The notes below the pieces were generated by a model that saw nothing but the letters and a program-made list of their open reading frames with translations, ran no database searches and was not told where the DNA came from. A DNA stretch of 64,000 bases. Source: a virus. Lineage: Duplodnaviria > Caudoviricetes. Location: positions 1,158 to 65,157 of the IMG/VR virus record IMGVR_UViG_3300009604_004140; one strand, written 5' to 3'. The translations under genes were made by a program, and so were the position numbers. Of this stretch, positions 1 to 64,000 are shown in pieces. The number at the start of each line of letters is the position of its first letter. The stretch's first letter is position 1.

Positions 1-1
1 G

Positions 2-1780
2 GATTCCGGGTATTGCGATTGGACTCCTATTGTTGGGGCGGAATGCACTGGCGTTGACTGCACCGTTTTTGGGACGGGCTTGAAGATAATGTCCATTGAA
101 GGTGGAAACGCCGTAGTAGAGGCAGACCATTATATACATGATAGTGGATATTGTAACCACGTTCCGTCAGACCCTCTAGAAGGCGAAGGCAGATTCTTCA
201 ATAAGCTCATAGCAGGAACAGGCCTAAAGGTCATTGAAAGTGGTAGTTGTGCTTATAGAATTGATGCCGACCATTACATAACGGACAGCGGTCGCTGTGG
301 CCATACTGCCACCGTATCAAATAAGTTTTTTAATCGACTAGTCTTTAATTCCGGTTTGAATGTAATTGATCAAGGCGAGTGTGAGTTTATCATCGATGCC
401 GATCACCGTATAACAGACTTAGCCTATTGCGATGAGGTGCCTACTGTAACTAATCAATTCTTTAGTCATCTTCAGTTTGGGGCGGGGCTGTGGGTTAAGG
501 ATAACGGCAATTGTGATTACACTATCCATGCCGACCACTATATATATGATAGCGGATACTGCGATTACATACCGTCTGATCCTACGCAAGGCGAAGGCAG
601 ATTTTTTGATGCCCTCATATTTGGATCAGGGCTAAAGGTTATTGAGAGCGGTAATGGATTGTGCAATTATAGGATTGATGCAGACCATTATATTAGCTCT
701 ACTGGAACGACATGTGCTGAAACCGAAAGCATAAACAATAAGTTCTTTACCCACCTTAGTTTTACCTCCGGCATTGGCGTTAAGGCCGTTGAGGACACGG
801 TAGGGGATTGTAAGTATGAGGTTTGGGCATGTCCGGTACAGGTGCAGGACTCTGGGTATTGCGACTGGTCGCCTACTGTCGCTACCGCATGTTCCGACGT
901 AGAATGCATTGTCTTTGGGACAGGATTGAAGGCAACGTCCCTTGTTGGCGGGGATATTGTCGTAGGAGCAGACCATTACATCAGCGCTACTGGATCTACG
1001 GCACTTGGCGGCACTTCTGGAATTAACCCAACCGATGCAGGTATAGACCATAAGTTCTTTACCCATCTCAGCTTTACTGATCGCATGGGTGTTAAGGCCG
1101 TTGAGGACGCGGCAGGGGATTGTAAATACGAGGTCTGGTCACAGGGCGTAGAGGCCATGGATTTAAGCTGCTACGGTTCATCGGCCTACTGCAACAACAA
1201 TAACCTGATGGTGCTTACCCGTCCTTACCAGTCCCCATCCATGACGGGGCTAGTGGGAGGTCGGGGGCTTGGTTTGTATTATATCACTGGGGCCACCGCC
1301 GAGCAAGGTATGCATTATATAGAATCAACTCTCAGCGTAAGTTCTGGAAGCGTTCACACCGGCTGTGGGCAGGAGGCTAGCACCACTTATGTAACCTCGC
1401 TAGAATTCATTGACCTCGGGCGTGGCCTTGAGGGAATTCCCGGCCATAGCTGTGGTGCTGAATCTGACTGTGATATGACTATTAGGGTGAATCGTTATAT
1501 AACAGACAGTGGACGCTGCAACCCGATACCGGCTGCCACGGTGTCAAATAAGTTCTTCAATGAACTGATCTTTAACTCCGGATTGAGGGTCGCGCAGGAA
1601 GGTTCGGGTTGTAATTATGTCATCGATGCGGACCACTATATTAGCTCCACTGCATCTAATGCGATAGGCACCGAGACAGATATAGATAGAGAGTTCTTTA
1701 CCCATATCAGCTTTAGTGACACGATGGGGGTCAAGGATTTAGGGGATTGCAAATATGAGGTTTGGTCTCAGTGCTTGCAG
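2..1780 (+). repeat. Intragenic ~45-55-codon degenerate repeat modules
   Basis: DNA-level repeats visible, e.g. gaaggcgaaggcagatt-type segments at ~179-197 and ~587-605, and ataagttctttaccca...gttaaggccgttgaggac at ~738-797 and ~1050-1108. Confidence 0.8.
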
Positions 1781-2260
1781 GGTGTCGATATAAGCTGTAC
1801 GACCGCACAGTCCGATTACTGCGGAAACCTTAACCTTGGGGGTGACTTAGGCGAAGTATTATGCATGACGGGCCTAGTGGCAGGTCCCGGACTTGATTTA
1901 TATAAAATCACCGGAGACGTGGACTATCAAGGGATGCATTATATAGAAACAAACCTTAGGATAAGTTCTGGATGCAGCACCACGGGCTACATACGGGGCC
2001 TAGAAACTATTACTCTTGGATGTGGCCTTAGCGGAACACCGGAGGATACATGCACTGACAGTATGACAGGTGAGAAGATTGGTTCTTGTGAGATGACCCT
2101 TAACCTTAACCCTCTTGCGTGTCCCGGAACGGTTACATCCGTTAGGTATGTAGATGATATTTGTTGTACCGGAGGAGGAATAGAGATAATTTATAAACAT
2201 TTAAGGTTTAGTTCATGTGGATTATTTACGGGTGTTACAGGAACAGACTCCTGTAGTTAG
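2..2260 (+). CDS. 5'-truncated Cys/Gly-rich repeat protein, probable virion structural/fibre protein
   Basis: Frame is open from position 2 (DSGYCDWTPIVGAECTGVDCTVFGTGLK...), so the gene begins upstream of the window. Many copies of the [I/V]xADHYI..S/D and FF..L.F..G[L/M].V motifs. Structural role is inference. Confidence 0.6.
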   Translation, partial: DSGYCDWTPIVGAECTGVDCTVFGTGLKIMSIEGGNAVVEADHYIHDSGYCNHVPSDPLEGEGRFFNKLIAGTGLKVIESGSCAYRIDADHYITDSGRCGHTATVSNKFFNRLVFNSGLNVIDQGECEFIIDADHRITDLAYCDEVPTVTNQFFSHLQFGAGLWVKDNGNCDYTIHADHYIYDSGYCDYIPSDPTQGEGRFFDALIFGSGLKVIESGNGLCNYRIDADHYISSTGTTCAETESINNKFFTHLSFTSGIGVKAVEDTVGDCKYEVWACPVQVQDSGYCDWSPTVATACSDVECIVFGTGLKATSLVGGDIVVGADHYISATGSTALGGTSGINPTDAGIDHKFFTHLSFTDRMGVKAVEDAAGDCKYEVWSQGVEAMDLSCYGSSAYCNNNNLMVLTRPYQSPSMTGLVGGRGLGLYYITGATAEQGMHYIESTLSVSSGSVHTGCGQEASTTYVTSLEFIDLGRGLEGIPGHSCGAESDCDMTIRVNRYITDSGRCNPIPAATVSNKFFNELIFNSGLRVAQEGSGCNYVIDADHYISSTASNAIGTETDIDREFFTHISFSDTMGVKDLGDCKYEVWSQCLQGVDISCTTAQSDYCGNLNLGGDLGEVLCMTGLVAGPGLDLYKITGDVDYQGMHYIETNLRISSGCSTTGYIRGLETITLGCGLSGTPEDTCTDSMTGEKIGSCEMTLNLNPLACPGTVTSVRYVDDICCTGGGIEIIYKHLRFSSCGLFTGVTGTDSCS

Positions 2261-2271
2261 TAGGGATAATA

Positions 2272-3141
2272 ATGACAACAAAAGATATTCCCATGGGGGT
2301 GGTAACAAATAATGAATGTTGCATATGTTGCGATAAGTGCTGGGACAACAAGCCTCTAGACGCAAATAGCGGTTGCCCAAGAAGCTGCTGTACGTGCCCT
2401 CCCCTTAACGATCTTTGCATGACTCTTCATTGTGATCAGTGCCCTACCGTTGATGGAATGGAGCTTACCCTCTCAAAGAGCGTGGGGGTTGCTCTTTGTA
2501 GCGGAGAAAACCCAACAACGCGGGATGGTCAAATTAAATGCTATGAATATAATCCGATATCCACCTTACAAAGCGGAATACAAGGGTACTATAATGAATA
2601 TGAAAAATGGGGCTATACGGGAATTATTTGTAATGGATTGACTGTGGCGGGGTGCGGCACAGCAACGGCGGGGGAAAAACTAAAGGTCTCTTTATGCTGT
2701 TGCAATGAGCCTGACGAACACATCAACGCCACTATTCTCACTCCAGCCGACTGCCATACGTGTAGCTATCGTTTAACTTTTGAGTGGGAGCGCCATGTAG
2801 ACAATTCATCATCAGATACGGACGATTTCTGTTCGTGCCCTGAGCCGGATGCTTATGGTGCAACAGAACAGATAATTCCTACTTGTGAGACGGCGGGGCC
2901 TCCTATTGACTGTGCCATAACATATTTGGACCTTACGTTCGAAAGCGGGACATGCCCCACCGGCAATCCAAGTCCCGGCTCTCCCTTTTTTCTTCATTAT
3001 GAGCTGAGAACAAATGGTTCAGACAGAAGGGGTTGGTGGAATTGCGACTGTTGCCAAAATGGGGTCGGAGCTTCCGATAATGACGTATTGCTTGAGGTTA
3101 GTATTGTTGAAGGTGGCGGAACTGACGGGGCTTGCTCTTAA
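2272..3141 (+). CDS. Cys-rich hypothetical protein, possibly virion-associated
   Basis: 289-aa ORF with CCxCC, CCxC, CCC and CxCC clusters; directly follows the repeat protein. Confidence 0.6.
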   Translation: MTTKDIPMGVVTNNECCICCDKCWDNKPLDANSGCPRSCCTCPPLNDLCMTLHCDQCPTVDGMELTLSKSVGVALCSGENPTTRDGQIKCYEYNPISTLQSGIQGYYNEYEKWGYTGIICNGLTVAGCGTATAGEKLKVSLCCCNEPDEHINATILTPADCHTCSYRLTFEWERHVDNSSSDTDDFCSCPEPDAYGATEQIIPTCETAGPPIDCAITYLDLTFESGTCPTGNPSPGSPFFLHYELRTNGSDRRGWWNCDCCQNGVGASDNDVLLEVSIVEGGGTDGACS

Positions 3142-4523
3142 TGCGCGACTTTATAAAGACAGATGAGTTAATTCGTTTGTGTTGCGACGACTTGATTCCT
3201 CAAATTTCTGGCCATAACATTAGCGGAGTGATCGGAATCCCACGTTCGGGCATTATGTTAGCTTCCGTGATATCTAATCTTCTCCATATTCCTCTTTATT
3301 CTGTTGCAGAAAGTGGCCTTATTCTTCTTTCAGGAATGTCCAAGTGGGGAGGGGGGAGAATGGTTGATTTTAAAGAAAGAGAAGGAAAGTTTCTCGTCAT
3401 AGATGATACTGTGTGGCATGGCGCTGAAATGAAACGCATAAAGGGAATATTAAAGAAGAAGCATCCCGAAAAAAGTTTTATTTTTTCTGCAATTTATGTG
3501 CCCGAAGATGAAATGAGGCATGTTGATTTTTATTCCAAGGCTTTTGAGAGATCCGAAGTTCCCTATCTCGAATGGAACTTTATGAGCAATGTCAATATAC
3601 AAGAAACAATTTTGGATCTTGACGGGCTTATATGTAACGACGCCCCCCTTCCCATTTTAAAAAATCACCATGAATACACTGAATTTATTAATAAAGACGT
3701 TCCCACTAGCTACGTTCCGCGCAGGCTTCCATGTCATTGTATCCTTACAGGAAGATCTGAAAAATATCGAGAGGTTACCGAAAGGTGGCTCTTAAAGAAC
3801 AGGGTACTCTATAAAGAGCTACACATGCATCCTAGGACGACAGGAGAAATATTGAGTTTATCTGAGTTATGTGAATATAAATCTAACTTTTTTTCTTCTT
3901 CCGACGCTAAATTACTTGTAGAAAGCCACTGCGGAATAGCCGAGTGCGTTAATGGAAAAACAGGAAAGCCCACTCTGTGTTTGCCCGAAGGAAAAATATT
4001 TGATATAAAGTATAGTAAAAAAAAATGCCATGAAGAAGAGCCCGTAGCTATGAATAGAGAAGAACACCCCAACCGAGAACATTTTTTAGAAAATGGGTTG
4101 CCAGAATGTCAATGTGAATCTGCTGGCTATTGCCCTATTTTCAAAAAAACTTTTGGCCCAACCCTTCATTCTATGTGTCAAAACAATCAGGCCTTTCGCA
4201 ACAGCTATTTGGGAATGGTTAAAGACAGAGAAGCGGACCCTATTCGCCAAGAAAGACTAAAAGAAATAGAAGAACGAAACTCTCAGGCCGTGGCATTTGA
4301 TAGAGCTATTGAGGAATTAAAAGATGAAGGAATTTCTCTAAAGGAAGTTAGGGAATCCTCATCTGAGGGGCTTGGGGATACGATAGAAAAGGTTTTATCT
4401 AGGTTCGGGATAACAAAAAAACTGATGGAGAATGTCGCCGGAATAGGAGGGTGTAGGTGCGACGAAAGAAAGAAATGGCTTAATAGAATATTCCCCTATG
4501 GCAAAAAGAAAAAGGGGAAGTAG
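3141..4523 (+). CDS. Phosphoribosyltransferase-like + HAD-like + C-terminal GLGDT/CxCDER domain fusion
   Basis: GIPRSG and LVIDDTVWHG (type I PRTase PRPP loop); ILDLDGLI and ILTGRS (HAD motifs I/II). ATG 3141 overlaps the upstream TAA (TAATG). Confidence 0.7.
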   Translation: MRDFIKTDELIRLCCDDLIPQISGHNISGVIGIPRSGIMLASVISNLLHIPLYSVAESGLILLSGMSKWGGGRMVDFKEREGKFLVIDDTVWHGAEMKRIKGILKKKHPEKSFIFSAIYVPEDEMRHVDFYSKAFERSEVPYLEWNFMSNVNIQETILDLDGLICNDAPLPILKNHHEYTEFINKDVPTSYVPRRLPCHCILTGRSEKYREVTERWLLKNRVLYKELHMHPRTTGEILSLSELCEYKSNFFSSSDAKLLVESHCGIAECVNGKTGKPTLCLPEGKIFDIKYSKKKCHEEEPVAMNREEHPNREHFLENGLPECQCESAGYCPIFKKTFGPTLHSMCQNNQAFRNSYLGMVKDREADPIRQERLKEIEERNSQAVAFDRAIEELKDEGISLKEVRESSSEGLGDTIEKVLSRFGITKKLMENVAGIGGCRCDERKKWLNRIFPYGKKKKGK

Positions 4524-4525
4524 AC

Positions 4526-4690
4526 ATGGGCAGCAAAGGATTTGGTGATACAATAAAAAAAATCCTCAGCAAGATAGGCCTTACCGAGGAAAGATTTAAA
4601 CAACTTTTTGGTAAAGAGGATTGTGGCTGCGACGAAAGAAAGGGCTTTTTAAACAGAATCTTTCCATATAAGAGGAAGAAAAAGAAGTAA
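4526..4690 (+). CDS. 54-aa small protein, paralog of the C-terminal domain of the upstream gene (not in ORF track)
   Basis: MGSKGFGDTIKKILSKIGLTEERFKQLFGKEDCGCDERKGFLNRIFPYKRKKKK aligns by eye with EGLGDTIEKVLSRFGIT...GCRCDERKKWLNRIFPYGKKKK. Confidence 0.8.
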   Translation: MGSKGFGDTIKKILSKIGLTEERFKQLFGKEDCGCDERKGFLNRIFPYKRKKKK

Positions 4691-4691
4691 T

Positions 4692-5150
4692 CTATCCAAC
4701 AAAGCTATCCCAATAGCTCTGTTCTTCCTCTGTGTAGTGATTGCCATACTTGTCTCTTCCCTTTAAGTCTGCCACTTCCTTCCACACGCCTTCCCAGCCC
4801 TCTTCGTTGTTTCCTCTCACTCTGGCAGCCTTGTCATCAATATAGAGAATTCCCGCTGGCTTTCCCATGTATGCGTGAGTGTACTTTACTCCATACTTTT
4901 CAAGCCACTCCAGCCACTCCTTATATCCTCGTTCGTATTGCAAGTGAATGTTCCCATTGGCACGGTCACCATAGCGAGCGGTATACAAAACTATATCATA
5001 GCCCATCTCATAAAGCTTATTAACCTGATCTATGCCGTATTGCAAGGGCGTTGCCTTGGAGTATTCTCCGTTCACCCCGGTTTTGTCTGCTATAACTCCG
5101 TCGCAATCCACTATTAATGTTTTGGATGAGTCTCCCATAGTTTTCTCCAT
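4692..5150 (-). CDS. HAD-superfamily phosphatase (capsule-biosynthesis phosphatase-like)
   Basis: IVDCDGVI, VLYTAR, GKP and YIDDK motifs. Confidence 0.8.
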   Translation of the reverse strand: MEKTMGDSSKTLIVDCDGVIADKTGVNGEYSKATPLQYGIDQVNKLYEMGYDIVLYTARYGDRANGNIHLQYERGYKEWLEWLEKYGVKYTHAYMGKPAGILYIDDKAARVRGNNEEGWEGVWKEVADLKGRDKYGNHYTEEEQSYWDSFVG

Positions 5151-5152
5151 AA

Positions 5153-5548
5153 TTAAGAGTCTTTTGAAACAGCGCTAGGCTTGTAAATAAACCATCCGCC
5201 CGATGGCAAGTATCCTCTATTTTTGTCAGCGTGGGTTTTTTCGTTTATTCTCTGTTCTTTCTGCTTCTCAGAAAGCTGATCCCATCTGATTTTTGGATAG
5301 ATTTGACCACCCTTTTTTGTTCTCCCAAAAACAACCTTGGCTCGACACTCTTGACACACTACCTCAATCCAGTCATTCTCTGAGCTATCAAATCTACAAA
5401 CAAACTTTACGTTTGGCGAACCACATTGTCCACAAGATTCATGCTGAAATACTTCCTGTATCCTTGCGGTTTGCTTAAAAAGATCTTCTTCTGTTTCTGC
5501 GTCTACCTCAAACCATAAATCGTTTGATGCTTTAATTCTAGCTTTCAT
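5153..5548 (-). CDS. Hypothetical Zn-ribbon protein
   Basis: CGQC...CQEC; likely start MKARIK at 5548 after GGAGG. Confidence 0.6.
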   Translation of the reverse strand: MKARIKASNDLWFEVDAETEEDLFKQTARIQEVFQHESCGQCGSPNVKFVCRFDSSENDWIEVVCQECRAKVVFGRTKKGGQIYPKIRWDQLSEKQKEQRINEKTHADKNRGYLPSGGWFIYKPSAVSKDS

Positions 5549-6311
5549 TTTCGCCTCCAGAGTCAAAGGATTTGCGCCAGTTGGAATCATAGCCGATCAG
5601 TTCGTCTTTAATGGATTCTGGCTTGCGCTGATATTCAGATAGTGACGAAAGAAGCATTCTTCCCTGTAGATTGCTTACGGATTTTATAGAGTTCACCCCA
5701 GAACAAACCTCTTTCACAAAACTAACCAAGTCAACATTCAGCCTTTTGCACATTTGATTAATGGCAAGTATCTGCTGATCCGTAATGTCTTCCTCGGACG
5801 CCATAACGTCATCTTCTGCCGAATTGTTCATCTCTTCGGCAGTTATAACTCTCAGCTTTAACGCCCTGCGTAACGCCTTGCCTTCGGCTCGGGTATCGGC
5901 AGTTGCCACCAAGTGATCATTAAACGGAAACGGCACCTTGTCATATCTAACATCGACACATCCGTCTACAGTGACTATAGCGTCAGTTTCATACTTCCGT
6001 ATCTTTATAGTATGCTTCATTGTACATCTGCGTCCAGCGGCAGAGGGTAGCTCCAAAACGTCGCTGCGTGACTCAAGAATCTCACCGTAAATTTTTTCGG
6101 TTACACGCCTAAGGCCATCTACAGTAGGATTACCTTCCCTAAGCTCTGTGTCGTGAAGGTTGTCTAGAACGTATTCGCTCCATTCTGGATCGGCGTCAGT
6201 GTATACTTTACGCTCTTCGTTGCTATCGTCTTCTTTAAATCCCTCATCCTCGTTAATAACAGAAACCATATCTTCAAACTCATTAAGGGCTTTGTCTGCT
6301 TTAGTATTCAT
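5538..6311 (-). CDS. Putative Rad52/Sak-like single-strand annealing protein
   Basis: VDGLRR and ATADTRAEGKALRRAL resemble the A.TRA..RALR motif of Rad52-superfamily annealases. Confidence 0.5.
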   Translation of the reverse strand: MNTKADKALNEFEDMVSVINEDEGFKEDDSNEERKVYTDADPEWSEYVLDNLHDTELREGNPTVDGLRRVTEKIYGEILESRSDVLELPSAAGRRCTMKHTIKIRKYETDAIVTVDGCVDVRYDKVPFPFNDHLVATADTRAEGKALRRALKLRVITAEEMNNSAEDDVMASEEDITDQQILAINQMCKRLNVDLVSFVKEVCSGVNSIKSVSNLQGRMLLSSLSEYQRKPESIKDELIGYDSNWRKSFDSGGENES

Positions 6312-7114
6312 AGTTCTATGTACCTTTTATTTTCCTTTGGAAATTCCTTACCAATCTGATCCAAAATATTAAGTAAATCCTCTAAAATTTTTCTTAAATA
6401 CCTCTGGGAAATCCTTTTTGTTTGTCGTATTCTAATCAAAACGAGACCCTGTCCCAAGATAAGACCCGTCTTCTCTAAATCGGTTTGTTGGTTCTTCGTT
6501 AGATTTTTTTCTCCCCACACCGGAGAAAAGTGAGATGGGCCATCAACCTCTATGGCGGTTCGTAAGTCCTCTACGAAAAGATCTGTTTCTAACCTCTGAT
6601 TTTTTAGCCAATGTTCCTTATGGAATTGTACCCTATAGTTTCTTGCTGTTAGTTCTTCAAGCAGAAATCTTTCCAGCTTTGATCCGGTTCTAGCGGCTTC
6701 CCTGATGGCGTCACTTCCTTTTCTAATTACTTCTTGCTTTTCTTTTTCTGTCTTTTTATTCCAAGATTCCTTCCCTGCCTCAGATCTTTTGGCTCTCTCT
6801 TCTTCACTAAGACTGTCCCATATTAATCCCTGACTTTCGCTAATTTTTAGTTTAGTGTTCTCATTAAGCTTCTTTCCCTTTGTGGGATGAAGGGACCTTC
6901 CTTTTTTGAGGGCCTCTTTTTGCGCCCCGCTTTTACTTCTGGATAGGATACCAAGCTTTTTTGCTTCCCTCCTAACCTTATTGGGATATGTATTTAGCAT
7001 TTCAGCTATTTGAATCCAACTTAGCTTTTTATTACAATAAGCCTCTTTCAAAAGAGATCGTTTTTCATTTTCTTGAAGGCTCCAATAGTCTGAGAATTTA
7101 TTTTTAATGTTCAT
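6308..7114 (-). CDS. Putative free-standing homing endonuclease (HTH + NUMOD3-like + DUF559/Vsr-like PD-(D/E)xK)
   Basis: KGKKLNENTKLKISES basic motif; SKLERFL...TDLFV...AIEVDGPSH nuclease motif. Confidence 0.65.
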   Translation of the reverse strand: MNIKNKFSDYWSLQENEKRSLLKEAYCNKKLSWIQIAEMLNTYPNKVRREAKKLGILSRSKSGAQKEALKKGRSLHPTKGKKLNENTKLKISESQGLIWDSLSEEERAKRSEAGKESWNKKTEKEKQEVIRKGSDAIREAARTGSKLERFLLEELTARNYRVQFHKEHWLKNQRLETDLFVEDLRTAIEVDGPSHFSPVWGEKNLTKNQQTDLEKTGLILGQGLVLIRIRQTKRISQRYLRKILEDLLNILDQIGKEFPKENKRYIEL

Positions 7115-7532
7115 TTAAAAGCTCCCTAAAATCCCAGTCTTCAATAATTCTGGTCGGCTTTTTGAATAAATTAGAAATGATTTCGTAGTCTTTAGAATTG
7201 GAAACAAGCAAATCCATGTCGTCGTTTAAGTATATCCTTTTAAGGCTATCATACATTAAGTCAGATGCCTGTGTCCATTCCATAGAAGTTATGTAAAAAA
7301 ACTTTCTTTTGGGTGCCGCCAGAACACGGGAAAATTCCGCAGTTCTAATGTCAGTGGCTATTAGGGTTCCTCCAAAACTGTAGGCTCGCAACGGTTGCAG
7401 TTGGGGGATTTGTTTAGTATCTTCCGGGAGTACCCGAGAACTAAAAACGCAATAGTCGATATTGGCATCGCCCAAGGCAGATATTTTTTCTATTTGTTCT
7501 TTTGAAGGATTGGAAAGTAATATACCTAGCAT
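7104..7532 (-). CDS. Hypothetical protein in glycosyltransferase block
   Basis: 142-aa ORF overlapping both neighbours. Confidence 0.55.
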   Translation of the reverse strand: MLGILLSNPSKEQIEKISALGDANIDYCVFSSRVLPEDTKQIPQLQPLRAYSFGGTLIATDIRTAEFSRVLAAPKRKFFYITSMEWTQASDLMYDSLKRIYLNDDMDLLVSNSKDYEIISNLFKKPTRIIEDWDFRELLNEH

Positions 7533-8356
7533 TAAATCTCTCTTTTCTTTTCTGTAAGTTGATTCCTCTGTTCCACCAGACCAAAGAATGACAATATTTC
7601 ATTTGTTAGCTCAAAATATGTTCTGTTTTTCATCAACAACTTTATTTCATCAGAATGGTTTTCTCCCGATTCTAAAGCTTCGTCTACAGCTACCTGAAGT
7701 TCTTTAATGTTATTAAAATTTCTGAAACAGGATTTTGATATGCTAACACACTGTTTGCCTAGCCATGCCGCATCATACCAAGAATCTCCATCTAAATCAA
7801 TATATACTATGGTTGATGCTAGCGCTTGAGACTGTGTGGTTCCGTCTATTTGTCCGAGGTAATGAGGGAAATTTACTTTTTGCTTTCCGAAGATTTTTAT
7901 GTTATAGTTGTCACAAAGAAAACCTAAAATTGAATTGGCTCTATCTTGATCGCTAATATAGTCTGTTATACAAAGAAGGTCTGTTTGTAGATGGTCCTGT
8001 CTCACGGGAAGCCCAACACTTCCAATCATGGCCCCTCCTTCAAACTGTATGGACGGCACGTCGGGGACTCCCCGCATAGAAATACTTAGGTGCGGCTTTG
8101 TTTTAAATTCAACTTCTGAGTCTCCAAGGGAAATCACTTTTGTATGGGGGTATCTAGAGGTTGCTATTTCCATTTCTGGTGTTGCAAGCTTTGCAGATTC
8201 TGCTATTACAATATCTGGCTTTGTTTCATCAAACATATCCATCGTTGGCTTTGTATCGGAAAGCCACATAACCACTTCCATGTCTGAAATCCAAAAAAGA
8301 GAAGAGGCTATTCCTTCTCCGTCTCTATTGCAGGCAACATCAATTAATACTTTCAT
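7532..8356 (-). CDS. Hypothetical protein, possible degenerate GT-B fold
   Basis: FDETKPDIVI and NIKIFG segments; operon context. Confidence 0.5.
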   Translation of the reverse strand: MKVLIDVACNRDGEGIASSLFWISDMEVVMWLSDTKPTMDMFDETKPDIVIAESAKLATPEMEIATSRYPHTKVISLGDSEVEFKTKPHLSISMRGVPDVPSIQFEGGAMIGSVGLPVRQDHLQTDLLCITDYISDQDRANSILGFLCDNYNIKIFGKQKVNFPHYLGQIDGTTQSQALASTIVYIDLDGDSWYDAAWLGKQCVSISKSCFRNFNNIKELQVAVDEALESGENHSDEIKLLMKNRTYFELTNEILSFFGLVEQRNQLTEKKREI

Positions 8357-9072
8357 ATTATCTCCCTAGCCTTCTGTATGTCCTTAGACGTATCAACGTC
8401 AACAATTTTAATATCTTCGATATAATCGCACCTAAACTGTCCTCCTTTTTCAATTACCTGATTGATAATTTCAAAACCAAATAGCTTATTATTGTTTCTA
8501 TTCCAGACAACTTCCTTTAGATAAGAAAGTTCTTTTCCTTGGAAGTAAGATATTTGCGCCCATTTATGGGGTAGATCATACATCATATGCTCAAGATTTC
8601 CTTTATCGTTAATGACACACCCCACTTCCTCCTCTCCGATGAATTTCCCTAGGGCAAAAATGGCGGAGGTATTGTAGTCTAAGACTTCTAACGCTCGCTG
8701 GTCGAAAACAAGGTCTCCATAGATTATTAGTACTCTTTCGACGGCGCTGATGACCCTCAGTGCAATACCAATACTTCTAGCTACATTGGTATCCTCATAA
8801 AATTCGTTTTCCACTTTGACAAGGCTTGAAGGGGCAGCGTTCATTAGTTTATCGGCCTCGAAGCCGCATACCAGAACAACCTTATGGTTAACAAAAGAGT
8901 CTTGTATGTTTTTAATTTGATTTTGTAATATGGTTATATTTCCTGTGATTTTTATAAGTGGCTTTGGTCCGCGAGACTTCATACGCTTTCCAAGGCCTGC
9001 TGCCGGAATAATAATTCCTATCTCCTCTTCTTTGCCGAAGAAGTTTGTTGCTTTAATGTTACGAACCGTCAT
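8353..9072 (-). CDS. Sugar/choline-phosphate nucleotidyltransferase (NTP_transf)
   Basis: IIPAAGLGKRMKSRGPKPL, IYGDL and DVDTSKD motifs. Confidence 0.85.
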   Translation of the reverse strand: MTVRNIKATNFFGKEEEIGIIIPAAGLGKRMKSRGPKPLIKITGNITILQNQIKNIQDSFVNHKVVLVCGFEADKLMNAAPSSLVKVENEFYEDTNVARSIGIALRVISAVERVLIIYGDLVFDQRALEVLDYNTSAIFALGKFIGEEEVGCVINDKGNLEHMMYDLPHKWAQISYFQGKELSYLKEVVWNRNNNKLFGFEIINQVIEKGGQFRCDYIEDIKIVDVDTSKDIQKAREII

Positions 9073-9469
9073 AAATAAATATTTCTTCCGAGGCTTGCCT
9101 AGCCTCTAAACCGTGTTCTTTTATAAGCGACAACATGTCTGATAAATTCTGTATGGGCTTTATTATATTTAATATTCTTTTGTTAATAAAATAGGGACAT
9201 TCTTGTTTAAGAGAAGAAGGAAACATTATAAGGGCTATAGCTTCAGGACTTTCATTAAATGCGTTTACAATTCTCTCTATCGTTTTTTCATCTTTAAAGT
9301 CAAATCCCTTTGGTAAAACGCCGAACAAATCAAACCTATCATCATTTAATACTTCCGTTACCTTATTAGAATCATTATATAGATTAAAAAAAGTAATTAA
9401 ATGCTCATAGTCTTGCTGTGGAATTTTAAGAGAATTAATTACAATTCCTACATTTTTAAGCTCGGACAT
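9059..9469 (-). CDS. Hypothetical protein
   Basis: ORF overlapping neighbours in the operon. Confidence 0.5.
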   Translation of the reverse strand: MSELKNVGIVINSLKIPQQDYEHLITFFNLYNDSNKVTEVLNDDRFDLFGVLPKGFDFKDEKTIERIVNAFNESPEAIALIMFPSSLKQECPYFINKRILNIIKPIQNLSDMLSLIKEHGLEARQASEEIFIYDGS

Positions 9470-10275
9470 ATCTCTTCTATGTTCTTAAAATATTGTTCTG
9501 CCCCCGGCTCAAATTCTTTTAGCTTATCTTCTATATGGATACCAAAACAATTTCCAGCATGCTTTTTATGAAACATGGAATTGACCAACAATCCATTACC
9601 ATCTTTGCGGGGATAGGCAAATATGGCATGTTTCATTTCGTCAACGAAATAGCTTTGCACTTCGTCGCTAAATACAGATGGCACCCGCAACGGAGACTCA
9701 AATACAATATAAAACATTGGGTAGGCGATATACTTAGAAGAATCAATGACAATATCAATCGCTCCCCTGTCCGTTAAGTCATTATCAAAAAAGGTCTGAA
9801 GCCTCCAAAGAGATTTCGGGTCTGGCTCACCTTCAATTTCTTTTATAAGTTCTGTGGGGACAAGTTTGGATCGATTTATTATCGTCAAAAGACATGGTGG
9901 TGTTCTTTGACTATTTAGACTTCCTATTGTCCCTAAAAGGCCTTCGATGGTATCGTTTTCTCTGAACATGACCATGGCATGATACTTTATCTTTAGTTGT
10001 TCTTCAACCATAGGTTTCCATTGATTTTTTGTATAGTCCTTGGCCCACTCTTTAGTCCTTTTATGCAAACAGACATGGTTGTTGATAACGAAAAATTCAT
10101 TACCGAATTTATCATATGCCTCAATTACGTCACTGTCACCTTTGCTTTTATAAGATTCAATTTTATTGAAACTGCATCCGATTTGGGTTTGCGTTCTCTT
10201 GTCTTTTTCGGAAAAAATGCAATCTCCACAGGATGTGTGAAGAGGATGTATCGTTCGAGTCTCTTTATCTTTCAT
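9448..10275 (-). CDS. Hypothetical protein with N-terminal Cys motif, possible GT-A-like C-terminus
   Basis: HTSCGDCIFS...GC; TIGSLNSQRTPP resembles the start of GT2 domains. Confidence 0.5.
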   Translation of the reverse strand: MKDKETRTIHPLHTSCGDCIFSEKDKRTQTQIGCSFNKIESYKSKGDSDVIEAYDKFGNEFFVINNHVCLHKRTKEWAKDYTKNQWKPMVEEQLKIKYHAMVMFRENDTIEGLLGTIGSLNSQRTPPCLLTIINRSKLVPTELIKEIEGEPDPKSLWRLQTFFDNDLTDRGAIDIVIDSSKYIAYPMFYIVFESPLRVPSVFSDEVQSYFVDEMKHAIFAYPRKDGNGLLVNSMFHKKHAGNCFGIHIEDKLKEFEPGAEQYFKNIEEICPSLKM

Positions 10276-10688
10276 TGTCTTCGGGCCTCCACCAAATACC
10301 TAAAGCCTCCAATAGCAATCGTAGTTACACTCATCTCCATAGAAGCTAATTTATGTTTTAAATCATGGGCCGACGTAAGCCTCAGTCTGCCCCCCAATAA
10401 GTGCTCAGAAGCCCCAGAGAGATCCACCCTTCCTCCATCTGTCTCCCTTATGACTTGTATGGCGTCCGTTCCTGCTATTCTAATAAGGCCTCCGTGCCTA
10501 AGTTTTTGTAGAGCAACCGAGAGAATGTTGGGGTTCTCGTCAAACTCTAAAACGTCTACAAGTTCTATTTCTTCATAAACAGCAGACGCTAACGATTCTA
10601 GGTCACTGCTTTTTATACATTCTATACCATGCGCTCCGTCTGAAAACGGAGAAGAAGATTTGCCTTCAACGTAGATAAGTGCTCGCAT
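10272..10688 (-). CDS. Hypothetical protein, possible methyltransferase-fold remnant
   Basis: EIELVDVLEF...QKLRHGGLIRI. Confidence 0.45.
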   Translation of the reverse strand: MRALIYVEGKSSSPFSDGAHGIECIKSSDLESLASAVYEEIELVDVLEFDENPNILSVALQKLRHGGLIRIAGTDAIQVIRETDGGRVDLSGASEHLLGGRLRLTSAHDLKHKLASMEMSVTTIAIGGFRYLVEARRQ

Positions 10689-10689
10689 T

Positions 10690-11655
10690 TTAATTCCTTA
10701 AGAAAAATGTTTCTGATATGTATCCTAAAATTTGATTCCACCTTTTGACAAAAGACTTTTCATCGATGGAATTTTCTTTTAGCGTCTCACTTGCTTCGTC
10801 CAGTATCTTATCGTAAACTCCTGCCTCGCACTTACTTAATATTTCAGGTAGCTCGCTAACGTCTGAAAATAAAAGTCCGTTCTTCTTGTCTTCTATAATT
10901 GTCTCGACTTCGGGGGTACGTGGAGAAACCGTAATGCATCCTAGGGCCATTGCTTCTAGCGTTTTAATATCTATGTTATTCCATGTGTTGACATATACTT
11001 TAGCCTTCTTTGTATTCTCGAAGGACGCTTCTGGGAAACGTGGGGTGAAATTAAATTCAGATAAATGTGCCGCTATGATATTCATTATCTCTGAGGGAAT
11101 GTTGTTATCAATTACAATGCCCTCTTTGGGCTGTTTTTTGTCAAAGCTTGGAGTATCAAGGCAAGGAGGTATTACAATTGAAATGCCTTGCGAGTTTGTG
11201 TTCCACGATTTTTTTATGCTTTCACTTAAGCACACGTTGATATTACCAACTCTTTGTTCGAGCGGTTCACTTACGGTAATCTTGGAAGCTGCCGGAAGCT
11301 TTTGTATGGCTGCGCTGCCAACGTGATCAACCGTTATGATGGGAATATGGAGGGACTGCGATAGAGAAAACGACATATCGAACTCTTGTACCCGGTCATT
11401 GACAATAATACAATCAAAGAACGGTCGGGCAGTGAAGAGGGAATTTTCGTCCTTGAAAATAAAAATATCTTCTGGAACTTCTGCCACTCTAGGCTTCCAG
11501 TCCGAGTGACCGGGCTTGGGGATTACATAAAGCTCACAATTGCACCTCGATAGCAGTCTCAAATATCTCTCGTTTTCTCGACAAAAGGTCAGACATCTTA
11601 GCGTGTCTCCCTTTTTCCTAGTAGCAGATCGTATAACATTATTTATTAGAGACAT
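10690..11655 (-). CDS. GT4-like glycosyltransferase
   Basis: KTLEAMALGCITVS...IIEDKKNGLLF. Confidence 0.7.
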   Translation of the reverse strand: MSLINNVIRSATRKKGDTLRCLTFCRENERYLRLLSRCNCELYVIPKPGHSDWKPRVAEVPEDIFIFKDENSLFTARPFFDCIIVNDRVQEFDMSFSLSQSLHIPIITVDHVGSAAIQKLPAASKITVSEPLEQRVGNINVCLSESIKKSWNTNSQGISIVIPPCLDTPSFDKKQPKEGIVIDNNIPSEIMNIIAAHLSEFNFTPRFPEASFENTKKAKVYVNTWNNIDIKTLEAMALGCITVSPRTPEVETIIEDKKNGLLFSDVSELPEILSKCEAGVYDKILDEASETLKENSIDEKSFVKRWNQILGYISETFFLRN

Positions 11656-12749
11656 AATATCTCCTTAATCACGCCAGACTGCCTTTCTATAGAAAGCGAC
11701 GCAGAAGATGTTTTCCCGCTGGCTGATTTTTTTGTGTATAATGAATGGTTGTCAAAGGCGATTCTCATACATTCTCTTAAAGAAAGTTTGTCTGGGACTA
11801 AGCACGATTCTCTAGCTGTAAAAGCGTTAGGGAGAGGTCTATCGGGGCAAACCAAAAGACTTTCGCTAGACTTGACAATCCAGCCGTTCGAATCGTCTAT
11901 GTATTCATCCATTCCGGAGTTCTCTAGTATGATTGGAGTTTTTCCATACAGCAAACCTTTTGCTATTTCTTCCTTGAATCCTCTCGTGACCCCCATGTCC
12001 ACTAGGCACTGACAGCCCCTATGGAGGGAATCGTCTGGGTTTTCTGCCACAATGTGTATGTGTGGATAATATTGTTTGCTATAGATTCCCAAGCTTTCTA
12101 CCGTTGCGCTAATTAATTCTTGGGCTGCCTGTACGTTGGCTGTATGGATAATCAGGGACACATTTTCATTTATGTGAAATTCTGATAAATAGGATTGCAA
12201 AAGGGACAATATGCCCGATTTAGTTTCTATGTGGCCCCCAAATACATAAAAAGAAAACCTGTCGGGCAATTCTTGCGTGGGAAGGGTGTCATTTGCAACC
12301 ACCCCTCCTATGGTACGAATTCTACTTTGTAAGCTCAGAGATGCGCATTTTTTTTCTGCCTCTGTTGGAACTAATATTTTATCAAGTAAGCGTAAGTGGT
12401 TATCCCACTGCACATTCCCTTTGGTCTCAAAGCTTGTGACCCCAATGTTTAAACTAAAATTTTCGCTTCCTACCATAAAATTTGGGAGAGAATGCTGAAT
12501 TAGAACATCGTAATTGTCTTGTTTGTTAGATTCGCATTTAAAGATGCTTGGGTCGACTCGCAGCTCTACCTCCGGAGACCTTGCCAGAAAGATTGGTCGT
12601 GCCGTGAGGCTTATTTCTTCTATTGATAGCAATGAAGACATTATAGACCTACTAAAAGACCCCCATCCATCTGGTTGTCTATAGGGCCCTATAAATAATA
12701 CCCTGAGCTTCTTCTTATCTCCCAAGGAGACTTTATCTTCTATGTTCAT
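11646..12749 (-). CDS. GT4-like glycosyltransferase (divergent)
   Basis: VLFIGP..DGWG N-terminus; GKTPII..SGMDEYIDDSNGWIV. Confidence 0.65.
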   Translation of the reverse strand: MNIEDKVSLGDKKKLRVLFIGPYRQPDGWGSFSRSIMSSLLSIEEISLTARPIFLARSPEVELRVDPSIFKCESNKQDNYDVLIQHSLPNFMVGSENFSLNIGVTSFETKGNVQWDNHLRLLDKILVPTEAEKKCASLSLQSRIRTIGGVVANDTLPTQELPDRFSFYVFGGHIETKSGILSLLQSYLSEFHINENVSLIIHTANVQAAQELISATVESLGIYSKQYYPHIHIVAENPDDSLHRGCQCLVDMGVTRGFKEEIAKGLLYGKTPIILENSGMDEYIDDSNGWIVKSSESLLVCPDRPLPNAFTARESCLVPDKLSLRECMRIAFDNHSLYTKKSASGKTSSASLSIERQSGVIKEILCL

Positions 12750-14383
12750 TACTTAAGCCTCCCATAAGCGTCTTCTATAAACTTCTCAGGGGGCAATTGT
12801 TGCTGTCCGCACCTTATCGCCTCCACTGTGGCCTTGTGCTTAAATTTTGACACCATAATTTCCCAGAACATTTCTGGAGAAAAGTTTCCGTTTCCATTGA
12901 CATTAGCCCCAAAATTAAGAGATTGTATAAATTCATTAGCCTCATATGAGTATGCCCTCTCGGGCTCTTGAAGCATTTCTGCATATGACCACCTAACAAA
13001 ATCTTCATGATTGTCAAACTCTGGCCGCGCAGAAGGGAGGTTTAGTTGGGCAGGAGGAGAGTCCCACTTTCCTTGCAAATTAACTGGCTTGTGGGATTCT
13101 ATGCACCTATCCCAAACCTGTGCTGTTTGATCCCAGCCATATCTTGTCATAGCTCCCTTGCGAGACTCAAAGCATTTTCTATTCCTCTCTTTCTGGGGAA
13201 GGGAAAAGTGTTTTGAGATTATGCGTGCCAAGTGGTCATTGTCTGGATGGGCCCTGTCTGCTCCGGTTTCAAGCTCCCGGTAAAAACACTTGACTTCAAT
13301 GGGATATCCTTTTGTAAATTTAATTACATCTGACATAGCACTATAATCAACGGCTGCGACAGGAACCCCGCAACTTGCAGCTTCAACTTGGGGCATTCCA
13401 AAGCCTTCGCAGATAGCATACTGAACATATAGGTCAAAGAGATTGTATACCTGTATAAGATCTGGAATAGATAGTCCGCTGCCTACGCTTGGCATAACGG
13501 CACTTCTATTTTTACAATATTTACATGCCGTTATTGCGTCTTGGAAAATTGAAACAAAAAATTTATTGCAATGGCGACAAATATAAGTAGTAAGCACTTT
13601 TGAAGTAAGGCCATGTTCCAAAATGCCTTCTGCAATGTTCCATCCCTGTGGTTCCGGGTAGCTTGTATGCAAATAAAGGAATGTTTTTTTTGCAATAGCA
13701 GGTGGTGATTCGTCTAGGAAGATCCTAAAGGACTTCATGAGTTCTATAAATAGCTTACGCTTTTGGTTTCGCATCACGGTTCCAACTATATTTATATCTG
13801 GGTCCAGACCAAAAGACGATTTATGCTGTGCTTTGCTGGCAACAGGCTTGTATACATTAGGGTCTATGGCGGGAGACGCACAACCCAGAATATTTAAGGT
13901 GTCATTTGATTGTTCTCGAAGAGTTTCCTCTCCAAATTCTGAGTATGCCAAAAGAGCATCGCACTCAGAAAATGTTTGAAGCCATTTTCTTTGTTGCGGA
14001 GCAGAATCTACTGTTGGCATCCATATCCAATGAAAATAAGGCCTTAAGGGGGAGTTGGAAATCCAATCATCCATCCAAGGGTCTCGGTAGGTTAAAACAA
14101 CATCGGGCTTAAAGCTTAATACCACCTTATCAAATCTCCAGAACCCAAAATGGTTGGCTGGATTTTGAGAAAATTGCGCTTGCTCTTCTTCATTGGTAGG
14201 GGAATTAGAGAAATATAACCAGCTTACGTCATCCAGTTTGTCTGGATTTCCATAGCTCGCAAACTCTGCCAACTCATATTTGTTGGTTTTTGCTAGTCGC
14301 GGTAGTACCTGTTTGGCGTATGTTCCGAAGCCCGAAGCGAGGTTGTGGCATTCTGTTACGAACAGAACTCTTTTCTTAGGCAT
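12749..14383 (-). CDS. GT4 glycosyltransferase with CxxC...CxxC insert
   Basis: SGFGTY, VMRNQKRK, EGFGMPQVEAASCGVPV; CRHC...CKYC insert. Confidence 0.85.
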   Translation of the reverse strand: MPKKRVLFVTECHNLASGFGTYAKQVLPRLAKTNKYELAEFASYGNPDKLDDVSWLYFSNSPTNEEEQAQFSQNPANHFGFWRFDKVVLSFKPDVVLTYRDPWMDDWISNSPLRPYFHWIWMPTVDSAPQQRKWLQTFSECDALLAYSEFGEETLREQSNDTLNILGCASPAIDPNVYKPVASKAQHKSSFGLDPDINIVGTVMRNQKRKLFIELMKSFRIFLDESPPAIAKKTFLYLHTSYPEPQGWNIAEGILEHGLTSKVLTTYICRHCNKFFVSIFQDAITACKYCKNRSAVMPSVGSGLSIPDLIQVYNLFDLYVQYAICEGFGMPQVEAASCGVPVAAVDYSAMSDVIKFTKGYPIEVKCFYRELETGADRAHPDNDHLARIISKHFSLPQKERNRKCFESRKGAMTRYGWDQTAQVWDRCIESHKPVNLQGKWDSPPAQLNLPSARPEFDNHEDFVRWSYAEMLQEPERAYSYEANEFIQSLNFGANVNGNGNFSPEMFWEIMVSKFKHKATVEAIRCGQQQLPPEKFIEDAYGRLK

Positions 14384-14831
14384 AATATTCCTTTAGTTTT
14401 TTAATGGCTTTATAAAATACGCGCTTAACATAAGAGCTTTTTCTTCCAGATATTTCCGCCATTTCCGCAAGCTTATAACCCATCCGACGAAGGTCTAGGA
14501 GAAGCACCTCTTCTTCTGAAAAAGAGGGGGGTATTATTTCCCAGAACTCCTCTGAGTTAAGATAAGAGGGCACTTGTGCGTGAGGGAGAGGCTTATACCG
14601 ATTCTTTTTTAGGGACTTGATTTCTTTTATAATTTCCCACCGTATTGGATTCCATGCGTATGTTGACAATACAGCTCCCTTTGTGCTGTCGTATTTTTTA
14701 AGGGCTTTCCATAGACCTATGCGTCCTGCCTGAACGTAGTCTTCTCTTTCTGTTGGATTCTGTGGCTTAAAGGAGTTGACTACAGCAACCACAAGGCCCA
14801 TGTTTTCCTCTATTAATTCATTCATTCTCAC
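14376..14831 (-). CDS. Phage-encoded sigma-70-family RNA polymerase sigma factor (regions 2+4)
   Basis: LIEENMGLV...EDYVQAGRIGLWKALKKYD...STYAW..IR; C-terminal HTH. Confidence 0.85.
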   Translation of the reverse strand: MRMNELIEENMGLVVAVVNSFKPQNPTEREDYVQAGRIGLWKALKKYDSTKGAVLSTYAWNPIRWEIIKEIKSLKKNRYKPLPHAQVPSYLNSEEFWEIIPPSFSEEEVLLLDLRRMGYKLAEMAEISGRKSSYVKRVFYKAIKKLKEYYA

Positions 14832-14855
14832 CTTTATTATAGCGTCCTTTCCAAG

Positions 14856-16496
14856 CTAACTTGTTAGCTGTTCAACTTTTTTTATCAAAAAACTTCCTCG
14901 TTTTTTATCTCTGATGCCCCTAAGAAGCACAGTGTTTCCTTCGTAAAGCATTTTTTTAAATTTATCCCACTCTTCCGAGAACGCAGTTACATTGTCCAAA
15001 GAGCAGGAGATGTCACTTACAGTAATAAATCCCATTTGCATTCCCGCAGACCTACCCTTTTTTATAGTCCACTCTCGAACAGAGTCTATCTGGACTCCCA
15101 TAGCAATGCCATTCTGAGAATTAAAGCCATCTATAAATTCCTTACAGGTGCAGGTTGCTTTGCTGGTATCGTATTCGTCCACCTTGTTGCATGTAAGCGA
15201 AATGCCGAGAAGCTCCTCTTCCTTTTTTGCAACCCATGAGGGGGAATCGTACAGTTCGTATCCCGGATTATTATAGGCTGCCAAAAGGCCCTCCACGTTT
15301 GGTATACGGGATTGCCTGAATATGGGGCGATCTCTAGAAGTAGCTTTTGATGCCTCGACCATCTGCTTAATGGCATCCTTGACACTCACTGCTGGATGGG
15401 CTACCTTGTAATCTCTCAGCCATTCTGTCTCTCTTTTGGTAAACTCTTTAATAGTGCTAAAATGGTGTTGCATCCTAGATCGTGAAATTTTAAAGCAATC
15501 AAAAGAACCGGATAATATTAGTGACTCAAAGGCTTTTTTGTTAACGAAAGGAGACACCCTCAACAGAAAGCAGTCCCAATCGCACTTATGTAAATCAATA
15601 TTGTTTTCATTTATGTCCCTTAACATTTTTTTAAAAACAGAAGAGCCGACATGTTTAATGTTAGTAATCCCATAGGTTGGGTGCTTCCCTATTAGCTGGA
15701 ACTCTTCATTCATATGTAATATGTTGGGCGGCATAATTTCTATTCCCATAATCTTTGCGTTATTAACAAGCTCATGAACTTCCCAATATGTGTCGGGCTT
15801 TCCGATGGCATGCTTAAGGTACGAAGTGAAAAATTCGTGAGGGAAGTGTGCTTTCGTGTAGGCGGTTAGATATGCGTTGTAGGCATAGCTAATAGCATGC
15901 GACTTGTTGAAGGAATATCTTTGAGATTTTTCGATCCAACTAAATATCTCTTCGGCTTGCTCTCTAGTAACGATTCCTTTACTAGCTGATTTCTCTAGGA
16001 AAGATTTTTTTACTTGGGCCATTACCCCGGCCTTCTTCTTTCCAATAGCCTTGCGTAGAATGTCAGCTTCCTGTAGATCAAATCCCGCTATTTCTGTGGC
16101 AATCAAAATGGCCTGTTCTTGATAAACCAAGATCCCGTAGGTGCTTTTGAGAATGGGTTCTAGTGAATCGTGAAAATATTCAACATTCTCCTCCCCTGAT
16201 TTCCTGTCAATATAATGCTGCGTAAGACTTTTCCCTCTTACCATTGCTTCAAGGCAGCCGGGCCTCATGATTGCGACAAGATCAGAAAGTTCTTCAATAT
16301 TTTTAGGTTTCGCTTGGCTAGCTAAAGATCGTCCGAGCTGTGATTCTAGTTGAAAGACCCCCTTGGTATTTCCTTCACATATAAGATCCCATGTTGCGTA
16401 ACAATCAAGGGGAAGTTTAGTAATGTCTGGATTATATATGGTGTGCCCATCAGGAGACATATCAAATGAGCATCCGCACTTAAAATCTCTGGTCAT
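14856..16496 (-). CDS. dnaE: DNA polymerase III alpha, C-terminal part (fingers, HhH, OB)
   Basis: GVFQLES, MRPG, TYGILVYQEQ, ADILRKAIGKKK, FNKSHA, EEELLGISL, C-terminal OB fold. Confidence 0.9.
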   Translation of the reverse strand: MTRDFKCGCSFDMSPDGHTIYNPDITKLPLDCYATWDLICEGNTKGVFQLESQLGRSLASQAKPKNIEELSDLVAIMRPGCLEAMVRGKSLTQHYIDRKSGEENVEYFHDSLEPILKSTYGILVYQEQAILIATEIAGFDLQEADILRKAIGKKKAGVMAQVKKSFLEKSASKGIVTREQAEEIFSWIEKSQRYSFNKSHAISYAYNAYLTAYTKAHFPHEFFTSYLKHAIGKPDTYWEVHELVNNAKIMGIEIMPPNILHMNEEFQLIGKHPTYGITNIKHVGSSVFKKMLRDINENNIDLHKCDWDCFLLRVSPFVNKKAFESLILSGSFDCFKISRSRMQHHFSTIKEFTKRETEWLRDYKVAHPAVSVKDAIKQMVEASKATSRDRPIFRQSRIPNVEGLLAAYNNPGYELYDSPSWVAKKEEELLGISLTCNKVDEYDTSKATCTCKEFIDGFNSQNGIAMGVQIDSVREWTIKKGRSAGMQMGFITVSDISCSLDNVTAFSEEWDKFKKMLYEGNTVLLRGIRDKKRGSFLIKKVEQLTS

Positions 16497-17164
16497 TTAG
16501 AGAATGCCCCTTTGAACTTATCCACGCTAGACTGACGACGATGGAATTTCATAAATTTTACCATAAGCTCTGCTTCGTCGATTGTATCAGAAAGGGCTTC
16601 ATGGGCTTGTGCTGATCGCATTCCAAAAAACTTTCTGAAAGCATCAAGCTTCATGCTGCTTGGCTCCGATAAATTTTCAAACCACATAAAAAGAATATCC
16701 ATCATGTCAATTTTACTTACTTCAGAGAAAGGAAGTTTTGTGTCATACTTTTTTGCAAGCCTCCTTGCAATCGGTAAGTCAAAATTAACGATATTGTAGC
16801 CAGACGGTATTGGTTCAACAAACCACTGTCCGGCTTTCTTGTCAACTTCATATTTAGAACAATAGCTACAAAAGTTCTTCCAAACAATCTTTTCGCTTTG
16901 GCCTTCTTTCCATGCTGCCACTATTTCTTTTGTATCAACCCCACGCTGCTTGGCGTGCCATGCTATTGTATCTTGTCGTTCCTTTGTAAAATATTCTTCA
17001 TCATCTATGCCGTCAGGCTTAATGGTTGCCTGAAACGCCTGCTCTGTTTTGATTTCAAGAGTGCGAGGGTCTACAGGAACAGCCGCGAGTTCAACGGGAT
17101 TACATTCGTTTGGATTGGGACTATCTGTTTCCCAGTCAAATACCATTATCCATCTGTTATTCAT
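16493..17164 (-). CDS. DEDDh 3'-5' exonuclease (DnaQ/epsilon-like)
   Basis: FDWET (ExoI), YNIVNFD (ExoII), HEALSD (ExoIII). Confidence 0.8.
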   Translation of the reverse strand: MNNRWIMVFDWETDSPNPNECNPVELAAVPVDPRTLEIKTEQAFQATIKPDGIDDEEYFTKERQDTIAWHAKQRGVDTKEIVAAWKEGQSEKIVWKNFCSYCSKYEVDKKAGQWFVEPIPSGYNIVNFDLPIARRLAKKYDTKLPFSEVSKIDMMDILFMWFENLSEPSSMKLDAFRKFFGMRSAQAHEALSDTIDEAELMVKFMKFHRRQSSVDKFKGAFSK

Positions 17165-17535
17165 AACGATTCCCTTGTCTGTCTGTGTAGCGAACTAACC
17201 CTAAGTCTAGAAGAGATGCCTCCGCGAGGTCTAAATTCTACTTCTATGGAAAGCTCTAATGGTTTATAAATTTCCATAACATGGTCGTATATTATATTTA
17301 TGAATCTTTCATACGATAAAAAGGAGTTTCGAAAGCTGTAAACATATTTCTTAAACGACTTGAGTTCAATTACCGTATCAGAAGGAACCATAAATAGATC
17401 TACACACCCGAAGTCAGGTTGCTCTTCTTCTCCCAGAAAGGTAAGCTCTGGACAGGTAATGCTAATTTCATATCTTTTATCTGACGGATTTCTAATAGAC
17501 TTTAGCGTTTGCTTATCGCCCCACTTCTTATTCAT
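17161..17535 (-). CDS. queF: QueF-like T-fold protein lacking the canonical catalytic Cys
   Basis: PELTFLGEEEQPDFG, ELKSFKKY (QueF motif), PRGGI. Confidence 0.75.
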   Translation of the reverse strand: MNKKWGDKQTLKSIRNPSDKRYEISITCPELTFLGEEEQPDFGCVDLFMVPSDTVIELKSFKKYVYSFRNSFLSYERFINIIYDHVMEIYKPLELSIEVEFRPRGGISSRLRVSSLHRQTRESL

Positions 17536-17539
17536 GGTA

Positions 17540-19399
17540 TTATACCCCCGCTAGTATAGAAGGGACTTCCATAATCTTGTCAAGCATTTTAATACCAAGC
17601 ACATCGAGCTTTAAAAGCCCTACGTCCTCACAGCTTGGGCCTTCAAAGCCAGCTAAAAGATCCTTTTCTTCTCGGTCAAGCACCATTGGGCAAACGTTGC
17701 GAATGGGCTGCGGTGAGATAACTATGCCAGCGGCATGCTTAGACTGAATTATTTTTGTGCCCTCTAGTCTCATTGCTTGCTCAAACACACGAGCAAAGGG
17801 CCCCTCCAGCTTTCCGTCAGTTCCTATTTCACACCATTCCTTTAGCTTGTCGGCCTTGTTTTCCAACGCCCACCATACAATAGAAGAAGTCCCAAGCTCG
17901 TCTTTCATGTCCTGTAGTTCGTCAGTAATTTTTGATTCATCTAAAATGTGAGATGTGATGGCATTTTGTTCATCGAAACCGATATTGCCTCTGGCTGACA
18001 TCACTCTTTTGAGAGAGGCCCTGCCTTTTAGCGTCTGGAAAGTGACAATCTGGGCAACGTTATCGTTCCCGTAGCGATCCCTGATGTATTCCATAATGTT
18101 CGCCCGAGCGTGCTTTGGGACATCAATGTCTATATCAGGCATTGAAACGTGCCCTCCTGCATTACGACCCGCATTGTAAAACCTTTCAAAGATTAAACTG
18201 TGTGGAATAGGATCAATTTGCGTTATATCCATTAGATATGAAACCATACAGCCAGCGGCACTCCCACGCCCCGGACCAGTTAGATAGCCTGATTCTTTTG
18301 AATACCGCAAGATATCTTGTACGATAAGAAAGTAGCTAGAAAGTCCTGCTTCTGTAATGGTGGAAATTTCTTTATCGACCCTTTCCCCATATTCAGAAAA
18401 TCTCTCGTGCCCCTTTCCTATGTGGCCCATTTTGCGTGTCCAGCCTTCCCGACATATATGTCTCAGGTGGTCGTTGGGAGGGATGTCTTTTGGACAGCCA
18501 AAGACGGGGGGATTGGGAGGGCCCAGTATGTCATAAGAATTGCATGCTTCCGATATCAATACAGTATTGTGAAGCTCTTCTTCCGTATGAAACTCCTTCA
18601 TCTCTTCATAGGTTGGAATGTGATAATTGTTTGATTCGAAAAACGACTTTAGCGAAACACATTTTCCTTCTTTTATTTCTCCTTGAACCTGTGACACGCT
18701 TTTCCGAAGTGCTGTGCAAAGAAGCACCCTTTGATCGTGAGCATCTTCTTTCCTACAATAATGTGCGTCGGGGGTAGCAACACAGGGAATTCCTGTAATT
18801 TTAGAAATCTCTCGTAGTTTTTCTGCCACTTCTTTTGCCAATGTATTTTGCAGAGAATCAATTAACTGTATTTCAATAAAGAAATTTCCGTTGCCAAATA
18901 TTTCCTGCATGTATTCGGCCTCTTTGGTAGCGTCTTTTTGCCAGTCTGGATTATCCACAACCGCAGAGGCAAGGCGTGATCCCAAATGCCCACTAAAAGA
19001 TATAAGATCAGACGTTTCGTGAGACGAAATCTGCTCTACATCAAGCCGGGGCTTATGGTAAAAATTGTTTGGATGGTTGGCTTGAGAAACCAGAGATAGT
19101 AGATTCTTCCATCCCTTTAAATTTTTTGCTAAAACGACCTGATGCCTGAGCTTCCTATTTGAGGGGTCTTTGATAGAAGCAGAATCGTCGCACAGATAAA
19201 GCTCGCACCCTATTATAGACTTAAAGGAAGCGCCAACCGTTTTTTGAAAATCAACAGCCCCAGACACTGTTCCATGATCAGTTAATGCACAGGCAGGGCT
19301 TTCAATTTCTTCAAGACGACCCGCTATATGCTTTGTCTGAGAAAGGCCGTCTAATAAAGAGTATTCACTGTGTACGTGAAGAGGAACATAGAAGCCCAT
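17540..19399 (-). CDS. dnaE: DNA polymerase III alpha, N-terminal part (PHP + palm/thumb)
   Basis: HVHSEYSLLDG, LTDHG, GPGRGSAAG, FERF, MPDIDID, KHAAG, KLDVLG. Confidence 0.92.
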   Translation of the reverse strand: MGFYVPLHVHSEYSLLDGLSQTKHIAGRLEEIESPACALTDHGTVSGAVDFQKTVGASFKSIIGCELYLCDDSASIKDPSNRKLRHQVVLAKNLKGWKNLLSLVSQANHPNNFYHKPRLDVEQISSHETSDLISFSGHLGSRLASAVVDNPDWQKDATKEAEYMQEIFGNGNFFIEIQLIDSLQNTLAKEVAEKLREISKITGIPCVATPDAHYCRKEDAHDQRVLLCTALRKSVSQVQGEIKEGKCVSLKSFFESNNYHIPTYEEMKEFHTEEELHNTVLISEACNSYDILGPPNPPVFGCPKDIPPNDHLRHICREGWTRKMGHIGKGHERFSEYGERVDKEISTITEAGLSSYFLIVQDILRYSKESGYLTGPGRGSAAGCMVSYLMDITQIDPIPHSLIFERFYNAGRNAGGHVSMPDIDIDVPKHARANIMEYIRDRYGNDNVAQIVTFQTLKGRASLKRVMSARGNIGFDEQNAITSHILDESKITDELQDMKDELGTSSIVWWALENKADKLKEWCEIGTDGKLEGPFARVFEQAMRLEGTKIIQSKHAAGIVISPQPIRNVCPMVLDREEKDLLAGFEGPSCEDVGLLKLDVLGIKMLDKIMEVPSILAGV

Positions 19400-19890
19400 T
19401 ACCTTCTCCTAAATTTTCGCAACTCCGAAATAGCAACATTGTGGCAGTCAGCGCGCACAATAAAGCCATTAGAGGGATCGATCTGTCCTTTGGTAAGTTT
19501 TTTTGATTTCTGAAAATATTCTTCATGCGTTAGCCATCCTAAGAGCCAAGCCCTTCCCCACCTTCCGTTTTTAAATTCTACCCTAACAAATGCGTACCTG
19601 TCGCACTTTTGTTTGGTATTAAAGTTGGCAACAGAGCACTCATAGTTGGGCTTCGGGGCAGATGTACACCTTTTAGTTTTCACATCATACTTAATTCCGC
19701 TTTTGGAAGTTATGTCATAGTCATAGGTGTTATTTACTGTCCCGTCTATCAGGGAGTTTGCAATCTCTTCTCCTATAAAGCCTGCTATATTGCCCCCACC
19801 CTTCATAATAGAATTGTGTATGACGCCCATCTCGCGTGCCTTCCTCCACGCCCGATTTTTCATTTCTTTAGTTATTTCAATTTCTATCAT
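19399..19890 (-). CDS. Putative PD-(D/E)xK-fold nuclease
   Basis: IGEEI...YDYDI...YDVKTK. Confidence 0.5.
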   Translation of the reverse strand: MIEIEITKEMKNRAWRKAREMGVIHNSIMKGGGNIAGFIGEEIANSLIDGTVNNTYDYDITSKSGIKYDVKTKRCTSAPKPNYECSVANFNTKQKCDRYAFVRVEFKNGRWGRAWLLGWLTHEEYFQKSKKLTKGQIDPSNGFIVRADCHNVAISELRKFRRR

Positions 19891-20948
19891 GGCAGTTCTC
19901 CGGGGGCCTTGTATTCCCCTATAATGTGATCAGGCTCCATTAAATTTTCTGTTGCCCATTCAATTCCGTGCTTTTCAATGAGGTATTTAGTTTGCTCGCA
20001 TTTGGTCATATATTCTCCATACTTAGTGACCGCACCAAACCTTCTTTCAATAAGGGGCTTTACATAAGTGTCCTCAAACGTGCTCATTCCGGCAGGACAA
20101 AACTTTCTGCATTTCCAGCTTTTATTAAGCTGAGGAATTTCCGTAGCTTTAATTAATTCGTATTTCTTGCGTAGCATTTCTATTGTTTTGGGGATGTCGC
20201 TGTCTTGGAAGTGTACCGTGAAGGGCCCTCCATCATTTATGAAGTGGATGGTTACTAAGAAGGTTTTTACATCAGGAAACATGTGTTTCGCAGCCAAATG
20301 ATACATTCTAAGCTGTGCATCTTTTTGCAGTTTTGCTTGTGTCTTTTCTTCTCCTGTGGCCCAGTCCAGCCTACGTCCGCTCTTCCAGTCAATAATCTCA
20401 TAGACACCGTCTCCTATGTCGGTTATAAGATCAATGGTCCCCTTGAGGGAGAGGTTTCCTTTCAGTTCTGTTCCATCTGCAAGCTTATAGTCGTAGGCTG
20501 CCCATTCTTCCTCTATTTCAAAATCAAAGTGTGGCTCCGCAGCCACTACGTTTCTGTTTTTGGGATCAAACATGCCGTCATCATCATCAAAAACTTTCCA
20601 CACCCACTTATGGATGTCTTTTTTGTCTCGCGGGAACCACTTATGGTGAGGTGTCCCTTCTGTATAATATTTGTATACGCGGTCAATGATTTCATCTAAA
20701 TATTCTGGATCGTAATTGCCTGTTTCTACAGATCCAATATCTTTATCTTCTATGACATCAAGGCCCCCTTGCAATGCTTTCTTAGCCAAAGCAGAAATCT
20801 CCAGCACCTTGTGGCACATGGTTCCTTTGTCGGCTTTCTTTCCAGACTTTCCCCGCCATCCCAACGTATACTCTGCATAGTATTTCATCGGGCACATTCT
20901 ATGGCAATTGAATGAGCTACTGCGGAAGTAAACAATGGGAATCCCCAT
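19887..20948 (-). CDS. Cas4/RecB-like PD-(D/E)xK exonuclease
   Basis: SSS...CP, GT.CHKVLE, GTIDL, IIDWKSG, QLRMY, and C-terminal CRKFCP...C. Confidence 0.8.
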   Translation of the reverse strand: MGIPIVYFRSSSFNCHRMCPMKYYAEYTLGWRGKSGKKADKGTMCHKVLEISALAKKALQGGLDVIEDKDIGSVETGNYDPEYLDEIIDRVYKYYTEGTPHHKWFPRDKKDIHKWVWKVFDDDDGMFDPKNRNVVAAEPHFDFEIEEEWAAYDYKLADGTELKGNLSLKGTIDLITDIGDGVYEIIDWKSGRRLDWATGEEKTQAKLQKDAQLRMYHLAAKHMFPDVKTFLVTIHFINDGGPFTVHFQDSDIPKTIEMLRKKYELIKATEIPQLNKSWKCRKFCPAGMSTFEDTYVKPLIERRFGAVTKYGEYMTKCEQTKYLIEKHGIEWATENLMEPDHIIGEYKAPGELP

Positions 20949-20949
20949 A

Positions 20950-21804
20950 TTATTCCTTTGCTGTAATTATATCTTCTTGATATGCAAGGCGAGGCATTAC
21001 ATCGTCAAGATGCTCCAAAGCGTAATAAATTTTTTCATTTTGCTCTGGAATAGTTAAAGAAGAGTTATCAACTATAATGTCACATGCCTCAAGGCACTTC
21101 TCTATCTCAGATTCGCTAGAGTGCCTGTCTGTTTGCTCATATGGGTCTCTTGTAAGGCCTACGACAAAGCCTTTATTCTTTTGGATAGCCTCAATCTCAT
21201 TTTCAAATCTAACATCTGAAATAAGAGCAAGCTCTGGTGAACTCGATTCAATCTTATTCAAGAGACTGTTTAACCATACATCCGAATTCATACTTCTAAA
21301 TACGTCTGTTCCGACGTATTGTAAGACCTCGCGGGCTGTCATAGCGCCCCTTGCGTGAACAATCATTCCAAGCTTTTCCGCATCTTTTCTTGAAACCCCT
21401 CTCTTTTTAAGTTCTGAGGGGGATATAACTGCGGGCATATTTTCCCATTTTAGTTTGGTCTTGCTATTTTTGTCGCTATCCGTTCCAAAAACCTGTTGAT
21501 AATCAAGGCCCAAAATAGAGACAGACATTTCCTTGAGAGAGTCTGCTAGACCATACATTTTTACGAAAGCACTAAGCTCGTTATTGAAAAGAGCTTCGGT
21601 GTCAATATAAGGGTCTCTAAATGGAATCCATTCCATTTTGGGGTGAGTCTCTCCCAAAATGTCAGAAACTTCAATCTCTCCACTCTTAGATAGGCGAGCA
21701 GCCTTGCAAGTAGCAAGCTCTGCCAGCTTCATTGCTAAAATAAAGTTGCAAGCGGTGTTTTTTCCGCTTTGTTTCTTTCCTGCAAAAGCAATTATTTGAG
21801 TCAT
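20950..21804 (-). CDS. Deoxynucleoside monophosphate kinase
   Basis: AGKKQSGKNT P-loop, REVLQYVGTDVFR, ISDVRFENE, HSSE. Confidence 0.85.
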   Translation of the reverse strand: MTQIIAFAGKKQSGKNTACNFILAMKLAELATCKAARLSKSGEIEVSDILGETHPKMEWIPFRDPYIDTEALFNNELSAFVKMYGLADSLKEMSVSILGLDYQQVFGTDSDKNSKTKLKWENMPAVISPSELKKRGVSRKDAEKLGMIVHARGAMTAREVLQYVGTDVFRSMNSDVWLNSLLNKIESSSPELALISDVRFENEIEAIQKNKGFVVGLTRDPYEQTDRHSSESEIEKCLEACDIIVDNSSLTIPEQNEKIYYALEHLDDVMPRLAYQEDIITAKE

Positions 21805-21817
21805 GACTACCCTTAAG

Positions 21818-22042
21818 TTAATCGTCGTGATGTAAAGCGGCGCAATCTCTGGCAGCGATGGCGTTTGGATTGCTGTGATATAGATTGTATAGCATTTGAA
21901 GGCTTTCTTTCAGTGAGCTGTTGATGGTTTCTGCACCAACCTCAGACACAAGTCGCTTTGTTAATTCTCTGGCCGCACGGAGACCGAGGTAATCGTTAAC
22001 AATATTATATATTTTTCTAGCTTCCTCTTGGTTCGTCGGCAT
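21818..22042 (-). CDS. Hypothetical protein
   Basis: 74-aa ORF in operon. Confidence 0.5.
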   Translation of the reverse strand: MPTNQEEARKIYNIVNDYLGLRAARELTKRLVSEVGAETINSSLKESLQMLYNLYHSNPNAIAARDCAALHHDD

Positions 22043-22289
22043 CCTTTTCCCCTTCTTTAGATTTTGAATTGAAGGGATCGAAGTGTCTGGTTATGCATTC
22101 AAGTCGATCCTCTGCATCTACTAACAAGTCCAGCGACTCATCTAAGTTGTTATGAAAATCTCCAGTTGAGTGGTCTCCAATTCCTGCGGCATTGTTCATT
22201 AGCAGTTCCAAGGACAGCTTCGCTTTCTCTTGATCGGAAACGGCCTTATGGAACAGATAACTTACCGCATACTCTTTTACATTACTCAT
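22017..22289 (-). CDS. Hypothetical small phage protein
   Basis: Likely start MSNVKE at 22289; NAAGIGDHS motif. Confidence 0.55.
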   Translation of the reverse strand: MSNVKEYAVSYLFHKAVSDQEKAKLSLELLMNNAAGIGDHSTGDFHNNLDESLDLLVDAEDRLECITRHFDPFNSKSKEGEKDADEPRGS

Positions 22290-22290
22290 C

Positions 22291-23442
22291 TCAAAGCCCT
22301 TTATATAATTGTTTGGCCTTGTCAATCCAAGGTTTAATGTCTTCTGTTATTTTATCCACATTTAGTTCAGCAATATCATTAGTATTAAAGTTTGGAAAAT
22401 ATAGTCTGTAGAGCATTGCACACTGCTGTTCGATTTTTTGAGCCGCCTTCTTTCCTGCTTCATCATTATCCATCAGGCAAATCAGGGAGAGAGCCCCCGA
22501 CTCGTCAAGTAAATGCTTTTGATCATTGTTAAATGCCGTTCCAAAAATTGCCACAACATTATGAATGCCAGCCTCGGCCAGACGCCAAACATTTCCGGGG
22601 GATTCTACAAGGATGGCAGTCCCACTGTCCAATATCTGGTCCTTGGCTCGCCAATAATTATACAACCACTTTTCCTTTTGGAAACCCTTGCTGTGCAACC
22701 ATTTGGGAAAATGTCTACATTTACTATCGGGACTATGGTAATTATTGCACTGCGAACATTTTTCAAATATACTTCTTCCTGTGCATCCTACAATATATTT
22801 ATGATCATTGTCGTAGATGGGCACAACAGCCCTGCGATACATGGGTTTTCTAGGATTGTCGCAATATCCAACGTCATATTCCTCAAGAACTTCTTTGGAA
22901 AACCCTCTTTCTATATAATATTGAGAGGGAACTTGAACCTTTTGCCTGTAGGTTTCCTGTGTAACACCAATCCCGCGCCCTTCCTTAACGGAAAGACTAT
23001 TAATGAGACCACCAAACTTCATCTTCTCGATGTTTATGTTTTCGCTGCTAAGAGAATTGAAGTCTTGATCTAAAAGTTTTAACAGAAATTCTACTGCCTC
23101 ACCAAAGGTGGCCTCTTTGTCTCCTTCGTGTTCCCAATTATACCTAAAGCGAGAGAGGGCCCCTTTAATAAAGTGTATAAAGCTATTCCCAAATGTTTCT
23201 TCGCATTGGTGAGTTCTGCACTTATAGTGAACCTTATAGTCCCCATTATAGTACATGTTGAGGGCCGTTGGATTGTCTCCCCCATGGATGGGACACACTG
23301 ACTTTATTAAGATTTCATTCTTATAAGACTTTCGTATCCCAAAATATTCATATATTTGATCTATGTATTGCACCGCCATCTGGGAAAGTGCTTTCAGCTT
23401 GCCATAGTCGCCGTATTTATACGAAGGGGATGTCGTCATCAT
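22291..23442 (-). CDS. dnaG: DnaG-type DNA primase
   Basis: CPIH...CRTHQC Zn domain; VVPIYD...GCTGR; LVES, AIFG and LMDNDEAG TOPRIM motifs. Start approximate. Confidence 0.85.
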   Translation of the reverse strand: MMTTSPSYKYGDYGKLKALSQMAVQYIDQIYEYFGIRKSYKNEILIKSVCPIHGGDNPTALNMYYNGDYKVHYKCRTHQCEETFGNSFIHFIKGALSRFRYNWEHEGDKEATFGEAVEFLLKLLDQDFNSLSSENINIEKMKFGGLINSLSVKEGRGIGVTQETYRQKVQVPSQYYIERGFSKEVLEEYDVGYCDNPRKPMYRRAVVPIYDNDHKYIVGCTGRSIFEKCSQCNNYHSPDSKCRHFPKWLHSKGFQKEKWLYNYWRAKDQILDSGTAILVESPGNVWRLAEAGIHNVVAIFGTAFNNDQKHLLDESGALSLICLMDNDEAGKKAAQKIEQQCAMLYRLYFPNFNTNDIAELNVDKITEDIKPWIDKAKQLYKGL

Positions 23443-24874
23443 CTGAGTAGGATTCATCGTTGTCGTTTGTGTTAATTCCATCTTCTAATTCAAAAGCTGT
23501 ATGTCCTTCTATTATTTTACCGCAAGCTCCATTCATACTAATGTTAATGTAGTCCCTGTCTTCAAGCCCCTCTCCATGCCTAGCGATAACAGGAACGAGC
23601 TTTCTGTTTCCGTGTTCTGGGCCGTCCTTGGCTATTTCCTCATCGGATTTTGTCTTATAGATACTAAAGTTGGAACATAACCAAATAATTCGATCTGATC
23701 CAGATGCTGTATCTGTTGTCTCTTTATTTATTCCGTCTCGATTAAGCTGAACAAAAGAAAGAATAGGAACTTCATATCTTAATGCAAAGTTGTGGAGGGC
23801 GGTCATCATAAACCCAAGAACCTGAAATTCCTTCATGTCTCCTTTTATTTGAGAAGAGTCCATGAGTTTTAGATAATCATAAATGATAACACAGTCTTTT
23901 GCTTTGCCCTTATCGTTTAGCCCAACGATTTTTGCGAGCCATCTGCGCATGATTGAGACTTGGTCTTCAAAAGGAGTGCCTCCAATTGATTTGAAATAAT
24001 AGGGAAGGCCTTTGATTTCTTCTGCTGCATCAAATACTTTTTTCTTTGAGGCTGCATTTTCTGCAAACTTTCCCGTTTCAATATCATTAATTTCCACCCC
24101 GGTAAGCATTGCCATAAGGCGATTTTGGTGGTCTTCCTTTCTCATTTCGGTATCTAGGTTCAATACGGGAATGCCTGATCTGGCCATATGAACCCCCATA
24201 TTGTCTGCAAGCAGTGTTTTTCCTACCTTCGGGCGAGCCCCAATTACGTTAACGGTTCCTCTCCTCAAGCCCCCTCCTATTGCAAAATCATAACGGGGAT
24301 ATCCTGTGGAAATTCCTATTTGATCAACAGGATCTTCTGAAAGCTCGGTTAAGTATTCTTCTATATCATTAAATATTTTTATGGGAGCGTCGTCGCTGTC
24401 CGACAAAAGAGATGTGAACTCGAAGATGGACTCTTCTGCAATTCCTAGAATGGTTGAAATTGGCTCATCCCCTTTGATGTCTATATACCTTTCCTTCGTC
24501 AGTTCTAGCTGATCGTACATCATTCTTGCTATTTGTAGCTTTCTAATTTTGCCCGCAAATTGTCGGACATTTTTCAGCAGAACTGGAAATTTCATTATGG
24601 AGGCTAAATGGGAGACTTCTTGATTATTGAAAAAGCCCGTTAGCCCTATCTCTTTGGCGGCAGAAAGAATAGAAGGCACATCTATTTCGGCCGAATCATT
24701 TTTTTCTATAATATGATTCAGGCATGAGTAAATAGCGATATTAGATTCTATGGTAAAGCTATTGTCATCAATAATATCAGCAACATCGAAGAGCGCGCTC
24801 GATCCGTAGCGACATATTCCAGACAATATAGCTCGTTCGGCAGGAAGGTCTTGTAAAATCATATCTTTAATCAC
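23417..24874 (-). CDS. dnaB: DnaB-like replicative helicase
   Basis: AERAILSG, GARPKVGKT, LDTEM, IYDYLKL, QLNR. Confidence 0.9.
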   Translation of the reverse strand: MIKDMILQDLPAERAILSGICRYGSSALFDVADIIDDNSFTIESNIAIYSCLNHIIEKNDSAEIDVPSILSAAKEIGLTGFFNNQEVSHLASIMKFPVLLKNVRQFAGKIRKLQIARMMYDQLELTKERYIDIKGDEPISTILGIAEESIFEFTSLLSDSDDAPIKIFNDIEEYLTELSEDPVDQIGISTGYPRYDFAIGGGLRRGTVNVIGARPKVGKTLLADNMGVHMARSGIPVLNLDTEMRKEDHQNRLMAMLTGVEINDIETGKFAENAASKKKVFDAAEEIKGLPYYFKSIGGTPFEDQVSIMRRWLAKIVGLNDKGKAKDCVIIYDYLKLMDSSQIKGDMKEFQVLGFMMTALHNFALRYEVPILSFVQLNRDGINKETTDTASGSDRIIWLCSNFSIYKTKSDEEIAKDGPEHGNRKLVPVIARHGEGLEDRDYINISMNGACGKIIEGHTAFELEDGINTNDNDESYSDDDDIPFV

Positions 24875-25370
24875 ACGCTTGGGAGGAACAGTTGTTGCAT
24901 TTCCATCTATTTATATCATGTATGACTGACGCAGAAATCATTTCTTGGGTGCCGCATGATCGACATTCCACTTCTACAAGGTTGGAACTTCGTGTTCTGG
25001 GAGTGAGTGGCACGTCTTTATTCTCGTTGTCAGACCTTGAAGCCTCTTCTAGCTCACTTTTTTCGGTTGCGGTGAGCATCGTATCCTTCATGAAGTCATC
25101 AAACCTGTTGGGTCTTTGTGCCGCAGTATCAATGCTGCCAGTCCTGCAAGGGTTTCCCTTGTTTTTGCCGTATACCTTGGTAGATCGCCCTCCCGAATTC
25201 TGTTGGGTCTGTTTCCCCTTTCTTCGGGTTCCCTTTCCGCGCCGTCTTTTTTTCTTATTGCTATCAATCTTATGAAAGGAGGGGGCTTCTTCGGAATCTC
25301 CCATGATTTCCATAAGCTCATCTTTGGTGAACTCTTTCAGTAGCTTTTTCAATTCTTCTTTTTTATTCAT
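24867..25370 (-). CDS. Hypothetical basic protein with C-terminal Zn ribbon
   Basis: K/R-rich region; CRSC...CNNC. Confidence 0.55.
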   Translation of the reverse strand: MNKKEELKKLLKEFTKDELMEIMGDSEEAPSFHKIDSNKKKRRRGKGTRRKGKQTQQNSGGRSTKVYGKNKGNPCRTGSIDTAAQRPNRFDDFMKDTMLTATEKSELEEASRSDNENKDVPLTPRTRSSNLVEVECRSCGTQEMISASVIHDINRWKCNNCSSQACD

Positions 25371-25854
25371 GTCGCCTACCGGCCTTGGCCTTTTGTAGAT
25401 TTATAAAAAGGTCTGCCAGATTTTTAATCGAGCTTGCTATATAGGTAAGCCTATCGGCTCTTTGCTGGGCATACTTTTTGATGGATAAAAGCTTTCGGGT
25501 GTAATCGTTGTCTTTAATGGCTTGATAGTATTGGCTATCCCACGAACCGGAGTATTGATTCTCTCTTCCGGAGGTTGTAGATTTTATTGAAGTTTCTGCC
25601 CACCGAACGCGAGCAAGTTCGCGGTTGTGAGATCGTTGAATATGAAAAGAGAGACTGCCCAAGAGAAGGGATGCCTCGGCGCACTCTTCAAGAGTTAGCT
25701 TTTCTATGGACGTTCGATCCATTTGCATGTATTTATGAACAGACGGATCATGAAAGTCGGCAGAATAAAGGGGAAGCCCAACGCTGGATTCGTATTCGTC
25801 TAAGATGGAGTCCAGTTTGACTAATTGTTCCGTTGCAGCACTCGGCTTTTCCAC
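25363..25854 (-). CDS. Hypothetical helical protein (possible recombination mediator)
   Basis: 163-aa helical ORF two genes downstream of recA; function is inference only. Confidence 0.45.
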   Translation of the reverse strand: MEKPSAATEQLVKLDSILDEYESSVGLPLYSADFHDPSVHKYMQMDRTSIEKLTLEECAEASLLLGSLSFHIQRSHNRELARVRWAETSIKSTTSGRENQYSGSWDSQYYQAIKDNDYTRKLLSIKKYAQQRADRLTYIASSIKNLADLFINLQKAKAGRRHE

Positions 25855-26237
25855 TCTTCTACCTTTTCATCAAAAGGAAGCTCCACACATGTAATATTAT
25901 TATACTCGCACCATTCCCTTTTGCGAGCATCTCTTTTTTTTTGATGAGCAAAGTCCTGTGCGGATGTGTGAAATAAGGGATTAAATTTATAGTGTTGCTC
26001 TCCGTGAACTTCTACTACTAATTTGAGGGTGTTAATATAAAAATCAAAAAAGAGTTTCTCGTTTCTTGTAATTGGTACGGTCACCTCTTCTAAAATCTGA
26101 ACTGTGGGAAAAAGCCCAATGAGTAGGTCTTTTGCTGCCAGATGTAGCTTGGAGCGGGGCCTTCTATCGTTTGCTTTTGTCACATACCCCTGTAGCTTCC
26201 AGTTATGGATTTCATTGTTCAAGTCTCTGATCTTCAC
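25821..26237 (-). CDS. DUF559/Vsr-like endonuclease
   Basis: FFDFYI...VVEVHGEQHY...RDARKREWC. Confidence 0.7.
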   Translation of the reverse strand: MKIRDLNNEIHNWKLQGYVTKANDRRPRSKLHLAAKDLLIGLFPTVQILEEVTVPITRNEKLFFDFYINTLKLVVEVHGEQHYKFNPLFHTSAQDFAHQKKRDARKREWCEYNNITCVELPFDEKVEEWKSRVLQRNN

Positions 26238-27211
26238 TTTTCAATTCCAACCATTGTAAATATTTCTTGCTCAAAGTTTTTGTATTCTTCTGGGTTCTCT
26301 TCTAGATAAATGGCAAGGTTTGCTTTACCTTGAATTTTTTCATCGTTAGGAAGCTTAAGCCATGATCCTGATTTGACAACAAGGCCGAAGTCAACCATCA
26401 GGTCAGCTAATTCCATTTCTTTCCAAATTCCTCGCCCATATTTAATATGGCTTGCAACCTTCTGCCCCGGAGGGCCGATGGCCGAGGTTATCACCTGCCA
26501 GTTTACTGTTTGTCCTATCTGCGTCTCTCCTTGCATAATAGGCTGTGCGTGTGTCGCATGCAATTTAACGTCCACTTGGTACTTTAAGGCACTTCCTGAC
26601 TTTTCAATTTTAGACTTGCCCCTCCCAAACTTTTGAATATTTGCCATTAGATGAGTAACCCCTACTACTGTTACCCTATTGATGGGTAGCGCATTGGATA
26701 TACGCCTACAGAACTTTGCGAGTATTTTTTGTACACTCATAACCTGAACGTCTTCGAGGTTCCCGGTTAATTCTGATTCGCTTGACAGGGCAGAAAAGGA
26801 ATCAACAACGGCTATGGAACCCGGCTTTGTATGCACTATATTATCTATAATGCTCAGATATTTTTCTGCCGAAAGGATATTTCCTTCTGTTGAGGAAATA
26901 ATTTGCATTTTTTCTGCGTCAAGGTCAAGTCCGGAAATTCCTTCCAGATCACGCTTTCGCAACCTTCCTTCTATATTGGCATAATAGACAACTCTTTCAT
27001 GCTTCTGAGCATTAGCACAAAATGCCAACGCAGTTACCGTCTTTCCCACCTTTTCCGGGCCCGTCATGATAAACAAAGAGCCCTCAGGAACACCCCCACC
27101 CAGCGCAATGTCGATCTTTGGGCTTACTGAAATAACTTTGAGGGGTCGGTCTGTTATTATTGAAGGATCATGAAGAACATTTCCATACTCTTTAATAATG
27201 TCCTTATTCAT
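26234..27211 (-). CDS. recA: RecA/UvsX-like recombinase
   Basis: IDIALGGGVPEG, GPEKVGKT, ANIEG, VVDS, SGSALKY, KSGSW. Confidence 0.85.
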   Translation of the reverse strand: MNKDIIKEYGNVLHDPSIITDRPLKVISVSPKIDIALGGGVPEGSLFIMTGPEKVGKTVTALAFCANAQKHERVVYYANIEGRLRKRDLEGISGLDLDAEKMQIISSTEGNILSAEKYLSIIDNIVHTKPGSIAVVDSFSALSSESELTGNLEDVQVMSVQKILAKFCRRISNALPINRVTVVGVTHLMANIQKFGRGKSKIEKSGSALKYQVDVKLHATHAQPIMQGETQIGQTVNWQVITSAIGPPGQKVASHIKYGRGIWKEMELADLMVDFGLVVKSGSWLKLPNDEKIQGKANLAIYLEENPEEYKNFEQEIFTMVGIEK

Positions 27212-27638
27212 CTAGCTCTCTTAGCCTTGACAGGATAGACTTCTGGTTATTGGCGCTTCTGTGCTTGATATCCTCTTTGTCAGGCACATCATAGCTTGTC
27301 TCGGACTCTCGACTTACTATCTCACCGCTCTTCTCTTTAATTATACCATGCAACATGGGAGCGCGAAGGGAATATGTTTTCCAGCATCTCTTGTCTTTTA
27401 GTGCAGCTATGATGGAATCCGCTGAAAATTCCTTAAGGAGTTTGTTGGCAAGCGTAATTTGATATCTATAATAATTACGCCATTCTTTAATCTCCCAAAA
27501 CTTTATCGGAAGTTCCTTTTGTTCCTTCTGAGCCTTCTTTTCACAAATGAGTTCTGTGATGTATTGGGGCGCAGACACCCATCCCCCCGGCGAGTAACGA
27601 GAGGGGTACTGACTTTTGTCTGTTCTTTTCTTAGTCAT
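27204..27638 (-). CDS. Hypothetical protein
   Basis: Likely start MTKKRT at 27638. Confidence 0.55.
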   Translation of the reverse strand: MTKKRTDKSQYPSRYSPGGWVSAPQYITELICEKKAQKEQKELPIKFWEIKEWRNYYRYQITLANKLLKEFSADSIIAALKDKRCWKTYSLRAPMLHGIIKEKSGEIVSRESETSYDVPDKEDIKHRSANNQKSILSRLRELDE

Positions 27639-27936
27639 GGATAGAGTGAATGGTATTGGCATTGTTGCGTGGGGGTGGCGGAGTTTCTCTTGCTTCGTCC
27701 ACCCTTTGAGATCCTGCCGGTGTCATAATCGCCACCCCCCTTTTGCCCCCTTCGGTCTCGTTTATAATTAAGGAGGCGTCTTCGCGGTCCAATTTTTCCG
27801 TATGTTTTTCCACTTCCGCAAGGTCTCTTCCGAGCGTCTTGGAAATCTCTTCAGCACTCATGTTGTTCCAATGCATCCCTTGGATGCAATACTTTTCTGC
27901 GTCAGTCATCGCTTTTGCCTTAGATAGTTTACCCAT
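27631..27936 (-). CDS. Hypothetical HTH-like protein
   Basis: MSAEEISKTLGRDLAEV. Confidence 0.5.
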   Translation of the reverse strand: MGKLSKAKAMTDAEKYCIQGMHWNNMSAEEISKTLGRDLAEVEKHTEKLDREDASLIINETEGGKRGVAIMTPAGSQRVDEARETPPPPRNNANTIHSIHD

Positions 27937-27940
27937 CGTA

Positions 27941-28333
27941 CTATGTCCTTTCTGCGTTACTTAACCAAGCACTGTTTTTGGTTTTTAGGAATTGAATATA
28001 AAAATTAAAAGTTTTTTCTGTTGCTTCCCTGAACTCCCACTCTGGTTTCCCGGCATGCCTTAGCTGTTTATTCGCGGTTCCTTCGCTATATAGGCCTATG
28101 GGGTTGTAAATCCTACCATGCCTCCCTCGCTTTACAAAAAATTTGGTTTTCTCATTACCGGTTATCGACTTAGCATACGTGTCTGTACCTTCGGCATCCA
28201 GTCGAGGAAAACCCCCCTCATCTAACCAGTCGTGCTTTCCAAAGACTGTGTAGAAAAAGGTCTGCTGCCCTTGCAGCTCTTCTTCCGCTGGCTTCTGAAC
28301 GTCTCTTTCTTTATGTATTCTAAACATGTTCAT
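27941..28333 (-). CDS. Hypothetical protein
   Basis: 130-aa ORF in operon. Confidence 0.55.
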   Translation of the reverse strand: MNMFRIHKERDVQKPAEEELQGQQTFFYTVFGKHDWLDEGGFPRLDAEGTDTYAKSITGNEKTKFFVKRGRHGRIYNPIGLYSEGTANKQLRHAGKPEWEFREATEKTFNFYIQFLKTKNSAWLSNAERT

Positions 28334-28710
28334 CGATTCTTTTTTCTCCTTTTTTTCTTTGCCGGTGTTCCGGGCCAGAGGGGGGCATCAGTAGGCTTTT
28401 CCATTCTGCTCATGCCATCGGGAAGCTCCCGGTTACTCTCTATTTTCTTTGTCTTAAAATCACGAACCATGTCCTCGCATTTCCATTTCCCGTATTTTTT
28501 TGTTTGTTTGTCTGCATAGTGACCCAATGTCTTAATTTCTGAGAGAGAAAGGGTCACAGACGTATGCACTTGATCTTCTGTAAAGTCTCTGAAAACTGTT
28601 TTTCTTTTTCGACAAGAAGGACAGCTTTGTTTCTCTGTATATTTGCTCCTGCTGCATACAATTGACCATTTGTGTGCGCAGCCTTCGCACCTATAGGAAT
28701 ATTCCGGCAT
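28330..28710 (-). CDS. FmdB-family zinc-ribbon protein
   Basis: MPEYSYRCEGC...CPSC. Confidence 0.75.
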   Translation of the reverse strand: MPEYSYRCEGCAHKWSIVCSRSKYTEKQSCPSCRKRKTVFRDFTEDQVHTSVTLSLSEIKTLGHYADKQTKKYGKWKCEDMVRDFKTKKIESNRELPDGMSRMEKPTDAPLWPGTPAKKKRRKKNR

Positions 28711-28736
28711 TGTTGTTATCCATAAAGCGTAGCCTG

Positions 28737-29432
28737 TTACATTATTTTACCATCGGAATCGATATCTTCGTTCAATTTTTCCAAAATTCTTGCAACAACA
28801 TCGCTTCTTACGATGTCACAATATGTTAGTTCGCACACAGATACCCCTTCTGTTTCCCTCAGTTTATTCATGCAAGTCAATAGCCCCCCCTTATCGTGAC
28901 CCAGATCTGACTGTCTAAGATCTCCATTGATAACCGCTTTTGATCCTCTTCCCAATCGAGTGATGAACATTTTTATTTGTTCAAAGGTTGCGTTTTGCGC
29001 CTCATCCAAAATAATGAAACACCCATGAAAATTTCTTCCCCTCATATATTCAAGGGGGCAAATTTCGATTATTCCCTCCTTCCTGTAATGCTCTACGTTC
29101 GGGGCGCTTAAATAGATGTTCATTTCTTCTATTATTGGGATCAGATAAGGATTGATCTTTTCAACTAATGTTCCGGGCAGGTATCCAAGCCCCCTGCCCG
29201 ATTCAACAACGGGCCTTGTTATAATAATCTTTTTAATTTTTTCTTGCAAAAGATATTCGCAAGCTAACCCAACAGAAACACTTGTTTTTCCCGACCCTGC
29301 TGGTCCTGAGCAAAAGGTTACATCGGAGGCATCGATGGCAGAGATATAGCTAGCCTGATTTTCTGTCTTTGCCTTAAGCTTTTTCCTTCTCGGAACCGAT
29401 TGGTATCCGCTAGTTCTTTTTTTTTGTGCCAT
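28737..29432 (-). CDS. phoH: PhoH-family ATPase
   Basis: GPAGSGKT, ITRPVVE, LGYLPG, YMRGR, LDEAQN, TRLG, GDLRQSD. Confidence 0.92.
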   Translation of the reverse strand: MAQKKRTSGYQSVPRRKKLKAKTENQASYISAIDASDVTFCSGPAGSGKTSVSVGLACEYLLQEKIKKIIITRPVVESGRGLGYLPGTLVEKINPYLIPIIEEMNIYLSAPNVEHYRKEGIIEICPLEYMRGRNFHGCFIILDEAQNATFEQIKMFITRLGRGSKAVINGDLRQSDLGHDKGGLLTCMNKLRETEGVSVCELTYCDIVRSDVVARILEKLNEDIDSDGKIM

Positions 29433-29437
29433 TTATT

Positions 29438-30394
29438 TTAATTAATGCCCATGCTTTGGTTAGTTTTATTTATACTTTCGTGAGCTGGCCCTAGGCCGGA
29501 TACGGCCCTTATCGCATCAATATTTTCTGGAACAACATCACTTTCCTGATGAATGGCTTGTATATACATCAGTTTGTTGCCCCATACTCCAATGGTGTCG
29601 CTCCAAACGCACACTTCTGGCATGTCACCCCTGCTCCGGCCAAGGTCTTTGGCGTATTCCATAATCTCGGCTGTCGATCTTATGCCGTCAACATTATGTA
29701 CAACGCGAACTCTTGTTGTGTTCTTGAATAGACTTACAATCTCGTCAATAGTAGGTGTGGTTTGGAGATCAACAGTAATGCTGTGCATATGCATTAATGT
29801 GGTGGGAACAGATATAGAGGTAGTAAATATCTCCAAGCTGGGCATTACCGTTCTTACGTCTGGACCATGATGAGACGGAACCACCAAGTGCGGCACAAGG
29901 GCATTAATGGGTCCATGATATATGTCCCAAGGGTCAGCGGCCCTTCTGATCATTGTGGCGTGTACTTTGTCTATTAAATAATTATCATCTAAAGCTTTCA
30001 GTGTTCTGCATAGTCCCGTTGTATTACAGCTAACCACACGGAGGAATTTAGAACAGGCAACGTCAGCATAGTTGCATTGGGCAACAAAACTAGGGGCCAC
30101 CTCTGGCTTTTCTCCTCCTTGAAAGACGGCCTTTATATCCATGTCTTCATATGTTCTTTTGTTACTCGCCCCGATTCCTTTGGGAGTGCAATCCACGACT
30201 ACATCAATTTTATCGAGAAGGTGATGCAGCTTTTTTATCGGAAATATAGGAATGTCTTTTCTTTCAGCGGCTTCTATCTTATAATTATAGGTATTTGCAG
30301 TAACACCTATTAGCTCCATATCGTCTTGTAGCAATACAGCGTCGGCTACACGCTTTCCTATTGTTCCATACCCAACCACTCCGACTTTAATCAT
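29438..30394 (-). CDS. gap: Type II (archaeal-type) glyceraldehyde-3-phosphate dehydrogenase
   Basis: GYGTIGKRVADAV, FQGGEK, VVSCNTTGL, RRAADP, PSHHGPDV, PTTLMH, HQESDVVPENIDAIRA. Start MIKVG at 30394. Confidence 0.9.
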   Translation of the reverse strand: MIKVGVVGYGTIGKRVADAVLLQDDMELIGVTANTYNYKIEAAERKDIPIFPIKKLHHLLDKIDVVVDCTPKGIGASNKRTYEDMDIKAVFQGGEKPEVAPSFVAQCNYADVACSKFLRVVSCNTTGLCRTLKALDDNYLIDKVHATMIRRAADPWDIYHGPINALVPHLVVPSHHGPDVRTVMPSLEIFTTSISVPTTLMHMHSITVDLQTTPTIDEIVSLFKNTTRVRVVHNVDGIRSTAEIMEYAKDLGRSRGDMPEVCVWSDTIGVWGNKLMYIQAIHQESDVVPENIDAIRAVSGLGPAHESINKTNQSMGIN

Positions 30395-30401
30395 ACATGT
30401 C

Positions 30402-30605
30402 TCACGATTTAAGAGGCCAAAAAACATGACCGCACAGAACACCAATTGCAAAAGATATTATAGGGTGTTCACAGGATATTGCATATATTGCATAACTAAT
30501 TGTGGCATTTAAATCTTTAGCAAAAAACATAACCGCAACATCCCATATGAAGATGGTGCAAAAGACAAGGATAACTAAAAATTTAGTAACATTTAAAAAG
30601 TCCAT
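30402..30605 (-). CDS. Small membrane protein (2 TM)
   Basis: Start MDFLNV at 30605; hydrophobic; ends LCGHVFWP. Confidence 0.6.
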   Translation of the reverse strand: MDFLNVTKFLVILVFCTIFIWDVAVMFFAKDLNATISYAIYAISCEHPIISFAIGVLCGHVFWPLKS

Positions 30606-30949
30606 TAGTCTACCCCCATAGTGAAGGTGATATTGTCCTTTTCTTCTTCGAGAATCCTTTGCTTTTCTTTCTGGCATTCCGGGCAAGCATCGTAAAACTT
30701 ATCAACATGCGGTGCCACGAAATGATGAACTCTTAAAATACCCACATTTAAATCGTTTTGATTTATGGCGAGCCGGGACTGCCCAGACATCAACATTGAC
30801 ATCGCGCTGTACATGTTTTTCTTAAACTTTTCGTTTTCTGCTACTGCTGCGGTATCCTTCTTGGGGATATTTGTATACACAGTGTATCCCACAACCAAAG
30901 TAGTAACTAAATTTAACAATAAAAGAAAAATAATTATTCTGCTTTTCAT
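30605..30949 (-). CDS. Membrane-anchored hypothetical protein
   Basis: N-terminal TM segment; HH..PH...CPEC. Confidence 0.55.
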   Translation of the reverse strand: MKSRIIIFLLLLNLVTTLVVGYTVYTNIPKKDTAAVAENEKFKKNMYSAMSMLMSGQSRLAINQNDLNVGILRVHHFVAPHVDKFYDACPECQKEKQRILEEEKDNITFTMGVD

Positions 30950-30976
30950 TTGATGTGTGCCTCCCTAAGAAATGTT

Positions 30977-31255
30977 TTACACAGAGACTTCTAATTCTTT
31001 ATCGAACGAACATTGGGCATCATGCGCCACCTTGCAAGCCTCATAGGATTCAGCGTTAAGGGCCCTGTATTCGCCCGTGTGCCACTTCTTATTGTTGCTT
31101 CCATCGAATGTCATACAATTACATGCGAATTTAACTTGAACATAGTCTTTTTCTTTTTGCACAACCTGCGCAATAGAGAAATCGTGTCAGTCAAAGGGCT
31201 GTTTTCCTTCAAGGGGCTTCTCAGTTCTTCGTAACCAGTCTCCAATATTAGCCAT
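30977..31255 (-). CDS. Candidate selenoprotein (92 aa, in-frame UGA at codon 23)
   Basis: RBS AAGGAG then ATG 31255; MANIGDWLRRTEKPLEGKQPFD-UGA-HDFSIAQVVQKEKDYVQVKFACNC...; in frame with track ORF 30977..31162; hairpin immediately 3' of UGA. Confidence 0.6.
31150..31181 (-). promoter_or_regulatory. Putative bacterial SECIS hairpin
   Basis: UGA CACGA UUUCU CUA UUGCGC AGGUU GUGCAA AA AGAAA: upper stem UUGCGC/GUGCAA, GGU-containing loop ~20 nt after UGA, lower stem UUUCU/AGAAA. Confidence 0.55.
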
Positions 31256-31305
31256 TTCTTTCTCCTTTTAGTTATATAATGTAGGTATTTGTCAATAAGT
31301 ACCTA

Positions 31306-31629
31306 CTAAACCTGAAAACTACTTCCGCACCCACAGCTTTTTGTCGCGCTAGGATTATCAAAAGTAAAGCCCCGTCTGGAAATATCATTATAATAGTCCA
31401 GTACAGTTCCCTCTAAGTAGAGAGCACTCTTTTTATCTACAATAACGTCTACTCCGTGCTGATGAGATAGCGTGTCTTTTTGTTCATCGTATTCACTACC
31501 TACCGTTAGGTCATACTGAAAACCAGAACAACCGCCTCCTTGAACAGCAATTCTTAAATATTTTTCTTCGGTGTCCTCAAGATACTTTTTAGCCTCGGCT
31601 GCTGCGGTTTCTGTTAGTTTAATTGTCAT
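31306..31629 (-). CDS. iscA: HesB/IscA/ErpA A-type Fe-S carrier
   Basis: IKLTETAA, LRIAVQGGGCSGFQY, NPSATKSCGCGSSF. Start 31629. Confidence 0.92.
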   Translation of the reverse strand: MTIKLTETAAAEAKKYLEDTEEKYLRIAVQGGGCSGFQYDLTVGSEYDEQKDTLSHQHGVDVIVDKKSALYLEGTVLDYYNDISRRGFTFDNPSATKSCGCGSSFQV

Positions 31630-31780
31630 CAGAGCCTCTTGCTGGCACAAGAATTCGTCCATTCTTTCTATACAAACCTTTTCTTTTATAATAATAAATC
31701 TCCCCAGTCTTGGGGTCTTCATACGCATAGTAACGCTTAGATTTTACATATTCAAAAATAGCTTTTATATATTTATTCAT
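31619..31780 (-). CDS. 53-aa small protein (not in ORF track)
   Basis: MNKYIKAIFEYVKSKRYYAYEDPKTGEIYYYKRKGLYRKNGRILVPARGSDDN; ATG overlaps the DUF1501 stop (TAATG) and the ORF fills the gap. Confidence 0.6.
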   Translation of the reverse strand: MNKYIKAIFEYVKSKRYYAYEDPKTGEIYYYKRKGLYRKNGRILVPARGSDDN

Positions 31781-33036
31781 TATAAAATTACCTTCGCTTC
31801 ACCTTCTAGTAAGTATCGTGGACGACCACCATTGTCTACTCTTTGAATATTCTTAGAAATTCCAAAGTGATCAAACATGGTGGCAGCTACGTCGATAGGC
31901 CCAAAGGGACTTTCAGATGGGGTATAGGACTTGTCGGCCTTCCCTACAACCCTGCCGCTGTCATATCTTCCACCCGACATAAGCATTGTGGAAATCGAGG
32001 GCCAATGATCGCGGCCCGCATTGGCGTTAAGTTTGGTACGGCCAAATTCACCAGTGACAATCAAGAGAATCTTTTCATTAAGACCTCTTTGCTGCACGTC
32101 TTCTACAAAAGCCGCAAGAGCTTTGTCTATAGGGGGAACTCTTCCCTTAAGTGCGTTTGCGATGTTGCTATGCATGTCCCAACCACCATAATTGATAGTA
32201 ACAAACCTTGTGCCAAACTGACATAAGCGGCGAGCCAATAGCAACTGCTTTCCAATCGCCGTATCTCCATAGGCTTCTTTTGTTTTGGGGTCTTCTTTAT
32301 CCAAATTGAATGCGTCTTTGGCTGTTCCAAGGATTACGTCAAATGCCTGCTGATTGAATTTTGTAACAGAGTCTGCTGATGGACTAGGAATATTAACACC
32401 TTCAAGTGATTTTAATAGTTCATTCCTATTTGCGAATCTCTCAATGTCTACTCTGGGCGTTAGGTTATCTTTGTTTGAAGGGTCGAAGGGTTTGTATGCT
32501 CCGCCCAACCACGCTGGATCTTCACCTTCTATCCTGCCCTGTTTAACATATGTAGGAACTCCGTTTTTGGGGTTGTTGGCACCATAGACAGCAGACACGA
32601 TAGACCCATGAGATGGGAACATAGAGTTAGATGTTTGACTTCGTTCTTTGTTGTGATGGGAAGTCATGACCCAGTGCGTAGCCTGTCTGTGAGAAGAGTC
32701 TCCGTGAGTAAAGGAGTCTACAACGTTGAGGCTGGGAGCTTGCTTGATTAGATTTTGCCAATGAGAACCAAAAGCCATTCCGGTTGGCTTGTCCACCAAA
32801 GCGCCACCCACAGACCTGTATTCAGAAGGAACGCTATCCTCTTTTGGGGCGTGGAATGTTTCAAATTGTGTCGGACCTCCCCCCAGCCATACCCACACGA
32901 CAGAGCTATCTTTAAGTTCTTGCGCCTCTTCCTGACCCATAGCAATATCAGAAAGCCCTAGAGAGGACATCCCTGCCCCAATACTGCCTATCCTTAGAAA
33001 GTCACGTCTGTTTGAATAAAAGTCAAGCATTTTCAC
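31780..33036 (-). CDS. DUF1501-family protein with Tat signal peptide
   Basis: NRRDFLRIG; WLGGGPTQFETF; LLARRLCQFGTRFV; GGWDMH; GEFGRT; GRDHWP. Confidence 0.9.
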   Translation of the reverse strand: MKMLDFYSNRRDFLRIGSIGAGMSSLGLSDIAMGQEEAQELKDSSVVWVWLGGGPTQFETFHAPKEDSVPSEYRSVGGALVDKPTGMAFGSHWQNLIKQAPSLNVVDSFTHGDSSHRQATHWVMTSHHNKERSQTSNSMFPSHGSIVSAVYGANNPKNGVPTYVKQGRIEGEDPAWLGGAYKPFDPSNKDNLTPRVDIERFANRNELLKSLEGVNIPSPSADSVTKFNQQAFDVILGTAKDAFNLDKEDPKTKEAYGDTAIGKQLLLARRLCQFGTRFVTINYGGWDMHSNIANALKGRVPPIDKALAAFVEDVQQRGLNEKILLIVTGEFGRTKLNANAGRDHWPSISTMLMSGGRYDSGRVVGKADKSYTPSESPFGPIDVAATMFDHFGISKNIQRVDNGGRPRYLLEGEAKVIL

Positions 33037-33056
33037 TCTCCTCGGTAAATGTTATT

Positions 33057-35252
33057 CTAAATGAGTTCGCAAACCCCTCCGCTGCAAGCCCACTCTTGTT
33101 CTGGTTCTACATTGTCTTTTTCTTCGATTATCTGCGTATAATCTACTTTATTATATTCTCTTTTTAAATCAACCCATTCTTTCCAGTTGTAAACATCTTT
33201 CATACAATAGGTTAAATTCTTAACATCTGAATCCATATATTTTCTAGCAAATTTCTTGCATCTTGCTATCCAGTCTCTCTTTGATGCCCCTTTTATTCTT
33301 GACCCAACGCCAAGAAGGGCATCGCATGCAGCCCATAGGTTGTCTTCCCATAAGTCAAGGGCCACTTCGATGAGACCGCTAACAAACATGGCACCATCTC
33401 CGTAGTATGCTACCTGTTCGCTGGGCAAGTAAATTGTTGTGAAGGGGGCTTGAGGGTAATCTTTATCCCCACTTACTGGCAAAAGAGAGATCCCACAAAA
33501 ATATTTTTTATTTTTATATATAAATTTCTCTATCTCGTCCCATTCATCCGGTTTAACATTAATAGTATTGGAAACATTATGGTTCAACCAAGGCTTTGTG
33601 CATAGGGCATCTGTTTTTCCAACCATAACCCAATTCTGTTGCGTCCCTTTTACATACCCCAAAAGGGTTAGTGCATCAATCTGATTTTTGGTTTTAGAAC
33701 CCGGAGGAACCTCTATGCAGAAAGAAATTACGTCGTCGCTGTCATTGGCAGACCATACCGATTCTTCGCAAGCCCTCGGATTTATTTTTTTGAAGTATCC
33801 ATAAATTTCTTCCATCTTATTAGCCTGTACGCGTCGTATATAGCGCTTGGCATGATGAGGATGAATACCAGAGCTAGTACCAAGGATACAACTAGAAGTT
33901 CCTTCAGGCTTGACACAAGTAGTCCTAGCTGCCTGATTAATTCCGACCTTCTTCGCCAGCTCTTTATTGGTTTGTTTGACAATCCGGGCCCCCTTTTTCT
34001 GTACAGCTCCGTTAAGACATATCTCATGTTGTTCCATAACGCCTGTCATGGAAACCCCCAAGAGTGCCTCTCGCTGCAAAATTCTTTCGCTTACCTCTCC
34101 TAGATATGGAAGGTCTGTAAAGCCAGCTTGAAGGGTTCCTATTATAGCTGCTGCTCGGCACGCCTCATAAAAGTCTTCCTCTGTTTTTACTTTAGCGCAA
34201 TTAATAGTGCTTAAATTGCAGGCTTGCCACCCAGTTTTTCCAGTTTTTTCATCTACCGGGTACATTCCAATTTCTACACAGGGGTTAACTATGAGTTCGG
34301 TAGAGTCTGACCACACAAAACCCGGCTCTCCAAACTCTCTCACGGACTCCATCAAGGAATGGAACTGCTCTGGGGTTGTCTTATCTCTTACTAAAAGGGC
34401 TGAGTTATTTGATCTTCCTCTTTGAGGGTTTTCGTGAAACCAGTTTCCGGTTTTTGCCGTTGCCATCTCTTCGTCGTCGGGACTGAACAAACAAATCGTT
34501 GCACTGCGTCGAACTCCCCCTGATATTACCGCGTCCGCAGAATGCATTATAATATCATAGGCTTCAATGGGGGTTAGTCTGCGAAGGGATTTAGCAGCGA
34601 ATGTAGAATTCTCAATCGCACGATCAAGAATTTTTTTAATGTTACGCAATGCCTTCTTTAGGGGTGCTGCTCCGGGAGCTTTTCCGGAACTGGAACTCAA
34701 TTCGGTCCCCGCTGCTCTGATTTGAGAGAAGTCAAACGCCACATTCCTTCCCGAATATTCAGGAAAGATTTCATTTTGATCAAAATAACTACTTATCAGA
34801 ACCCCGACCGCATCTGACCAGCCTTCGATGCTGTCTTCAATAATGAACTTTTTATTAGCCCTTTTGGAAATGGGCGCAAAGTAAGGAAGCTGGTCTATGT
34901 GATGCTTTTGCACAGAGAATCCGGTGCCACAGCCACACAATAGTAGATACATGCATTCTTGAAAGAATCTTAATCTATCGCAGTAAGAAGAAATGCAGTT
35001 ATAGATTCTAGCATTATGCTTAAAGGTGGGCCCTCCTCCGAATTGCAAAGCTCTTTGAGACCCAAGGATACGCTTTTTAAACATCATGTCATAGGCCCAA
35101 GCAATGTCTCCATTGACTTCTGGGTATTTTTCATACATCATACCCATGACCCTATCGACGGACTCCCTCCATGTCTCCCTTCTCTTCTTTTCGGGAATCC
35201 AACGGGCGTACCTGCCAACAAAAGTATAGTTTTGGAGTTCCGAAACCGACAT
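33057..35252 (-). CDS. nrdJ: Class II (B12-dependent) ribonucleotide reductase
   Basis: RYAR..RRETW, YNC, GCGTGFSV, GGVRRSA, GEPG, NPCVEI, CNL, VKPEGT, C-terminal CSGGVC. Confidence 0.9.
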   Translation of the reverse strand: MSVSELQNYTFVGRYARWIPEKKRRETWRESVDRVMGMMYEKYPEVNGDIAWAYDMMFKKRILGSQRALQFGGGPTFKHNARIYNCISSYCDRLRFFQECMYLLLCGCGTGFSVQKHHIDQLPYFAPISKRANKKFIIEDSIEGWSDAVGVLISSYFDQNEIFPEYSGRNVAFDFSQIRAAGTELSSSSGKAPGAAPLKKALRNIKKILDRAIENSTFAAKSLRRLTPIEAYDIIMHSADAVISGGVRRSATICLFSPDDEEMATAKTGNWFHENPQRGRSNNSALLVRDKTTPEQFHSLMESVREFGEPGFVWSDSTELIVNPCVEIGMYPVDEKTGKTGWQACNLSTINCAKVKTEEDFYEACRAAAIIGTLQAGFTDLPYLGEVSERILQREALLGVSMTGVMEQHEICLNGAVQKKGARIVKQTNKELAKKVGINQAARTTCVKPEGTSSCILGTSSGIHPHHAKRYIRRVQANKMEEIYGYFKKINPRACEESVWSANDSDDVISFCIEVPPGSKTKNQIDALTLLGYVKGTQQNWVMVGKTDALCTKPWLNHNVSNTINVKPDEWDEIEKFIYKNKKYFCGISLLPVSGDKDYPQAPFTTIYLPSEQVAYYGDGAMFVSGLIEVALDLWEDNLWAACDALLGVGSRIKGASKRDWIARCKKFARKYMDSDVKNLTYCMKDVYNWKEWVDLKREYNKVDYTQIIEEKDNVEPEQEWACSGGVCELI

Positions 35253-35479
35253 TAGGAGGGCTTTCCTCCCGAAGATGGCTTCCTGCCTTTCTTTCCTTTC
35301 CTCCCTTTTCCTTTCTTTGTCTGTGTGTGCTTGTTAAAGAAGTTTGACATATCCTCTGCCGAATTGGAAGCAAATGTTTTTCGTTTTGAGGTCGCCTTTC
35401 CGGATTTGTCTCTTACTATGAAATTTACTTCAAATTTAGTGGACTTCTTTTTGTTCCCCCCTATTCCTTCGTTAAGCAT
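35252..35479 (-). CDS. Small basic hypothetical protein
   Basis: K-rich; stop overlaps the nrdJ start. Confidence 0.5.
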   Translation of the reverse strand: MLNEGIGGNKKKSTKFEVNFIVRDKSGKATSKRKTFASNSAEDMSNFFNKHTQTKKGKGRKGKKGRKPSSGGKPS

Positions 35480-35561
35480 CAGAAAACCTTTTGAAATATC
35501 TTTGTTAGAGGGCGGCAGCGAGATAGAGCGTGACTGCCTTGACTTTCTTTCCTTGTATACT

Positions 35562-35571
35562 ATTATACACC
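35562..35571 (-). promoter_or_regulatory. GGTGTATAAT promoter-like motif upstream of the nrdJ operon
   Basis: Minus strand GGTGTATAATAGTAT; related motifs occur in other intergenic gaps. Confidence 0.5.
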
Positions 35572-35594
35572 CTCAAGAGACCAAGGGCCTACTG

Positions 35595-35783
35595 CTATCC
35601 GTATTTTTTGATGTTTTTCTCTGCGCAGGAACAATAAGAATGGTTCTCTTCTCCAGCCGGGGTGATATACTTGTGATATCCTCTTCCTTGGCATTTCTTA
35701 CAGGAGCCTTTTGCATACATGCGAGCCACATCAAAATAGATGGTTCGCGTGCAGTTAATTTTAAGTGGCTTTTTATTTTTCAT
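35595..35783 (-). CDS. Small Zn-finger protein (DnaJ-like CxxCxGxG)
   Basis: CKKCQGRG...CSC. Confidence 0.6.
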   Translation of the reverse strand: MKNKKPLKINCTRTIYFDVARMYAKGSCKKCQGRGYHKYITPAGEENHSYCSCAEKNIKKYG

Positions 35784-35798
35784 TGAATTCCTTTGAGA

Positions 35799-36104
35799 TT
35801 AAAATCTGAATTGAAAGAAGAAAAATCTTTGTTGATTAAGCTGCCGCTGATAGAGTATTCTTCTTTGGTTGCAAATGTAGCAATTGCAATATGCAAAGTG
35901 TCCGTAGCCATATGTTGGCTGATAATACGGATAGTAAAATATCTGAGGCCGCATCTGGGGAGCCGCCTGTCTTTGTGGGCCGTTCCACCAACTGGCCTTG
36001 CCAGTTCCATACCTAAAGTTTTGCAGGCGCGGGTTTGGTTCATCTCCCCTCAGAGGGATTGCAAAAAATATTAAAGCAAAAAGAATAAAAACTAGATTTT
36101 TCAT
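35799..36104 (-). CDS. Secreted low-complexity small protein
   Basis: Signal peptide MKNLVFILFALIFFAIPLRG; Y/Q/P-rich; RBS AAGGAG. Confidence 0.6.
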   Translation of the reverse strand: MKNLVFILFALIFFAIPLRGDEPNPRLQNFRYGTGKASWWNGPQRQAAPQMRPQIFYYPYYQPTYGYGHFAYCNCYICNQRRILYQRQLNQQRFFFFQFRF

Positions 36105-36140
36105 ATTTAGATGTCTCCTTAACTATTATATACTGCAAAT

Positions 36141-36171
36141 AAAAAAAGGGACAACCGGAGTTGCCCCTTTT
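36141..36171 (-). terminator. Intrinsic terminator
   Basis: GGGGCAAC-TCCG-GTTGTCCC followed by T7. Confidence 0.75.
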
Positions 36172-36196
36172 CAAATCCGTTTAATTTGAACTTAAG

Positions 36197-36355
36197 TTAT
36201 TCCTTGAGGTTGCTGAAAACATCGGCCAAGAGGTTTGGCCACCAGCCCATAAACACCCCGAGAAAATATATGCCCCCACCCAAAAGTAAAATACGCACCG
36301 GTTTCTTTCTGAGGGGACTAGTAATACCATGAAGAAGAGTCTTCAATAAGTTCAT
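36197..36355 (-). CDS. 52-aa membrane protein (not in ORF track)
   Basis: MNLLKTLLHGITSPLRKKPVRILLLGGGIYFLGVFMGWWPNLLADVFSNLKE; RBS GGGAG. Confidence 0.65.
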   Translation of the reverse strand: MNLLKTLLHGITSPLRKKPVRILLLGGGIYFLGVFMGWWPNLLADVFSNLKE

Positions 36356-36376
36356 AATTCTCCCTTTCTTTAAAAA

Positions 36377-36559
36377 CTACTCGGTAACTCTCAAGCTGTC
36401 ACCAACAATCCACGCGGCTGCCAATAAGACAACATACTGAACTGTTTCGGGGGTTACTGTGCCTTCTCCAAAAAGGGTATTTGCAGCCACAACGACTACA
36501 CCAGACACGGCGACCCAGAAGCGACGAGACTTAAACATCGTCTTCACTTTCTCGAACAT
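36377..36559 (-). CDS. Holin-like 2-TM protein
   Basis: KSRRFWVAV...LAAAWIVGDS pattern typical of small phage holins. Confidence 0.55.
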   Translation of the reverse strand: MFEKVKTMFKSRRFWVAVSGVVVVAANTLFGEGTVTPETVQYVVLLAAAWIVGDSLRVTE

Positions 36560-36561
36560 AC

Positions 36562-36918
36562 TTAATTCTCCTTTAATTGGTTAATTTTATCACTCAGAAT
36601 CTCAATAGACTGTGCCAAGGACGCCACCTGTAATTTAAGATCAACAATAGCGTCTGTATTAGCTTTGAGGACTGTCCTGAGTTGCTCTTCTAACTTATCT
36701 GCTCTGTCGTCAATGCGGTCGAGCCTACTTTTTACATCGTTAATTTCCTTTTCAACTTTCTGCGATCCTTCGGTTACTAAAATCCGGGCTTCTGCTCTCG
36801 TTACGAGATCCTTCCCATAGGAAAGCCAAAAGCCACCCATGCTAATTATTATAGCGACACAAATGGTTGCTGAGTATTTAAGAAATGGAATAATTTGTGC
36901 TGATTGTTGCGATGCCAT
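36562..36918 (-). CDS. TM + coiled-coil protein
   Basis: N-terminal TM segment, heptad-rich C-terminus. Confidence 0.55.
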   Translation of the reverse strand: MASQQSAQIIPFLKYSATICVAIIISMGGFWLSYGKDLVTRAEARILVTEGSQKVEKEINDVKSRLDRIDDRADKLEEQLRTVLKANTDAIVDLKLQVASLAQSIEILSDKINQLKEN

Positions 36919-36929
36919 GCATTGTCTCC

Positions 36930-36970
36930 AAAAAATAGGGCTCCGGCCCCCCGAAGGGGACCTTTGCCCT
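36930..36970 (-). terminator. Intrinsic terminator
   Basis: AGGGC..GGTCCCC-TTCG-GGGGGCC..GCCCT then ATTTTTT. Confidence 0.65.
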
Positions 36971-36978
36971 TAATTTGA

Positions 36979-37602
36979 TTACCACACGCTTCGTGAGGAA
37001 TATAGGCCAGTTTTTGGCAACCCAAGATTACCTCCCATGTAAGCAAGGTGTCCCGGCTCCAGTTGACTAGGATTAGCAGCCTTGTCTGTCTGATTGCCAA
37101 CCAAGTTGGACGACTGATCAACACCACCAATAATATTCCATCCGCCAGCATCTGTAACTGTTAGTGCTGGGCTGAATGCTCCACTAAAGACATTCCAGTT
37201 GCCAGCAACCACGGAGGTCTTGTAGTCAAGGCTTCTAATTATTGCCTCTTGGTTAATAGAGACAATTCCAGAGCTTCCAGCCGACCGAATGGCCTGCGTA
37301 AGATTGGTAACGCCAGCGATGTCGGTAGTGTACTTGACAATCACTTGGCCCGGCTGATTGTTAAACGTGCTTGATGTAGAGGGAGCTATAATTCCTGTGT
37401 TATTAACGCCCGAAGAAATCAGAACAAGACGCTCTTCTTCTCCGAGGGAATTTTGACTCCATAGATTCTCATCCATTCCAGCCAGAGTCCCGGAAGGGCC
37501 TTGGCCGCGAATATTGCCTTGGTCGTTGTCGACGCCACTGGGATAGCCATTGACGTACTGGTTGTACCTAAGCGTGCCTGCAAGATTAGTAACAAAACCC
37601 AT
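36979..37602 (-). CDS. G/N/S/T-rich hypothetical protein, possibly virion structural
   Basis: Start MGFVTN at 37602 with RBS GAGG; monocistronic, with a promoter-like motif and terminator. Confidence 0.55.
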   Translation of the reverse strand: MGFVTNLAGTLRYNQYVNGYPSGVDNDQGNIRGQGPSGTLAGMDENLWSQNSLGEEERLVLISSGVNNTGIIAPSTSSTFNNQPGQVIVKYTTDIAGVTNLTQAIRSAGSSGIVSINQEAIIRSLDYKTSVVAGNWNVFSGAFSPALTVTDAGGWNIIGGVDQSSNLVGNQTDKAANPSQLEPGHLAYMGGNLGLPKTGLYSSRSVW

Positions 37603-37699
37603 AATATTTACCTCTTTTTCTATATAGAGGTCATTTGTATCCCGTTGTTCCAAACAATATTAATCCTGTCCTGTCTATGATTACACCTAACGGACATCA

Positions 37700-38182
37700 T
37701 TAAGGTGCATTTTCCCCAATTTCTTCTGATGAATCAAAGTCATTTTGGCTCTCTTGAATGTAATCAACCATATTCTTTCTCACTTGCGACATTACTGTCC
37801 TGTCTTTGAATAGTTTGGCTATTCCTATGCGAAATCGATAAGGGGTGAAGACATCAATAGACTCTACGCCCTCAACATTAGACATTATGCGATGAAATTT
37901 TGGGGTTATTTTGAAGTTGGTATGGCCCACCCAAAATTTAAAATAGGAACTCGCAAGAGATTGCTCTGTGAGAGGAAGCACTCCAAACGGAGTAAAGATA
38001 GTTTGAATATTTTTAAATTTTTTAAATTCTACTCCAAGCTCTTCCTCAAAGGATATGCCCTGATCTTCTTCGAGGGACTCTTCGTCTAGTAGAACGACTT
38101 CCGTTTCTTCTGGAGTATAGGCATCTATCCACTTTTCCCAATAAACATCATAGCCGCTAGGAACTGGTATTTGTTCATGCAT
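37700..38182 (-). CDS. Hypothetical protein
   Basis: WVGHTNFKIT...GVE...YRFRIGIAKLF. Confidence 0.55.
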   Translation of the reverse strand: MHEQIPVPSGYDVYWEKWIDAYTPEETEVVLLDEESLEEDQGISFEEELGVEFKKFKNIQTIFTPFGVLPLTEQSLASSYFKFWVGHTNFKITPKFHRIMSNVEGVESIDVFTPYRFRIGIAKLFKDRTVMSQVRKNMVDYIQESQNDFDSSEEIGENAP

Positions 38183-38363
38183 TATCTATCCTTCCATGTC
38201 GAGTAATGTAAGCTACTTCATCAATATCAGGATCAATATCTACCATATAAAGACACCGTTTGCACACATAAAGATTGTAGTTTTCCTTTTTAATTGCAAA
38301 TTCAACATCTCTATTGCAAACATTCCCCTTTCCGTCGTCATAATCACAAAATTCAATTACCAT
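38175..38363 (-). CDS. Small Cys-containing protein
   Basis: Start MVIEFC; CKRC. Confidence 0.5.
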   Translation of the reverse strand: MVIEFCDYDDGKGNVCNRDVEFAIKKENYNLYVCKRCLYMVDIDPDIDEVAYITRHGRIDNA

Positions 38364-38766
38364 TCTCGCTGCCTTTAAATCTAAACACATCGGACGGGGC
38401 AATCAAGGGGGCGTCTTCCTCTCTCCTACGCTCTTCCTCCTGTAATTCGCGCATGACATTCCACATCTTGAGGGTGTTTGTATAAAACTTCATTTTCTCT
38501 GGGGAGTCACACCAATATCTTAGACTGTCCGTGAGGAATTGAGTCATCTGCCCGTCGCTAATGTAGCACATAAGCATTCCCAGAACTTCAGCAGATGTGT
38601 TTGTCTCTTCATCTACGTCTAAAATTACATTAAAATCTCCTGTTTCTGAATCCCAGAAAAAATTGATGCATCCAGAAATATGATCAAGGTCTGAAGAAAC
38701 TGACGCAGGAGGGGGTTCCTTCTTTGGTTTTATGAAGCTTTTAAAATATCTTAATAGATCTTTCAT
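38353..38766 (-). CDS. Hypothetical protein
   Basis: 137-aa ORF just downstream of GGGGTATAAT. Confidence 0.55.
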   Translation of the reverse strand: MKDLLRYFKSFIKPKKEPPPASVSSDLDHISGCINFFWDSETGDFNVILDVDEETNTSAEVLGMLMCYISDGQMTQFLTDSLRYWCDSPEKMKFYTNTLKMWNVMRELQEEERRREEDAPLIAPSDVFRFKGSENGN

Positions 38767-38790
38767 GCTATATTATACCCCCTTTTTGCA

Positions 38791-38815
38791 CAAAAAAAGC
38801 CGCCCAAGGGCAGCC
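38791..38815 (-). terminator. Intrinsic terminator
   Basis: GGCTGCCC-TT-GGGCGGC hairpin followed by a T-tract. Confidence 0.65.
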
Positions 38816-38843
38816 ATAAGTTGTCTTTTCTTGTGCTGTTTAT

Positions 38844-39392
38844 TTAAACGGCCTGTAGTTTGGACTGGTCAAAAAAGAACCACCTCTTGTAATGCTCTGT
38901 CTTATCGGCTGAATTTACATGCTCTAAATAGTCGATAAGATCCTCTAAAGAACCGAATATATGCTCGTGAGGAAGCATGAAGAATAGCCAGTTGGGGGCG
39001 CTCTCTTTTCCTTGCTGGCACCATATTAATACAGGCTTTTTTTGGCTATTGGCAGTGGAGATTTCTTCATATGTGCCACAGGCATGAACGTCAATGTCTA
39101 TGCTTGCGACAATAAAATCAGAAATATCTATACAGCGAAGGTCTAAGGTTCTTATGACGCCGTATTCTTTTCTTATTCTATCAAATTGACCAGTGTTTTT
39201 ATAGTGGTCAATTAAATCTCTGCTTCCTTTGCCTTCAATGCCTATTTCTATAGGCTTATTGCAGGGGTCTAAGACAGTAACCCCTAAGTCTTGAAGGATA
39301 GGGGTCATCTTGTTTCTCCATCCTGATCCTCCGTCAGGAACCCTGTCCATAGCTCCAGCTAAATAGGCTCTCATCCCGTTAAGACGGTTCAT
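38844..39392 (-). CDS. Nucleoside 2'-deoxyribosyltransferase / dNMP N-glycosidase-like protein
   Basis: AYLAGAM, DLRCIDISDFIVA, GTYEEI, KKPVLI. Confidence 0.75.
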   Translation of the reverse strand: MNRLNGMRAYLAGAMDRVPDGGSGWRNKMTPILQDLGVTVLDPCNKPIEIGIEGKGSRDLIDHYKNTGQFDRIRKEYGVIRTLDLRCIDISDFIVASIDIDVHACGTYEEISTANSQKKPVLIWCQQGKESAPNWLFFMLPHEHIFGSLEDLIDYLEHVNSADKTEHYKRWFFFDQSKLQAV

Positions 39393-39811
39393 TTGCCAGT
39401 GCTCCCAAAGCCCCCAGAATCTCTTGGGCTTTCGCTCAACTCTTTTGCTTCTTCAAGACAAAGAGGGGACACTTCTTGAAAAATAATCTGAGCAATCCTA
39501 TCATGTCTGTTTATAATAAAATCCTCATCGCCAGAATTGTACAAACAAACTTTAATGGGGCCTCTGTATCCTGCATCTATAACACCAGCAAACACATCAA
39601 TCCCTCCTTTTACGGCGGACCCTGAGCGAGGCCATATTAGTCCCACATGCCCTTCTGGTATCTCCACTTTAATTCCCGTGTCTACTAGGCGTCGTGTGCC
39701 TGCTGAAATGGAACAGTCCTCATTGGCGTAGAGATCCCATCCTGCATCGGACGGATGTCCTCTTGAGGGAAGCGGAATATCTGGGCAAACCTTTTGTACC
39801 TTAATCGTCAT
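39389..39811 (-). CDS. dut: Trimeric dUTPase
   Basis: AGWDL, PRSG, GVIDAGYRG, RIAQ, RDSGGFGSTG. Confidence 0.95.
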   Translation of the reverse strand: MTIKVQKVCPDIPLPSRGHPSDAGWDLYANEDCSISAGTRRLVDTGIKVEIPEGHVGLIWPRSGSAVKGGIDVFAGVIDAGYRGPIKVCLYNSGDEDFIINRHDRIAQIIFQEVSPLCLEEAKELSESPRDSGGFGSTGK

Positions 39812-40874
39812 ATAATATATCCTCTATTTTTTTAGCCGTAGCTTCCCAAGAAAATTCTTTGGCAGTTTTGACACCCTCTTCGTTGACAATTCTTTGCTTG
39901 CCATTATTCTTCCATTCTTGATAAATATTTTTCATGTGGGCAACAAATTTGTCTTCTACTCCTTGGAGAGATGCCCATTCAGCAAAGCCGTTGAAAAATA
40001 TCCCGTCTGTTGCAGGTTCATTTTGAAGAGGCGTTACCAGCATACTATTTTTATCATTGCAAAATTCTGTATGGGCAGAATAGTTCGTAGTAATAACGTG
40101 CTTGCCCGCGCCCATTAGCTCTAAAATTTCTAAGTTCCAGCCTTCTGCTCGGCTTGGAAATATTCCACAGTCTACGGCATTCATTATGGAGGCGACCTCC
40201 GGCTGAGATTGTACTCTGTCGATAAACCTTACTCTTGGGTCTTGCCTGTAAAGGTTTCTCCATTGGGCATCCTGTTCTGGGGAGAGGAAGGTATTGTGGC
40301 ACATCATCCACAGCTCAACATCTGCTTCATTCTTGAACGCTTCTTTAAAAAGGAATATAAGGAGGTCATGTCCTTTTCTTTTTTCCCATTTGCCGCAGTT
40401 GAAAAAAATAAATTTGTCGGAAGGGGGAGGGGTTGCAACAGAGAATATGGAGGTGTCTACCCCAAGTGGAACCGTGTGGACTACAGAAGAAGGAACCTCC
40501 CTTTCTACAATCTCCTTAGCCCACTCTGAGGCAACAATAATTTCATCGCAGGAAGAAAGGTGGGTCTTTCGCGGGGCATCAAATTTATTTACTTCAAAAA
40601 ATGGAAATCCAATAAACTTGCCTTTCCCAATCCTCTCTCCCATCAAATGCTCATGCCATATCTTTAGGCAAGGGGCTGTGCAGTCAAAGCTACCTTGTGC
40701 CTGAATTAACGGAGATATTGAGTCTGCTTCCTGCTGGGAAGAAAAGGAGGGTTGTCCTATTGGGAAAAGAGATATGTTGGCCCCTCGCCTTGAGAGAGAG
40801 CTGCATATATTAATAGAGGCTACCCCGTAACCTAAGTTATTAATAGGAGCCAGTATATTAATATTCCTCGTCAT
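39801..40874 (-). CDS. GT4 glycosyltransferase
   Basis: LGYGVA, PLGVD, GKWEKRKGHD, FPSRAEGWNLEILE. Confidence 0.85.
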   Translation of the reverse strand: MTRNINILAPINNLGYGVASINICSSLSRRGANISLFPIGQPSFSSQQEADSISPLIQAQGSFDCTAPCLKIWHEHLMGERIGKGKFIGFPFFEVNKFDAPRKTHLSSCDEIIVASEWAKEIVEREVPSSVVHTVPLGVDTSIFSVATPPPSDKFIFFNCGKWEKRKGHDLLIFLFKEAFKNEADVELWMMCHNTFLSPEQDAQWRNLYRQDPRVRFIDRVQSQPEVASIMNAVDCGIFPSRAEGWNLEILELMGAGKHVITTNYSAHTEFCNDKNSMLVTPLQNEPATDGIFFNGFAEWASLQGVEDKFVAHMKNIYQEWKNNGKQRIVNEEGVKTAKEFSWEATAKKIEDILYDD

Positions 40875-40956
40875 AGTCCTCTTCTTCTAATTCTAATTCT
40901 AATTCTGTTTCTATGGCAGACCACCAGAACAAAGATTCTAGAAGGATGTCCAACAT
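40858..40956 (-). CDS. 32-aa acidic peptide (not in ORF track)
   Basis: MLDILLESLFWWSAIETELELELEEEDYDEEY; overlaps the GT start. Confidence 0.35.
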   Translation of the reverse strand: MLDILLESLFWWSAIETELELELEEEDYDEEY

Positions 40957-40976
40957 GTCAATACTTAAAAAAAAAA

Positions 40977-41155
40977 TGGAAGGGCAGGGATTACATTTAG
41001 ATTACCTGCAACGTTTCACGGACTGATATGTTAATCCCTTGCGGGATGCCGTTACTTTGTACCACTCACTAAGCCCTCAGTCAGTTGACCCTTGATCCTA
41101 GTGCCGTGTGCCTTGTCCGCTCAGTCTTGCTCGGACTCGTTTTCAGCCACCTTCC
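40977..41155 (-). ncRNA. tRNA-like structured RNA with an expanded cloverleaf (~179 nt)
   Basis: GGAAGG/CCUUCC-A acceptor-like stem; UGGCUGA...GG..AAGGC D-arm-like; CACGG/CCGUG anticodon-like stem enclosing 82 nt; GCAGG/CCUGC T-stem; followed by U10. Confidence 0.7.
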
Positions 41156-41156
41156 T

Positions 41157-41177
41157 AAACGGGGAGCTACCCCGTTA
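41157..41177 (-). terminator. Hairpin between ssb and the tRNA-like RNA
   Basis: AACGGGG-TAGCT-CCCCGTT. Confidence 0.5.
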
Positions 41178-41187
41178 ATAATTTTCT

Positions 41188-41607
41188 TTAAAACGGAGTG
41201 TCGTCTTCCGTTTCCGTAGAAGCCCCTACCGCCACGGGAGCTGCTGCGGTAGCTTGCTCTGCATTCCTCTGTGGGTTGGGATTAGAAGGAGTAAGATTAA
41301 CACTTTCTGCAACCACGGTAAGCTTACTACGCTTAAGACCCTCTTCAGTTTCCCAACTGTTCAACTTGAGTCGCCCCTCAATCATAACATGGCGGCCCTT
41401 TGTAAGCATGGGACTGAGCGTGGCAGCTTGCTTTCCCCAAATAGTAACATCGACAAAAGTAGCGTCTTCCTGACGGTCTCCATCCTTTGTCCAAATGCGG
41501 TTGGAAACCACACTAATGTCTGTAACGGGGGTTCCCGTGGGGGTCTCGCGTAGCTCGCTATTTCTAGTAACCCTACCGGTGATAATAACTTTGTTTACGT
41601 CGCTCAT
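41188..41607 (-). CDS. ssb: Single-stranded DNA-binding protein
   Basis: VNKVIITGRVT, WGKQA, KGRHVMIEGRL, acidic tail EDDTPF. Confidence 0.95.
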   Translation of the reverse strand: MSDVNKVIITGRVTRNSELRETPTGTPVTDISVVSNRIWTKDGDRQEDATFVDVTIWGKQAATLSPMLTKGRHVMIEGRLKLNSWETEEGLKRSKLTVVAESVNLTPSNPNPQRNAEQATAAAPVAVGASTETEDDTPF

Positions 41608-41629
41608 TTAATAAGCTCCTTTAAAATTT

Positions 41630-41857
41630 TTAGACAGACAGCCCACGGTAACGGAGGGCCTTCCGAGTGAGACGCCGTGCATAAGTAGCGCCATGGTTTC
41701 TAACAAGCTGCCTAAACTCACCAGCACCCTCAGAGAATGCAAGTGCTTTGGTGGTTGCGCTAACAGAGGCCTTACCAACAGCAAAGTTGTAAAGTGTCCT
41801 CTGAGACTTTCTCGTCGCCAGCAACGTTGTCCAATTAGTAGTTTCCGCAGTTTTCAT
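41630..41857 (-). CDS. Small basic hypothetical protein
   Basis: Start MKTAET at 41857 with RBS AAGGAAG. Confidence 0.55.
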   Translation of the reverse strand: MKTAETTNWTTLLATRKSQRTLYNFAVGKASVSATTKALAFSEGAGEFRQLVRNHGATYARRLTRKALRYRGLSV

Positions 41858-41888
41858 CAGTCTTCCTTTATAAAAATCCACAAGTAAA

Positions 41889-41932
41889 TAAAAAAGCCGC
41901 TTGACTAAAGGTATTATACCTCGCAAGCGGCG
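41889..41932 (-). terminator. Terminator-like hairpin enclosing a TATAAT box
   Basis: GCCGCTTG-CGAGGTATAATACCTTTAGT-CAAGCGGC-TTTTT. Confidence 0.5.
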
Positions 41933-41959
41933 AAAGAGAAAAGAAAAAAATGGAAATTA

Positions 41960-42586
41960 CTATTTTTTACCATAAAGGAGTTGGATTTTTTCAATGTCGT
42001 CTGCCCGTGGCTTTAAGGCATCATTGATATAGGGGTGCATAAGAGCTGTTTCATCTTCGGAATGGTACAACCCTAGCAAATGCCCTATTTCGTGGGCAGC
42101 AACTGTTCTTAGGATTATTCCACGCTTTTCCTCCGGGAGTATCCAGTTCTCCGCTAAATCAAAGACGGTGAGTAGCTGTCCGTCAAAGTTAAGGTACGGC
42201 GGCATTTGGGCCCATGCCAAAATATCTCCGCTTTTGCCAAATCCTAATTTGCGGCGGCGACTAACGCCAATTATAAAGTCTGCTTCCCTTTGGGAATCAA
42301 CTTGCGAAAAGGCGAGGGGGCATACCTCCGACCAAGACTCGAACGCTAGCTTAAATTGGGAGTCCCAAATTTCTGAATCCATGTCGTGAGTGTCACGACC
42401 CAACATAAAATATGTTAAATGGTTTTTGCCCCACTTATAGGGTTGGATTAGTTTTTTGTTATGGCCCCCCACACCACACCAACAGCGGGGGATTCTTGTG
42501 GCTCCGTTAGTGGTCTCTGTGGAAAAACCAAGGGCGCTTGCTGCCGCCCCATACAATAAAACATTTCGTCGAGATATAAGATTCAT
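41960..42586 (-). CDS. Matrixin (M10) zinc metalloprotease with Tat signal
   Basis: SRRNVL Tat motif; HEIGHLLGLYH; ALMHP Met-turn. Confidence 0.85.
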   Translation of the reverse strand: MNLISRRNVLLYGAAASALGFSTETTNGATRIPRCWCGVGGHNKKLIQPYKWGKNHLTYFMLGRDTHDMDSEIWDSQFKLAFESWSEVCPLAFSQVDSQREADFIIGVSRRRKLGFGKSGDILAWAQMPPYLNFDGQLLTVFDLAENWILPEEKRGIILRTVAAHEIGHLLGLYHSEDETALMHPYINDALKPRADDIEKIQLLYGKK

Positions 42587-42687
42587 GGTGACACCTTGCC
42601 TTTCTTAGCTCAAGATATCAGTAGTCCTTTTATTTAAAATCCCTAGCGCACCACCCTTATATACACAGAAAAAAATGGACTATTGGC

Positions 42688-42720
42688 AAAATAAAAACCC
42701 CCCACTGTGTGGAGGGCTCT
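42688..42720 (-). terminator. Intrinsic terminator
   Basis: GCCCTCCAC-ACA-GTGGGGGGT followed by a T-tract. Confidence 0.65.
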
Positions 42721-42745
42721 ATCTTGACTCACAGATTTCTTTATG

Positions 42746-42874
42746 TTATTCTTTATTTTCTTCCTTAAATCTGAAATAGTCTTCTAGCATATCTTCAACT
42801 TGATCGGCTGCGGTATCAAACGATTCGTAGCTAATCTCATCAACAATACGTTCTGCTAAATCGCGGTATTCCAT
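42746..42874 (-). CDS. 42-aa acidic protein (not in ORF track)
   Basis: MEYRDLAERIVDEISYESFDTAADQVEDMLEDYFRFKEENKE; TAATG coupling to the upstream gene. Confidence 0.55.
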   Translation of the reverse strand: MEYRDLAERIVDEISYESFDTAADQVEDMLEDYFRFKEENKE

Positions 42875-43494
42875 TATTCACCGACCTCTATACCAAACTT
42901 CTTTGCTGCGCTCTTGATTTTTTGCAACGCCGACTTCTTAGCGGAAGCAGGAATGTCGGTTTGTGAAAGTCTTGCGAGGGCATTTCTTACGTGAGCTGCG
43001 TCATGAATGGGAAGGTGTCGAAGGCTGCGGGGAGTTGTCTTGCCCGAAGAATCTTTTTCGCCTCCCGGTGAAATGTAAGCAAAATCAGAGTCGGGTAAGT
43101 CGTTGATCTTTTTTCTGGTCATTTCTTTTGCTTCAATGTCTGTATCGACAGGCACGCACTTCCCGCCCTTTTCTTCGTAGCCGGGGTTGCAATTGGGGGG
43201 ATATCCGGCTTCTTTGTCGGCTCTTGAAAGGGTATCTCTTATGGTAGCTATGACCGCCACTATAGAGGACAGGGGATGTCCGTCGTCATACATAGCATAC
43301 GAGATGAGGGGGATATCATTTTCAGAAATCTCAACTTCTCCCGCAGACGCCATCCTCTGAAATTTCTCTGGGCCCTCAATGGAAATTCCTTGTTGGATAG
43401 CCCTTTTCTTGCCGTCTGGACCAGTATAACACTTACCACTTTTTCCCCACCGCCAACCAGACTTGCCAGAGTCGGTACAGTTTTGTAGGGGCAT
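42874..43494 (-). CDS. Phage multidomain protein with C-terminal LPDSDFA...PIHDAAHVRNALAR domain (DUF6582-like)
   Basis: GWRWGKSGKCYTG N-terminal module; NDLPDSDFAY...LPIHDAAHVRNALARLSQ. Confidence 0.6.
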   Translation of the reverse strand: MPLQNCTDSGKSGWRWGKSGKCYTGPDGKKRAIQQGISIEGPEKFQRMASAGEVEISENDIPLISYAMYDDGHPLSSIVAVIATIRDTLSRADKEAGYPPNCNPGYEEKGGKCVPVDTDIEAKEMTRKKINDLPDSDFAYISPGGEKDSSGKTTPRSLRHLPIHDAAHVRNALARLSQTDIPASAKKSALQKIKSAAKKFGIEVGE

Positions 43495-43496
43495 CT

Positions 43497-43721
43497 CTAG
43501 TCTTCCTTTTTATTTCCAAAGAAGGATTTCTTTTCAGGAGACTTTTTTATTACCCTAGGAGTAAGTTCCCCGGTTTGTGTATCATAATCGTGGGTAGGGT
43601 GAGGGGTATATTTCCTTCCGGCCGCGACTCTCTTGGCTAAGTCTGCCAGAAGAAGATTCGCGTCTGGAATATGGTCGGGGGGGCCATCGTATTCAGGTGT
43701 GCTTTTATGCTTATCAACCAT
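43497..43721 (-). CDS. Hypothetical protein
   Basis: 74-aa ORF. Confidence 0.5.
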   Translation of the reverse strand: MVDKHKSTPEYDGPPDHIPDANLLLADLAKRVAAGRKYTPHPTHDYDTQTGELTPRVIKKSPEKKSFFGNKKED

Positions 43722-43821
43722 TTTTATCTTCCTTTATATATTTAATTTTCTTTTCTGCCTTGGGTTTTGTAGGTTTTGGTGAGGGGGCAGCCTTACCCTT
43801 TCTGGAGGTTTGTCCGGGCAT
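43714..43821 (-). CDS. Small K/P-rich peptide
   Basis: Start MPGQTS at 43821 with RBS AAGGAG. Confidence 0.5.
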   Translation of the reverse strand: MPGQTSRKGKAAPSPKPTKPKAEKKIKYIKEDKNG

Positions 43822-43984
43822 TTTAATTCTCCTTTTGAATTTATGATTTAGGAAAAAGAAGGGGCAAAGAATATGTTTCGAGGCCCTCCATAATTTTAAC
43901 ATACACCGAAAAGTGACCTACATATGAATTAATTTCTAGAGCCTTTGACTATAAGGCAAGACTATAATAAAGCTGGAGGTTCTA

Positions 43985-44674
43985 TTGGATTATAGAGTTA
44001 AAATGAAGTCCTTAGATAAAATTTTTGAAAAAATTCTGCGTGCTCCTCTTCAAGATTTACATGATGACGTATATCTGCTCGATATTATGTGCGAAATTGG
44101 CATCCACAGCACTAAGAAATCGGAGGATTCTTTTATAGAATCGTATCATAGCATTTATGACCGAGGATGCGTAAGCCCAGAGGGGCTTATGATGCAAAAG
44201 AGAATGGAGGCTTTGGAGTTTATAAAATATATTAGAAATAAAAAAATTCAAAGCTACTGTGAGATTGGCGTAGGGAAGGGGGGTCTTTTTATTCTGATGG
44301 TAGCTCTTTTGATGAGATACAACAAAGACTTTCGGTTGTCCGTCGCGGTAGAGCCAAAAGATATAGATCTTGATTTTATAAGTAGTCATTGTGAACTAGA
44401 TTATTTTTGTACGTCTGAGGGTGTGGGTGAGGATGAGGAATTTGATCTATGCTTTATAGACGGAGAGCATACCTACGATTGGGTAAAGAGGGATTGGAAG
44501 GGGGTGGGACTTAAGTCAAAGATTGTCGCTTTTCATGACATCAATCATGAAGCTCTTCCGGGGGTTGTTGGGGGGTGGACAGAGATATCCAGAGAACTCC
44601 CCTCTCTTGAGATAGCCCATCCCCCCTTGGGTGTGATGGGGATAGGTATAGTAATTAATAGAGGGTCTATTTAA
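43985..44674 (+). CDS. Class I SAM-dependent methyltransferase (Methyltransf_24-like)
   Basis: CEIGVGKGG, DLCFIDGEHTY, AFHD. Lone + strand gene with upstream TATAAT (43963-43968) and GGAGG. Confidence 0.8.
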   Translation: MDYRVKMKSLDKIFEKILRAPLQDLHDDVYLLDIMCEIGIHSTKKSEDSFIESYHSIYDRGCVSPEGLMMQKRMEALEFIKYIRNKKIQSYCEIGVGKGGLFILMVALLMRYNKDFRLSVAVEPKDIDLDFISSHCELDYFCTSEGVGEDEEFDLCFIDGEHTYDWVKRDWKGVGLKSKIVAFHDINHEALPGVVGGWTEISRELPSLEIAHPPLGVMGIGIVINRGSI

Positions 44675-44889
44675 TAATCGAAGGGGTCTTGAGTTCTTTT
44701 TCTTTTATTTTTTAATCTCTTCATCTGTGGATGGAGGGACTTTACTGAAATAATCTTAATGTTTTTCTTGGGATTTTCCCACTCAAGACTATTTTCCATC
44801 ATTGACTTCGCCTCTTCTGCGCTGGAAGCCAGCATTTCTTCTTCCTCAGTTTTATTTCCAACCCTGTATTTTACCAAAAACGGATGCAC
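44671..44889 (-). CDS. Hypothetical protein
   Basis: ASSAEEAK motif. Confidence 0.5.
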   Translation of the reverse strand: MHPFLVKYRVGNKTEEEEMLASSAEEAKSMMENSLEWENPKKNIKIISVKSLHPQMKRLKNKRKRTQDPFDY

Positions 44890-45140
44890 TAATTTCTCCT
44901 TAATGAATATCTATTAGGGTCTGATAGGCCATTGTCTAAACGGCTTCTTTCGGTTATGTAATAGCCCTTGTCATCTTTACAAACTGCTTCAGAATGGTGG
45001 AGATGAGCAAGATATAGCTCATCACTTGGTTCCACTTCTTCGGGTTCTACAACCATGCTGGCATGACTACCAAACCAACTCTCAGTAGTTACTATGTTAC
45101 CAGCCTCATGCCCTTTTGGCTTTGGTCTATATTTTACCAT
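44889..45140 (-). CDS. Hypothetical protein
   Basis: 83-aa ORF downstream of the tmRNA. Confidence 0.55.
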   Translation of the reverse strand: MVKYRPKPKGHEAGNIVTTESWFGSHASMVVEPEEVEPSDELYLAHLHHSEAVCKDDKGYYITERSRLDNGLSDPNRYSLRRN

Positions 45141-45162
45141 TTGGATTTCCTTTTTTTATAAG

Positions 45163-45501
45163 TGGAGGCGGCGGGATTCGAACCCGCGTGCTGCCATGCT
45201 TCCATAACCGCTTCTACATGGTTAGTTTATTGTATTTGCACAACAAACAAAGCTATCCGATTATCGGAGTCAGGGTTGCATACAACCATCAGAGATATAG
45301 ATCGAGTATCTCCTTTCTCTATTCGAGTTATCGAAGTCAACACAATTTGGTAAAAGGGCTTGTGTGGCCCCCGCAGCTTAAGCTGCCATTGCTAAACTAG
45401 GTTCGGCAAGTAAAAATTTAGTCAACTTTTATAGTGGCCCGTTGACCAACCACTCCATGCAACTATTATTTCCACATTCAGTCGATGCCAAATTCGCCCC
45501 C
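45163..45501 (-). ncRNA. ssrA: tmRNA, tag (A)AEPSLAMAA
   Basis: 5' GGGGGCGAAUUUGGCAUCGAC; 3' GCGGGUUCGAAUCCCGCCGCCUCCA; G3-U70 pair; tag ORF GCC GAA CCU AGU UUA GCA AUG GCA GCU UAA at 45407-45378; CCA not fully encoded. Confidence 0.93.
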
Positions 45502-45507
45502 CCCTTG

Positions 45508-45678
45508 TTAGGTACTGTTGCCTTTCATAAAGTCGCCAACCCATATGTAGGCTAAATTTGCTATAGCATAGCACAGGAAAACCACAGCTAGAGCATAACT
45601 CTTTTTATTTATAGCAAGATCTAGGGCCACTATTAAATATAATATGAATGCCAATACTAGCGCCATAGCTCCCATCAT
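45508..45678 (-). CDS. 56-aa 2-TM membrane protein (not in ORF track)
   Basis: MMGAMALVLAFILYLIVALDLAINKKSYALAVVFLCYAIANLAYIWVGDFMKGNST; RBS AGGAG. Confidence 0.65.
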   Translation of the reverse strand: MMGAMALVLAFILYLIVALDLAINKKSYALAVVFLCYAIANLAYIWVGDFMKGNST

Positions 45679-45693
45679 TTCATCTCCTGTGGA

Positions 45694-45951
45694 CTATTCT
45701 TTATTTAGCGTGAGAGGGATGGTGGATACTTCGTCTGGACTACAACATCCTTCTTCTGAATTTCCGCTCTCGCACGACGCTTGTTCTGGCTGCTTCGGAA
45801 TATCTAAGATTGGCGAAGGGCTTGCAAGCTGAACCTCGGTTTCGCACTCTTCAAGGTGCTGCTTCAGCCTATTCAACTGTTCTTCGGCTTCTTGCACTCT
45901 ATATCTTAGCTGTTCTGTGTACCCTAGGGCCATTTGTTCGAGACTTACCAT
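45694..45951 (-). CDS. Hypothetical coiled-coil protein
   Basis: 85-aa ORF. Confidence 0.5.
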   Translation of the reverse strand: MVSLEQMALGYTEQLRYRVQEAEEQLNRLKQHLEECETEVQLASPSPILDIPKQPEQASCESGNSEEGCCSPDEVSTIPLTLNKE

Positions 45952-45952
45952 A

Positions 45953-46402
45953 TTAAATACTCCTAATTTGAGATTTTCTTAATAGTTCACTGGAGGAATT
46001 AGTTTTGCTTCCTCCCACACCGTATACTGTTTTAATTTTTCTCCATTTGCAGTAGGCTTCTTCTGGGGAATCTTCTTCTGTTCTGTCTCCACCGTTTGCA
46101 AATGTCATGCCGTCAAAAAAATAGTCAGTGGCATAATCATTATAGATTTCTTCCAGTGTTTTTGTTACTGATTCATCTTTGTCGATTGACAAATGCACAT
46201 GGTCAACTGCTCGGAGGGCTGCTATTATACGCAATCTATCTGCTTCTCCCATGAATTGCACGGAGCCTTTGGCTTCAACTTGTTTATCGCTGTTAACAAT
46301 AACAACAAGCTTATCTCCGAGCTTTGCTGCTCCTTCGATATAGTCGAGATGGCCGCAATGCAATGGATTGAAATATCCTGATATGACAACAACCCTACTC
46401 AT
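45953..46402 (-). CDS. Cytidylyl/adenylyltransferase (TagD/RfaE-II-like)
   Basis: SGYFNPLHCGH, VNSD, ANGGDR, KTNSSS. Confidence 0.88.
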   Translation of the reverse strand: MSRVVVISGYFNPLHCGHLDYIEGAAKLGDKLVVIVNSDKQVEAKGSVQFMGEADRLRIIAALRAVDHVHLSIDKDESVTKTLEEIYNDYATDYFFDGMTFANGGDRTEEDSPEEAYCKWRKIKTVYGVGGSKTNSSSELLRKSQIRSI

Positions 46403-46743
46403 ATTTCAATGTCTCCGAGTCCATCGTCCCTGCCAACATTTATTGCAAAGGCTGTGTCGTCTCCGTTGGGGCGTCTATCATTAATAACAATGCGATTTCC
46501 TTTGCTAAGACCCATTACAAGCTGATCGTAGGGAATACCCAATCTACCCAGTTGCAATTCAGTTGTCTTTCTCATGCTCTCTCGTCGTCCCGTCGTCAAG
46601 ATTATTTTGTATTCTTTAGAACACCACTCGTTCAAACGATCCCTTGCATCGGGAAGAAGGGTTGCCTCCTTCATCGATATATCGCTAAAGGTTCCTTGAT
46701 GCTTAAGGATAGTTCCGTCGATATCAATAAATAATGTTTTCAT
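46399..46743 (-). CDS. HAD-family phosphatase
   Basis: FIDIDGT, LTTGR, VIND. Confidence 0.8.
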   Translation of the reverse strand: MKTLFIDIDGTILKHQGTFSDISMKEATLLPDARDRLNEWCSKEYKIILTTGRRESMRKTTELQLGRLGIPYDQLVMGLSKGNRIVINDRRPNGDDTAFAINVGRDDGLGDIEI

Positions 46744-46745
46744 TT

Positions 46746-47717
46746 TTACTCCAGTATGCTTTCGGCTCCATTAAATTCTACCTTCAAGTCTAGAACGGGG
46801 CATCTTTTTTCTATAGATTCAACAAGGGATTTTTTAGATTTACTATCACATAAGGCAGCAATAAATCCACTTCCACCGCTTCCGAGTAATTTAAGGCCAT
46901 ATATTTTGTTTTGCAATAAAAAATCTTCAAGGTCGTTTATTTCTGGGGTACAAATAGATCGAGATATTCTTTTCTTTTGGTTCCAGCTATCCATCATTAG
47001 CCTCCCAACCAACCGTAGGTCTTGTGAGCAAAAGGCCCTATATGCTTCCTTGGAAATATCTTTTATGGCGAGCTTTATGTTCTCGGATTTTTCTGAGTCA
47101 TGGCTTGCTGCTATCTTGCTTGTATCTCTTTGGATGTTTGTGTAAACAAGAAAAATTGAAGATTCAAATTCTTCCACAAACTCTTTACTTACCGGCAATG
47201 GCTTGACATTAAAAGATCCATCCTTTTTAATTTCTATGGAATTAAATCCCCCATAAGATGACCAAATTTGATCCTGAATTCCTCCCGCTTCCTTCAAAAT
47301 ATTTCTTTCAATATCAATTGCATCTAAGGCTATCTCCTTTTTGTCGGTAGGGAGCCCTAACAGCTTACGAATAGAATAGCATAGACCAACACAGCATGCC
47401 GAAGAACCGCCCAGCCCCGTTCTACTTGGGATGTCTGCGAAAAGATGCAAGTCCACAGCCCTCCTAACATTAAATTTTATTAGGGCTTCTCGAATAAGGG
47501 GGTTTTCTATGAGGGAATGGTCAGAAATTCTTTCTAGCTGTGAATAGGCTATGACGCTTTCATGGTCTACTACCTTGGGGCGGAACCTCAGAGATGTGTA
47601 TACATATTTGTCTATGGTAGCTCCAATGCAAAGAGACTCATGCTCACTAAAGAATGAGCTATAATCGGTAGACCCTCCAAAGAGAGAGACTCTAAAAGGA
47701 GCCCTGCTAATAATCAT
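46746..47717 (-). CDS. hddA: GHMP sugar kinase, HddA-like (heptose-7-phosphate 1-kinase)
   Basis: RAPFRVSLFGGSTD, IPSRTGLGGS, GIQDQ, KLLGSGGSGF. Confidence 0.8.
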   Translation of the reverse strand: MIISRAPFRVSLFGGSTDYSSFFSEHESLCIGATIDKYVYTSLRFRPKVVDHESVIAYSQLERISDHSLIENPLIREALIKFNVRRAVDLHLFADIPSRTGLGGSSACCVGLCYSIRKLLGLPTDKKEIALDAIDIERNILKEAGGIQDQIWSSYGGFNSIEIKKDGSFNVKPLPVSKEFVEEFESSIFLVYTNIQRDTSKIAASHDSEKSENIKLAIKDISKEAYRAFCSQDLRLVGRLMMDSWNQKKRISRSICTPEINDLEDFLLQNKIYGLKLLGSGGSGFIAALCDSKSKKSLVESIEKRCPVLDLKVEFNGAESILE

Positions 47718-48682
47718 AAATAATTAAACATGTGAGAGGTTTGTAACTGGCGTGCCGCCTTGTTCAGAGATATATACTCAAGAAAATCCACTATTTCATT
47801 GATCCCTTTTTCTACACTAAAGGCAGTATAATAACCTAAGTCATAGAGCTTTTGGCTGCTTACTATATAATCTCGCTTGTCCGGGTCAGTTCGGCTAGCA
47901 ACCTCTGAGAAGGAAGCTCCCGTTATTCTACAAACCAACTCTACCAATTCCTTTTTGGTCATGTTGGCCTCGTCGTTTCCCAGATTATATACTTGACCCC
48001 TCATTTTATCAGAATTCCGTATAGCAAACTTAAATGCCCTGCATATATCTTGCACATGAATATAGTTTCTTCTAAAGTGTCCGTCGAAAACATCAATATG
48101 CTTGTTAAACTTAGCCTCGTATGTTAGGTTGTTTACTAATAAGTCAAGACGTGGTCTGTAAGACCAACCAAAAACCGTAGCCAAACGAAAGCAAACAGTG
48201 TTGGGGTGGTTCTTTAACAAGAAATCTTCTGTGTCCTGCTTAGTTTCTCCGTAAAGAGAGAGGGGGTGGGACGGCGTTTCTTCGGTGCAGATTTCCTCTC
48301 CGGTAGACCCATATCCAGAATTTGTGTTGGGATAAATAATTAATTTTTCTGCAATGTTTTCTTCCAAAAGCCTTTCGTACCACTCATAATTAATGCTTCT
48401 TGCGTATTTTGGTATTTTGTCACACGCAGGAGCACCCACTATTGCGGCAAGCGGGATTATAACATCGGCTTCTTGTATGCAACGTCTTAAGTCGTCGCTA
48501 AAATATCGAACATCTTCTTGGTAGAATTTAGATTTGTTTGTCAGCAAATGATAAAGCTGAGGCCCCTGACCATACATAAAATTATCAAAGGCAAAAACCT
48601 GAGAGTCTGTAATAATAGACTTGAGATACCAAGTAAGCATAGATCCTATGTAGCCGCCTGCTCCAGTTATTAATATCTTCAT
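47714..48682 (-). CDS. NAD-dependent NDP-sugar epimerase/dehydratase
   Basis: TGAGGYIG, LAAIVGAPAC, YGETK, RLATVFG. Confidence 0.88.
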   Translation of the reverse strand: MKILITGAGGYIGSMLTWYLKSIITDSQVFAFDNFMYGQGPQLYHLLTNKSKFYQEDVRYFSDDLRRCIQEADVIIPLAAIVGAPACDKIPKYARSINYEWYERLLEENIAEKLIIYPNTNSGYGSTGEEICTEETPSHPLSLYGETKQDTEDFLLKNHPNTVCFRLATVFGWSYRPRLDLLVNNLTYEAKFNKHIDVFDGHFRRNYIHVQDICRAFKFAIRNSDKMRGQVYNLGNDEANMTKKELVELVCRITGASFSEVASRTDPDKRDYIVSSQKLYDLGYYTAFSVEKGINEIVDFLEYISLNKAARQLQTSHMFNYL

Positions 48683-49890
48683 CGTAAACTATTGCCTTCA
48701 AAGGGGATAATAAATTCCACACCACGATCAACCAAATCCCCACACTTGGAAATAATTTCATCAGCAAAGTTCCAACTAAGCAGCAACGCATAGCTATCGT
48801 CTTCGACTATGGAGTGGTCTTCTTTCACGATTGGTATATGGGTGTAGGGTGTGTAGAGGCCACATTTCATGGGGTTTACTTCAAACAAGCACTCTAACAC
48901 ATTGTTGTCAAGACCACAATAGGTTAAGAGGGTATTACCTTTTGCCGGAGCCCCAAATCCATAAATTTTCTTACCCTCCTCCCTTATGTCATTTATCTTT
49001 GCATTAAATTTTGACCTCCACTTAACAACCTTTTTGCCAAATCCCTTAAGGTTTTGGTAAGTTACGAACCTTGCTTCCTTTGCTGCAAGTTCTTTGTATC
49101 TCCTTCGACCGGATATTGCTGCCTCCTTGTGGGTGATCTTTGCAATAATACTTCCCCCATGAATGTCTGAGCGATAGGCGTCGAATATGGTAAGACCATG
49201 AGGCTTTAGTAGATTTGCTATAGATTGAAGGGAGTAGTAGCAAAGGTGCTCATGATAGATTCCGTCAAACGACATTTTTTCTATCATGTCACCCAGATAC
49301 ATGAACTGCACTACAAAAATTCCATCTCTAGTCAGTGCCTTTTTAATGCCCCTTATCACCGAATGCAATTCCTCTAGATGGAAGAAGACGCCGCTAGCAT
49401 TGATAAGCTTTACCTTTCCGGCAAGGTCGTGCTTATCGACAGAAGCCTCGTTAAAAAATTCGGGGATCGTGCGAATGCCTGCTTCCTTGGATAGTTTGGC
49501 GATATTGAAAGCCGATTCTATATTTAGTACGTTGTCGCATCCAATTCCCTTGTACTGTAAAAGTTGGGTGCCATCATTTCCGCCTATGTCAAGTATGAGA
49601 TCCTTTTCGGTGAGACCGAATTGCTTCTTGTTTTCTGATGCTACCTTGAAGAAGTGGAGACCTAGGGTTTCGGTGGTGCCACTTACATAGGAGTGATCAG
49701 CAAACATCACTTCTTTTTTTACAGTATAGTCCAGTTGTGCCAGCGAGCAGTTATGGCAATATACCATTCTGAGGGGATATAGAGGCTCTCTGCCCCTTTC
49801 TTTTAGTGTGATGAAGTGGTTGCACCATGCGTGCTTACCCAAGTCGAGGATTGTTTCAAGGCTACAGCCTCCGCAAGATCTACATTCCAT
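48679..49890 (-). CDS. NDP-hexose C-methyltransferase
   Basis: CRSC N-terminal Zn motif, DIGGNDG, YHEHLCYYS, HGGS, GAPAKGNT, LSWNF. Confidence 0.88.
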   Translation of the reverse strand: MECRSCGGCSLETILDLGKHAWCNHFITLKERGREPLYPLRMVYCHNCSLAQLDYTVKKEVMFADHSYVSGTTETLGLHFFKVASENKKQFGLTEKDLILDIGGNDGTQLLQYKGIGCDNVLNIESAFNIAKLSKEAGIRTIPEFFNEASVDKHDLAGKVKLINASGVFFHLEELHSVIRGIKKALTRDGIFVVQFMYLGDMIEKMSFDGIYHEHLCYYSLQSIANLLKPHGLTIFDAYRSDIHGGSIIAKITHKEAAISGRRRYKELAAKEARFVTYQNLKGFGKKVVKWRSKFNAKINDIREEGKKIYGFGAPAKGNTLLTYCGLDNNVLECLFEVNPMKCGLYTPYTHIPIVKEDHSIVEDDSYALLLSWNFADEIISKCGDLVDRGVEFIIPFEGNSLR

Positions 49891-50785
49891 ACTTTATATT
49901 CCTATAATAGTCTATTGTTTCTTTAAGGCCATTTGCAAGAGAGGTATGGTTGCAAGCCCCGACCAGAGGACTTGCCTCCAGCTTCTTTGATTTTACTCCT
50001 TCAAATGCGGTGGCATCAAACTCAATATCCTCATAATTATACTCTATATAATCACAGATTAGTTTAGCATACTCTTTGATGCTAAGCTCACTACCGGTCC
50101 CCAGATTTATCACCTCGTTCTCAAGCTTGTCAAGGGAGTCTAGGACGACATTGATGGTGTCTTTAATATAAATAAGCTCTCGACACTGGTTGCCGCTGCC
50201 CCATAAAGTTACCGGTGTTTTGCCTTCATATTTTGCAGAGCAAATCTTTTTAATAAGATCAAAAATAAAATGGGAGTCGTCAATATCGAAGCTGGGGCCA
50301 AAGAGGGTATTGGGAATAAAGTATAAAAATTTCATATCATACTGCTTAGAAAGAGCTTTCATTCCAGTGAGAAGCATTCTTTTTGTCATAGCATATGTAA
50401 ATAAATCTTTATCTGGAGTGCCATTGAAATAATTATCTTCTGACTTTATCTTGTCTGGAGGATAAGCGCAGCTTGTTCCAAAGGCAATTAGCTTTGCCTG
50501 TGGCTGATGCTCCTTCCAATAGCAAAGCATGTTGGTATTAATCTTTTGGTTATTTATCCACTGCTCTCCGGGGTGATGAAGACAAAAATCTCCCGCCTTT
50601 GTCCAAGCGGCTAAATGAAAAATATAATCGAGGGGACAGTTTATTATCGATGGGTCAATGGGCTCCAACAAATTCATTCTGGACGTATCGGATACAAAAA
50701 TTTTAGAATGAGGATACTCTTCCAAAACGCCAGACTTAAGGTGTCTTCCAACAAAGCCCCTGTGTCCAGTTATTAATATCTTCAT
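49880..50785 (-). CDS. GDP-fucose-synthase-like NDP-sugar epimerase/reductase
   Basis: TGHRGFVG, GTSCAYP, YAMTK, LWGSGNQCRELIY. Confidence 0.82.
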   Translation of the reverse strand: MKILITGHRGFVGRHLKSGVLEEYPHSKIFVSDTSRMNLLEPIDPSIINCPLDYIFHLAAWTKAGDFCLHHPGEQWINNQKINTNMLCYWKEHQPQAKLIAFGTSCAYPPDKIKSEDNYFNGTPDKDLFTYAMTKRMLLTGMKALSKQYDMKFLYFIPNTLFGPSFDIDDSHFIFDLIKKICSAKYEGKTPVTLWGSGNQCRELIYIKDTINVVLDSLDKLENEVINLGTGSELSIKEYAKLICDYIEYNYEDIEFDATAFEGVKSKKLEASPLVGACNHTSLANGLKETIDYYRNIKYGM

Positions 50786-51510
50786 GGCTTCCTTATTAAA
50801 TATAGCATATCATTTCTTATGTCGTCAAAAAGAGGTGTGTTTAATACGTGAAACTCCATTGCTTGTTGTATGACTGGATATTTGCCCTCACGCATCACCG
50901 CGCTTGAATAGCTGTCATCGCCACTTGCCTCCTTGACCGATAGGGTATCCCGAATAGTGTGCCAGCCATACTTCAAGGCTATCGCGTGTAGAGGAAACCA
51001 GTCGCATTTAAAGGAGAACTCTTCTATAAATTTACCAAACTCAAGAAGGGCTCCTCTCTCAAACGAAGTGCAATGCCCCGGAATGTAATACCATCCCATA
51101 TCTTGCAGCCCCTTGCAGAAACCCTGCTTTGGGAGGTGGTGGTCTGAAGTTACCATAGGAGGACTATATTTTTCTATGATTTCTCGGTGTCGTTTGGCAA
51201 AATCGGGAAGCAAGTAATCATCGGCAGACCCAAAGTAAAGATAATCACATTCAGACATATCAAAGCCAGTGTTTATTGTTGCTACAACCCCTTTGTTTTC
51301 GTAGTTAAGCTCTATTTTAACATTTAGCTCATCTTTATTCTCGTCATAGAATTTTTGTATAACCTCCTTGCTGTTATCGCGTTCAGAACCATCGTCAATA
51401 ACGATTACCTCATCAAACTTTTCGGTTTGAGATTTTATAGAGGCTAGCTGCCTAGCAAGGGTGGGGGCGTGATCCTTGTTTGCAATTATTATACTTAGAA
51501 CGTTACCCAT
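50782..51510 (-). CDS. GT2 glycosyltransferase
   Basis: VIDDGS, ENKGV, SADD. Confidence 0.82.
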   Translation of the reverse strand: MGNVLSIIIANKDHAPTLARQLASIKSQTEKFDEVIVIDDGSERDNSKEVIQKFYDENKDELNVKIELNYENKGVVATINTGFDMSECDYLYFGSADDYLLPDFAKRHREIIEKYSPPMVTSDHHLPKQGFCKGLQDMGWYYIPGHCTSFERGALLEFGKFIEEFSFKCDWFPLHAIALKYGWHTIRDTLSVKEASGDDSYSSAVMREGKYPVIQQAMEFHVLNTPLFDDIRNDMLYLIRKP

Positions 51511-52106
51511 TCTCCTGCTCCTACGTGTGGGTATTTGGTCTTAACGTAGCTATATTTTATTTCGTGCTTACTTAATCTTGAGGGAGGCGTATCGTGAAAG
51601 AAATCCTGTGAGCCCCATGCTGTTTGCGTGGGAGCGCCTACACTATAGCCATTGTCTTCGATTATAAACATTAAAGGAAGATCATAGTTTTCAGTAAACT
51701 TTAAAGACTCCTGATAGATTCCTGTTTCCCTACCCATGTCTCCGACGAAGCACCATACCTTCTGTGGAGAGCCCTTCTTCTTGAGGGCCAATGCTGCTCC
51801 CACAGCTATTGAGGGCGTTGATCCTACGATTGCGGAAGTAAAAAATTTAGGATCGGAGGAATTTATGGACATGCTCCTGCCCATAATTATTTGTTCTTTA
51901 AGCCATACGGGATCTAATCCATGAAGCAGTGCGTGATAATGGTTTCTCCAAGTAGAGAACACCCAATCGTTACCGTCAATGCTTTTAAAGATGTCTATTA
52001 ATTGATCTTCATTCCCATCGGATAGATGGATGGGAGCCTTGATTTTGGCCTGCAAGAATTCTTCTTTGATGTCGGTCTCAAAGCGAATTAAATCTTCTTT
52101 ATTCAT
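51495..52106 (-). CDS. TPP-dependent enzyme, E1-alpha-like (short)
   Basis: IHLSDGNE, STWRNHYHAL, GRSMS, VGD...EDNGYS. Confidence 0.85.
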   Translation of the reverse strand: MNKEDLIRFETDIKEEFLQAKIKAPIHLSDGNEDQLIDIFKSIDGNDWVFSTWRNHYHALLHGLDPVWLKEQIIMGRSMSINSSDPKFFTSAIVGSTPSIAVGAALALKKKGSPQKVWCFVGDMGRETGIYQESLKFTENYDLPLMFIIEDNGYSVGAPTQTAWGSQDFFHDTPPSRLSKHEIKYSYVKTKYPHVGAGEWVTF

Positions 52107-52625
52107 TTAAGCAATCCAATTCTCTACAATGAGGAAGCTTCCTTCGTCGTTGTATGCGCTCTTGTATGTGCTGCATATTTCAGAGGGATGATTAATTTCT
52201 AAGACATTTATGTTGGGGCACATCAAACGAAAGGCCTCTGTATGATTCTGTGTATGCTGTGGTCCTGCGTCCAGCGGCTTCTTCGCGCCCACCGCCGTCC
52301 GGATTATCACCTTGGGCTTATCGCTATCTCTGTACAAGTAGTTCAGTTTGTCTAGGTGATTTACTAATTGATTAGTGGCCAGTATTAAAAAATCAAATCG
52401 AGGATAAATGGATATTGGAACGTACCCTTCTAGAGAAAGGCCTATTGAGATGCCCATCTGCATCTCTTCGGCAACCGGCATCTCTAATTTTTTGCCATCT
52501 GGAATGTCTAAGAGGTTTCGATACATTTGATTTTCTGGGTAAACAATGTTTTGCCCCACAAATATTGTATCTGGCTGCTCAGCTAGCCACTCCATCGCCT
52601 TCTTGAGTTCTTCTTTTATGTCCAT
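52107..52625 (-). CDS. TPP-dependent enzyme, E1-beta-like (PYR domain only)
   Basis: EMPVAEE, RFDFLILATNQLVN, GPQHTQ. Confidence 0.82.
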   Translation of the reverse strand: MDIKEELKKAMEWLAEQPDTIFVGQNIVYPENQMYRNLLDIPDGKKLEMPVAEEMQMGISIGLSLEGYVPISIYPRFDFLILATNQLVNHLDKLNYLYRDSDKPKVIIRTAVGAKKPLDAGPQHTQNHTEAFRLMCPNINVLEINHPSEICSTYKSAYNDEGSFLIVENWIA

Positions 52626-52627
52626 CC

Positions 52628-53578
52628 CTACATCCTAATGATAGGCTTTCTCTCTTTACCCCAGTTTGATATAGCAACGTTAATATCTTCCAGAGTGTAC
52701 TCGATTCCCGCTATAATTGAAAAATCTTCTAGGAACGTTGCATATATAGGGATGTCTCTTTCGGGAACGGTAGATCCTCCCGCACTTCCCTTGAGCGATT
52801 TACCCCTTATAAGATCAAAAGGATCAATCTCTACCGTAGATTTAGAAGGGGTGTTGCCCACCATGATAAGGGTTCCTTTTTTGAGAACGCCCCATCCGAA
52901 TCTAAAGGCATTAATATTCCCCGTCACATCAATTATACAGTCAATCTCATTATTATTATACTCTTCTAAGCCTAGGGTCTGGAGAATATTTTTTCTGTCG
53001 AGAGAGATATCATGCCCATAAGTCTTTTTGGCAATCTTGGATGCCCACACGCAGGCCGCAGCCCCTACTCCTCCCAGACCCAAAACGAGGATTCTACTTT
53101 CTGAGATGTCCTCAATTTCATTCTTTATAACTCCTGCTCCTGTGGGGATACAGCATCCTAGAAGCGGCCCATATTTGTGGAGATGGGGAGGCAATGAGAT
53201 GGGGGTCAGTCTATTTTCGGAAACTACTGAATATTCTGAAAGGGTGCATGCCTTTCCCGAATTTATTCTGCCGTATGAAATAGGATCGCACTCTAGACCT
53301 TCCCCTTTTATCCAGCTTATTACTACGAGGTCTCCTTCTTGTACCTTCGTGACCCCCTTTCCCGTATCAACTACCTTGCCGTACCCTTCGTGCCCCAGAG
53401 TGTGCGGAAGGAATTTGTCTTCTCCCTTTAGGCCGTTTATTTCATTTAGTTGGCTGCCGCAAACAGAAGAATAAAATATTTTAACTAAAACCTGTGCTGC
53501 CTGTGGCTTAGGAACCTCTAGGTCCACTATTTCAAGAGGCTTTTTGATTCCAGTTAGAATTGCTGCTTTAAATTTCAT
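52628..53578 (-). CDS. Zn-dependent alcohol dehydrogenase (MDR)
   Basis: CGSQ, LGHEG, LGCCIPTG, GLGGVG. Confidence 0.85.
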   Translation of the reverse strand: MKFKAAILTGIKKPLEIVDLEVPKPQAAQVLVKIFYSSVCGSQLNEINGLKGEDKFLPHTLGHEGYGKVVDTGKGVTKVQEGDLVVISWIKGEGLECDPISYGRINSGKACTLSEYSVVSENRLTPISLPPHLHKYGPLLGCCIPTGAGVIKNEIEDISESRILVLGLGGVGAAACVWASKIAKKTYGHDISLDRKNILQTLGLEEYNNNEIDCIIDVTGNINAFRFGWGVLKKGTLIMVGNTPSKSTVEIDPFDLIRGKSLKGSAGGSTVPERDIPIYATFLEDFSIIAGIEYTLEDINVAISNWGKERKPIIRM

Positions 53579-53627
53579 TAGACCCGCGTTGGCATAAGAC
53601 CTTATTTTTCACTATAACATCTTTGTT

Positions 53628-54281
53628 CTATGGAATAAACCAATAAAAGTCTCCGCTATAGCCTACCTCTTCAAAAAGCGCCTTCCAATCCTTGACACTC
53701 ATCATGGTCTGTGCTGTAAGATTCCAATCTCTCATGCTTTTCTCTTCTTCGTATGTATTCCATGCGTCTACAGTTAAAAAGCAGTCTCTTCCTATTCTTT
53801 CAAGCTCGCGTAGGGATTGTTTGCATTCTTCAAGTGGGAGATTGTGTATGGTATTAATTGATATTACCAAGTCAAACTCTTTGTCTTTGAAGCAACTCAA
53901 GTCCTTTGCGTTTCTTACTTCAAGGTAAGGCTTTACGAACCAGTGGGAGTTTTCAATGGCCCAGTTAGATATGTCTATTCCTTTAACTTTGATGCCGGGA
54001 ACTGCTTGGGTGAGGTCAAAAAGCATATATCCTTTAGCACACCCAACATCAAGAACATTACTATCCTTCGTTAGACTATAATGATTCATAAGGGTCTTTA
54101 CGACCCCTTCCCAGAACTCAGGTCTATAGGAATATCCGCCATAGCCAACAGACCTATCTCCATCAAAGAAATCTTTTTCGAACTGGCGTGCTACGCGACG
54201 ATGCTCGTCTGTTTTTTTCTGAGCACGCTCCTTTGGGTTTCTTTTGGTCCTAGGATATTCTTTTAAAAGATTAATTTCCAT
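53628..54281 (-). CDS. Class I SAM methyltransferase
   Basis: FFDGDRSVGYGGY, LDVGCAKG, INTIHNL. Start MEINLL. Confidence 0.85.
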   Translation of the reverse strand: MEINLLKEYPRTKRNPKERAQKKTDEHRRVARQFEKDFFDGDRSVGYGGYSYRPEFWEGVVKTLMNHYSLTKDSNVLDVGCAKGYMLFDLTQAVPGIKVKGIDISNWAIENSHWFVKPYLEVRNAKDLSCFKDKEFDLVISINTIHNLPLEECKQSLRELERIGRDCFLTVDAWNTYEEEKSMRDWNLTAQTMMSVKDWKALFEEVGYSGDFYWFIP

Positions 54282-55116
54282 AGAAGCTATCAAACCTTCC
54301 ACTGATAAACAAAGAGCCTTCCTTATAGCTTACAGGTATGTCATCGATTCCTACAACAGGAAGCCATCCTAGTTTTTGGGACAGCATATTTAATGTGTTA
54401 AATCTATTAAATATAATTTCGGCACTTCGGACGCTTCCTACTTCGAGAACCATGTCCATCGTGTCGAAGGCTTTTATATCAATGGCTTCTAAGATCGTGT
54501 CTTCGTGCCCCTCTGCATCAATCTTAACAAGATCAGCATTCTTAACTATGTCATTAATATCTACCGTGGCAACTTCCGTCACTTCGGTTGGCCCATATAC
54601 CGCATCCTTTGATCCCTGTAGGTGGCTGCTAGTGGTGTTGTCGAGGATTCTTACAAAGCTGGCAGCCCCTTGGTGGTTTGATACAGCCGCCTTGTGCGGG
54701 CTTATGTTTTCACAGTTATTGATACGCACATTATTTAATAGCTCACCATAGTGCGTATCGTCAGGTTCATAGGAGCTTACATTGAATCCGCATTTATCCA
54801 TAAAGATTGAGTGTAGCCCTAGGTTCGCCCCAATATCAACAGCCGAGCTATATCTATTCCTATTATGCCAGTAAAAGCTGAATAAGATTATCTCATCTAA
54901 GTCAAATAGGTTGATGGTGTTGCACTTACCCATTTTAAAATATGGAATAACAAGCTCTAGGCCTCCAAAATTTATGTAGTTGTCATACCCCATATCCATT
55001 TCGTAGTGGTGGTAAATATAATTCTGAAGGTCTTCGTATATTGAATTGTATTCGGGGCACCCTCGCTGGTGATAGCTTGGTATAGTGGGGAGGTGTTCTA
55101 TTAGTCTATCTAGCAC
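54271..55116 (-). CDS. FkbM-family methyltransferase
   Basis: DIGANLG, YEPD, KIDAEGHE. Confidence 0.85.
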   Translation of the reverse strand: MLDRLIEHLPTIPSYHQRGCPEYNSIYEDLQNYIYHHYEMDMGYDNYINFGGLELVIPYFKMGKCNTINLFDLDEIILFSFYWHNRNRYSSAVDIGANLGLHSIFMDKCGFNVSSYEPDDTHYGELLNNVRINNCENISPHKAAVSNHQGAASFVRILDNTTSSHLQGSKDAVYGPTEVTEVATVDINDIVKNADLVKIDAEGHEDTILEAIDIKAFDTMDMVLEVGSVRSAEIIFNRFNTLNMLSQKLGWLPVVGIDDIPVSYKEGSLFISGRFDSFYGN

Positions 55117-55143
55117 AGAAATATCCTCTCTATTTTATAAGGT

Positions 55144-56106
55144 TTAAAAAACCCCTAGGCAGTACGGGTCGTATGCCGCTAAGGGTCCTACTAAATTGTC
55201 TACTTGATCATAGTCTTCTTCGCTTGGTTTTGTAGACAGAGCACTGATGTTTTCACGTAGCTGCCTTATAGTTCTGACTCCTAATATGACAGCAGAAACG
55301 GGCGTCTGTGATAGTGCCCAGTTTAATGACATAGAAAGAATTGACTGAGATCTAGAAACCGCGAACTGATGTATGAGTTTAATTTTTTTACGAATAAATG
55401 AATCCACATCGCCCCTAACGCTGTCGCTAAGTCGGGCTCGTGACTGGGAAGGGAGTTCTTCTTGTAAATATTTATCCGTTAAAACACCGCGAGCTAGGGA
55501 ACCATATGCCAACACTCCAATATTGTGATGTGTGCATAATGGAAATGTAGTTAGCAAATGTTTTCTTTTGAATAAATTTAATCCCATTTGTGCAGACACA
55601 AAAAAGTTTTTATTGATACCATTGTTTAATGCGGTCTTTAATTCATCTGTTGAAAAGTTGCATATTCCATAGTATCTAATTTTTCCCTGTTCTACTAAAA
55701 GATTTAAAGCCTCTAAGGTGTCTTCAATGGGTGTTTCTGGATCAAAACGATGTATTTGATAAAGATCAATAACGTCCGTTTGTAAGGCCTTTAGGCTGCG
55801 TTCTGCTTTTTCTGCAATCAACCGTGGTGTAGCACTAAGCTCACAAGGCTGTCCCTTTCTCGTTCCCAGCTTGGTGGCTACTACCCAATTTGACCTGCTG
55901 GATTCATATTTAAGAAACCTACCTATTATATCTTCTGACATGCCGTTTCCGTAGACATCTGCCGTATCTATAAAGTTTATATCTAAAGATTCGGCGTGAT
56001 GCAGTATTGTATAAGCCTCTTTAGCTTCGACGTATGAGCCAAAAAGATTGCCCCCAATGCCTATGGGTGAAATTAACAGCTCTGATTTTCCTAGAAAGGT
56101 TTTCAC
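55144..56106 (-). CDS. Aldo/keto reductase
   Basis: FIDTADVYG, VATK, IDLYQIH, GKIRYYG. Likely GTG start at 56106. Confidence 0.88.
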   Translation of the reverse strand: MKTFLGKSELLISPIGIGGNLFGSYVEAKEAYTILHHAESLDINFIDTADVYGNGMSEDIIGRFLKYESSRSNWVVATKLGTRKGQPCELSATPRLIAEKAERSLKALQTDVIDLYQIHRFDPETPIEDTLEALNLLVEQGKIRYYGICNFSTDELKTALNNGINKNFFVSAQMGLNLFKRKHLLTTFPLCTHHNIGVLAYGSLARGVLTDKYLQEELPSQSRARLSDSVRGDVDSFIRKKIKLIHQFAVSRSQSILSMSLNWALSQTPVSAVILGVRTIRQLRENISALSTKPSEEDYDQVDNLVGPLAAYDPYCLGVF

Positions 56107-56107
56107 T

Positions 56108-56923
56108 TCAGGCTCCCCTTGGCCCATTGTAAAGCAGATGGAATGGGTCCTGAATATAACCGCCACCATCAACCCCAATGACTTGACCTGTAATAAATGA
56201 GGAAAGGTCTGATGCTAAAAACAGAACAGCGTTTGCCACATCCAATGAAGAACCAATCCGATCCAATGAAACTGAGTGTATGGCAGTGTCTTTCCAAGTT
56301 TTATTTGACAGTTTGTTAAATCGCCCCTCATGTTCCTTCTGAACAATAAAGCCGGGAGCTATGGCGTTGACTCTAATGCCGAACTTCCCTGCGCTTACAG
56401 CTAGAATTCTAGTTAGCTGCTCCAGAGCCGCTTTAGAGAGTTGGTAGGAAGGAGATTCAGAGGAGACAAAGGAACCGGAGACAGAAGACATGTTTATAAT
56501 ATTGCCTCTTGTACCGCTGGACTTCATTAGATCAATTGAAAGCCTTGACAAAAAGAAGGCCCCTTTGAGGTTGACATCAAATGTAAGATTCCAATTATCG
56601 CTCCCCTCGCTTTCAACCGAAGCGCGACTACCTCCGCGAGCATTGTTTACTAGGGTATGTATGGTGCCATATTTTTCGCGCACATAATCAATCAGGTTTT
56701 GACAGCTCTCCTCGCTGGTGAGATCTAGGTACTGATGGTCTGCTTGAAGGGTTTTATTGCAGGACAGGCTATGCTCTTTTAGTTTAAGCAAAGACTCTTG
56801 ATCCTTGTCTGCAATTATAACATTGGCATCCCTTGATCCAAAAAGATCTGCCACTTGTTGTCCAATGCCACGAACGCCCCCTGTGACCAATATGGTTTTA
56901 TTTCCAAAGTATAGATCTTTCAT
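56108..56923 (-). CDS. Short-chain dehydrogenase/reductase
   Basis: TGGVRGIG, NNA, YQLSK, RVNAIAPG, TGQVIGVDGG. Confidence 0.88.
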   Translation of the reverse strand: MKDLYFGNKTILVTGGVRGIGQQVADLFGSRDANVIIADKDQESLLKLKEHSLSCNKTLQADHQYLDLTSEESCQNLIDYVREKYGTIHTLVNNARGGSRASVESEGSDNWNLTFDVNLKGAFFLSRLSIDLMKSSGTRGNIINMSSVSGSFVSSESPSYQLSKAALEQLTRILAVSAGKFGIRVNAIAPGFIVQKEHEGRFNKLSNKTWKDTAIHSVSLDRIGSSLDVANAVLFLASDLSSFITGQVIGVDGGGYIQDPFHLLYNGPRGA

Positions 56924-57831
56924 TTATAGACTCTATCTAAAAACAGAGAGAGAAGCTCTGGGGTCTCGTGTTTACGAACGATGTGTTGGTTTTGTTTCGC
57001 AAAATCGTAATGGTCTGCATCCCCTATTTCTTTTTGCATGACCTCCGCATGGTGAAGGGGGTGCTTGAAAATAATATAAGGAACTTGGCTCAGGATGGCG
57101 ACGTTGGCCGGGCCGCTGACCATTCCCATAAAAGCTGAAGACTGTTGAATGCATGTAAGCTGGTCAACAATAGATAGTCCTTCATCGTGAAGAGATATAA
57201 CATTTGGCAGAGACTTGATATCTTCGGGGACTGTGTCCGATCCTATTAGCAGAAATTGTATGTCGAGCGGGGCTTTTAGGCTAATAAATTCTTTCCACGT
57301 AGAAAAATTTGCATTGCTTTCAGTGTCTCCTTGGGAGGCATTCTTTAAGTGCACGCAAACGGTAAACTTATTTCCAAAAGATGGCTTATTCTGTTTTAAG
57401 TCTAGATGTGGAGCCTCTCCATATTCTTTATGCAGCAGGCTCGTTATTCGTGTTGTGTTGTAGGGGCTTCCTGTTATGTTGGCAGCTTTGCATATTTCTA
57501 GATTAGGAAATAAGATTTGCTGTTGATGTTTTGAAAAGAAGTCTTCTGAAGACTCATAGGTACATATGCAATCCAACTCTAGTGCGTCAAATAGTATTCC
57601 CAGCCAGTGCCCTTCTAGATCTTGTCTTAATAAGAGATCTTTTTTTAGTTCTTTGATTCCGGTCAAGTTTGATATTTCAGCATTGCTCCCAATCAAAGCT
57701 AGTTGGCCCACGCAAAGACCGCTGAGCTTCGCGTAACATTGTAGGTTGCTTATAAAAATACACAGGGAGCCAAGACGAACGGGTTCCTTTTCTATTTCCC
57801 AAAATGCAGAAATGGTCGCTTTAAATCCCAT
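56920..57831 (-). CDS. Hypothetical protein, possible GT9-like C-terminus
   Basis: VCVHLK..., FMGMVSGPANVA. Likely start MGFKAT at 57831. Confidence 0.5.
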   Translation of the reverse strand: MGFKATISAFWEIEKEPVRLGSLCIFISNLQCYAKLSGLCVGQLALIGSNAEISNLTGIKELKKDLLLRQDLEGHWLGILFDALELDCICTYESSEDFFSKHQQQILFPNLEICKAANITGSPYNTTRITSLLHKEYGEAPHLDLKQNKPSFGNKFTVCVHLKNASQGDTESNANFSTWKEFISLKAPLDIQFLLIGSDTVPEDIKSLPNVISLHDEGLSIVDQLTCIQQSSAFMGMVSGPANVAILSQVPYIIFKHPLHHAEVMQKEIGDADHYDFAKQNQHIVRKHETPELLSLFLDRVYK

Positions 57832-58747
57832 GTAACTCAACGACCCTTTCTGTAAGATTTTCTGGGGTAAGACCGAGCCGATTGCAGTGATCAGTGTAGC
57901 TTCCATAGCTGTGGATAAAGGCATCTCCCAAGTTAATAGATGAATATCTTACATTGCCCAAGTCATTGCAGCAACGAATAACATCATCATAAACACCTCC
58001 ATACATACTATGTTCTTCTATAACAATACATCTTTTAGTTTTAGATACGCTCTTCCTTATAGTGTCAACGTCAAGAGGTTTTATTGTATGGTAGTATATT
58101 ATTTCGGGGTCAATTCCCCTTTCCTCCAGCATATCTATAGAATGCATGGCTGTTTTTAAATGTGGCCCCAGAGCTATTACGGTGATATCTTTTCCCTCTT
58201 TTGCAACGATACCTTTGCCAAATTTAATTTGATCATCAGAAAAATCAAATTCATGCTTAGCTTCTGGAATTCTAAAGTAAGTTGGGTTGCCGTTGTCGTA
58301 TGTCTCCTTAAATAAAAGATTGAACTCTTTGCAACTGGCGGGATAAATTATCTCCATATTTTCTATTGTTTTGAGTATTGCGAAATCTCCGTAACAGTGG
58401 TGGGTGCATCCCAAGGCACCATAGTCAAACGCACTACCAACGGCGACTAGATTGACGCCAAGCTTCTGATAGCCAAAGTCCAGCTTTATTTGTTCTAGAG
58501 ATCTCTCCACAAGGAATGGGGCAATTGTGTGCACAACAGGAATTAACCCAACCTTTGAAAGTCCTGCTGCCATGTTTACAGTAGAGGGCTCGCATATGCC
58601 TATGTTGTAATATCTACTGGGGCATCCTTCTGCGAAGGGCTGTAGCGCAAAATGGCTAATGTCTCCAATCAAAACAACCAAGCGTTGATCCCTGCGTCCC
58701 ACTTCGAGCATTGTGTCAGCAAATTCTTGTCTTAGTTTTTTACTCAT
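57821..58747 (-). CDS. Transketolase C-terminal subunit
   Basis: NIGICE, EQIKLD, GCTHH, EEHSMYGG. Confidence 0.88.
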   Translation of the reverse strand: MSKKLRQEFADTMLEVGRRDQRLVVLIGDISHFALQPFAEGCPSRYYNIGICEPSTVNMAAGLSKVGLIPVVHTIAPFLVERSLEQIKLDFGYQKLGVNLVAVGSAFDYGALGCTHHCYGDFAILKTIENMEIIYPASCKEFNLLFKETYDNGNPTYFRIPEAKHEFDFSDDQIKFGKGIVAKEGKDITVIALGPHLKTAMHSIDMLEERGIDPEIIYYHTIKPLDVDTIRKSVSKTKRCIVIEEHSMYGGVYDDVIRCCNDLGNVRYSSINLGDAFIHSYGSYTDHCNRLGLTPENLTERVVELHGI

Positions 58748-59528
58748 CTTGCGAAAGTTCCCCTTCGATATCTTTCATCTCTTCGTCGGTAGGAACTCTG
58801 TGGTGCCAAGGGCCATGGCCTTCTGTAAAGCTGACCCCCTTTCCCTTGACGGTGTGTGCGATTATTACTTTTGGTTTGGAGTCAAGGTTAAACTCCATGC
58901 TTTCTATCGTGTCTAATATTTCTTTTTCATCATGGCCATCTATTTCGTAGGCTTCCCATCCGAAAGACTCCCAGATAGACTTCATGTTTGGGAAGTTAAG
59001 TATTTGGTCAATTGACTTATTTTTATCAACTATCAGGCAAAGGTTTCCTAGTTTTAAATTTTGAGCAATCAAAGCAGTTTCCCAAACGGTTCCTTCGTTG
59101 CTTTCCCCGTCCCCGATCAAAGAGAAAACCTTATTACTCTTTCTTTTTATTTTGAGTCCCAAGGCAATTCCCATGGCGGTTACAAGACCGTGGCCCAAAG
59201 ACCCGGTTGAAGCTTCTGCGCCGGGAACCTTGGTGCAGTCTGGGTGCCCTCCTAGAATACCACCTTCTTTACCTTTATTCTTTAGGTCTTCCTCAGAGAT
59301 AAAACCATATTTTTCCAGAACTACATACAGGGCTGCTGCGCCATGCCCTTTACTCAGGATAAAATAATCCCTGTCTTCCCAGTCTGGGTTTGACGAATCA
59401 AACCTTAAGACCTTATCATATAGCGTGGCGATTATATCAACAATAGAATATGCGCTAGGGATATGGCCTTCGCCAGCATTTTTAATAATCTTGGCAATTT
59501 TTATTCTAAGCTTGTTGTTTTTTTTCAT
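58740..59528 (-). CDS. Transketolase N-terminal subunit
   Basis: GHIPSAYS, LSKGHG, TGSLGHG, GDGESNEG, TVKGKG, WHHR. Confidence 0.9.
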   Translation of the reverse strand: MKKNNKLRIKIAKIIKNAGEGHIPSAYSIVDIIATLYDKVLRFDSSNPDWEDRDYFILSKGHGAAALYVVLEKYGFISEEDLKNKGKEGGILGGHPDCTKVPGAEASTGSLGHGLVTAMGIALGLKIKRKSNKVFSLIGDGESNEGTVWETALIAQNLKLGNLCLIVDKNKSIDQILNFPNMKSIWESFGWEAYEIDGHDEKEILDTIESMEFNLDSKPKVIIAHTVKGKGVSFTEGHGPWHHRVPTDEEMKDIEGELSQDE

Positions 59529-60298
59529 TGTTGAAAACATTTCCCCTGCCCACCATCAACGAGGAAAGAGGACCCAGTGCAAAATGATATCTGGTTTGAG
59601 CACAAGAAAGTAGCCACCGTGCCAATTTCATCTAGGGTTCCGAACCTTTTAATGGCCATTCTTTCGTCTAAATATTTTTTAACGTGTTCGGGGCTACTTT
59701 TCGATGTGTAATCCCAATAGCCGCCCTCTGTGAATACGGCTCCCGGCAAAAGAGAAGTCATCACGACCCCATCTGGAGCTAATACCCTTCCCATGCTTCT
59801 ACTGTAAGCTGTTAAGGCTGCCTTCGCAGAGCAATAGGTGACTGGTCCTTGGTTCTCTAGAGATGAGATTGAGGAGATATTGACAATCCTTCCCCATTCC
59901 TGATCTCTCATGTGTGGTATTAATAAGTTGTTTAACTCTATGGCGACCTCAATATTAAACCTCCACACCCTCCTCCATTCTTCAAGTGAACAGAAGGGGT
60001 CTTTTATGTCCAAGGTGCCCCCTAGATTATTGATGACAATATCTGGATTGCCAAAGTGTTTTTGTAACTCTTTAGTAGCTTCTTCTGGCTTCCCGTCAAT
60101 CGTTAGATCACACGCTAAAGCGAAATGGCCCTCGTTTTCTCCGCCCAACTCCTCAAGAAGTGCCGTTAAGTCCTCTTGGGTTCTGGAAACTATGCAAACC
60201 TTGACCCCTTCTTTTGCTAAGTTCAGGGCAATAGATTTTCCTAGGCCCCTTCCGCCTCCGGTGACTACGGCTCGCTTTCCTCGTATCCCTAAATCCAC
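59525..60298 (-). CDS. Short-chain dehydrogenase/reductase
   Basis: TGGGRGLG, GRIVNISS, YCSAK, VDGG. Confidence 0.88.
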   Translation of the reverse strand: MDLGIRGKRAVVTGGGRGLGKSIALNLAKEGVKVCIVSRTQEDLTALLEELGGENEGHFALACDLTIDGKPEEATKELQKHFGNPDIVINNLGGTLDIKDPFCSLEEWRRVWRFNIEVAIELNNLLIPHMRDQEWGRIVNISSISSLENQGPVTYCSAKAALTAYSRSMGRVLAPDGVVMTSLLPGAVFTEGGYWDYTSKSSPEHVKKYLDERMAIKRFGTLDEIGTVATFLCSNQISFCTGSSFLVDGGQGKCFQQ

Positions 60299-60307
60299 TT
60301 AAATCTC

Positions 60308-61504
60308 CTACATACTATTCATTACGGTAATGATACGTTTTGGCCGAAGGGGAATAACTTTTGATAATATCTGACGGGTATTGTCAGTGGCTGTAATGAA
60401 AAGTGTGGTATCTGTCACGCTACCTAGGCGACTTGAATGCTTGATGGGAACCGGTAAATTGATATAAAAAAGACCCTCTTTCTCTTGGTCGTCGTCGAGG
60501 ATGTATAGGAGATCTGAAAAATCTTCATTGAGGTGGTAGGCCAATACAGGCAACGTCAATGAAGCACCATATCCGATAATCTTTTCTTTTCCGAGCGAAC
60601 GTAAAAATAAACCGAGACTTTCCATCCTTTGTTGGAATATGAAGTGCTTTCTCATTACTCGTTCTTGGTCTGGTTTTAAAATATCCAGCGCGCCAGCTTC
60701 GCTTCCCTTTTTGAAGGCAAAAAGGAGAGACCCCCAGTGTGGGTTGGTGTCAGAAGCTATTATGCAGCCGCCCAAATCTTCTATAAGACAATTAAAGGAG
60801 TGAGATGAAAAATAATTGAGGTGCTGATGAAAAATCTGATCAAATCTGCAATTTTCTACTAGCCCATCAAGGCCCGGAAACTGAAAAAAGAAAAGGGTGC
60901 TTGGGGTTGCGTGTTGGAATAGTTTTGAGAGCATTTCTTTTGGCTTCTCTACATGCTCAAGCGTGTGGCTGCAAATTACCAAGCAGTCGTTTAAATCGAT
61001 TTCATTTAAATCAACATTTTCAATGAGGTCGCTAATAACGGTAAGCTTTTCTTCTTGGAGCGCCTCTTCCTCTCCTTCCAGAATTGGATCGACCCCTATT
61101 ATATGGTCTGCCCTTTCTTTCAGGGAGTTCAATAAATAAAGATCCCCACATCCAATCTCAATTATTGTCTTAAAGTGTTTGTTTCCTGTCGTTGAAGTTA
61201 TAAAGTCAAGGAAAGCATCGTTTACTTTACTTCCTGTTTCGCTCGTAGAAGTTCTGTAGTGATAAGATTTTCCGTACAGTGTGCTGGGGGGAACTACATT
61301 TGAAATTTGACCATGACCACACCCTCGACAAAAATGAAAAAACTGATCTAGGAAACCAACTTTTTCTTGGGGCTTTTTGTCAGTATAAATTTCTGTTAAG
61401 GGAAAGTTTGGAAGGCTCAGAAGGGGGGCTTCCAGTGGTCTTGAGCAAACAACACAGCGGTCGCGTCGTTCAAAAGCAATATTATTAAAATTTTCAATCA
61501 ACAT
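60308..61504 (-). CDS. NDP-hexose C-methyltransferase-like
   Basis: CVVC...CRGC, EIGCGD, HTLEH, FHQHLNYFS, GYGAS. Confidence 0.8.
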   Translation of the reverse strand: MLIENFNNIAFERRDRCVVCSRPLEAPLLSLPNFPLTEIYTDKKPQEKVGFLDQFFHFCRGCGHGQISNVVPPSTLYGKSYHYRTSTSETGSKVNDAFLDFITSTTGNKHFKTIIEIGCGDLYLLNSLKERADHIIGVDPILEGEEEALQEEKLTVISDLIENVDLNEIDLNDCLVICSHTLEHVEKPKEMLSKLFQHATPSTLFFFQFPGLDGLVENCRFDQIFHQHLNYFSSHSFNCLIEDLGGCIIASDTNPHWGSLLFAFKKGSEAGALDILKPDQERVMRKHFIFQQRMESLGLFLRSLGKEKIIGYGASLTLPVLAYHLNEDFSDLLYILDDDQEKEGLFYINLPVPIKHSSRLGSVTDTTLFITATDNTRQILSKVIPLRPKRIITVMNSM

Positions 61505-62489
61505 TTTTTAACAATTCTTTCATGACTGCAATGTTCTTGTAATACTTTGTGTGAGGCAGCTTTCCGTGCCCAAACGCCTCGATCATCTCTTTAATCGCAT
61601 CGCTACTATCAAATTTATAAGTAAAGCCTAATTCTTCTTCAAGCTTGTCGGAGCATGTTCTGTAAGATCGGTGGTCTGGATTGTCAATTGTTGTTATTTC
61701 TGTTTCTGGAAGGAATTTCTTAACTAAATAAGCAAACGATTTAACAGTTCCATTTTCATAGCCACAATTATATACGTTTCCAAAGGAATTTCTGTTGGCT
61801 AATACATGTTGGTATATTCTTACCATATCTTTAATGTGAAGTGTCGGGCGGTATTGGTCTCCTCCGAAGATGGTTATTAGCCCGTTGTTAAATGCTTGAT
61901 CTACAAACATGTTAAGGGTTAGGTCGAGCCTTTGTCTAGGAGAGTATCCACATATGGTAGAAGGTCGAAGGATTGTGGCTGCAAAGCCCATCTCCTTGCT
62001 AAGGTATGAAAGGTAGTGTTCTATCTCGATCTTGAGCTTGGAGTATTGCGTTAGTGGTTCCGGAATTAAGTCCTCAGTAACCTTTTCCTCTTCCTTTATT
62101 CCGTAGACACTGTTGCTGGAGGCATGAACAAAGTGTTTTACCTTTGTTGTTAATGCGCTGTTGATGACATTCATAACTCCATCGTAGCTGACCTCATGGG
62201 TAAAGTCGTAGTACAGGTCAGAGCACGGATCGTTAGAAATGCAGGCAAGGTTAATTACATAGTCTATATCCATCATAGCTTTGGATACTTCGGAGGAGTC
62301 TCTTATGTCTCCTTTAATTATCTCTAAATTTTCATTATCTCTAAGGCCAGTTTCTTCAAGAAAGGTATCTACGGATTCCCAAAACCAGAAGGTGTCAAAA
62401 ACCTTAACTTTGTAACCGTCGCTAAGGAGAGTCGGGACTAGTAGGCTTCCCACGTAGCCCGCTCCTCCTGTAACTAATACTTTATTCAT
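61494..62489 (-). CDS. NAD-dependent NDP-sugar epimerase/dehydratase
   Basis: TGGAGYVG, LACISNDP, YSKLK, RQRLDL. Confidence 0.88.
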   Translation of the reverse strand: MNKVLVTGGAGYVGSLLVPTLLSDGYKVKVFDTFWFWESVDTFLEETGLRDNENLEIIKGDIRDSSEVSKAMMDIDYVINLACISNDPCSDLYYDFTHEVSYDGVMNVINSALTTKVKHFVHASSNSVYGIKEEEKVTEDLIPEPLTQYSKLKIEIEHYLSYLSKEMGFAATILRPSTICGYSPRQRLDLTLNMFVDQAFNNGLITIFGGDQYRPTLHIKDMVRIYQHVLANRNSFGNVYNCGYENGTVKSFAYLVKKFLPETEITTIDNPDHRSYRTCSDKLEEELGFTYKFDSSDAIKEMIEAFGHGKLPHTKYYKNIAVMKELLKNVD

Positions 62490-62496
62490 ATTGATC

Positions 62497-63996
62497 CTAT
62501 TTTAAAAGGGCCGCAACTGTTTGCTTAAAATCAAGCTTACTATACTCATGTTTGTGTCCTATTACACTTGCTTCCATATATCCGGCTATGTTACCCAACA
62601 AGGCCGCAATTTCTAACGGAGTATTTTGCATAACAAGAGCTGAAAAGATCCCAAAAAAGGCATCTCCGGCCCCTACGGTGTCCTTCACGTTCCCAGAAAG
62701 CGCAGGGATTTCTAAAACATTTTCTTTGTCTACTACGATGCAACCATGCGAACCTCGGGTAACAACCAAAACTTCGGAACCAATCTTTTCTCTTAACTTT
62801 ATTGACAAATCGGTAGAGCCCGTATGCTTGTCTCTCATTTCAAGGCGTAGCTCGGCATCGTCCACTATAGAGACTGAAGGTTGAGAGTATTTGCTTATGA
62901 AGTTGTACCCTTTATTGCCACTGTTGGATTGGACATTGACAGAAAAAAAATGCTCTGTCCCACTCAGAAGGCCATGCCCATAGTCTATTGCTATCGGTGA
63001 CACGTATGATCCTAGTTTATAAAGAAATATTTCTCTTTCTTTTTCGGAAAGGGGGGTGTCATTTATGTCATATATTTCGAACAGCCTGCTTTCCCAATAG
63101 GAGTCTATGAAGCGCGTTTTCTTTATGGTGGGGGAGTTTTCTTTACGGACGTAATCCAGCTTGACATTATTGGCAAGGCTACTGGTGATGAAATCCAGAG
63201 ATTCAGAAAACGAATTATTTCCTATGTAAGTTAAAAGATTTACCTCCCTCACCAAAGCGGCAAGTTGGTTAGCTACGGCACCAACGCCCCCCAAGAAGGC
63301 CTGATGCTCTGCTCTCTCGAATACTATTGATGGATACTTAGAGGATTTGCCAAGACAATTGCCGTACACATATTCGTCTATAATAACTTCTCCCACCAGA
63401 TTGACAGTCTGGGAGCTTAGTTTGTCGATGTAGTGCAGAATCTCTTCGGCGGTATATTTTTGTTTGATCTGCTTTGCGAATTCTAAAAATTTTTCTCCCA
63501 GTAGCGACTCGTTGAGTAAGTTTGAGGAGGAAAATACATTTTCATTAGCTATGAACAGGACTTCTCCTCCTCCCTCCTCCACGCACGTTCTTTCCAAGTC
63601 AATTTTCTTGGTAATATCTTCCTTCTCTTTATACTCTATTCCCTTAATGTAATAGTTTGGTTTCAGGCATCTTATCACATATTCTGAGGAGGGGTCATTG
63701 CTTATTGTAACAAAATCTACAAACTCAAGGGAAGCCACAACATTTAATCGATGTTCTATATTAAAGAACGGTCGGTCGGGGCCCTTGTTGACGTATCCGT
63801 CGTGAGTCAGACTTACAACAAGCACATCACAAAGCTCTTTCGCTTTTTTTAAATGCTCGATGTGTCCTACGTGCAGAATATCGAAGACGCCGTGAGAGAG
63901 CCCGACGCTTTGGGAATCGTCTATGTTTTCTCTTAAGAATTCGGCTTCAACAAATTTATCGTTTGTGGATATAGTCGAGAGGGAGGCCTTTTTCAT
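62497..63996 (-). CDS. Bifunctional nucleotidyltransferase + PfkB kinase (HldE/RfaE-like, reversed domain order)
   Basis: HGVFDILHVGH, NKGPDRP at the N-terminus; GEVIIDEY, DYGHG, DTVGAGD at the C-terminus. Confidence 0.85.
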   Translation of the reverse strand: MKKASLSTISTNDKFVEAEFLRENIDDSQSVGLSHGVFDILHVGHIEHLKKAKELCDVLVVSLTHDGYVNKGPDRPFFNIEHRLNVVASLEFVDFVTISNDPSSEYVIRCLKPNYYIKGIEYKEKEDITKKIDLERTCVEEGGGEVLFIANENVFSSSNLLNESLLGEKFLEFAKQIKQKYTAEEILHYIDKLSSQTVNLVGEVIIDEYVYGNCLGKSSKYPSIVFERAEHQAFLGGVGAVANQLAALVREVNLLTYIGNNSFSESLDFITSSLANNVKLDYVRKENSPTIKKTRFIDSYWESRLFEIYDINDTPLSEKEREIFLYKLGSYVSPIAIDYGHGLLSGTEHFFSVNVQSNSGNKGYNFISKYSQPSVSIVDDAELRLEMRDKHTGSTDLSIKLREKIGSEVLVVTRGSHGCIVVDKENVLEIPALSGNVKDTVGAGDAFFGIFSALVMQNTPLEIAALLGNIAGYMEASVIGHKHEYSKLDFKQTVAALLK

Positions 63997-64000
63997 GGAC

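Follow-up and report, generated by a model that had tools for sequence, protein, structure and literature searches.

Cys-containing homologues are present for most selenoprotein families, a usual but not an obligatory feature, and the bSECISearch model of the bacterial selenocysteine (Sec) insertion element (SECIS) asks for a guanosine in the apical loop. A G in the apical loop of bacterial elements is likewise given in a figure legend of PMC2398784, a marine survey that was available only in part. In the accessible sections of PMC10778597, the rule for bacteria is that 16-37 nt separate the UGA from the apical loop. Bacterial SECIS elements are described as diverse in the available portion of PMC9312934, and in Epsilonproteobacteria a common hairpin of 5/6 bp lies a few nt 3' of the TGA and is like the minimal E. 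coli element, as far as the accessible text of PMC4607533 goes.

Among viruses, the only selenoproteins named in the available part of a 2021 review of recoding were two poxvirus GPx genes (PMC8310308). The Global Ocean Sampling (GOS) study reported seven new selenoprotein families, each of which was defined through Cys homologues, with 10 to 807 of these apiece (PMC2398784, partial text). The words phage, virus, viral and virome are absent from a review of 2026 on prokaryotic selenoproteins, as determined by a term search (PMC13188914), and no phage selenoprotein was found in the literature searched; the supplementary sequence sets of marine surveys (PMC2398784, PMC9402790) may bear on novelty.

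Here we analyze a gene (31255..30977, minus strand) of an uncultured marine phage that, with good though incomplete confidence, we interpret as encoding a single polypeptide of 92 residues, with Sec inserted at UGA codon 23 by the SelB of the host. No selenium or expression data support this reading. The site itself is a real, conserved recoding site; Sec as the inserted residue, SelB as the agent and the biochemical role of the product are inferred.

Gene layout

The window, meaning the whole 64,000-nt stretch of DNA that was analyzed, belongs to a 65-kb viral record with a CheckV completeness of 43%. In the program's list of open reading frames (ORFs), the locus was represented only by a 61-codon piece, 30977..31162 on the minus strand, beginning with GTG 31162. 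A preliminary description, made from the letters alone, had remarked on that GTG and had proposed that the gene starts instead at an in-frame upstream ATG (31255) with an AAGGAG ribosome binding site, the frame being broken by nothing but one TGA (31189-31187). Direct reading of the minus strand and translation agreed with this layout: ATG 31255-31253 sits 6 nt 3' of AAGGAG 31267-31262, the frame 31255..30977 has the TGA at codon 23 as its single interruption, and it terminates in TAA 30979-30977. The RNA that had been quoted 3' of the UGA also matched the actual letters. Of the 27 relatives compared, most have a purine-rich site (AAGGAG or AAGGA) upstream of this ATG.

31262..31267, minus strand: Shine-Dalgarno sequence AAGGAG, read directly, 6 nt upstream of the ATG
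30977..31255, minus strand: whole coding sequence of 92 codons plus TAA, with Sec predicted at codon 23; translated with the TGA read through, homologues spanning residues 1-92
31187..31189, minus strand: in-frame UGA, the predicted Sec codon 23, in the context GAC UGA CAC, assigned by conservation
31157..31173, minus strand: SECIS-like hairpin with arms 31173-31167 and 31163-31157, loop GGU 31166-31164 and a conserved 6-bp core 31172-31158, from the RNAalifold consensus

Conservation of the UGA codon

The first scan of IMG/VR returned five loci with one shared sequence at 72% protein identity, in which TGA occupied the same codon and synonymous changes were found nearby. A metagenome scan whose two peptide patterns exclude codon 23 returned 38 loci, ranging from 99% to 34% identity. 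Codon 23 was covered by 37 of these (locus L048 ends before it and was left out of the TGA count) and was TGA in 37/37, or in 39/39 when the window and locus L011 are included. By local tblastn with the post-UGA part of the protein, TGA was found at codon 23 in 62/62 sources covering the site, which represent 40 distinct genes and extend down to 34% identity. Several loci among the 62 sources are one contig counted twice, and because 15 further loci came from a pattern containing TGA, the 38-locus peptide scan is the unbiased core of this count. When IMG/VR was searched with a DNA motif, codon 23 as TGA gave 23 contigs and codon 23 as TGG, TGT or TGC gave 0 contigs. The Asp codon that precedes the site (codon 22) was GAC in 37/37 distinct segments, as compared with 48% of the Asp codons in the window.

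The preliminary description had held that conserved TGA or Cys at position 23 would support its reading and that Trp, Arg or Gly there would refute it. The outcome was TGA in every source, and no Trp, Arg or Gly codon was encoded at the position in the DNA of any relative (62 sources). No Cys-form homologue was found in 5.8 billion clustered proteins, 1.84 billion representatives, IMG/VR or 185,579 species genomes.

It had further been suggested that reads be checked for a sequencing error. In contigs assembled from four independent sequencing runs codon 23 was identical, including in a variant strain that carries 11 differences in the vicinity. That the TGA is a nonsense mutation in a pseudogene, or an error of assembly, is a reading that has nothing in its favor but the bare presence of the stop codon. 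It is refuted, with practically no probability left to it, by the presence of TGA at this codon in 40 distinct genes, which come from many samples, by the retention of TGA in the contigs of all four runs, and by the purifying selection found on both sides of the codon.

One reading frame across the UGA

Diversity at codon positions 1, 2 and 3 was 0.24, 0.15 and 0.52 for codons 2-22 and 0.21, 0.19 and 0.48 for codons 24-48 (30 distinct segments). Because third-position diversity is in excess on both sides of the UGA, both sides are inferred to be translated in one frame, and the codon-position diversity indicates purifying selection on both flanks. Residues that are invariant in the family also lie on both sides. 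The 22 N-terminal amino acids had been expected to be conserved if the gene is real; they were, and variation in this part fell mostly at third codon positions. Codons 24-31, directly after the UGA, varied as coding sequence does, with H/Y, D/E and F/Y/W exchanges and free third positions.

The same region bears on an arrangement of two cistrons, in which a 22-codon leader would stop at the UGA and a second ORF would start from the GTG at codon 32, in the 3' arm of the hairpin, with the hairpin coupling or attenuating the two. Codon 32 was GTG in 29/37 distinct sequences, gene callers annotate that very ORF (proteins P0009 and P0012), and the AGG of the hairpin loop lies just 5' of the GTG. 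However, only 2 nt separate this AGG from the GTG, and in the remaining 8/37 sequences codon 32 was GCG or GTC, that is, no start. In the L017 clade the first possible start after the UGA was Met48, with no earlier ATG, GTG or TTG. The coding-type evolution of codons 24-31 also speaks against a second cistron, as does the predicted protein fold, which requires strand 7-10 from the supposed leader. We give this arrangement only a slight chance. Within the limits of a comparison of sequences, the homologues showed that one frame is translated across the strictly conserved UGA.

Genetic code and tryptophan in database proteins

TGA terminated 18 of the 73 long non-overlapping ORFs in the window, many of them at overlapping junctions of the ATGA type, so TGA is an ordinary stop in the phage genome, as the preliminary description had observed. 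In the homologues L030, L031 and L049 the same gene is itself terminated by TGA. ARAGORN found no tRNA in the window. The tRNAs examined in five related viral records were for Leu, Arg, Ile, Glu, Asp and Met, and the anticodon UCA was absent among them. Other TGA-interrupted frames in the window were looked for in a crude scan, which yielded only candidates without supporting features and nothing comparable. A 179-nt RNA at 40977-41155 was considered as a phage tRNA-Sec and rejected: it matched nothing in Rfam at E up to 5, and record G000 gave no tRNA-Sec hit.

Thirteen full-length database proteins carry W at site 23. Three of them are exact translations of TGA-bearing loci (P0004 of L017, P0007 of L022 and P0018 of L026); since the matching DNA has TGA, the W in these three is attributed to a code-4 reading of short contigs by the gene caller. 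The other ten W proteins are untraced to DNA, and one or more of them could be a genuine TGG form. All other database matches to the family were shortened gene calls that begin after the UGA, P0009 and P0012 being examples. Searching the representative library with phmmer gave 8 hits, which consisted of family members, shortened calls and two long, repetitive proteins (P0014 and P0015) that were judged spurious. A systematic annotation error is exposed here, in which public calls either shorten the gene or render its UGA as Trp.

The W residues in the thirteen proteins are what could be taken to mean that TGA is a sense codon throughout the phage or its host (codes 4 or 25). This is countered by the window ORFs and the three homologous genes that end in TGA, by the lack of any comparable TGA-interrupted frame in the window, and by the unseen UCA anticodon. 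Moreover, the three W proteins that could be matched to DNA are TGA there, in contigs that otherwise use the standard code. A sense-codon reading of TGA is largely refuted and in our judgment scarcely credible.

The hairpin downstream of the UGA

RNAfold and RNAalifold gave a stem of 6-7 bp (31173-31167/31163-31157) with a 3-nt GGU loop, and the loop begins 20 nt past the UGA. The preliminary description had placed a hairpin about 20 nt after the UGA, which was correct; it had drawn the loop as AGGUU, which neither program reproduced. The lower UUUCU/AGAAA stem that it also described does exist in the window, but is not conserved, being paired in 41.5% of cells across 26 relatives. From 26 distinct sequences RNAalifold predicted a single element, a 6-bp stem (31172-31167/31163-31158) with the GGU loop, and the minimum-energy fold contained the same hairpin in 6/6 representatives.

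In the 7-pair version of the stem 91% of cells were paired, double changes occurred at three pairs, and the covariation score was reached by 0/500 shuffles; in controls in which the 7-pair stem was slid, paired cells dropped to 10-55%. The five core pairs were paired in 37/37 distinct segments and the loop was GGU in 37/37. Across these segments the five core pairs were UA (23) or CG (14); GC (37); CG (35) or GC (2); AU (21), GU (10) or GC (6); and CG (37). With the hairpin columns left out of the tree, the UA and CG forms were exchanged at least 3 times and the CG and GC forms once; the AU/GU/GC pair underwent 6 or more changes and was paired in 39/39 sequences. This was a quick maximum-likelihood tree, short and only partly supported, and the switch counts are therefore minimum parsimony figures. 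There were at least four double compensatory switches in the stem. Conservation and covariation of the hairpin had been proposed as a check on the selenoprotein reading, and the pairing of the core in all segments and the result of the shuffles satisfied it.

Gln30 was encoded by CAG in 37/37 segments, as compared with 40% of the Gln codons in the window, and Val31 by GTT in 35/37. Synonymous change is suppressed in and around the hairpin. The folding energy of the phage hairpin was no better than that of shuffles (z -1.1 and -1.26), and the genuine fdhF SECIS had z -0.94; that the hairpin exceeds chance rests on conservation and covariation, not on folding energy. In Rfam, positions 30900-31350 of the window matched no SECIS family at E up to 10 and gave only chance matches, short hairpins scoring poorly. 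A covariance model built from the phage hairpin and its flanks scored 78.5 bits at its own site, found nothing else in the window below E 0.36, and gave no hit to E. coli fdhF.

The earlier proposal of a phage-encoded selenoprotein is thus supported by the conservation of the TGA, the conservation of the frame on both sides of it and the covarying hairpin.

Predicted protein fold and residues

No Pfam family matched the read-through protein (0 families), and PHROGs and NCBIfam gave 0 for four database members. From a 28-sequence alignment AlphaFold2 predicted a confident single domain (mean pLDDT 89.4, pTM 0.78). In the model, strand 7-10, which is encoded before the UGA, joins strands 29-34, 38-43, 55-59 and 63-65 in a barrel, and helix 68-81 comes next. 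We propose that the product is cytoplasmic and folds as an SH3-like beta-barrel followed by a C-terminal helix.

Structure comparison with VIA-align gave Z values of 5.5-6.7 at an rmsd of 1.7-2.5 Å over 55-68 residues, the best match being 3fc3_A (Z 6.7, 1.9 Å, 55 residues). A Z under 8 may reflect a mere common arrangement, and many ties occurred at Z 5.5-6.5. Foldseek gave weak hits to eL21, eL14 and SH3, and nothing at E up to 0.001 against the PDB and BFVD. PsaE, NdhS, KOW domains, YorP and the Hpy99I N-domain resemble the phage model at the level of the fold only and not in sequence. They are not selenoproteins, and the phage model adds a C-terminal helix with His78 and Cys82.

The residues M1, W7, R10, P14, F21, U23, Q30, V31, V41, M48, W58, Y63 and C82 were invariant in the 28 sequences, and C45, C47 and H78 were nearly so. 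In the most divergent clade (L044-L047 and L052) the CxC motif was missing and U23 and C82 were retained. From the invariance of Sec23 and Cys82 and the near invariance of Cys45, Cys47 and His78, a redox or metal/Fe-S role is inferred: the product may be a small redox protein, with a selenenylsulfide between Sec23 and Cys82, or a metal/Fe-S binder. The distance between Sec23 and Cys82 is unmeasured. If the model is right, a selenol/thiol or metal/Fe-S site would be formed from the RT-like loop that carries U23 and the end of the helix that carries C82.

Neighboring genes, host and distribution

Two neighbors of the gene were identified by Pfam.

31306..31728, minus strand: IscA/HesB-like Fe-S assembly protein, the upstream neighbor (PF01521, E 4e-21)
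31780..33036, minus strand: DUF1501 protein with a Tat-type leader (PF07394, E 6e-61)

The gene is surrounded in most related loci by genes for small secreted proteins and by DUF1501 paralogues with Tat-type leaders, three of the latter in L030, and an IscA-like gene was near the selenoprotein gene in several of them. The product probably acts with these neighboring auxiliary genes (IscA-like and DUF1501).

The phage records, which are fragments 37-52% complete, contained no tRNA-Sec above the family cut-off (G000-G005) and no selA, selB or selD (G000-G004), and the phage would therefore rely on host machinery. The nearest Atlas clusters to the DUF1501 protein of the window were mostly from Planctomycetota. 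Full sets of Sec-insertion genes occur in some planctomycetes, according to the part of PMC4807772 that was available. A planctomycete host is possible and no more than that, the DUF1501 clusters being a lead only.

No cellular homologue was found by a peptide scan of 185,579 species genomes, and tblastn gave no match among GenBank phages. Two matches to the DNA pattern in MAGs (L050 and L051) were due to chance and encode no relatives. We lean, without great assurance, to the view that the family is confined to bacterial viruses and exists in the Sec form only, with the UGA and the SECIS kept down to 34% identity and no Cys version or cellular homologue in existence.

Proposed decoding of the UGA

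During infection, the Sec-tRNA(Sec)-SelB-GTP complex of the host would bind the mRNA hairpin, whose GGU loop lies 20 nt past the UGA, and SelB, competing with release factor 2, would bring Sec to the ribosome. The phage would contribute the mRNA signal only, while SelA, SelB, SelC and SelD would be those of the host. These steps are inferred from the known bacterial pathway, in which SelB recognizes SECIS elements in a species-specific manner.

The conserved UGA and hairpin might also serve a programmed read-through without SelB, in which a near-cognate tRNA (e.g. for Trp) is used, the hairpin stimulates the event, and a low, fixed yield of the full-length protein is made beside a 22-residue peptide. 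Termination in E. coli is leaky at a UGA followed by C, and C follows the UGA in most of the sequences. Phage Qbeta employs UGA read-through, which provides a precedent. The phage records show no Sec machinery, and without a Cys form there is no independent indication of the chemistry of the residue. However, a requirement for Trp would predict TGG in some lineages, and TGG was found in 0/62 sources and in 0 contigs as compared with 23 for TGA. The position of the hairpin and its G-containing loop match bacterial SECIS elements, and the invariant Cys82 and the nearly invariant CxC and His suit a selenol/thiol site. SelB-independent read-through is consequently considered unlikely, though it cannot be dismissed, and decoding as Sec by host SelB is the preferred reading.

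If the Sec codon is obligatory in this phage family, bacteriophages would be shown to make use of the SelB pathway of their hosts. If the family is indeed confined to bacterial viruses and to the Sec form, phages would have evolved and maintained a Sec-dependent protein of their own and not merely borrowed the selenoprotein genes of hosts, and they would have done so on an SH3-like fold that no selenoprotein is known to have. Such phages would then depend for their replication on the selenium supply and on hosts that possess the Sec trait, possibly marine Planctomycetota. Because the hosts must decode Sec, the phage gene would mark host range, and viral infection would be linked to the availability of selenium in the ocean.

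Comparison with known SECIS elements and selenoproteins

With 20 nt separating its loop from the UGA, the phage hairpin falls within the 16-37 nt of the bacterial rule, and it satisfies the criterion of a G in the apical loop (GGU in 37/37). A likeness to the E. coli fdhF element had been pointed out in the preliminary description, and it held for the actual sequence (L075): UGACACG is present in both, and UUGC occurs at the same offset in both, followed by AGGU. A short hairpin whose apical loop contains G and U lies within the ORF of both genes, immediately after the UGA. The loop is GGUC in fdhF and GGU (3 nt) in the phage, where it starts 2 nt farther from the UGA. The fdhF element has a bulged U, whereas the phage stem of 6-7 bp has no constant bulged U and its lower stem is unconserved. 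The fdhF protein is unrelated to the phage protein, and the phage gene is viral.

The poxvirus GPx genes of molluscum contagiosum and fowlpox are likewise viral selenoprotein genes that use the Sec machinery of the host, and the fowlpox SECIS is also within the coding region, according to the accessible part of PMC8310308. Those are eukaryotic viruses with a captured cellular GPx and a eukaryotic-type SECIS, whereas the phage gene has a bacterial-type element and no cellular homologue was found for it.

The GOS families, in the available portion of PMC2398784, are likewise small marine proteins of unknown function with a conserved TGA and a downstream hairpin. There remains some possibility that the phage family is identical to one of them. 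Since those families were defined through Cys homologues in the text available, a search of that type would miss the phage family, which has none. A Sec-only family is invisible to the standard search for Sec/Cys pairs, and more such families may therefore hide in viromes. Set beside these systems, the mechanism at the phage locus is of a known kind, and the phage carrier, the protein family and the absence of a Cys form are new.

Genes flanking the predicted selenoprotein gene in the window

The preliminary description had placed this gene in a block running from nrdJ to GAPDH, and this was borne out by genes resembling GAPDH and a B12-dependent (class II) ribonucleotide reductase at the two edges of the block.

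29438-30451 (-), GAPDH-like gene
31306-31728 (-), IscA-like ORF, as listed
33057-35252 (-), class II ribonucleotide reductase-like gene

The listed IscA-like ORF carries ~33 surplus N-terminal residues compared with its relatives, which begin MTIKLTE. Judged from sequence, its true start is probably an internal ATG.

A tmRNA gene and a candidate structured RNA elsewhere in the window

40977-41155 (-), 179-nt stretch downstream of a terminator
45160-45501 (-), phage-encoded tmRNA gene

The tmRNA gene matched Rfam RF00023 with 96.9 bits (E = 1e-36); it was not reported when ARAGORN was run on the window. The termini of the 179-nt stretch are complementary (GGAAGG/CCUUCC), a T run lies 3' of it, and its folding energy was -55.5 kcal/mol (z = -1.7). 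The search of this stretch against Rfam gave no matches at E-values up to 5, and the stretch is not a tRNA-Sec.

Neighbouring genes in related loci

In related phages, the predicted selenoprotein gene is flanked by DUF1501 paralogues that carry Tat-type leaders and number as many as three (loci L030, L025, L054, L063 and others). L030 has three (583-1890, 4240-5544 and 5563-6777), and in L054 and L063 DUF1501 genes directly adjoin the predicted selenoprotein gene on both sides.

In one clade, a Cys-rich secreted protein is encoded immediately upstream of the predicted selenoprotein gene (L026, 3530-3988; L030, 3503-3988; also L032, L058 and L064). It has a signal-like N-terminus followed by a run of CKxC-type repeats, with a weak EF-hand match in L030. 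In the U-Y-P-W clade (L035, L039, L059 and L065), the adjacent downstream gene encodes a conserved protein of ~145 residues with the N-terminus MKLKRGQK.CKKC; it had no match in Pfam.

Public gene calls

Database calls of the predicted selenoprotein were of two kinds: those with Trp at the site, interpreted as UGA translated under code 4 on short contigs (P0002-P0008, P0011 and P0017-P0021; borne out by the DNA for P0004, P0007 and P0018), and those starting beyond the UGA (P0009, P0012, P0016 and others). The P0010 call runs from the iscA region through the first 22 codons of the predicted selenoprotein gene and ends at the UGA.
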